This document shows positions 1 through 64,000 of a stretch of 64,000 nucleotides of DNA, piece by piece. The notes beneath the pieces were generated by a model. It did not search any database, was not told where the DNA came from, and saw only the letters and a program-made list of their open reading frames with translations. The stretch is from Callorhinchus milii (Eukaryota): contig NW_024704795.1 in NCBI RefSeq assembly GCF_018977255.1, positions 248,001 through 312,000 on the forward strand, read 5' to 3'. The translations under genes and the position numbers were made by a program. Each line of letters begins with the position of its first letter. Position 1 is the stretch's first letter.

Positions 1-8
1 GCTCATTA

Positions 9-327
9 TAATAATAATAATCCTTGCATTTGATATAGCGCTTTTCACGTCGGGAGGACGTCCCAAAGCGCTTCACAGAACACACTGTAAAGTGAATTGA
101 CTGTATATTTGTGGGTGAACGCGGCAGCCAATTGCACACAGCAATGTCTCACAAATAGTCGTAGATTGAAAATTACCAATTTATTATTGCTTTTGGTTTT
201 GGAGGGATTATTATTAGGCTCTGTGTGGAGTAAGGAAACTTGCCCAAGGTTTCACCCTCTACCTGGAATTGAACTCAGGTCTCTCACTTGCAAAGCGAGT
301 GCTCTAACCACTGAGCTACAGGACTCC
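9..327 (-). mobile_element. tRNA-derived SINE (Deu-domain type), full length, young
   Basis: Reverse complement has a tRNA-like head (GGAGTCCTGTAGCTCAGTGGTTAGAGC...GAGTTCAATTCC), the core GCAATTGGCTGCCGCGTT, a LINE-like tail and a (TAT)n end. Near-identical copies recur through the window. Confidence 0.9.
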
Positions 328-329
328 AT

Positions 330-2230
330 TAGCTGTTTTATCTACCAATCTTTCTTTCGAGTCCACCTTGGCTACATCCCTTTTTAACTCACTGAAATTA
401 GCCTCTTCCAGTTGAGTATCTTCATCTTTGAATGTTCCTTGTCCCTTTCCATAGTACTCTAAACCTAATGGTGTTGTGATCACTGTTGTCCAGATGCTCT
501 CCTACTGACACCTGCTCTACTTGCACCACTTCATTCTCTAGCACTAGATCCAGCACTGCTTCCTTCCTCGTTGGGCTGGAAACGTACTGATCCAGAAAGT
601 TATCCTGCACACATTTCAGGAATCCTTCCCCCTCCTTGCCCTTTACACTGTTATTTTGCCAGTCTATGTTTGGATAATTGAAGTCTCCCATTATCACTAT
701 TCTATTGGTTTTGCATCTTTCTGAAATCTGCTGCAGATTTTCTTGTCTATCTCCTTCCCACTATTTGGTGGTCTATAGTACATACCTAACAGAGTAACAG
801 CTCCTTTTCTGCTCCTTAACACTAACCAAATAGATTCTGTTTTTGAACCCTCTAGCACATCATTCTTTTCCAGGGCCGTAACAACGTCTTTAATCAATAT
901 TGCCCCCCGCACCATCCTTCCTTTTTTTCCTTCCCTATCCCTCCTGAATACATTGTAGCCAGGAATATTCAGCTCCCATTCCTGCCCTTGTTTGAGCCAG
1001 GTCTCCACAATTGCCACTACATTATAACCCCATTTGGCAATCTGAGCCGCAGCTCACCAACCTTATTTGTCACACTCCAAACATTTATGTACATGCACTC
1101 CAAGACCAACCGAGTCTGTTCTGCATTTTTTCCCCCGTCTAATCCCTCCTTTTTCTAGATTACTCATTACATTGCTATTCGTCTCTCCCAATCCTCTACG
1201 TAAGGTGTTTGTCCACTCTAATGCTACATCTTGATTCCCTTTCCCCCTCAAAATTCCCCCTTCCCCACAGCACTAGTTGACCTCCCTGCAAGGACATTGG
1301 TCCCAGCCCTGTTCAGGTGTAACCCATTCACCTTGTACAGGTCCCATTTGCCCCAGAACTGGTCCCAATGATCCAGGAACCTGAAGCCCTCCTTTCTGCA
1401 CCATTTGTCTGCTGTTTTGATATTCACTTGCACAAGGCACTGGGAGTAATCCAGAGATCATCATCTTTGTTTAGCTTTTTCCCTAGTTTCTGATACTCTT
1501 TGTAGGATCTCAGCCCTTTTTTTCTCTACGTCATGAATCCCAACATGGACCACGACTTCTGGATTCCCTTCCCCCTGTAGAATGTTTTGTACCCATTCTG
1601 TGATGTCTTCAACTCTGGCACCAGGGAGGCAACATACCAGGCGTCTTTGGTTGCAGAAACATCTGTCCACTCCCTTCACCATTGCACTGACTCTTCCCTG
1701 TGTCCCCCTGTGCATCTGTTTATTTTTGACTCCCCTCCCCAGAGGTGTCATCACCCTCACCGGGATTCAGTACAGAGAACTGGTTTGTGAGTGCCACACT
1801 CTCAGGGGATTTCTGCACTGCCCATCCCCGCTTCCTGCCATGCCGGGTGGTCACCCATTCACTCTCTTTCCAAACCCTCTGTGGCTGTGGGGTGACCACC
1901 TCCTGAAACGTTCGATCCATGAACTCTTCAGCCTCCCGTGTGCTATGTAGTTACTCCAGCCTCTCCTCGAGCTCAACCCTGAGCTCCAGCTCGAGCAGCC
2001 GGAGGCACTTCCTACACATGTTTGTCCAGAACACATAAAGCATCCTGGAGTTCCCGCATTAAACACATTGTGCATGCAACTGGTCTCCTGCCGTATTCCC
2101 AGACATGTTTTATATTAATATAACTTATATATTTTATAATTATGCACCAAGATCCCCCCCTGCGCCAAGTTCTCCCCCTGCACCAAGTTCCCACTCTCAG
2201 CAAATTCCCACTCTGTTCCACCTCACTCAG
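330..2230 (-). mobile_element. CR1-type LINE, 5' part, degenerate (ORF1 SGNH esterase plus ORF2 APE endonuclease)
   Basis: Frameshifted fragments: CLPGARV...VVVHVG and WCRKEGFRFLDHW...GLHLNRAG (ORF1 esterase); AIVETWL, GYNVFRRDR, YYRPP, GDFNYPNIDW, LDLVL and SDH (APE endonuclease). Confidence 0.9.
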
Positions 2231-2264
2231 TTAACCTCCTCACACTGCTGGGCTCTCTGTTGAG

Positions 2265-2520
2265 ACATCTTAAAGCGCATCACAGGATATACTGTAAAGT
2301 GGATTTGACTGTGTATTTTGGTGGGTGAATCACAGCAGCCAGTCCCATAAACAGCCATGGAATGAGTGACCATTTTGTTTTATTGACCAGGACACTGGGG
2401 AGAAACTCCCTTCGCTTTTCAAATAGTGCCATGGGAGCTCTAATGTCCATCTGAACAGGCAGAAGTAACCTCAGTTTAATCTCTCATCCGAAGGATGGCA
2501 TCTCTGACAGTGGAGCCAAA
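2265..2520 (-). mobile_element. Old Deu-domain SINE fragment
   Basis: CAAATAGTGCCATGGGA...TGTCCATCTGAACAGGC...CTCATCCGAAGGA, also seen near 43000-43450, 51500-51730 and 62520-62880. Confidence 0.6.
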
Positions 2521-2590
2521 ACCATGACATTGACATTTGTTACCTGAACTTCTGTCCATTGTTACTTATAGCAACAGGAACCCAACTTAC

Positions 2591-4441
2591 CACATCCTTA
2601 CTCTCCACATCTGAGGGGCTGGATTCAGATGGAGATTTCTCTTTATCCGTCTGCTCCCCATAGAATAGAGACGTTACACTGGGAACAACAGAGAATAGCA
2701 GTGAACGTCCACCTGCCTACACTAAACCTCACACCCTGAGCCTGTCCCTCTTATTCTGCTGCCTGGGAACATCTGAAATACCCTAAGATTATCTCATTTT
2801 TCCTTGTAGTTCATCCCCCCAGCCCTGTAACCAACCACAATATACTCAGTTCTCCAGATATGTTCTGCCCAGAGCTGAACTGATTTAAGCCAGACTCAGG
2901 ATCTGATTTGATTGTAATCTAGGATCCTGCTGCATCAACCAAGGAGGAGCAGGTGATCAGAGGGTTAATTCAGGACGGATATTAAAATTTGTGTGAGAGA
3001 GGCTGGTGTTGGCCTTTTTCTGAGATCAGCCAAACAGGATTATATTGTCTGGCTCCAGGATATTCAAATGTCAGATCAGAAAGCGCGACACCCCAGATTC
3101 CAAGAAAAGTCCAGCCCTCGGGGAAAAGACATGATAAAGCAAACCCGACACCAAATTCTATATTTTCTCAGGCTCCAACCTGTCATTATCCATCAACAGA
3201 GCCAAGCGCCCATAATCCCAGGCCGCCTTCCTCAGGCAGGAGAACACCAGCAGCAGCACCTGGGAACAGACACCATCAGACACCATCATTATCTCCCCTT
3301 AATTACAATCACTATCTGTCATTAAATGTACTGAACATCTATTAAACTGAATGCTGAAATACAGAATAAAGCTCCCTCTACACTGTGCGTCCACACTCCC
3401 AGGTCAGGGGTAGAGACACAGTAAAGCTCCTCTACACTGTGCGTCCACACTCCCAGGTCAGGGGTAGAGACACAGTAAAGCTCCCTCTACACTGTGCGTC
3501 CACACTCCCAGGTCAGGGTTAGAGACACAGTAAAGCTCCCTCTACACTGTAAGTCCGTCCACACACTGAGGTCAGAGTTGGAGACACAGTAAAGCTCCCT
3601 CTGCACTGTCTGTCCACAATCCAGGTCAGTGACAGCTGGGAGTTGAGTTCTCTCTGTGGTGTCAGTGTGACTGTTAGCTCAGAGCTGAGTCACACATGTT
3701 GATGGAGGGAGCTGGGATGTGACTGAGGCAGTGCCAGACACTGGGGCTTATCAATGGGAGTAGATTTGTAATTTAAGGTTGCAATTCTTTACACTTGGAT
3801 TTAGACGATAATAATCCTTGAATTTGGTATAACACCTTTCACATCGGGAGGAGGTCTTAAAGCCTTTCACTGTAAAATGTAGTGACTATTATCTGCAGGT
3901 GAATGCATCAGCCCGACTGCAGACAGCGATGACCCACAAACAGCCATGAAAGGAATGACTAATTTTATTTGAGGGATTGTTGGCCAGGAAACTGGGAGAT
4001 AAGATTGGTTTCTCATTTCGAGTAGTACCAGGGTTATTTGAGTAATAACCGAGTTCCAAGATGGTTAAAGAGGTCCCAGCGGGACAAAGAGCAGGAAGCT
4101 AACCAGCAAGACTGTGAGAGGGGCTGTGATTGTGAGAGGGGCTGTGAGAGGGGCTGTGATTGTGAGAGGGGCTGTGAGAGGGGCTGGAAACTTTAACAAG
4201 CAGTAACACACAACAAGCTGACAGTTCAAACCCTTACCATCCACAGGACAACATTAGTGGCCAGGACAGTGGGGATCCCGCCAAAGGGTAGCCCCTGAAG
4301 TACAGTGCTGCGGGCCTGCGAATTATAACAGTGTCCGACCGTTACATTGTTTATTGTGGTGAGAAACTTAATAACATTGAATTGCATTTTATGCCCATGA
4401 ATGGAGAACGACGTGTGATTGTCAAACTGAGTGGTCTCCAT
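2591..4441 (-). CDS. TMEM63C: TMEM63C (OSCA/TMEM63 mechanosensitive channel), first three coding exons; the gene continues beyond the left window edge
   Basis: Coding exons 4441-4238 (METTQ...CYNSQARSTVLQGLPFGGIPTVLATNVVLWM), 3259-3180 (VLLLVFSCLRKAAWDYGRLALLMDND) and 2678-2591 (SVTSLFYGEQTDKEKSPSESSPSDVESKDV). All introns are GT-AG with consistent phases. The motifs LQGxPFGGxPTVL and LRKAAWDYGRLALL are typical of TMEM63C. An acceptor at 4470-4471 implies upstream non-coding exon(s). Confidence 0.92.
3361..3630. repeat. 54/55-bp minisatellite, about 5 copies, in a TMEM63C intron
   Basis: Unit GTAAAGCTCCCTCTACACTGTGCGTCCACACTCCCAGGTCAGGGTTAGAGACACA repeated in tandem. Confidence 0.9.
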
Positions 4442-7400
4442 CGTGTCTATCTGGTCTTAGCGTCTCCTCCTGTACACAGATAAACACACAGGATAATCCC
4501 GAGTTACTCCATGTCCCAGAGGATAAACTCCATATAATGTCACTCTAGATAACATCATTAATGTCTGACAGAGGTTGAGAGTAGTTAAGTGCAATTATGA
4601 ATAGAAGTTGGGCATCTTACAAACTCATTCACACGCACATATTCACATACTCAAATCTACACACACACACATGCAGATTTGTGTAGGAATACACACATTC
4701 TCTCACCCACAAATTTACATAAACATTCACTGGTGTAAACACCACAAACACTCATTCAGACCAGGGTGCACTCCCATGCATCCACATCCACTCACAAGCA
4801 TCTCCTTAGACTCTCCCAGGTATATAAGTGCAGTATACTTGTGTTCATGTGCTCAGGTAACCCCAAACCCAGTCCCAGCATTTACCTGAACAGAGTAATA
4901 GAATTGTTGGGTGACAGTAGCTGGATCCTGGGTTTAGGATGGAATCTGGGCCCAGAGTTGCAGCACAGAATTCCCTTCCCCACAGAACAGAGGAACAGCT
5001 TTTGTATTGCTTCCCTTAGCAGGAATTGCTCAGCATTTGCTGGGATTGCAGAGGCTGCAGCAGTCGCTGGGATCAAGACAACAGCAGGCAGATACCAGGC
5101 ACTGAAACAAGAGAACAGCTCAGTTTGAGGGCTGCACAAAGCAGCAGATTCCATTAGTGCAATCAATACAACTCTGTGTTTCTCCAGAGTATAAACCAAA
5201 GCTACTGCAATCACCTCACTCACCCTTACACATCTCACACCCACACTCACTTGCACACACACACACACATATATACTAATAACAAAGTACATCTTCACAC
5301 AGAGGTTTGCATAATAACAATAGCAACTTGCATTTATACAGCGCCCTCCGTGCCAGACAGTGTCTTTGAGCGCTTAATTGTTACACAGTTTTGCATAGAC
5401 ACGGAAACACACCAACACACCAATTGGCCCAAACAAACCAGAGAGTGTTTCACATGTTTGCCACCCACCATAGAAACTGCCTTGGAACTTAATATACATT
5501 CTCTCCCTGGAGGGATGGACCCTGGCTACTGAACTCTAGAGTTTAGGTGAAGGTTGGGGAGAGCTGGCACTGCTGGACACCAACCAGCTAAAACATGGTT
5601 TGCTTAGGGGGCTCTCAGTGAACAGGTAACAGGTCAGCTGGTTTCAAGGCTTGAATGGTTTGAAAAGAAAGTTATAGTTAAGGTCTTCTGGTTCTAGGTG
5701 TGGTCAGATGTCTCCATTTACCAAGTTTAGTGCTGACTTCCCCTCCCCTCGCTGATGTCACTGAAATTCTCATGGGCTTTATGGTGCTCCAGGAGAGGCC
5801 CGATCTCAGCAGAGGCCTGGTTCCAGGAGCCAGCACAAGGTTTCCCTGCCCCTCCTGCTGCCCCAACATCCACTCTCGACCATCGCCACAGTGCAGAGCA
5901 TTCCTGAGTCACATCACCTGTTATACACAGACGATGGGAGCACGAGGAGTGGGTAAGCTCCATTCTCAGCTTGGGTTACAGCAATGTATCACTTCTGTGC
6001 TACAAACTAAAGCAAATGGAGGTGAGGGAGGAAAGTCAGATACTCCAGTTGGACCCTGCTATGTTATATATATAACATACACAGATATCTCAGCACGTTT
6101 TACAGGTGGAGTCCAATTGTACTCAGGCCCGACACCACCAGGTGGGAGATTTATTTTGAAATCAATAATTAAACATCACTGAAAGCACAAACATAGAAAT
6201 GCACTAAACAAGTTGCACAAACTCAATTTAATTAGAACCAGAGGCAGGCTGTGCCCTGTGCGCAACACACACGGACACACACACACACACAGGCGCTGAT
6301 AATTCCCTTCCCTATACAGATTGTTTGCAAACTTATCCTACAATGGAATTCTTTTCTTACACCTTCTCTCATGAAAACAAGGCCTATGAGCGTATCGCTC
6401 CCGTTCTTGCCTGGCTTCACTGACTTCCCAGAGATCAAGATCTTCGACCTCACTTTTAAATCTTTCCAGTTCTACTTCTGGACCCTGTAAAACCCTCCCA
6501 CCCCCCAACTCTGCTCAGCAGGCCCCGCCCTGCCTACCCCACCAATGGTGGTCAAGCCTTCAGCCTTTCTATTCCCCATCCTCTGGTAACCATCCCGAAG
6601 TCCCTTTACCTCGCCCCTTCCCTCAAGTTCTGCCTCAAGACCTTCCTCTTTGACCTCGCTTTCGATCAACACTGCTGCTCGATCAACACCAATTGGCTGC
6701 TGTGTCTCGCCCACAAAATACACAGTCACTCCACTTTACAGTATATTCTGTGAAGCGCTTTGCAACGTCTCAACTTGATAAGGCACTATATCAAATGCAA
6801 GCATTATTATTATCTTCCCATCAACCCACCCACCCCCTTGGCTCCCCACCCCTCTTAATCCATCCTCCAGCTTTGGTACAAACCTCACTGTCCAACACAT
6901 TGGAACTCCCTCCCAATGTGAAAGGCGCTAAATAAATGCAATTTGTTGTTGTTGTGAGACTGGAAGCAAGTGTCAGTATTGCAGATGAGCAGAATTCTAT
7001 CCTCGTTGAGGCCTTAAATTTCTCAGATTTGTGGACTGATGACCATCATCATAAAAAGGGAGATTGTGCTAAATTTTGAAAAAGTTTTAAATTCAGGATG
7101 TTTTTCTAGTTTTTTTTAACGATGGAAACGCCCTTCAAATTAACAACAGCATTACATGTGTAAAGCGCCTTTGACGTTGGGAGGACGTCCCAAATAGTCA
7201 GAATTTCGGATCCAAGCTGGGGGTCAGGATCAGGGAGGGTGGAGGCCAGCGGGGGAAGCAGGGTGATCGAAGGCAAGGTCTTGAAATGGGTCTTGAAGGA
7301 GGCAAGGGAGGGGGCGAGGCGGAGGGACTGCGGGATGGAGTTCCAAAATTTAACACTGAAAAATTCATTTGCAAAATTAGGTATTTTTAAAGCATTTGCT

Positions 7401-8454
7401 TAAGCCTAAAACAGAGAATTTGGGACCCTGAGGGCCACACGTGCACCTTCCAGCAGTTTCTGGTTAATGATCAGGAGTGGAATCCAAAGCCCAGACAGAG
7501 ATCAGTCGAGATCCCATCTTGTGATCACCTGCACTGGGAGCTCACTCAGCATTCACTGAGCTGAGACACACCACATAACAGTAACTTACCCCCTGAGCCA
7601 CCCAAGGCCTGGCAAACACTGAGCAAAATTCTACAGCAGCGGCCTGGGGGCAAGTGGTACATTGTAGGGTGGGGAGAGGTAAAGGGGGGGATAAGGAAAG
7701 GCTGGTAGCAAAGCATGGGAGCGAAGGAGTGGGAGAGAGAATGTGGGGGAGGAAGGAGAAAATATATAAAAACACAAGCTTTTGGGCCACAGCTGACAAG
7801 CCCTCACTCACACGCCTTCTGAATAAAGAGAAAGTGTGAGATGTGCTGCAGCTCCAGCACTGACTGAGGAACATGCACTCCCTGTACTCACACCAACAGT
7901 CAGCCTCGGCCAGGAACACACACAGGGATCAGGGAATGCGCGGAGTCTCGAAGGGTCTGACGATGCAGGAACACTGTATAGACTCCGCTCCTGACTGCTC
8001 TCTCCTCAGCACTGCACAGATGTCTGTTGGTTCAGTAATAAGCAAAGGACCTCCCCACTGCTGATTTCTCACAGCTTGTGTGGCTGCAGGCAAAGTGCTG
8101 CCAATCGCTGATTCACCCGCAGGCTACTACAGTACAGTGGTGAGTAATGATCCTGTCACTGCAAATGTACTGCACAGTGTACCTCTGAGTGCAAGTGAGT
8201 CAGCAAGACACAAGCTGCAGAGCAAAGCAATTAGTTGTAATTGCCTCTCCACCACTGCAGGCAAACCTGGGATCCTGATCAGCTCTGAGTTGCTATTCAG
8301 TGGTTTGGAACCAACCCTGGAGCTCTCACACCAAATGATGAACAAACAGCAAAATGCAGATCCAAAAAAACACAGCCCTGAACACAAACAGCACATACAA
8401 CAGGGAAACAGGCCAATTGGCCCAACTTGAAGGCAACATTATTTGTATTCCACT

Positions 8455-8830
8455 GTGTCAGCCTCAATCAGTTGGTAGCACTCTTGCCTGAGGTTGTAGG
8501 CTCAAACCCCACATTGGGACTTAGAACTCACATAATATCTGGGGAAGACAGGTTTGCAGGGTTATGGGGAGAAAACTGGTGATTGGGGTTAGTGAAAGTG
8601 ACGCTCTGTCAAAGAGCCAGCACAGACTCGATGGGCCGAATGGCCTCCTTCTGTGCTGTAACATTCTATGAATCTATGAAATCTATAATCCAGGCTGACA
8701 CTCCAGTGCAAAGCTGCCTTGTGCTGCATTATCAGAGGTGCCTTCCTTTGGATGAGATGTTAAACCAAACTGTTGTTAGTTGGACGTTGAAAATCCTTCG
8801 GAACAATGCAAAAGGAGTTGGGAATTGTTC
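8455..8830 (+). mobile_element. Old tRNA-headed SINE interrupted by a CR1 3' tail (about 8540-8680)
   Basis: Head TCAGTTGGTAGCACTCTTGCCTGAGGTTGTAGGCTCAAACCC. Inserted CR1 tail GAGCCAGCACAGACTCGATGGGCCGAATGGCCTCCTTCTGTGCTGTAA. SINE body resumes at ATCCAGGCTGACACTCCAGTGC. Confidence 0.6.
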
Positions 8831-9114
8831 TTTTCTGATATCGCGCCTTTCACATCAGGATGTCCCAATGTGCAGGACAGTACAAGGTTCACCTACAAAA
8901 TACACAGTTACTTCACTAAAGAGTAAATCCTGTGAAACGCTTTGAAACGTCCTCCCAATGAAAGGTGTTGTATCAAACACAAGGAATTAATATCATGAGC
9001 TTCCACCCTTTCCATAATATATGATCAGCAATGATCTTATTCATCTCAAGATACAAGAAACTAATTAAATTCTACTCGATCAGAGTGAGAAAAACACAAG
9101 CAAAAAAGTACATG

Positions 9115-10552
9115 GTGAGTGGCTGGTGATGATGATAGTGATGATGATGGTGATGAAGATGGTTATGGTGATGATGATGGTTATGGTGATGATGTTGATA
9201 TTGCTGATTGTCATGATGACAATGGTTATAGTGATGATGATGGTTATGGTGATGATGGTGAGGGACTGGTGGTGATGATGGTAAGGGGCTGGTGATGATG
9301 GTNNNNNNNNNNNNNNNNNNNNNNNNNNNNNNNNNNNNNNNNNNNNNNNNNNNNNNNNNNNNNNNNNNNNNNNNNNNNNNNNNNNNNNNNNNNNNNNNNN
9401 NNNNNNNNNNNNNNNNNNNNNNNNNNNNNNTGGTTATGCTGATGATGATGCTGATTGTGATGATGACAATGGTTCTAGTGATGATAATGGTTATGGTGAT
9501 GATGGTGAGGGACTGGTGGTGATGATGGTAGGGGCTGGTGATGATGGTGATGATGGTGAGCGGCTGGTGATGATGGTGATGATGATGGTGAGGGGCTGGT
9601 GATGATGGTGAGGAGCTGGTGATGATGGTGATGATGATGGTGAGGGGCGGGTGATGATGGTGAGGAGCTGGTGATGATGATGGTGAGGGGCTGGTGATGA
9701 TGGTGATGATGGTGAGCGGCTGGTGATGATGGTAATGATGGTGAGGGGCTGGTGATGATTGTGAAGGGCTGGTGATGATGGTGAGGGGCTGGTGATGATG
9801 GTGAAGGGCTGGTGAGGATGGTGAGGGGTTGGTGATGATGGTGATGGGCTGGTGATGATGGTGAGGGGCTGGTGATGATGGTGAAGGGCTGGTGATGATG
9901 GTGATGGGCTGGTGATGATGGTGAAGGGCTAGTGATGATGGTGAAGGGCTGGTGATGATGGTGAGGGGCTGGTGAGGATGGTGAGGGGTTGGTGATGATG
10001 GTGAAGGGCTGGTGATGATGGTGAGGGGCTGGTGATGATGGTGAAGGGCTGGTGATGATGGTGATGGGCTGGTGATGATGGTGAAGGGCTAGTGATGATG
10101 GTGAAGGGCTGGTGATGATGGTGAGGGGCTGGTGATGATGGTGAAGGGCTGGTGATGATGGTGAGGGGCTGGTGATGATGGTGAAGGGCTGGTGATGATG
10201 GTGAAGGGCTGGTGATGATGGTGAGGGGCTGGTGATGATGGTGAGGGGCTGGTGATGATGGTGAAGGGCTGGTGATGATGGTGAGGGGCTGGTGATGATG
10301 GTGAGGGGCTGGTGATGATGGTGAGGGGCTGGTGATGATGGTGAGGGGCTGGTGATGATGGTGAAGGGCTGGTGATGATGGTGAAGGGCTGATGATGATG
10401 GTGAGGGGCTGGTGATGATGGTGAAGGGCTGGTGATGATGGTGAAGGGCTGATGATGATGGTGAGGGGCTGGTGATGATGGTGAGGGGCTGGTGATGATG
10501 GTGAAGGGCTGGTGATGATGGTGAGGGGCTGGTGATGATGGTGAAGGGCTGC
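9115..10552. repeat. GATGAT/GGT low-complexity tract grading into a 20-bp minisatellite (GTGARGGGCTGGTGATGATG)n; contains an assembly gap at 9303-9430
   Basis: Tandem periodicity is directly visible. The His-rich ORFs here are a by-product. Confidence 0.95.
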
Positions 10553-10979
10553 TGCATTCTTTTTTGCTTCCTTGGCACAACTGTTCTGAGACTCTGCCCT
10601 GTGTGGAGGGCGCTATATAAGTGCAAGTTACTGTTGTAACCTACAGGGTGGGACTAGTTGGGCTGAACGCCTGTTCATACGCCATATCATTGTGTAATTC
10701 CACGGAGGAGACCCTGATTCTGGCTCCAGCACACACCAACAACACCAACAATAACAACAAAAAATTACATTTCTTTGGCCCCTTCCACATTGGGAGGACG
10801 TCCCAGAACAAAGCAATGGGACAGCTTTGAGAGGATGACAATAAGAATCTGCAGATTTCGTAGGAATAGCAGTAAAGCAAAGTACAAGTAACAAATTGTT
10901 GCAGTGGGAAATGTTTGACCATTCTGTTTGCAGATACAAATAACAGTGTGAAAACAAGCCCTAACTTATATAATAATAT

Positions 10980-11254
10980 ATTATTTGCATTTGATATAGC
11001 GCTTTTCACGTCTTCTCGACGTCTCAAAGCGCTTCACAGAATATGCTGTAAAGTGAATTGACTGTATATTTGTGGGCAAAACGCAGCAGCCAATCGCGCA
11101 CAGCAGCGTCCGACAAACAGTCGTGGATTGAAGCGACCAAACTGTTATTTTTTTTTGAAGGATTATTATCAGTCGTGTAGAGTAAGGAAACTTGCCCAAG
11201 GTTTCTCCCTGCCGGGAATCGAACCAAGGTCTCGCTTGCAAACTACAGGACTCC
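10980..11254 (-). mobile_element. SINE copy with an internally deleted head
   Basis: Same tail and core as the 9-327 element. Confidence 0.85.
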
Positions 11255-13164
11255 ACAGTCCTGGTTACATCTAATTCATTTGAGACTGGTTCCTCTAATC
11301 ACTGGATATAAAGCACCTATGGAATGAATTCAGAGTATCTTATCAAATGATTTTTCGCCTATTCTTTCCATTGCCTTATATAATAATACTATATTACAAT
11401 AAATGAGATTAGAAGAGAGAGCTTCACTGGGGGAGTGTGGGGGGGGGAGCTAGTAACACTCAATTCTCCCTGTGAGCACCAGTGGGTGTGTGGATGGCAC
11501 CAGCCATTCTGATATCCACATATTCACTGCTGCTCACAGGGAGAATGTTGTTGGGTCCATACTGAAGCTGAGGGGAAGGCAAGTGGTTCTCCTGCCGCTG
11601 CCAACATAGCGAGGCAGGCAGCGCGGGGCCATCAGAGCAGTCTCCCCTGGTGAGTGGCTGCTTTGCCAGATAATGAGCTGCCCATCCGGGGCGCCCTCCC
11701 TCCCGCCGGGACTGCCTCCCTACCACTCACCCGGGGCTCCCTCCCTCCTTCCCTCCCAACCACCGGGACTCCCTCCCTCCCACCCGCGGGGACTCCCTCC
11801 CTCCCTCCTGGGGCACTTTGAGACGTCCTTCCAACGTGATAAAGGAGCTGTGTAAATGTTATGTTTCTGGAGGGGAAACAAAAAATATTGATTATGCTGC
11901 TCGCGGACATTTCTCAAATAGGGAACCCGGCAGCCAGAAGGTTGGATCCACTGCTGTAAGGCATCAGTGTCCACCTCCTCCTCTAAGTGACAATAAAAGG
12001 GATGTGAATTTTGTGGACAAACGCAGCTATCAATTTTGCTACCCCACATGAAGGGCTGCTGTATAAATCCAAGTTGTTATTCAAAACCCTCTGTGGCGTT
12101 TCCCCACCGACCTCTATGAACACCGGCAACCCTGCTGCATCCGCTACCCAACTAACATGGGCCTGCTCCATGTCTTCCACCCCAGCCAATCCCCATCATG
12201 GCAAACTTTCCACCAATTCCCTTTCTCTGGAACTGCATCTGGGAGTTCCTCCGCCCTGCCCTCGCCCTCAGCCTCCCCTCCTTTAAAGCCTGTCTAAAGA
12301 ACTACCTTTCCTACCGGTCACCTTCCTCCCACCAGCTCAGCTCCCAGTCAGCTGTCTGAAGTGATTAGAGATGTCGTCTTGATGGGAAAGTTGCTACATA
12401 ACTGTAGATTGTTCTAATAGCTCCATTCACCTAATGACACTCAGAGGAGCTCTGGCTCCGTGAACAGACACTGCACATTAGCCACTCACAATCTGCCTGA
12501 TTGTGACACCACAGCTCGCCCCTCATCTCCTGCATCACTGATTGTCAGCCCCACTACATAGCAGAGAGTCGCAGTAATATTCTCACATATTCAGGACAAG
12601 GTATAATTGTTCCTGAGATCCCCATTGTATTCTGTTTGGTCAGCTAACACACGCAGAACCCATCTTCAAGCTGAGTATCCCAACCAAACTGAGAGCTCCA
12701 TTCTTCCCACCTGTGCAAAGAAATTCCTGGATTGGAATATAATGTATACCTGGAGGAATGCATCCTGTTTACCAAACTCCTGCGAATATTGGCACAGGTT
12801 GGCAAGAGCCAAAGCTTGGGGACCCCAGAGTGTATGTTAGGGAAACTGATGGAACCTAACGGCTAAACCCACATAACTTGGCATTGATATCGCTGTCTGG
12901 CAAGCTTTCCCGCTTCATGTCCAGGTAGAACCACTCTACCCGTGAGGGCTTTGACTTGCAGGATTAACAGGAGTTGAGTGGGAGGATTCCCTCCTCCCAG
13001 TGACTGCTCTGCTCTTCCAAGTCCTACTGATGTGCCAGGCTGGGCTGTGCTGTCATCAGCAGTGAGTGCCCTGGAATACTATGGACCCACCTGGCTCAGA
13101 AACTGAACTACAGAGACTGCCACAGAGGCTGGGCTCAATTCTGACATTCCATTATAAAAACAAT

Positions 13165-13812
13165 GACATTGCATTTGTATAGCGCCTTTCACGTCGGGAG
13201 GACATCCCAAGGCACTGGACATTGCATAGCATTTCAGACCCGAGCTGGGGTCAGGGAGGGAGAAAGGAGGGGAGGGTGAGGGGGGTGGCTGATGGCATGG
13301 TCGAAGAGGAAGGACTTGAAGGAGGCTAAGGAGGGGGCAAGGCGGAGTGATGGGGGATGGAATTCCAGAGGTTGGGGGCAGAGTGGCTGAAGGCTCTCCT
13401 GCCAATAGTGGGGTGGGTGGGTTGGGGGACGTGGAGCAGCCGGAGCCAGCTGAGCGGAGGGAGTGGGCGGATTGGTAGGGGGTTAGGAGGTCGCAGAGGT
13501 AGGGTGGGGCGAGACCATGGAGGGCTTTGTAGGTGAGGACCAGGATCTTGAATGGATCCTCTGAAGGATAGGGAGCCAATGGAGTCGGGCGAGAGTAGGG
13601 GAGATGGAGTCATGGAGTTTGGTGCGGGAGAGGACACGGGCTGCAGAGTTCTGGATTATCTACAGTCTGTGGAGTGAGGATTTGGGAAGGCCGACAAGAG
13701 GGCGTTTGCATAGTCGAGCCTGGAGGTGATGAAGGCATGAACAAGAGTTTCAGCGGCCTGAGGGGTGAGGTAGTGGCGGAGTCAGGCGATGTTACGGAGG
13801 TGAGGGAAGGCA
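13165..13812 (-). mobile_element. L2-type LINE 3' fragment
   Basis: FKILVLTYKALHGLAPPYLCDLLTPY...LRSAGS; 3' tail GGGATGTCCTCCCGACGTGAAAGGCGCT. Confidence 0.85.
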
Positions 13813-14149
13813 GAGCGGGTCAGGGCTTAGATGTGGGGAAGTGATATAAACCATGTCACTTAGGAGCCAGTTCAGCCTCGAGGTGACCCTGTACCTTCTT
13901 GTCTCATTGGTGTGAGCGTAATATGACAGTAATTGTAACACAGGGCAGTCAGTTTGTGTTGGTGCCAACTCGGGGATGTACTGCACAGGTGGAGATGAGA
14001 CTTTAATCCTTCTCCATAGTGCTGCGGCTGCTCCCCCACTGAGCTCTGTACTCCAACCCATTCCCTGCTCTCTCTCTCTCTCTCTCTAAAGCCTTTCCCA
14101 TTAGTCTACAAGTTTCTATCCAATCCCACTTGAAGGCAGTGACAGGGGC

Positions 14150-15050
14150 TGTCAGTGGAGGCGGCAGCAGTCTGTCTGTCTGTCTGTCTGTGTGAGATCT
14201 CCCCCCCCCCCCCCCCCCCCGGACTGCGGCTCAGACACGAGGAGCGGAGGCGGCGGAGAGGAGCGGAGCCGCAGTCTGTGATCCAGACACCGAGTTAAGC
14301 TCTTTATACATTTCTACTGTATGGCGTCGTGATTGGAGGCACAATCTGTGTCTGTGTCCCTCNNNNNNNNNNNNNNNNNNNNNNNNNNNNNNNNNNNNNN
14401 NNNNNNNNNNNNNNNNNNNNNNNNNNNNNNNNNNNNNNNNNNNNNNNNNNNNNNNNNNNNNNNNNNNNNNNNNNNNNNNNNNNNNNNNNNNNNNNNNNNN
14501 NNNNNNNNNNNNNNNNNNNNNNNNNNNNNNNNNNNNNNNNNNNNNNNNNNNNNNNNNNNNNNNNNNNNNNNNNNNNNNNNNNNNNNNNNNNNNNNNNNNN
14601 NNNNNNNNNNNNNNNNNNNNNNNNNNNNNNNNNNNNNNNNNNNNNNNNNNNNNNNNNNNNNNNNNNNNNNNNNNNNNNNNNNNNNNNNNNNNNNNNNNNN
14701 NNNNTTGGTCTCTCGCACTGAGTGCCTCTCAGTGTATCGGGTACCTGATGCCGAGGGTCGTATTGAAAGCTCCGCATCTCCCGTAGGTGGTCCGCTCTGT
14801 GGTTCGGGCTGTGGAGCCCCCTCCCCTCCCCCCCCACAGGCTGTGACAGCGGGGCCGGGGAGTCGGGAGGCGGGGAGGCGGGTCTGGGCTGCAGTTAAAA
14901 GCAGAGCCTCTGGACCCGGTACAGGAGGCCACACCGTCACTGTGACAGTCCGGTCCGGGGATCTCACACTGACAGCCGAGCGCCTCCATCTCACAAACCT
15001 CCTGATGTGTGTGCGCGAAGGTCAGCCATAGACAGACTGACAGACAGACA

Positions 15051-15081
<31 letters not shown>

Positions 15082-15105
15082 TGATAGACAGACCGACCGA
15101 CCGAC

Positions 15106-15137
<32 letters not shown>

Positions 15138-15510
15138 TGATAGACAGACCGACTGACTGACATGGAGCTGCACACACAACAGAGAGTAACACAGCACAAA
15201 TATACCGAGAACTGACGCGAGAACATGGTTTGAGGGTAAAGCTGATCGTTGGGGCTGAAGGGCTTTGCTGTTTCAGACACAGTGTTTAGTCCTTTGGTTC
15301 CTCTGATGATCAGAGAGAGAGGGAGAGGCGGAGGTTAACGCGCAGTGATGGAGCGGATTTCACAAAGAACATCAACGCGGAGACCCCAAACCCCGGGACG
15401 GAGACCCCAATCCGTAAGGGGCGCGGCGGCGGCGGCGGCGGCTGTTGTTGTTGTTGTTGTTGAGCCATGAAGATGGCCGCTGTGCGGGGGTCCGCCACAC
15501 ACCGGGAGGT
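14150..15510. promoter_or_regulatory. CpG-rich region, probable divergent promoter and first exons of TMEM63C (-) and ZDHHC22 (+); assembly gap at 14363-14704
   Basis: Locally high CpG density, (GGC)n and (TGT)n runs, YY1-like AAGATGGCCGC near 15470, candidate + donor GAG|GTTGCG after 15508 and candidate - donor near 14744. It lies between the 5' ends of the two genes. Confidence 0.55.
15028..15160. repeat. (GACA/GACT/GATA)n tetranucleotide microsatellite
   Basis: Directly visible. Confidence 0.95.
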
Positions 15511-16867
15511 TGCGGTTTAAGGCTAATGTTGATGGGGTAAAGCAGAGGGTTGTGTGACAGGCGGTGGGGGGTGGGGGGGGAGAAGCTATTGGGGGGCAGA
15601 CAGACCCCGTGAAACTAAGGGGGGAGAGAGGGGGAGAAATTGAGAGATATTCTTTGTTTGATTTCCAAATCATAAATAGACAAATATTGTCCAGAGAGAG
15701 AGAGAGAGAGTGCGAGAGAGAGGCTGTGTATTATATTGTCTATTTATGATGTGTTAGTGCCTCCCACATTGGTTGGTAATACCACACTGGGGAGTAGCAA
15801 AATAACGGTGAATGACTGAGCAAATCTGAATAGATGAGGGAATTGGGCTGAGAAGTGACCCACCGCTCAGTTTGGACAAACACAGAGTGATGAGACAGAG
15901 GAACAAAAAATAGTGGGAATAAAAACTTTGTTTTCAGGAGAGGTTTGGTGCAACTGATCCATGTTTACCTGATAGTGCCAATCAATTGGCTGCCGTGTTT
16001 CACCCACAAATATACACTCAATTCACCTTACAATATATTCTGTGAAGCGCCTTGAGACGTCTCGAAGACGTGATAAGGCGCTATATTAAATGCAAGGATT
16101 GTTATTACTATCCGCAATAAGCAACAATTTAGTATTTAATCATCGCCTTTCACATTGGGAGGACATCTCAAAGTCTCACAGAGTCAACTGGGAACAGCTG
16201 AAAGCTCGCTGCTGGTGATGGAACAGGTTTTCTGAAGGAAATGAAGCAGCTGTGTTTACTGAATGGTGGGAGCAGGTGGGGTAACAGCAGAGGGAGAGAG
16301 GGAGAAACCATGGGGGGACTGCAATGTGAGGACGAGAATGTTGGTTTTGATCTACTGGGAAACGGGGGGCGGGGGGTCAGAGGCTCACAGAGTTTGATGC
16401 AGCACAAGACACAGACTGCCTCATTCTGAATGTTGCCAACCTATGGAGGGAGAAGCTGGACATGATAATGTTGTGAATTTGGTCTTGGCTGCCTGAGGAT
16501 GGGGAGGAAACGTGAAGCTCAGTATAAGGCTTGGGGAGTGAACTGGACTCTGAGGTTTAGCATTGTCTGTGAGATGAAGTATGAATCCATCCAGATCAAT
16601 GCTATCAGTGCCTGAAATGAGAAGGGTTTAACAGAACAGCAATGCAACTAGGTATCTGAGCTCTGAGGAAACACTGGGAATGTTGGTTTCTGGAGAAGAG
16701 ATTAAGGCGAGTATTGTTACTTAAATATTCAAGATCATATAGATAACCCTAATATGTTTAATGCAGTCACTGACTCTATAGCCAGGGAGCAGAGTCGAAC
16801 TCAGAAGAGGGAAGGTGAACAGATAGTTCAAATGTAATTATTTGTAATTACTTGTAATTACTTACTA

Positions 16868-17120
16868 ATAATAATAAATAATAATAATCCTTTCATTTGA
16901 TATAGCACTTTTCACGTCTTCTTGACATCTCAAAGCGCTTCACAGAACACACTGCAAAGTGAATTGACTGTATATTTGTGGGCGAACGCGGCAGCCAATT
17001 GCGCACAGCAATGTCCCACTAACAGTCGTGGATTGAAAATGACCAATTTATTATTGTTTTATTTTGGAGGGATTATTATTAGTCGTGCGGAGTAAGGAAA
17101 CTTGCCCAAGGTTTCGCCCT
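16868..17120 (-). mobile_element. SINE, 5'-truncated
   Basis: Tail and core match the family. Confidence 0.85.
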
Positions 17121-17244
17121 AAGGGTGTGGAATAGACTAACCAGAGCTGCAGACTATGTCAACAACTTCTCAGAGGGAATTAGATATTTGGTAAAGAAAT
17201 GGATTGAGGGATATGAGAAGTGCAATGTGAGAAGTGAATTGTTG

Positions 17245-17601
17245 AGTTGGTCAGTGGTTAGAGCACTCGCCTCGCATGCTAGAGGACCTGGGTTCGATTT
17301 CCAGGCAGGGCGAAACATTGGGCAAGTTTTCTTACTCCACATGCTCTGTTTACTTAGCAGTAAGTAGGAACCTGGTTGTTAGTCGATTAGCGGATCGCTT
17401 TTCTGGGGATAATAATCTCTTAAAAAATAATAATTGGGTCACTCAATCCACGACTATTTGTGGGACACTATTGTGTGCAATTGGCTGCCACGTTTCACTC
17501 TCAAAATTAATTCACTTTGCAGTATATTCTGTGAAGCGCTTTGAGAAATCTCAAACACGTGATAAGGCGCTGTATCAAATGCAAGGATTATTATTATTAT
17601 T
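17245..17601 (+). mobile_element. SINE, older long-body subfamily
   Basis: TCAGTGGTTAGAGCACTCGCC...GGTTCGATTTCC head, Deu core, TATTAT tail. Confidence 0.85.
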
Positions 17602-17942
17602 AACAGGTCATAATAATGGGAGATTAAATTTAGCCAAAGCATGGATACAGAACTCTCTGGGAGACAGAAAGCAGAGAGTGGTGGTGAACGGTTTTTTTTC
17701 TGACTGGAGGGAAGTGTGCAGTGGTGTCCCACAGGGATCAGTATTGGGACCACTTAATCTATATAAATGACCTGGACTTGGGTACAGGGAGGACAATTTC
17801 CAGGTTTGGAGATGATACTAAGCGAGGAAAGTAGTAAACATGAGGAGGATAGCAGCAGACTGCAAGACGACATAGAGAGATTGAGAAAATGGACCGACAC
17901 GTGGCAGATGATGTTTAATGTGGAGAAATGTGAAGTAATATA

Positions 17943-18265
17943 TAATAATAATAATAATCCTTGCATTTGATATAGCGCTTTTCACGTCGGGAGGACGTCC
18001 CAAAGCGCTTCACAGAACACACTGTAAAGTGAATTGACTGTATATTTGTGGGCGAACGCGGCAGCCAATTGCGCACAGCAATGTCCCACAAACAGTCGTA
18101 GATTGAAAATGACCAATTTAATTATTGTTTTTTTTTTTTTGGAGGGATTATTATTAGGCGTGTGGAGTAAGGAAACTTGCCCAAGGTTTCGCCCTCTGCC
18201 TGGAATTGAACTCAGGTCTCTCACTTGCAAAGCGAGTGCTCTAACCACTGAGCTACAGGACTCCA
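17943..18265 (-). mobile_element. SINE, full length, nested in CR1
   Basis: Family consensus from the tail to GGACTCC; GAAGT duplicated on both flanks. Confidence 0.9.
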
Positions 18266-18681
18266 CAGAAGTGATGAATTTTGGGAGGAAGAATGAGAGG
18301 CAATATAAGCTGATGGTACAATCTTAAAGGGGGTGAAGGAACAGAGAGACCTGGGGGTTCATATAGTAAATCTTTGAAGGTGGCCGGACAGGTAGATACA
18401 GCTGTTAAAAAAGCATCCGGGATACACGGCTTTATAAATAGGGGCATAGAATACAACAGTCAGGAAGTTATGATGAACCTTTATATAAACCACTGGTTAC
18501 GCCTCAGTTAGAGACTGTGTTCAGTTCTGGGCCCCACACCTTAGGAAGGATGTCAAGGCATTGGAGAGGGTGCAAAGGAGATTGACCAGAATGGTACCAG
18601 GAATGAGGGACTTCAGTTATCAGGAGAGGCTCGAGAAGCTCGGATTATTCTCCTTGGAACAGAGAAGGTTAAGAGGAGATT

Positions 18682-18878
18682 TAATAATAATAATAATAAT
18701 CCTTGCATTTTATATAGCGCTTTTCACGTCTTCTAGATGTCCCAAAGCGCTTCACAGAATATACTGTAAAGTGTATTGACTGTATATTTGTGAGCGAACG
18801 TGGCAGCCAATTGCGCACAGCAGTGTCCCACAAACAGTCATGGATTGAAAATGACCAATTTATTATTGTTTTTTTTTA
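18682..18878 (-). mobile_element. SINE, 5'-truncated, nested in CR1
   Basis: Tail and core present; CR1 resumes after TTAATAGAG. Confidence 0.85.
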
Positions 18879-19217
18879 ATAGAGTTTTCAGAATTTGGAG
18901 CAGATTCGATAGAGTGAAGAAGGAGAAACTATTCCCACTGATGGGTGGGTCAGTAACCCGAGGACGCCGAGTTAAAATAGTTGTTAAAAATAACAGGGGA
19001 GGTGAGGAGAAATGTTTTCATGCAGTGAGTTGTTGGGCATTGCCTGAAAGGCTGGTGGAATATGATTCCATAACAACTTTTAAGAGAGTAGATAATTATT
19101 GGGGAAAACAAGTTTGCAGGACTATGGGGAGAGAGTGGGGGGTGGGATTGATTTGGAAGCTCTTTTCAAAAAGCCGGCTTTTCAAAAAAGGCCAAATGGC
19201 CTCCTTCTGTGCTGTAT

Positions 19218-19860
19218 TTGCCCGGCTCCGCCATTGTCTCACACCGCAGGCCGTCAAAACCCTCATACATGCTTTCAATTCCATCGAGGCTTGACTATGC
19301 AAGCTCATTGCTTATCGGCCTCCCCAACTCTCCCTCCGCAGGCTGCAGATCATCCAGAACTCTGCAGCCCTTGTCCTCTCCTGCACCAGGCTCCGTGACC
19401 CTATCACCCCCATCCTTGCCCGACTCCACTGGCTTCCCATCACACAGAGGATACAGTTCAAGATCCTGGTCCTCACTTTCAAAGCCCTCCGTGGTCTTGC
19501 TCCCCCTACCTCTCCGATCTCCTAACCCCCTACCATCTTGCTCGCTCCCTCCACAGCGGGCTCCGGCCTGCTTCAAGTCTCCGCCTCACTCACCCTACTA
19601 TTGGCGGGCAGGCCTTCTGCCACTCTGCCCCCGCCATTTGGAACTCCATCCTGCAGTCCCTCTGCCTCACCCCCTCCTTTGCCCTTCAAGGCTAATCTTA
19701 AGACCCTCCTCTTCAACCGTGCTTTCGATCTCCCTGCTTCTCCACCTGCCCTACACCCTCCCCGACCCCCAGCTCAGGTCTGTAACCTTGTCTGTCCAGC
19801 GCCTTGGGACGTCCTCCCGACATGAAAGGCGCTTTACATATGTCATTTTGTTGTTGTTGT
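19218..19860 (+). mobile_element. L2-type LINE 3' fragment
   Basis: ARLRHCLTPQAVKTLIHAF, SRLDYASSLLIGLP; tail GCGCCTTGGGACGTCCTCCCGACATGAAAGGCGC followed by (TTG)n. Confidence 0.85.
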
Positions 19861-20050
19861 ATGATTCTATGAAAGATGCACTGAGATACAGAGCTACCTC
19901 CATATCCTGCGGTGGATCCAGGCTAGACACAGAGCTGGGGACGTGCCCCACCCTGGGGTCCATGATCCAGACTGAAGGCTTTAGCTGCAATGTGCTCTGA
20001 TGATTGGCATTTGCTTGTTGCAGGCGGCCTGACTGACTGACTGACTGAAG

Positions 20051-20851
20051 ATGCTGAGACTGAGGATCCTGAATGCTGTCGCTCCCTCCTATTTCCTGGG
20101 TGTCTCTGGTACCACCATGGTGCTGCAGCTTTCCCTCTTCATTCCCACCCTGTTTGAAGCTCCTGCCTCTCAGGTGCTCTGCTCCCGCGCCGCTCACATC
20201 TGTTTCTTCCTCTACATATCTGCCAATGTGCTGGGAAACTACTTCCTGATCCTGTGGTTCCCTTCTGAGTGTTTGCAGAGCAGTATCCGGGGCTGCCCTG
20301 AAGGAGGGGAGAGACAGCCTGGCAGCCACTTCTGTAAACTCTGCAGTAAGCTCATACTGCGGCGGGATCACCACTGCTTCTTCACCGCCAACTGCATCGG
20401 CGACAGGAACATGCGCTACTTCCTGATGTTCGGGCTGTACACCTCGCTGGTCTGCCTGTACTCCCTGGTGCTGGGTGTGGCTTACCTGAGTGTCGAATAC
20501 CAGCTCTCCTTCCACAACCCGCTCACCTTCCTCACTCTCCTTCCTCTCTCCTTCGTCTACTTCTTCTTTGGCACCATCCCCTCCTTCCAGCTCTTCCTGG
20601 TCCTGATGCTCTATATCTGGTTAGGGATCGGATTGACCTGCACCGGGTTCTGCTGCCAGCAGCTGTTGTTGGTCGCTCGGGGGCACACCTGGTATCAAGT
20701 GAGGAAAGGTCTTGTGGTGCGCCGCACACCCTGGGGTGCCAACCTGCATGACGTGTTCGGCAGCCACTGGCTCCTCGGCCTCTTCCTCCCTGTGCCCACC
20801 GTGGTGCAGGAGCTCACGCCCCCCAGCACGGAGAAAGGTAAAGGCAGCTGA
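20051..20851 (+). CDS. ZDHHC22: Palmitoyltransferase ZDHHC22 (266 aa, coding sequence in one exon)
   Basis: DHHC cysteine-rich domain FCKLCSKLILRRDHHCFFTANCIGDRNMRYF, hydrophobic transmembrane segments, N-terminus MLRLRILNAVAPSYF and C-terminal PWGANLHDVFGSHWLLGL typical of ZDHHC22. Acceptor TTGCAG ends at 20023. Adjacent to TMEM63C, as in human. Confidence 0.95.
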   Translation: MLRLRILNAVAPSYFLGVSGTTMVLQLSLFIPTLFEAPASQVLCSRAAHICFFLYISANVLGNYFLILWFPSECLQSSIRGCPEGGERQPGSHFCKLCSKLILRRDHHCFFTANCIGDRNMRYFLMFGLYTSLVCLYSLVLGVAYLSVEYQLSFHNPLTFLTLLPLSFVYFFFGTIPSFQLFLVLMLYIWLGIGLTCTGFCCQQLLLVARGHTWYQVRKGLVVRRTPWGANLHDVFGSHWLLGLFLPVPTVVQELTPPSTEKGKGS

Positions 20852-23239
20852 CGTGGGGAGCTGTGTGTACAGCTGGAGGGTGCAGATAGCCTGGGCCTGG
20901 CCTGGGACAGCGAGCGCTTGTCATACTCGCGATGCCAGAAGAAATGTTTTCACAGAAAATTGTTAATTGTGAAATGCTTTACCACAAATGACTATTGTAA
21001 CCAATGGCGAATTGGATAAATTCTAAAATCAAAGGGTTCGGAGAAAGAGTAGGGGAATAGGATTTAGATCAGAGCTACAGTTAGCACCACAGAAATGTAC
21101 AACACATAAGAAGGCCATTGTGTCTGTGCTACTCTTTGAGAGAAAATCCATTCAGTCCCATTTACCTGCCTCCTCCCCACCATATCCCTACAATTTACTG
21201 CTGTTTAGATATCTATCTTGTTCCTTCTTGAAAGCTGACATGGATCCTCGACCATCGCCCACGTAAGGGCATTCCACATCCTAACAACCCTCGGTGTGAA
21301 AAACATTCCTCAGAATCTTCCTCCTTTGCTAATATCTTAAAATGACGCCCTCTAGTCTGATCTTTTGACCGGTGGAAATAATTTATACCTATTGACAATA
21401 AAAACACAAATCATTTAAAAAATCTCTCGTCAACCAGTACAGACACAAAAGAGCAGGGAATGAAATTCCAATAGCGGAGTGAGTCCTTCAGATAGGATAA
21501 CACCTCAGAGTGCTTTACAAAGACAGGATGGGATGGCAAGCATGGGGGAGCGTAGGATGGTGGAGGAGTTGACCATAGTTGCCGTTAAGGTAGGATTTTA
21601 GACAGGATTTAAAGTAATGGAGAGGGAACTAGACTGATGGGGAGAGGGAGTCCTGGAGGTTAGGGGTACAGAATCTGAATGCTTGGCTGATGAAGACGTG
21701 AGGGGGTGGGAGACACGCAGCAATGGAGGGGTCGAGCATAATAGTGGGGTTATTGAAGATCAGAGATGCGAAGATTTGCATAAGGCTGAGTACACCAGTA
21801 CAGCTATGATGGGGAAAGAATAGGAGAATGAGATTAAAGTAGGCAGCTCCAATTGGGTGGCAAGACAAGAACCACCATCAACACGATGGAGAAAGAGCAG
21901 GAAAATGGGATTAGAGAGTTCCAATGGGGAGCAAGCACCAGTACAGTACTGGGGAAACAGTAGGGAAATGGGATTTGAGTAGAGAGCTCCATTGGTGAAG
22001 CAAGCACCAGTACAGACATGATGGCTGAATGGTATCCACTTATGCTGTAATCATTTTGATTCTATTTGATAAATTTAAGATTTCCATTACTCATTTTTTT
22101 TAAACATATGATCATTTTTTTCCTCCATGCATCACTCTAGATTTCTCTATACTAAAATCCAGTCACCAATACTCCACACACACATCCTCCAGTACCATTC
22201 CTAGCCAGTCTCCCTGTGTTGCTTTTAAGAAGTTAATGGAACATCAACTGATTTTGTTAGCTGTAGTGTTGCTGTAGGATTCTGAAGGTTAAACCTGTGT
22301 CTCTCATTCTGCTCTCACCATCTTCATTAAAACAGCTTTTTCATGGGCAGCATCATTTTTACAACTCAACATTTCTAAGATCTGGATCATGTTCTCTTCT
22401 ATATTTGTCGTAATGAGAACAAGTGCAGTTCTGTGATCCTCTACCCAAAAGTTAAAGTCCAAGTTCCAGAATCAACTTTATTGTTCTTCTCCAAACACCT
22501 GAATATCCCTTTGAAGGTAAACGGCCCAAGACTTCTCCTAATATCCCATGCGTTGCTCCCGGGCAACTACACAAAATTAGAATAGTGTATGCCTTTCACT
22601 ATCTGGTTCAAAATTTTAAAATACAACCACAGCAACTTGTTTAACTCTTTCTGAGATACTCCCACAGGCAACACATGTCTCCAGTACTTTGGCCATTCTT
22701 CAAATGAGCTTCCTTCAACTTAAGTTATTTAACCATGGAGGATGAGCCCCAATCCTGTTTTCAAACATCTACACAGGAGCACTTTAGGAAGAGGGAACAC
22801 TACCTGATTTTCCCCCCTCCCCTCTTTAATCCAGGGGCCCTGACTGCTGCCCTCACTGAAACCAACACAGATGGAGAATCGAATTGTCATCCTGGTCCTT
22901 CAGTACTGCTGCAATGAGTAGTGTGTTTATTCTTCAGGGCCAGTGAGGAAGCAAAGATTTGTCACTCAAAGGGGCTGTTGGGTTGCCTGGTAAATATGTT
23001 TTATTGCCATTGCCATTCATATCAAGGCAGTTTTTGATTCCTTCTCCGGGCAGCTGATCACCATGTCCCAATATTATTGTGAAGCTTGCTGCTTTTTATA
23101 AAGCTCATTAATCAGCTCATGTTTAACTAGAAATCATCCAACTGGATCCAACTTTTGTATAAACTGCTGATAAGCCCAGTGCCACCGCAGCCTTAGAACT
23201 GAAATATATGCTTTCATTACATCGAGGTCTGACTTGCAA

Positions 23240-23800
23240 ACTCCTTGCTCGTCGGCCTCCCAATTGCTCCCACCATAGGCTGCAGATCATCCAGAATTCT
23301 GCAGCCCGCATCCTCTCCCGCACCAGGCTCCGTGACCCTATCACCCCCATCCTCACCCGACTCCACTGGCTTCCCATCACATAGAGGATACAATTCAAGA
23401 TCCTGGTCCTTCAAAGCCCTCCATGGTCCTGCTCCCCCCTACCTCTGAGACGTCCTAACCCCCTACCGTTCTGCTCCATCCCTCCGCTCAGTGGGCTCCA
23501 GCCGGCTTCATGTCCCCTGCCTCGCTCACCCCACTATTGGCGGGCGGGCCTTCCGACACTCTGCCCCCATCCTCTGGAACTCCATCCCGCAGTCCCTCCA
23601 CCTTGCCCCCTCGCCTCCTTCAAGATCCATCTCAAGACTCCCCCCTTTGACCATGCTTTCGATCTCCCTGCTTTCCCACCTGTGATCCACCCTCCCCGAT
23701 CCCAACCCCCAGCTTGGATCTGAAACTCTGCCTGTGCAGCACCTTGGGATGTCCTCCCGACGTGAATTACAAATGTAATTTTGTTATTGTTGTTGTTGTT
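23240..23800 (+). mobile_element. L2-type LINE 3' fragment, probably within the ZDHHC22 3' UTR
   Basis: Same sequence family as 19218-19860, ending in (TTG)n. Confidence 0.85.
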
Positions 23801-24049
23801 GAAATGCCACTCTCAGTGCCTGTTGTCTGCAGTGCTTTCATCAAACAGAACAAATAACTGGAGGCATCTGATACCAGTCTGTACACACCCATACCACAGC
23901 CTCACACCTGAGCCACAGCCTGTACACACTGGAACTATCTGACATGTATTGCTTGTATTTCTCAGTTTATTGAGTCAAAACTGTGATGGACATCTGTATA
24001 AGACTTTTCGAAAAGTGGTTTTGTAGCTACTTTGTGTTTTGTAACCAAT

Positions 24050-24055
24050 AATAAA
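24050..24055 (+). terminator. Candidate distal polyadenylation signal of ZDHHC22
   Basis: AATAAA followed by GT/T-rich downstream sequence. A more proximal AATAAA lies near 21397. Confidence 0.45.
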
Positions 24056-24800
24056 ATGTTAACTAAGAAGTAGTGTTCAGTTTCCTTACATTTTTTAAAT
24101 TCTGTGTGTCATCAACTTAGATTTATACAGATCCTTTCACAGAAAGAACCTTCTCAAAGCAAATGGTCAATGAAGGGTGGACGCAAAGCAAGAGATCAAA
24201 AACACTTTGCTCTTTATTCCTGGGCAGGGAGGTAGGCAGAGGCTCCTTGGAACTGAACTGGCTCCAAGGTGACGTATTTGGGGTCAGAATGTTAAGTCGA
24301 ACCACTCCTCTCTGGTAATCTCTTGTCCGTCTCCTGAGCCTTGAGGGTCCGCAGTAGTCCAGGACACTCACTGCTGATGGCAGCACAGCACAGGCCGTCA
24401 GGACAGGGAAGGGCCGACCTGTCACTGGCAACAGGGAATCCTCTCCTGTTGACCCGGCAGCCAATGCCAATGCCGGTAGGGTGGCCGAGCAGCGGGAAAG
24501 CTTGTCACACAGTGACAGCAATGATGTTTAAAATGTTTCTAACGTCAACGGAAAGGCAGAAAGACAAGTGATTTGGAGGAGAGTTTGTATGGGCTCTGGT
24601 GATGGGCCATCAACGGCAGAAAGGAAGAGAGTGAGAATAGAGCTCAGGGAGGAGGGCCTCGATGACTTTCATTCCCATAGCGGCGGGGAATATACAAACT
24701 AAACCCATCTCCATCACCCAGTCAGTCCTGATCTGGTCTGACTTTACCGACTGGTCTTCGTGCAAATAACTGCCCACTCTGCACACGGAAACTCTTCCCT

Positions 24801-25007
24801 CACCAACATGGCGCCCCCTCACTAACATGGCGCTCCTTCACTAACATGGCGCCCCCTCACCAACATGGCGCCCCCTCACTAACAAGGCGCCCCCTCACTA
24901 ACATGGCGCCCCCCCACCAACATGGCGCCCCCTCACTAACATGGCGCCCCCTCACCAACATGGCGCTCCTTCACTAACATGGCGCCCCCTCACCAACATG
25001 GCGCTCC
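24801..25007 (+). repeat. 11 x 19-bp tandem array (CACYAACATGGCGCCCCCT) at the EIF2B2 5' end; YY1-motif and ATG array
   Basis: Units start at 24801 + 19n. Ten of the 11 contain AACATGGCG. Confidence 0.9.
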
Positions 25008-25055
25008 AGTGTTTCCGGTGGGGACGGTGGTGTTACCGGTCTGTTTTGGGGCGCG

Positions 25056-30680
<5,625 letters not shown>

Positions 30681-30699
30681 CCTGTCATCGACCTGAAAC

Positions 30700-30705
30700 A
30701 ATAAA
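30700..30705 (+). terminator. Candidate proximal polyA signal of EIF2B2
   Basis: AATAAA 19 nt after the stop codon, with GT-rich sequence downstream. Confidence 0.55.
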
Positions 30706-31068
30706 CCCCCTGAAATCGCCACATTAGTGTCTCACTGTGTGGAGTTGCATGGTTTACTGTGCTTCCTGTGTGCCAGCCTAAGACAGGATAATTACCTTTG
30801 CACAATAGATATAGCAGGTCCCAAATATTTTAATAAATTAATATAAAATGTCGTGAATTGATGAAACAGAATTCGAAGCAATCGATTGGTGTACAAACAC
30901 AATCCATACCGCAGCTCAGCCTCCGCCAGTGAAGATGTTCAGGGCAGCACTGCCTCAGTCCAGCTCCTGTCGAGGGAAGGTTCCACTTCACACCATCTCA
31001 GTGCTCGCTCGCCCGCCCCAAGGGGACAGGATCCTAGCTGTAGGTTCCCTGCTCCCTGTGCCGCAGCC

Positions 31069-47083
<16,015 letters not shown>

Positions 47084-47099
47084 TACGTACTGCGCCACT

Positions 47100-47642
47100 C
47101 GGGCCCCGTTGCTCTGGAGCGAAAGATGGGGCGGGGGAGGGGGGGATAAGCGACGCTATTGCGCATGCGCAGTAACGGTCAGCTCGCGCGTGGAATAAGT
47201 CGTCACGTGAACTACGTTTCCCAAAGTGCCGCGCGCGGCACTTTGGGAAACGTAGTTCACGTGGCGACTTATTCCACGCGCGCGGCACTTCGGGAAACGT
47301 AGTTCGCGTGGCGACTTATTCCGCGCGGCACGCGCTGCTTGGCCCAGGGCTGGGACACGTGACTGGGGAGGGTGATGCGTCACGTGGCCTGGGCCCGGAG
47401 CCCCCCACCTCGGAGGCCAGGGGACGCCCTTCCCGCATCCAACCCTCAGCAACCAACCGCCCCCTCCCCGCTTTGGGTCAAAGGTCCGCCGAGCCACGAC
47501 CAATCAGAGAGCCTTCCCTGAACCCCCAGCCTCCCGCGCCCATTGGTTGAAACTGCGTCACTCAGCAGCCGCTGGCTTCCCATTGGTCAATAGGTTCGTT
47601 GAGGGCGGGAGGTGCGGCGCCGCGTGACCCGGAGATTGACAG
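47100..47642. promoter_or_regulatory. Bidirectional CpG-island promoter of MLH3 (-) and ERG28 (+), including probable non-coding exon 1 of ERG28 (donor CAG|GTGAGA after 47642)
   Basis: NRF1 site TGCGCATGCGCA at 47160; three ZNF143-like ACTACGTTTCCC(A/G)AAGTGC; several CACGTG E-boxes; three CCAAT/ATTGG boxes near 47500, 47542 and 47582; GC box GGGCGGGA. Confidence 0.8.
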
Positions 47643-47664
47643 GTGAGAAGCTGCTGCAAAAGCA

Positions 47665-48140
47665 CCCGTGCATGGGGGTGTGGGGCTGCAATGTACTCGT
47701 GCATGAAATGGGGGGGGGGGGGGTCTGCGATGCCCTCGTGCATGGAGTGTGCATGTGTGGGGGAGAGGGCTCCGATGCATCCTTGCATGGAGTTGGGGGG
47801 GGGGGCTGCAGTGCACCCGTGCATGGAATGGGGTGGGGGGGGGTGCTGCACTACACTCGTGCATGGAATGGGGTGGGGGGGGCTGCACTGCACTCGTGCA
47901 TGGAGTGGGAGGGAGGCAGGTGCAATATACATGTGCATGAAGTGTGCGGGTGCTGCAATGCGCTCGTACATGAAATGCGGGGGGTCTGCAATGCCCCTGA
48001 GCATGTGTGTGTGGTGAAGGGGTGGGGGAGCTGCACTGTATTTGTGCATAGAGTGAGGGTGGAGAAGGGACTCCAATGCCCCCGTGCATGGAGTGGGGGG
48101 GAGGGATCAATGCACTCTGGCATGGAGTGGGGGGTGCGTG
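47665..48140. repeat. Degenerate G-rich tandem repeat (GTGCATGGARTGGGGG...) in ERG28 intron 1
   Basis: GTGCATG plus a G-run recurs roughly every 35-40 bp. Confidence 0.75.
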
Positions 48141-48348
48141 GGCCTGCAATGCATCTGTGGATGAGGTAGGGGGGGTGCTGGGGTGGGGGGAAGGGTGTAC
48201 GGTACAGGTGGGGGGTGGTGTTGAAGAGGGAGCAGGTCCTGCCCTTACAAGTCCCAGTTCTGCCGTGTTGCTACTCAGGGAGGTTGGAATACGAAGGTTG
48301 GAATGTGCCCAGTGGTATTTGTGCAAGATCTTGTCTCTTTCCCCCAGG

Positions 48349-51300
48349 ATGAGTCGTTTTCTGAATGTGCTTCGCAGTTGGCTTGTCATGGTGGCTGTCA
48401 TCGGCATTGGAAACACAATACAGAGCTTTAGAGATCACAGCTTCTTGTCAGAGAAAATCTACACTGGCCAACCAGCACTGGGTACGCACCAGATTGGCAG
48501 CACTGCCCAACACAAAGTGACTAGCGCAGAGACAGCAGAGTGACTGCAATGACAGCAGCAAATTACATGTATAAAGTGAGGGAGGACTGGGGTGATGGGT
48601 GCAGATTTGGTGTGGGTGAGGGTGCGGGTAGCAGAGATTTGGATGAGTTAGACTTGTGAATAGTACACCTACAGAGACCAGCATTGGAGTGCATTGCATT
48701 GTCACTAAACTCGCTCACACCTCTCCACTCACTTCAGTCCAGTTTCTATGCTGCCCACAGCACTGAGCCAGCGCTCTGGAAAGTCACAAATGACCTCTCT
48801 CTCTGCGATCTGGATTTGATCTGCCTCCTTTGTCCTCCTGGACTTCTCTGTTGCTTTGGACACTGTTGATCATGCCATTTTCTTCGACCGCTTCTCCTCC
48901 CTCATCCACCTCAGTGAGATTACACTCCAGGTTCTAATTCTACTGCAACCAACACCATTATGGCTCATCAAATGGCTTCTCCTCATGATCCCACCAGGTC
49001 ACCTGTGGCATATCTTTGGCCCTCTCTTTGCCTCAGTACACCAACGTCCTGCAGCTAAATGTTGACAAGATAGTAGTCATCCTCCCATCAGCATCTTCTC
49101 ATCTGTGGCTCTGACTTCCCTCCTGCCTTCTACACATCCCTCATCCACTCCACTGACAGTGGCCATGCTTTCAGCCACTATGCTCACTCTCTCACTCAGC
49201 CTGTGAGACTCCTCCTTTCCCATCTTCATATCAGATCTTTGGATCACATCTGAAGACCTTCCTCTTTGACCTACGGTCACCTCCTCCCTCTCCCCAGCTT
49301 GACGTGAACCTCCGCAACTATTAAGTGCTCCAAGACACAGCCCCCATGTGAAGAGCGCTATGTAAATGCCAGACAGTGCTTTCAATGGAGTTTTATCTGA
49401 TTAAACTCCACAAAAACCCAACAGACACTCTGGGGTTGTCAAGATTTCTCAATCTGTTCCTAACATTCTTTGTAATTAGGAAAACAAGGTGCATCCATTC
49501 AGGAAGAGTGTGTACATTTGTGGAGTCCTGTAGCTCAGTGGTTAGAACACTCGCTTTCCAAGCGAGAGACCCGAGTTCAATTCCAGGCAGAGGGCGAAAC
49601 CTTGGGCAAGTTTCCTTACTCCACACACAGCCTAATAATAATCCCTCCAAAAAACCCAAAACAATAATAAATTGGTCATTTTCAATCTACGACTGTTTGT
49701 GGGACATTGCTGTGCGCAATTGATGGCGCGTTCGCCCACAAATATACAGTCAATTCACTTTACAGTGTGTTCTGTGAAGCGCTTTGGGACATCCTCCCGA
49801 CGTGAAAAGCACTATATCAAATGCAAGGATTATTATTATTATTACATTCTATATGATAGAATTACAGAATTATACAGCACAGAAGGAGACCATTTGGCCC
49901 ATCGTGTCTGTGCCGGCTCTTTGAAATCAATCCCATTCCCCCGCGCTCTCCCCACAGCCCTGCAAACTTGTCCTCCCCAAATAATTGTCTACTTCTCTTT
50001 TAAAAGTTGTTATTGAATCGCTTCCACCAGCCTTTCAGGCACTGCATTGCACCGTTTACTACTATTCCCAGCTTTGTATCATTTGCAAACTTGGAAATTG
50101 TACTCCCTATCCCCAAGTCCAGTCATTTGCCCACAAATATACAGTCAATTCACTTTACAGTATATTCTGTGAAGCACTTTGAGACGTCGAGAAGAAAAGC
50201 GCTATTTGAAATGCAAAGATTATTATTATTGTTTACATAGATCAAAAACAGCAGTGGTCACAATACTGACCCCTGGGAAACACCACTGCACACTTCCCTC
50301 CAGTCAAAAAAACAATGGTTCACCACCACGTTCTGCTTTCTCCCCGCCAGTTCTGTATTCGCTGCCACTGTCCCCTTAATTCCTGAGCTTCAATTTTGCT
50401 TACATCCATACATCAACTGCACTACCTTCATCCATTACTTCATCAAAACACGATCAGACGGAAATTTCCATGGGTACATTTAGGACTTCTGTCAAGTTTG
50501 AATACTCTTAAGCACTGTGATGGCCTAACACATCCAGTTGTCTAATTCAAAAAACATGTAGAGGAAGTGTTACTCTGTCTCTAACGAGTACTGTCGCTGG
50601 AGTGCTTCCCCCCCAAAAAAGGGGAGGTCCTCCCGACATGAACCGCTCTATATAAATGTAATTTGTTGTTGTTGGATGGACAGGGTAGAAGGAGCCTGTG
50701 TAATGCTGTGTGTTTCTTCCCTGTACAGTGAATGGGCTGCAGGCCCGGACGTTTGGCACCTGGGTTCTTCTCGCCTCCATCATTCGCTGCAGCTGTGCGA
50801 TGGATATTCACAATACCACGTAAGTTTTACAGCTGTTACCCAGGCTCAGATCTGTCCATCCATCAGCCTCATTTAGTTGCATCTGGATCAGAAGGTTGTG
50901 GGTTCAAATCCCACATCAGCACAGCCTCACAGTCTCGGCTGCCTATAGTTGTAGGTGAACAAGGCACCTAATGTACACATAGGGAAGTTTCACAAACAGC
51001 TGGGAGGTGAATGACTTAGTATCCCGGATGCTTTTTTAACAGCTTTATCTACCTGTCCTGCCACCTTCAAACATTTACTTATACGAACCCCCCAGGTCTC
51101 TCTGTTCCTTCACCCCCTTTAAGATTGTACCATCAGCGTATAATAATAATAATAATAATCCTTGCATTTGATATAGCGCTTTTCACGTCGGGAGGACGTC
51201 CCAAAGCGCTTCACAGAACACACTGTAAAGTGAATTGACTGTATATTTGTGGGCGAATGCGGCAGCCAATTGCGCACAGCAATGTCCCACAAATAGTCAT

Positions 51301-54300
51301 GGATTGAAAGTTTATCATTGTTTTGTTTTGGAGAGATTATTATTAGGCTCTGTGTGGAGTAAGGAAACTTGCCCAAGGTTTCGCCCTCTGCCTGGAATTG
51401 AACTCAGGTCTCTCGCTTGCAAAGCAAGTGCTCTAACCACTGAACTACAGGACTCCACGTATATTGCCTCTTCTTATGCTTTCTCTCAAAATGGATTGTT
51501 GCCGAGGACATCAGCAAAAAATCGATTCACTTTTTGAATAGTGTCATGGATTCTTTAAAGTCCACCTGAACAAGCAGACGGGGACCTTGGTTTAAGGACC
51601 ATTTGAAGGACGGCCCCTCTGACAATGCAGCGCTCCAGGTGTACTGGAGTGCCAGCTGGTATTACAGTTTTCATTTCTTCTATCACGAGACTGAATCATC
51701 TGATTCAGAAATCAGAGCACTATCAGCTGAGTAGGCTCTCCCCTCATAGCAAATTCTGATTTGCAATGAAGTCATTTATTTAGATTTTAAACCTTTAGCA
51801 AGTTTGCTTACTCCACACACCTGTTTACCTAGTATGTAATAATAATAATAATAATAATAACATTCCTTGCATTTGATATAGCGCTTTTCACGTCGGGAGG
51901 ACGTCCCAAAGCGCTTCACAGAACACACTGTAAAGTGAATTGACTGTATATTTGTGGGCGAACGCGGCAGCCAATTGCGCACAGCAATGTCCCACAAACA
52001 GTCGTGGATTGAAAATGACCAATTTATTATTGTTTTTGGTTTTGGAGGGATTATTATTAGGCTCTGTGTGGAGTAAGGAAACTTGCCCAAGGTTTGGCCC
52101 TCTGCCTGGAATTGAACTCAGGTTTCTCACTTGCAAAGTGAGTGCTCTAACCACTGAGCTACAGGACTTATCACGCCTTAGAGATGCCTCAAAGTGCTTC
52201 ACAGGATATAAAGTGAATTGACTGTATACTTTGTGGGTGAAAGGCGGCAGCCAATTGCGCACAGCAGCGGCCCTGGCGCTGTATCAAATGCCAGGATTAA
52301 TATTATTATTTACAGTATCTGTGAGGCTCTTTGAGATGTCTAAAAGATGTTATCAAATGCAACAACAACAACAACAAGATTCCATTTATAGAGCGCCTTT
52401 CACGTCAGGAGGACGTCCCAAGGCGCTGCACATTTGGGTCATGACCCGAGCAGGGGGGAAATGGTCAGGGTGAGGGGAGGGAAGGGAGGGATAGAGGAGG
52501 GGGGAAATGGTCAGGGTGAGGGGAGGGAAGGGAGGGAGCGAGGAGGAGGAAGAGAGTCGAGAGGGGAGCTGAAGGCACGGTCAAAGAGAAAGGTTTTGAG
52601 ACCGGCCTTGAAGGAGGAAAGGGAGGAAGCGGCGAAGGCACTGGGGGATGGAGTTCCAGAGCCTCGGGGCTGAGAGGCTGAAGGCCCGGCCACCGATGGT
52701 AGGGCGGTTGGGGCGGGGGACGTGGAGCAGACCGGAGCCAGAGGAACGGAGGGTACGGGCAGGTAGGTAGGGGGATAGTAGGTTGGAGAGGTAGGAGGGA
52801 GCAAGGCCGTGAATGGCCTTGTAGGTGAGGATGAGGATCTTGAAATCAATCCTCTGGGGGATGGGGAGCCAGTGGAGGCGAGCGAGGGTGGGAGTGATGT
52901 GGTCCCGAAGCCTGGTGCGGGACAGTACACGAGCTGCAGAGTTCTGAATGACCTGCAGCTTGTGGAGGGAGGTGGCGGGAAGGCCGGCGAGGAGAGAGTT
53001 CCCATAGTCCAGCCTTGAGGTGACAAAGGCGTGAACCAGGGTTTCAGCAGCGTGAGGGGTGAGGTAGTGCCGTAGTCTGGCGATATTCCGGAGGTGATGG
53101 AAGGCGGTGCCAGTTGTGGTGCGGATGTGAGGGAGAAAGGACAGCTCAGGGTCGAACAAAACGCCGAGGTTCCTGACTGGCTTTGAGAGGTGGAGAGTGC
53201 AGCCTTGGATGCTGATGGTGTCAGCGCCTGAGGTGCGGAGGCGCTGACGTGAGCCAATCAGGAGGGCCTCGGTTTTTCGCACGTTGAGCTGAAGAAAGTT
53301 GTCTCTCGTCCAGGACTCGATGTCGGACAGGCAGCTGTCAGGACATCGGTGGTCGTGGAGTTGAGAGTAGAGGAGGAAAGGTAGAGTTGGGTGTCATCCG
53401 CATACATGTGGAAGTTAACCCCATGTTTGCGGATGATGTCACCAAGGGGGAGCATATAGAGGGTGAAGAGGAGGGGACCGAGGACAGAGCCCTGAGGGAC
53501 ACCACATGAGACAGTACGGGGGGTGGAGGAGAAGCCATTCGTTGAGACGAAGTGAAGACGGTGGGAAAGGTAAGAGCTAAACCATTCAAGGACAGTGCCT
53601 TGAAGGTTGAGGTGGGAGGACAAGCGGTGGAGTAGGATAGCGTGGTCGACCGTATCGAATGCTGCCGATAGGTCGAGGAGGACGAGGAGACAGAGGGAGC
53701 CCTGGTCACAGATGGTCAGGATATCATTGGTGACCTTGACCAGGGCAGTTTCTGTGCTATGGCAGCACGGAAACCTGACTGAAGGGGTTCGAAAAGAGAA
53801 TGGGTGGAGAGGAAAGAGCGCAGTTGGGAGGCGACAACTCTTTCCAAGACCTTGGAGAGAAAGGGGAGGTTGGAGATGGGCCGGTAGCTTGATAGCTGCG
53901 ACGCATCAAGGGAGGGTTTTTTCAGGGTGGGCGTGATGATGGCAGTTTTTAATGGAATGGGGACAGAGCCAGAGGAGAGGGACAGGTTTATGATGTCAGT
54001 GATGTGTGGGGCAAGAAAATGGAGCTGGGAGATAAGGAGTGGAGTGGGGATGGGGTCAAGGGAGCAGGTGGTTGGTTTTAGGGATAGGATGAGTTCAGTG
54101 ACAGAGGGTGGGGAAACGGGTACGAAGGTGTGTAGGGGAGGATGGGTAGGAGTCGGAGTGTGGGAGGGAAGGGGTGGGTGGTGGGTGGAAGTTGGAGGGG
54201 AAGTGACCGCGGAGCGGATTCCCTTGATCTTGGATTCAAGGAAATCCAGCATCTCCTCGCAGTGAAGGTTGGAGGATATGACCTGCGCGGGGTGGCGGGG

Positions 54301-55758
54301 GGGACGGAGGAGTCGGGTTGTGGTGGAAAACAGTAGCCTGGGGTTGTTCTTCGCCTCCAGGATTATCCAAATGCAAGGATTATTATTAATTATTATTAAT
54401 TTAATTTAGTCAGGAATTCAATAAGATGCTACATAAGAGACCCGTCTCCAACATTAAGATACATGGGTAGATGGAAAGCGGAGATGGAGAGAGGTTGGCT
54501 GAAGGACTGGTGGCAGAGAGCAGGTATTAATGGATGTTTTTCTGATTGGCTGAGAGTAATTTGTTTGGTGTCTGAGGGATCGGTGTTAGGCCTCTCATTG
54601 CTCATCTAGATGCTAAAGTTGGTGAATAATATCTAAATTTACAGTGGATAGTAAATTAGGAGATCTTGTCAGCAGTGATGAAGAGTGCAGAAAGCCTCAG
54701 GCAGTGAGCAGGTTTATAATGTGTCACGTGTCACAAGAAATGTGTGGACCCCACCCCCAGGCTGTACCTGCCCCAGTACCTGACGGTTCTGAGCTGCTGT
54801 TTTTTCTCAACAGATTATATCACATCACGCTATGGACCTTTGTATTAGCTCTGGGCTACTTCCTGTCAGAAGCCTTTGTCTACGGCACAGCTCCCATTGC
54901 AATCGGCGTCCTGGCCCCACTCCTCGTGGCAAGTAAGTGAGAGGTCCACGACATTCAGCCTGAAGGTACATTAGGTGCTGCTGCGGGAAGTGGAGGCTAG
55001 GAATGACCACTATGGGGTGGTGGTGGGGGGAACAGACTGGGTGCCATGACTTACTCTGCCTTTCACCACCTCTACAACATCGCTCGTCTCAACCACTGCC
55101 TCTCCCCTCAGACCACCAAAGCCTTCATCCACCCATTTATCACATCCAGACTCGACTACGCCAACTCCCTGCTTGTTGGCCTCCCCAACCCTTCCCTCCA
55201 CAGGCTGCAGATCATCCAGAACTCTGCAGCCCATGCACCAGGCTCCGTGACCCTATCACCCCCATCCTCGCCCAACTCCACTGGCTCTCCATCCCTCAGA
55301 GTTCAAAATCCTCATCCTCGCTTTCAAGCCCTCCACAGCCTCCTTTAAGGCACATCAAGACCCTTCTCTTCGACCATACCTTCGCTCACCCTTCTACCCC
55401 CACCCTCCACCCCTCCTGATCCCAACCCCCAGTTCAGGTTGAAATCTCTGACTGTCCAGCGCCTTAGGCCGTTCTCCCGATGTGAAAGGCACTGTGTAAA
55501 TGTCATTTTGTTGTTGTTGAGGGGGGAGGAGAAAGGGCAAAATGACTACTGTGGGTGTGGGTGTGGGGTTGGAGAGACAAGACGTATCAATGGGAAGGGT
55601 GGGGGGGGGGGAGGGTTTACTGCACAGCTGCTTTGGGTGACACTCTGTGCCTCTGTCCTTTAGGTTTCTCTATTCTGGTAATGCTGATCGGGCTACAGTT
55701 TCTGCAGAAACAGGAATCATCAGCTGGAAGTTCCGTAAGACACAAAAAAAGGATCTAG
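48349..55758 (+). CDS. ERG28: Ergosterol biosynthesis 28 homolog (C14orf1), 4 coding exons, 145 aa
   Basis: Exons 48349-48481 ([15 protein letters not shown]...[16 protein letters not shown]), 50729-50819 ([12 protein letters not shown]), 54814-54932 ([25 protein letters not shown]) and 55664-55758. GT-AG with consistent phases. AATAAA at 55812. Confidence 0.97.
49522..49842 (+). mobile_element. SINE, full length, young
   Basis: Matches the family consensus. Confidence 0.92.
49850..50455 (-). mobile_element. CR1 fragments (3' tail and RT) with a nested SINE tail at about 50127-50230
   Basis: Reverse-complement similarity to the 17602-19215 element. Confidence 0.65.
51141..51457 (-). mobile_element. 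SINE, full length, nested in a CR1 fragment (about 51020-51140)
   Basis: Family consensus; CGTATA is present on both flanks. Confidence 0.9.
51838..52168 (-). mobile_element. SINE, near full length, young
   Basis: Matches the family consensus. Confidence 0.9.
52363..54367 (-). mobile_element. L2-type LINE, about 2 kb, 5'-truncated, with a 9-bp target-site duplication
   Basis: [36 protein letters not shown] and [19 protein letters not shown] occurs at 52354-52362 and 54368-54376. Confidence 0.93.
55050..55520 (+). mobile_element. L2-type LINE 3' fragment
   Basis: [10 protein letters not shown]...[14 protein letters not shown]...LQIIQNSAA; (TTG)n tail. Confidence 0.8.
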
Positions 55759-55811
55759 ATGTATTGCCCCTGAGCTACACACTCACTTATCCAGGGTCTT
55801 GCTCACCCCAT

Positions 55812-55817
55812 AATAAA
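55812..55817 (+). terminator. ERG28 polyA signal
   Basis: AATAAA about 54 nt after the stop codon, with T-rich sequence downstream. Confidence 0.65.
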
Positions 55818-58811
55818 GACTAAAATATATTTGTTTCACATTTGGTCATTTTTTTACGCTGCTATGTCTGAACTGTGGGTAGGGACAGGACTGAAGTAGA
55901 GAGCTCTAGTGGGGGAGCGAGCACCAACAGACACAATGGAGAGAGAGAGAGAAGGGAATGGGGTTAGAGCTCTCCAGTGGGGGAGAAGACATTAATCTTG
56001 ATTTTTTAACCCAATTTCACCAATGATTTTTACATCTCTCTTCATAGCGTCCGCTCAGCCTCCCTCATGCCACAAGCTCCAGCCATCCAACCATCTGCAG
56101 TACAGATGTCCCCACTCTCTGGAGCTCCAGCCTGGAGTCCCTTCGACTGACACCTTCCTTCACCACCGCCAAGGTCCCCCAAGAGAGCTTCTTCTCTTGA
56201 CAGCGCTTTCATTATATTGAACACAGATCACTCCTCAAACTCTTTAACTTGAGGAATATTCCCCAAAACTACCTGGCGTCTCATCAGAACTGAAATCCTT
56301 CATCCCAATTATTAATCTCTAGTCATTGCTTGACACTAGGTTAGTACAACAGAACATATTATAATGCGGTTTGTTTGCAGTGTGGATCCTATTGTTACTT
56401 ACCAAACAAATCCAAAAGGCAGTATGAAAAAACAGCTGTCTTACTCCAAACACTGGCTGGTTTTCTGCGCCAGACATCAATGTTTGCAGGAAGTGATACC
56501 AGTTGAGACCTACACAAGTGCTAATGACAAATATGCCCCATTTTATGGAGCCTAGATACCAGGAACAACAACTACTTGTACTTATGTAGAGCTCTTCACG
56601 CAGGATAGCATCCCGGAGTGATAGCTACCAGGAATAGGGTCCACTGCATTTCCTTCCTATAGTTCAGTCCCTGAAACAGAACGCAATAAATACTCTGGCA
56701 CAACAGAATCTTGGGAGTATTGTAATTGCAGAGTGATATGTGATAAGCCAGTACTGATGATAATGATAGCCAAACAAGATTACTAACAAGTGATTTTTAT
56801 TCAAAATTTACTTCACTTGACAGAGATCCACAAAAATAAAAGCAGATTATTGCTACATTATCATTGATGGCCTTGTATGGGGACCTGATCCCAAACTCCT
56901 GCTAATCAGTCATAATGATTAAGGATTGATTCTGCTGCTAAAAACCTCTCACATCACAGGTTGAGTCAATTAGCTAAAACATAGTGATTTAATTGTACTG
57001 CTTTTCTGTGCAGTACAGTGGTGCTGCCATTGCACCAATAACATTCAGTGTCAGATATTGTCCATTCAGGGACAGTCCTGGATTCCCTACACTTTCAGTT
57101 ACTGTCTAGCCAGTTGACATGTCACACAAAGGGAAGTAGGGCTGACAGTTGCTGAGCTAACATTATACGGAAGCACTCTGTGCAAAGCCTGGATGGTAAA
57201 TGCAAAGAAATATCAACCTGGAAGATGAACCACATTTTAAGACTTATACCCGGATCTAAACCAAGTCCACTGTCCTTCATCTCTGGAACATCACCTTATT
57301 AACTCACAAACCCTCCTGCTCACTTGTGTCACCTCCACACTTGACTTCTGCAATCCTCCCCTCACCTGCTTCCTTAAAGTTTAACCCTCCAAGGGCTGTA
57401 GCTCACCCAAAATTTCACAGTCCGTATCATCAACTTTACATTTATATAGCACCTTTCACACTGAGACGACGTTTCAGAATTGGGGTAGTTAAGGTGGGTG
57501 AGAAACATAACCCAAAGGAAAGTTGAAAAGACTTAAGGTGGGCTTTAAAGGTGGAAAGGGAGGTTGCCTCGCACCATCACCAGCTCTGCTTGCTCCTTAT
57601 TCCCCAACAGATCAATAAGGTCCTAGTTCTAATTTGTCTCGCACCATTGGCCCACTCCACTTTTGTGAATTGTGCTCCTACTCCCCCCACCATTCCTTCA
57701 CTTTTACCAACTTGTGACTGTTTCATGCTCCCCCCAACCAATCGATGGGCCAGTCTTCATCTGTCTTCTCCCCGCTGTCCCAATCTCTCACCCTGCTTTG
57801 GCCCCTGTAAAGTGCTTTGACATATTAAACTACCTGAAGTTGCAATGCTGTACTGCATCTGAAGAGGGAAAGGGATACAGGATTCCTGCTGAATGAACTA
57901 AGCAGGCAGTGCACTGATGAAGCTTCCACACTAGGGCTGAGCTGCTCTACATTGGAAGAACAAGAGCCTACACCTAACCTCAGCTTCTACCACTGCACAA
58001 CTATCCTGGGGGTGGGTGAGAGGGTTTCGTTAAAGAAGAGCTGGCTCTAAGGAGAGGTGTTTTGCAACAGAATGTCTCTGTGGCTCAGTTGTCCGGTTGC
58101 TGAGCCAGCTGGGTCTGCAGCACACCGCGTGAGGGGCAGAGCCATCACTGGAAGCTCCACTCAGCACCTGTTAACCTTGCAAGCCGAAGCCCTAATGGGT
58201 AGGGTGGTTCTAGCTGGACAAGCAGCAGGAAGCTGGCCAAACAGTGTTTCCAATGGCAAGCTGTGTGGTTTTAGCTGGTTAGACTCCAGCAGTTACCCTG
58301 ATGCATACTTTGGGGTCATCAGGTCTCGACTCTTCAAGCCTAATACTCTCCGGAATTTGGTAAGCAAGGTGTATCCCTCAAGGGAGAGTGTGCATTGTAT
58401 TCCAGCCATGGGAATTTGCACATGTAGGTGTCATACATGTGAGGCAATCTTAGGCTGGTTTGGATTCTCTTGAGCACAGTGATGGGTTTATATGTATGTC
58501 GGACACTTGGTGAACAGAAAAAAAAATCACTGCACCGACAGCAGTTCAGAACCAGAATTGAACTCAACATTCTAAGCTGCTTCTGAAAACTTTGTGACCA
58601 GAGACAGGTCCTACATATAACCCACTGCGCTGAGGGCACAGACTGACTGACTGACCCCACCCGAGGAGCTGGCAGCACCACCAGAGCCATTGATTCTGCT
58701 TCATGAGGTGAAGTGATGATTAGAAAATGTAAAGAAAATAATCCCGAAGGGAAGTGACAGCAGTTCCATTGCTGAGGGTTAGAACTGGAGCTGAGCTGAC
58801 AATCCCCATCC

Positions 58812-61800
58812 TCACAGTGAGGATTGATGTAAGATTTGGGGAACAGAGTTGTCCTCCAGGGCTTTGGTGCCTTGATGCTGCAGATGTGGAAAAAAGGCAC
58901 AAAAAGATTAGAACATTTTATGTAAAAGAAGGAAAATGAAGAGAAAGCAAAAAATAAAGAGAGAAATGTAGTCACCGTCGTCTGTAAATCCCTGCTGTTT
59001 GCCTGCTGCCTCCGAAGCTCTGACTTGATGAGAGCTGTAACACATAGAGTAACATAACAATCAGCATCAATAGCATACACCTCCTGCCTCTCTCCCCTCA
59101 GCATTAGGTCTAACAAATAGAAGTACGTGGTTAGATGTGGAGCAAACTCTGCAGTAATGTAAGACTGACCCAACAAAAGGCAGAGCCCAAGTAAATCTTC
59201 AACTACACCCTCCCCCTTCCCTCCCTCCATGCCCCGCAGCACAGTGTATAATCACTGACCTGTCAGAACGCAGCCCACCAGGAGAAAGGCAGAGATGAAG
59301 ATGTTTCCTGGCACGGTCCCATGGTAATCGATGATTTTACCCTGACTGATGGTGAACATGATCCCAAACACCTGGAATGGAGGAAACAAACAGAGTTTTC
59401 CCAAACAGTCAGCACTGGCAGAGACAACAGATGAGCAGACTTGGCAGTATACGTGGACATTAGGCACTGGAATGAAGAGACAACACTAGCTCCTGGGGTT
59501 GGGGGAAGCAGACAGGGAGCCACAAGAATCTTGAATATCTGCACATTCTGGGATGGACAAATAGACAGTCGGAACAGGGTACTGGCAAGATGGGGGACAC
59601 AACACTGGCAGGATAGACGATGGAGGAGTGGATGTTGGTGGGACAGATGGGGAGGGCGGGGGGGCGCTAGTGGTGGGGGGTGGTGGTGACACATAGACCA
59701 ATGAGAGTGCTGGCTGATAAAAGCAAGTGCCTCCTGGAGTTCCTGAGCTTCAGTGAAATTGTGCGACACTGTACTTAGTGTGTGCTATTTCAGTTTGTCA
59801 TTTGAAATTATTTTTTAGGCTCTGAAACTCCCATACACAAGATTTCTGAGTCTCTTGTTTTCTGGCCCAGAGTTACAGAGTGTATTTAATTAGTCTGCAC
59901 TGTAAACCGGCAGATTGTGGTTTGATTGCTAGGATGTGCAGGTGTTTGTACAATACAAAATGACATTTGTATAGCCGCTCTCACGTCGGGAGGATGACCC
60001 AAGGTAAGTAGGCACGGGTGTGTGGGTAATTGTCCATGTATGAGTATGTGTGTGTGTGAAATTACATAAATAATACAGTACAGAAAAGCATCCTTACACA
60101 AACATACATAATTGTGAGTGTGCACACAGGTGTATATGCTTCACTGTTTGGCAGTTATACCTGGGCAGCCTCGTTAAGCAGACCTGAGGATGTGCCTTCA
60201 GACTCTGGGTAGGTAATTTCTGCACCAAACTCAAAGCCGACCGGCAGGTAACCCGTCATAAAAAACCTGTTCATGAACAGAAAGAAAGAAAATTCACAAA
60301 TCCCACAAGGAACAGCACATTACAGAAGGCTATTTGATGGCCTTGCAGTTCACTTTCCCACTGGAGCACTTTAATAATTATAATAATAACAATCCTTGCA
60401 TTTGATGTAGCGCTTTTCACGTCTTCTCGATGTCTCAAAGCACTTCACAGAATAGACTGTAAAGTGAATTGACTGTATATTTGTGGGCGAAACGCAGCAG
60501 CCAATTGCGCACAGCAGCGTCCTACAAATAGTCATGGATTGAAAGTTTATCATTGTTTTGTTTTGGAGGGATTATTATCAGGTGTGTGGAGTAAGAAAAC
60601 TTGCCCAAGGTTTCGCCCTCTGCCTGGAATTGAACCCAGGTGTCTCACTTGCAAGGCGAGTGCTCTAACCACTGAGCCACAGAACTCCACAATCCCCTTA
60701 ATCCCCTTATCCTGCTTTTCCCCAAATACTTGAGTATTATTTTTTCTCTGTTTTTTTATCCAGTTTCCCTTTAAAAGTTGTATGTTTCAAGGGACACGAA
60801 GAAACATGATCAGTGTGTGACTGCCACTCTGTCTCCGTGGCACTAGTGTACAGGATTATCCAGTAGTAAGTAGGCCCTTTGGCTCCCGGAAGCTAACACA
60901 TACCATATTGTTCCAAATTAAATATAAGATTTTGCCCCCTGTATTACGGTAAACAAAATGCTACTTGACTTTTATTTGTGAACTAATCAAAACTAGTACA
61001 ATGCTGTCACTAAAAATGGCAACAAAAAAAAGCCAGTTGTGTGGAAGAAGCATTAGCCGAAGCTGCTACAGAAATTCTCTGCACAGGGCAGGGCAGTCAC
61101 TAATCCCAGTAATAGCCCAGCACAATTCAGCTACTAAAGCCTGGGCCAATAGAAAAGTGCAGGGTGGGAATTATGGGCTGGTCGGAGGGGCTGAGAGGGA
61201 AGCTGGCAGTATCTTTCCTTAGGTTGAACATGGAATAAAACTCTCTCGCCAATTCTGGTTTCACGTTTCATATTGTTAAGACCATCTTTGTGCTATTTAG
61301 TTCCCTCCCCTCTCCCACCTCGTGCCCCTCAATACAAACCCCCATCACATTACTCACCCCATTATTCCAGCGGTGATGAACACCACCCAGATCAACCCCA
61401 CGTTCAGGGTGAAGCTGAAGACGAGCATCCCAGCAAAGGACAAGAAGTAAACAACCAGCGTAGTCTGTCTGAGGAAAGAAGAGTTCATATGCAGACAGTG
61501 CGGGTCAGTAGTGCATGCCGGGGTGCAGCAATGTGTGCAGCAATTTGTATATTACATTGAAACGTGGCAAAGTGCTTCACAAGTAATAACATCTATACTA
61601 ATAAAGTGTCTGCTGAGTATCTGTGTATCTGACAATCATGCAATATTGGGTATTTTTGGGGAGAACGCAGCAGCCAATTTGTACACCGCAATATCCAGAA
61701 TGACTCATTTTATGTGAGATAGATTGTCAGTTGGGACATTGAGAGAAACCGTGCTGTTACATCACCCCAGATCACATTCAGCTTCAAATCACTTCATGCA

Positions 61801-62280
61801 CCAGCAACTCTCTCAAATCTCTCTCCACCCCATTCCTCTACCGCACCCTTTGCTCAGCCAACTCTTGCCTCCTGCTTGTCCTTGGTCCCCTCTACTCCAC
61901 CATCATTAGCCAGATATTCAGCCACATGGGCAAGTACTGGCGGGAGTCAAGGTCCTTGTGGGACCCTCTTCCTGAACCAGCCTATGGTACAACAAGGGAC
62001 TCAGCTCTACTGCACCATACTTCTCGTCTCAGTGGGAAAGCCTTGGAGAAATCCCTGATTGTCCAGAGCCTTGGGACGTCCTCCCGACATGAAAGGCGCT
62101 ATACAAATGTAATATGTTATTTTTGTTGCTTTCCCTCAGCTAACCTGTACATAGCAGCTGCCTGGGGGTAACTTACTTGTATGTTTTGGTCCTGTCCAGC
62201 CAGAATCCACAGATGATGGAGCCAACCATTCCTGCAACCACAATGGTCAGACCAATCCTCCCAGCATTCACCTCCTCACC
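58812..62280 (-). CDS. FLVCR2: FLVCR2 (MFSD7C/SLC49A2) choline transporter, last six coding exons; the gene continues beyond the right window edge
   Basis: Exons 62280-62177 ([18 protein letters not shown]...WLDRTKTYK), 61468-61358, 60266-60161 ([31 protein letters not shown]), 59371-59260 ([15 protein letters not shown]), 59034-58976 ([13 protein letters not shown]) and 58877-58812 (last exon, less certain). Convergent with ERG28 as in human, which favours FLVCR2 over FLVCR1. Confidence 0.92.
60372..60688 (-). mobile_element. SINE, full length
   Basis: Matches the family consensus. Confidence 0.88.
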
Positions 62281-62989
62281 CTACAACAAACACAATAACC
62301 CATGAGCTCCACTGGTAAATATACATCTTCTTTGGGAGGGGAGAGGGGCAAGGAGTCAGTTGGTGGGGGCAAGTACCAACACAAAACAGGATAGGGGAAA
62401 AGAGAGAAATGGGATAAGGGTAATAATCAGATCACTTCATCAAAACATCTCAATCGCTTCCCAGGATTTATAATAAATGTAGTGACTGCATTTTTAAGGA
62501 CTCTGGGATGCCAGCCCACATGAAGGACCTTTGCATAAATTCAAGTTATATTGGGTTAGTCAGGCAAATAAGCAGCTGATTTGTACATAGCAATATCCCA
62601 CAAACAGCCAAGTAAGCAAATGAACAAGTGTTTTTGTTCAGGAATCTGGGAGAAACTCCCTTTTTGTTTGGAATGGTGCCACAGGATTTTAATGTTCACC
62701 TGAACCGGTAGACATAGGACGTCAATCTAAGTTTTCTTGCGAAGGACAATAGCTCCAACAATCCAGCCCAATCCCCCAGCAGAGAGTGGACCTAGACTGT
62801 GATCTGAAAGCCCTGAAATGCAACTCGAACCCATAAATTTCTGGCTCAATGGTGAAAGTGCCGACAGAGCGAGGTGACACCAGTAGGGAGCTGCAGTGGG
62901 GGAGTGAGCATTAGCACAGACATGTTTGGAAAAAGAACAGAAGAATGGGATTAGAGTAGAGAGCTACAGAAGAGCGAGCACCAGCACAG

Positions 62990-63632
62990 ACATGAAAGTT
63001 AATATGCAGGTACAGTAAGCAATAAGAAAGGCTAATAGCATGTTAGCGTTTATTGCAAAGGGGTTAGAATACAAGAGTAGGCAAGTCTTGCTGCAATTGT
63101 ATAGGGCCCTGGTGAGACTGCACCTAGAATATTGTGTGCAGTTTTGGTCTTATCTAAGAAAGGATATACTCGCCTTAGGTATACAATATAGGTTTACTAG
63201 GTTGGCTCCTGGGATGAGGAGGTTGACCTATGAGGAGAGGCCTATATTCTCTAGAATATAGAAAAATTAGAGGTGATCTTATAGAAACATATAAGATTTT
63301 TAAGGGTCTTGAAAGGGTAGACAGTGTGAAACTGTTTGCCCTGGTTGGAGAAACTAAAACTAGGGAGTCATACTCTCAGGATTAAAGGTCAGCCTTTTAG
63401 AACTGAGTTGAGAAACGATTTCTTCACTCAGAGGATAGTGAATTTATGGAGTTCTTTAGCCCAGAGGCTGTGGATGCTCAGTCCTTGAACATATTCATGA
63501 CTGAGATCAGCAGATGTTTTAAAAACTAAAGGGATTAAGGGATATGGGGATAGGGCGGCTGAATGGAATTAGGTTAGAAGATCAGCCATGATCTTATTAA
63601 ATGGTGGAGCAGGCTTGAGGGGCCGAATGGAT
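62990..63632 (+). mobile_element. CR1 LINE 3' fragment
   Basis: MLAFIAKGLEYKSRQVLLQLYRALVRLHLEYCVQFWS; tail GATCAGCCATGATCTT...GGAGCAGGCTTGAGGGGCCGAATGG. Confidence 0.88.
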
Positions 63633-64000
63633 ATGAAGCAAATGAACATTTTTTGACCTGTGTTCTAATTTCTGTGGATCTCTAAGCAAACAGCTCACTT
63701 TTGTGACTGGTCAATGTGTAGGCAAATGACCTGGACAGGGAGACATGATGGGAATTACATCTCTGAGAATTACATCAGAGGTTAGATTGCAAATCCTTTT
63801 ACATTTTACTAACTGGAACAGAATTTGGATTTATGGACAGATTTACCTGCCCCATTACTGGAAACAGAATTCCATATGGGATTCATTAACTTTAAACAGG
63901 AACAATTATTATTTATATAGCAGCTTTCACTTACAAAAACATTTAACAATTCTCAGGAGGAGGGGAAATACAATGGAGGGAGAAAGGAGCAATGGAGGGG

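What the first reader, a model, noticed from the sequence alone, without database searches (positions are those of the whole stretch)
47185..47327. 98-bp spacer-less palindrome of ZNF143/E-box modules at the MLH3-ERG28 bidirectional promoter, plus a third direct copy
Seen: 47185-47233 and 47234-47282 are 49-bp inverted arms with one mismatch and no spacer (centre TGCCGCG|CGCGGCA). A third, slightly diverged copy follows in direct orientation (about 47279-47327). Each module carries ACTACGTTTCCC(A/G)AAGTGC, and the two palindrome arms also carry a CACGTG. Known: the first motif resembles the ZNF143/Staf site enriched in bidirectional promoters. Long perfect palindromes are rare and extrude cruciforms under negative supercoiling, which divergent transcription produces. 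Inference: duplication and inversion of one promoter module may have created symmetric, two-way firing. It could also place a four-way-junction structure about 100 bp upstream of the start codon of a gene whose product (MutLgamma) binds Holliday junctions.
Basis: partly seen in the sequence, partly recalled or inferred. Interest (0 to 1): 0.7.

Follow-up and report, generated by a model that had tools for sequence, protein, structure and literature searches.

The report
Fold-back palindrome in MLH3 promoter
A 98-base mirror-image repeat and a third copy of a promoter motif sit between the DNA-repair gene MLH3 and the gene ERG28 in the elephant shark, most likely left by two DNA-copying slips and probably not needed for the two genes to fire in opposite directions.

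Summary
The palindrome (49-bp arms, one mismatch, no spacer) and the third copy are there, are unique in the genome, and lie in the CpG island between head-to-head MLH3 and ERG28 of Callorhinchus milii. A contig from one public run crosses the centre and stops exactly where a 31-mer graph folds back, so an artefact is unlikely; the outer left arm is not read-confirmed. Each module carries a ZNF143/THAP11 SBS2-type motif, a motif strongly enriched in this genome (375 matches, 5 in the control). All three junctions sit on (CG)n runs, which fits slippage plus a fold-back template switch, a known process. One ZNF143 site already fires both ways in human reporters. Opposed motif pairs in this genome mostly face outward (69 loci), whereas these face inward and overlap by 4 bp. 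ERG28 has its own CCAAT cluster about 300 bp away. The all-GC centre disfavours cruciform extrusion. One older gene model puts the palindrome in an MLH3 intron, so an RNA hairpin stays possible. The scan noted no look-alike of this stretch, but did note other fold-back scars in this genome.

The parts
44062..47083 (-). MLH3 large first coding exon, ATG at 47083-47081
   Evidence: P0024 (named MLH3 of this species) matches 1008 of 1008 residues here; donor at 44061; shark MLH3 N-termini of similar length
46000..47600 (.). CpG island (approximate limits)
   Evidence: GC 0.69-0.80 and CpG observed/expected 0.88-1.11 in the 500-bp bins 46000-47499
47114..47153 (-). G-rich run with a GC box (47128) on the + strand; on the - strand it reads as a pyrimidine tract ending in CAG, a candidate 3' splice site 30 nt before the MLH3 ATG
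   Evidence: Pyrimidine fraction 0.85 against 0.45-0.80 for the 11 mapped MLH3 acceptors; 1 of 33 minus-strand YAG sites in 46000-47700 reaches 0.8; used by gene model P0002; either reading is inference
47160..47171 (.). NRF1-type palindromic site
   Evidence: Exact match to a recalled consensus; binding not tested
47185..47233 (+). Palindrome arm A (inverted copy of the module)
   Evidence: only its inner 15 bases are seen in a public contig
47234..47282 (-). Palindrome arm B
   Evidence: fully covered by the X2 contig
47279..47331 (-). Third module copy C, tandem to B, ending in a partial module start (CGCGCGGCAC at 47232, 47279, 47322)
   Evidence: B|C junction in X1 and X2 contigs
47211..47235 (+). 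SBS2-type ZNF143/THAP11 motif in A (25 bp), overlapping the B motif at 47232-47235
   Evidence: Matrix score 25.4; 25-bp definition from PMC3627581
47232..47256 (-). SBS2-type motif in B, pointing towards MLH3
   Evidence: Matrix score 25.4
47279..47303 (-). SBS2-type motif in C, pointing towards MLH3
   Evidence: Matrix score 25.5
47204..47263 (.). Two CACGTG E-boxes (47204, 47258), one per arm; two more lie outside the repeat at 47356 and 47381
   Evidence: binding not tested
47114..47383 (-). Predicted 270-nt MLH3 intron 1 of gene model P0002, enclosing the whole repeat (unconfirmed)
   Evidence: Junction reproduces 37 N-terminal residues of P0002; donor weak, 6 of 9 consensus positions; no RNA joint seen
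47500..47586 (.). Three CCAAT boxes (47500, 47542, 47582), likely the ERG28 core promoter
   Evidence: function inferred
47592..47642 (+). ERG28 non-coding exon 1 (true 5' end unknown)
   Evidence: GT..AG joint skipping 705 bases to 48348 in X5 and X9, two studies; contigs begin 47592 and 47619
48348..48481 (+). ERG28 first coding exon
   Evidence: Pfam Erg28; spliced contigs

Best explanation
The repeat is three copies of one 47-bp promoter module, most likely produced by two replication errors and likely tolerated rather than selected. Shown: the layout is inverted copy A, then B, then C; every junction lies on a (CG)3-4 run; each copy holds an SBS2-type ZNF143/THAP11 motif. Inferred: the ancestor had one module pointing at MLH3, next to NRF1 and GC-box sites, as part of the MLH3 proximal promoter. 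Slippage between the 10-bp direct repeats that flank the module made the tandem pair. A nascent end at the self-complementary (CG)4 run then folded back, copied about 47 bases and returned at the matching (CG)3 run, inserting A. The order is uncertain because arms can be re-homogenised. Predicted consequences: at most two ZNF143 molecules bound at once (A or B, plus C), a modest change in MLH3 initiation, little effect on ERG28, and a hairpin on single-stranded DNA during replication more often than a cruciform in duplex DNA.
For: Junction sequences and repeat positions. Unique locus, so not a transposon end. X2 contig ends at 47219, the computed fold-back end of a 31-mer graph. Template switching is documented to create such repeats in apes (PMC7954356 passages) and in yeast promoters, with arms of 10-48 bp and 21 events between divergent genes (PMC13100816 Results part 1). 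Local multiplication recurs in this genome: an eight-unit 31-bp SBS2 minisatellite, three module copies at L099 and a 36-bp-arm fold-back near the motif at L038. Inward, overlapping geometry is the uncommon one. One SBS is enough for bidirectional activity. GC-only centre.
Against: No orthologous promoter could be fetched, so the single-module ancestor, the age and the neutrality are untested. Persistence of a 98-bp spacer-less palindrome in a housekeeping CpG island is unusual: it is the only spacer-less one with arms of 20 bp or more in 319 kb of this contig, and 0 of 90 other SBS2 loci have the motif inside a palindrome. In yeast one of two engineered arm expansions raised expression (PMC13100816 abstract), so an effect is possible. 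The MLH3 start site is unmapped; if the P0002 intron is real the module is intronic, not proximal-promoter.
Confidence: 0.65

Rival explanations
1. Same origin, but the extra ZNF143 and E-box sites are kept by selection because they tune the dose or tissue pattern of MLH3 or ERG28.
For: All three motifs still score within the range of genomic sites; E-boxes are present in A and B but not C; human data report position- and orientation-dependent ZNF143 effects (PMC13655173 passages); a yeast promoter expansion raised GRE2 expression.
Against: A and B motifs overlap by 4 bp; the motif has G at a position that is A in 89 of 90 sampled sites; no conservation or expression data; the yeast ERT1 expansion changed little.
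Confidence: 0.15
2. The repeat lies in a 270-nt first intron (or 5' leader) of MLH3, so it is transcribed into a 47-bp RNA hairpin that alters splicing or is cut into small RNAs, like template-switch-born microRNA hairpins.
For: Gene model P0002 splices 47384 to 47113; the acceptor is more pyrimidine-rich than all 11 mapped MLH3 acceptors; RNA fold z = -10.4; stem length fits the 30-55 base criterion of 10.1101/2023.04.19.537475 (passages); a low-depth X5 contig of unknown strand covers 47302-47621.
Against: The donor is weak (6 of 9, equal to the weakest of 11 true donors); P0002 also skips 46813-46337 of the coding exon, which the newer P0024 does not, so its introns are unreliable; the tract doubles as a GC box; the loop is 4 nt, not 10 or more; no joint was seen and no RNA contig covered 47068-47301; Rfam matches are all below gathering score.
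Confidence: 0.08
3. One reading: the inversion built a symmetric two-way promoter, and supercoiling from divergent transcription extrudes a cruciform that acts as a switch, possibly read by MutLgamma.
For: Arms are long enough at equilibrium: rough threshold sigma -0.026 to -0.053 with recalled parameters; competitive cruciforms averaged 71.4 bp in mouse promoters (PMC3834812 passages); a human MutLgamma ensemble preferentially nicked a cruciform plasmid (10.1101/2020.02.12.946293 passages).
Against: 12 of 12 central bases are G/C, 14 of the central 20 against 1-3 in PATRRs; a sole SBS is already bidirectional and ZNF143 is classed with near-symmetric motifs (10.1101/2023.06.27.546584 passages); inward geometry is uncommon; the repeat is far off-centre between the genes; yeast Mlh1-Mlh3 did not nick specifically at a plasmid cruciform (PMC5409509 passages).
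Confidence: 0.07
4. Arm A is an assembly or library fold-back artefact.
For: No listed contig spans the repeat; 47136-47218, which holds the left junction and the arm-specific mismatch, is uncovered in 4 of 4 runs; X2 passes the centre by only 15 bases, under the tool's 31-base bridging rule. The four runs are one study.
Against: X2 carries arm-A letters, not flank letters, left of the centre and ends at the computed fold-back point; X2 differs from the window at 47412, as X4 does, so it is likely another haplotype; the arms differ at one base and the sequence returns to unique flank; no joint skipping the repeat was listed.
Confidence: 0.05

Closest known systems
Template-switch inverted-repeat expansions in yeast promoters (PMC13100816; abstract and Results part 1 read)
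   Same: Near-perfect inverted repeat of up to 48-bp arms over transcription-factor sites, within a few hundred bases of a start codon, some between divergent genes.
   Different: Here a vertebrate CpG island, no spacer, a whole module inserted rather than an arm corrected, plus a tandem copy; no population or outgroup alignment available.
Short-range template switch events, four-point model (PMC7954356; passages read)
   Same: Reverse-complement copy of adjacent sequence with return to the original template, giving a perfect inverted repeat.
   Different: Event type cannot be assigned without an ancestor; the insert is flanked by (CG)n microhomology at both switches.
ZNF143/THAP11 SBS2 promoters (PMC3627581 passages; PMC3082894 passages and section 17; PMC11754675 passages)
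   Same: RRACTAC-N-TCCC core plus 18-bp SBS in a head-to-head CpG-island gene pair, multiple sites per promoter.
   Different: Sites are exact recent copies, face inward and overlap; G replaces the usual A after ACTAC; binding untested in this species.
Template-switch-born microRNA hairpins (10.1101/2023.04.19.537475; passages read)
   Same: One-step origin of a 30-55 bp stem inside or beside a transcription unit.
   Different: 4-nt loop, 47-bp near-perfect stem, transcription and processing not shown.
PATRRs, cruciform-forming human palindromes (PMC1851657 passages; PMC7999016 section 4 and passages)
   Same: Near-perfect spacer-less palindrome able in principle to form hairpin and cruciform.
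   Different: 98 bp against 190-600 bp, and a GC-only centre against an AT-rich one.

Membership tests
ZNF143/THAP11 SBS2 site | ACTAYRNNNCCCR core followed by the 18-bp SBS | tested here: met
   All three copies match; scores 25.4-25.5 against leave-one-out 17.7-34.9 for 30 genomic sites (above 6 of 30) and 7.4 for the next site in the window; the matrix sites were chosen by the pattern, so fixed columns are circular
ZNF143/THAP11 SBS2 site | Motif is enriched and promoter-associated in this genome | tested here: met
   375 matches against 5 for the reversed pattern; 70 of 90 sampled loci CpG-island-like
ZNF143/THAP11 SBS2 site | Protein binding in vitro or in vivo | not testable with these tools
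   Needs EMSA or ChIP
Bidirectional (head-to-head) promoter | Two genes on opposite strands with starts under 1 kb apart | tested here: met
   MLH3 ATG 47083 (-), ERG28 exon 1 donor 47642 (+); exact starts unmapped
Bidirectional (head-to-head) promoter | One shared element drives both genes | tested here: inconclusive
   The repeat is 102 bp from the MLH3 ATG but 310 bp or more from ERG28 RNA contigs, which have their own CCAAT cluster
Template-switch (fold-back) inverted duplication | Insert is the reverse complement of adjacent sequence, with microhomology at both switch points | tested here: met
   A equals reverse-complement B at 46 of 47 bases; (CG)3-4 at both ends
Template-switch (fold-back) inverted duplication | Absent in an outgroup or ancestral allele | not testable with these tools
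   No related eukaryote genome held; no look-alike in the scan; the DNA behind the 88%-identical relative P0001 could not be fetched
Cruciform-extruding palindrome (PATRR type) | Arms long enough to be favoured under negative supercoiling | tested here: met
   98 bp, above the 54-bp dominance point in PMC3834812; rough estimate with recalled parameters
Cruciform-extruding palindrome (PATRR type) | AT-rich centre that melts to nucleate extrusion | tested here: not met
   12 of 12 and 14 of 20 central bases G/C against 1-3 of 20 in PATRRs
Template-switch-born microRNA | Stem of 30-55 bases | tested here: met
   47-bp stem
Template-switch-born microRNA | Unstructured apical loop of 10 nt or more and about 35-bp stem | tested here: not met
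   4-nt loop; preference stated
Template-switch-born microRNA | Transcribed and processed to about 22-nt products | tested here: inconclusive
   No RNA contig over the arms; intron only in one doubtful model; no small-RNA data

The most novel reading that the evidence does not exclude
The palindrome is a fixed, selected structural switch at the start of a meiotic crossover gene: as duplex its two ZNF143 sites overlap and exclude each other, and when it refolds (as a DNA cruciform or as a 47-bp hairpin in an MLH3 first intron) it changes MLH3 output, a regulatory element born in one copying error.
Probability: 0.07. Interest if true: 0.75.

Novelty: new member of a known kind. Interest (0 to 1): 0.3.

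Why it matters
As read here it is a clean vertebrate example of how copying errors multiply and flip a transcription-factor module inside a housekeeping CpG island, with every junction explained by (CG)n runs. It is a handy natural substrate for two tests: whether a GC-centred 98-bp palindrome ever extrudes in chromatin, and whether inward, overlapping ZNF143 sites do anything that one site does not. It would matter more if it proved conserved across chimaeras or transcribed. The genome-wide bias to outward-facing SBS2 pairs seen on the way may interest promoter specialists as much as the locus itself.

Tried and rejected
Transposon or MITE end: rejected, the stretch is single-copy in G000 and the 14-mer outside the locus occurs at control level, 2 other matches against 4 control matches. 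Known RNA family: seven Rfam matches, all under gathering score, five of them hairpin-shaped microRNA models. CpG-decay signature: the differences between C and A/B fall in CpG, but 20 of 47 positions of C are in CpG and one difference may be a 4-base gap, so this is not significant. Dating from arm identity: rejected, one difference in 49 and arms can be homogenised. MLH3 start site from RNA: contigs cannot show starts, 47068-47301 had no cover in the four runs laid, X15 laid nothing; the run search listed no holder on record as RNA; none of this is evidence on expression. The 8 loose C letters where the X4 contig stops at 47281 fit a polymerase stall at the hairpin base but rest on one contig and are not counted as evidence. 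Papers: no listing showed this locus in searches for Callorhinchus milii + palindrome + promoter (4 papers), MLH3 + ERG28 + head-to-head (ERG28 count 0 in all 10 listed of 49) or MLH3 exon 1 terms (15 of 1,519 listed); only listings were seen and the library lacks most subscription papers. Earlier findings by words returned nothing.

Full report
Observation. The sequence holds 49-bp arms at 47185-47233 and 47234-47282, no spacer, one mismatch (47203 T against 47264 G), with perfect inner 30-bp arms. Nothing else in the window exceeds 10-bp spacer-less arms; 500 Markov resamples of 46000-47700 reached 15 at most. A third copy C follows B. It differs by two substitutions and either a third or a 4-base gap. 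The 301-base stretch matched only itself in the 992-Mb genome G000, and a 14-base core matched two other places against four control matches; the tool warns that such searches give lower bounds.

Context. The minus-strand frame is MLH3: its C-terminal exon matches yeast Mlh3 structures, its relatives are named Mlh3, and the 99-100% identical records are labelled Callorhinchus milii. P0024 maps exactly from ATG 47083 over 12 coding exons. The plus-strand gene is ERG28. Spliced contigs from two studies join a non-coding exon ending at 47642 to 48348 and begin at 47592 and 47619 (contigs do not show true starts). So the repeat is 102 bp from the MLH3 ATG and at least 310 bp from ERG28 RNA. An NRF1-type site (47160) and a GC box (47128) lie on the MLH3 side; two further E-boxes and three CCAAT boxes (47500-47586) lie on the ERG28 side (motif names recalled).

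Is it real? Four genome-sized runs of one study were laid, all as contigs (4 of 24 listed runs). None spans the repeat and all leave 47136-47218 uncovered. The X2 contig (depth 4.7) runs from 47686 through C and B to 47219. A leftward walk on a 31-mer graph of the window meets its own mirror image at exactly that base, and the 15 letters left of the centre are arm-A letters, not flank (that these contigs use k = 31 is recalled). This is under the tool's 31-base rule for bridging, so it supports the centre, not the whole arm. X1 begins at 47266 and so carries the B|C junction; X3 begins at 47309 and is uninformative; X4 stops at 47281. No joint skipping the repeat was listed. X2 and X4 share a difference from the window at 47412, so X2 is likely another haplotype. 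Artefact is put at about 5%.

The motif. PMC3627581 (passages) defines a 25-bp SBS2 bound in a mutually exclusive way by ZNF143 and THAP11; PMC3082894 (passages) gives the ACTAYRNNNCCCR consensus; PMC11754675 (passages) gives a 29-base footprint. The extended pattern has 375 matches in G000 against 5 for the control. I fetched 90 of the first 100 listed (ten dropped: four beside others, six at the end of the list; a few of the 90 overlap); 70 of 90 are CpG-island-like. On a matrix from the first 30, the three copies score 25.4-25.5, above 6 of 30 leave-one-out scores and far above the next window site, 7.4. They carry G where 89 of 90 have A, so they are acceptable, not optimal, sites. Binding is untested.

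Does the inversion make two-way firing? Three results say it is not needed. A sole SBS gave bidirectional activity in HeLa reporters (PMC3082894 section 17), and a human model classes ZNF143 among near-symmetric motifs (10.1101/2023.06.27.546584 passages), although PMC13655173 (passages) reports some strand bias; its supplementary figure on orientation was not seen. Second, geometry: outward-facing core pairs number 9 at gaps 0-30 and 60 at gaps 31-60 (50 of the 60 were listed, on many contigs and not visibly related). Inward-facing pairs number 2 at gaps 8-38 (this locus and one other) and 40 at gaps 39-68, of which 37 look by eye like one repeated 81-82-bp family, two are independent and one is A with C. 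A and B face inward, 20 bp apart, so their 25-bp sites overlap at 47232-47235 and are predicted to exclude each other. Third, the repeat is off-centre and ERG28 has its own elements.

Origin (inferred). CGCGCGGCAC occurs at 47232, 47279 and 47322, so the module is bounded by direct repeats that allow slippage; the centre is a (CG)4 run and the left junction a (CG)3 run. A equals the reverse complement of B at 46 of 47 bases. Slippage plus one fold-back with return at matching microhomology rebuilds the layout. This is the process modelled in PMC7954356 (passages) and surveyed in yeast promoters in PMC13100816 (abstract and Results part 1 of 2). In this genome it is uncommon but not alone: 319 kb of the contig hold six inverted repeats with arms of 20 bp or more and spacer up to 10, two with arms over 45 bp, and this is the only spacer-less one. 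Among the 90 SBS2 loci none has the motif inside a palindrome, one has a 36-bp-arm fold-back nearby (L038) and one has three local module copies (L099); an eight-unit SBS2 minisatellite lies on C10. No outgroup could be aligned, so ancestor, order and age are open.

Cruciform. At equilibrium 98 bp is long enough: PMC3834812 (passages and methods) found cruciforms dominant from about 54 bp, and a rough estimate with recalled constants gives thresholds of sigma -0.026 to -0.053. But at physiological salt extrusion starts by opening 8-10 central pairs, and an AT-rich centre is called a prerequisite in vivo (PMC1851657 passages). Here the central 12 bases are all G/C. A lagging-strand hairpin (about -63 kcal/mol) fits the 100-200-base single-stranded zone described in PMC7999016 (section 4) and is the likelier structure. 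On MutLgamma the papers are split: no specific nicking at a plasmid cruciform for the yeast enzyme (PMC5409509 passages), preferential nicking by the full human ensemble (10.1101/2020.02.12.946293 passages). Nothing here ties that to this promoter.

An unexpected rival. The older predicted protein P0002 begins at 47438 and splices 47384 to 47113, which would put the whole repeat in a 270-nt intron. The acceptor is strong (pyrimidine fraction 0.85; 11 true acceptors 0.45-0.80; 1 of 33 local minus-strand YAG sites reaches 0.8), the donor weak (6 of 9). The same model also skips part of the coding exon that P0024 retains, the tract doubles as a GC box, and no RNA joint was seen. If real, the pre-mRNA would carry a 47-bp hairpin of the length class in 10.1101/2023.04.19.537475 (passages), but with a 4-nt loop. 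I give the intron roughly one chance in three and a functional hairpin much less.

Verdict. A real, locus-specific fold-back palindrome plus tandem copy of an SBS2 module, best read as a tolerated product of template switching in the MLH3 promoter region (0.65). It is a new member of a known kind. Searches listed no paper on this locus; no supplements were read. Earlier scan notes describe other fold-back scars in this genome; I did not check them and they are not counted as support. Interest 0.3.

Noticed in passing
G000 genome-wide: Opposed SBS2 core pairs are mostly outward-facing, 60 of 69 at gaps of 31-60 bases, while independent inward-facing pairs within 68 bases are about three besides this locus; this looks like a spacing and orientation grammar for ZNF143 sites.
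   Followed up: partly
L141:3970-4051 and L142:4056-4137; 37 places on small contigs: A repeated 81-82-bp inward-facing SBS2 pair inside what looks like a multi-kilobase duplicated unit; L141 also holds a seven-transmembrane-receptor-like frame (8350-9299, - strand; likeness recalled, not searched).
   Followed up: partly
L143 (G000:C10, about 9286200-9286450); L044-L046: Eight tandem 31-bp units each built on an SBS2 motif, some units with a changed core, a possible ZNF143-site VNTR in a promoter.
   Followed up: no
L038:1620-1692: Fold-back-type palindrome with 36-bp arms centred on a (TA)n run, about 150 bp from an SBS2 motif; its AT centre makes it a better cruciform candidate than the finding itself.
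   Followed up: no
L126:4125-4225: Inverted repeat with 47-bp arms and a 7-base spacer on the same contig; the 151-base stretch is also present at 100% identity on contig C175.
   Followed up: partly
L099:680-880: Three local direct copies of an SBS2 module separated by C-rich runs.
   Followed up: no
window 47660-48175: Diverged G-rich minisatellite of about 37-40-bp units (12 copies) filling most of ERG28 intron 1.
   Followed up: no
window 48197-48347: The X7 contig runs unspliced into the end of ERG28 intron 1 at the depth of the exon, a possible alternative first exon, acceptor or retained piece.
   Followed up: no
window 47409-47438: An upstream ATG at 47438 (- strand) would be in frame with MLH3 if a donor at 47408 were joined to the 47113 acceptor, adding 20 residues; worked out by counting, no RNA support.
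   Followed up: no
window 20045-55000: Gene order DHHC palmitoyltransferase, eIF2B subunit, MLH3, ERG28; in human ERG28 is recalled to pair head-to-head with TTLL5, not MLH3, so this gene pair may not be conserved.
   Followed up: no
window 46797-46804, 47412, 47436: Variants in public contigs: a 6-base deletion in the MLH3 coding exon in X4, G>C at 47412 (X2, X4), C>T at 47436 (X1, X5).
   Followed up: no
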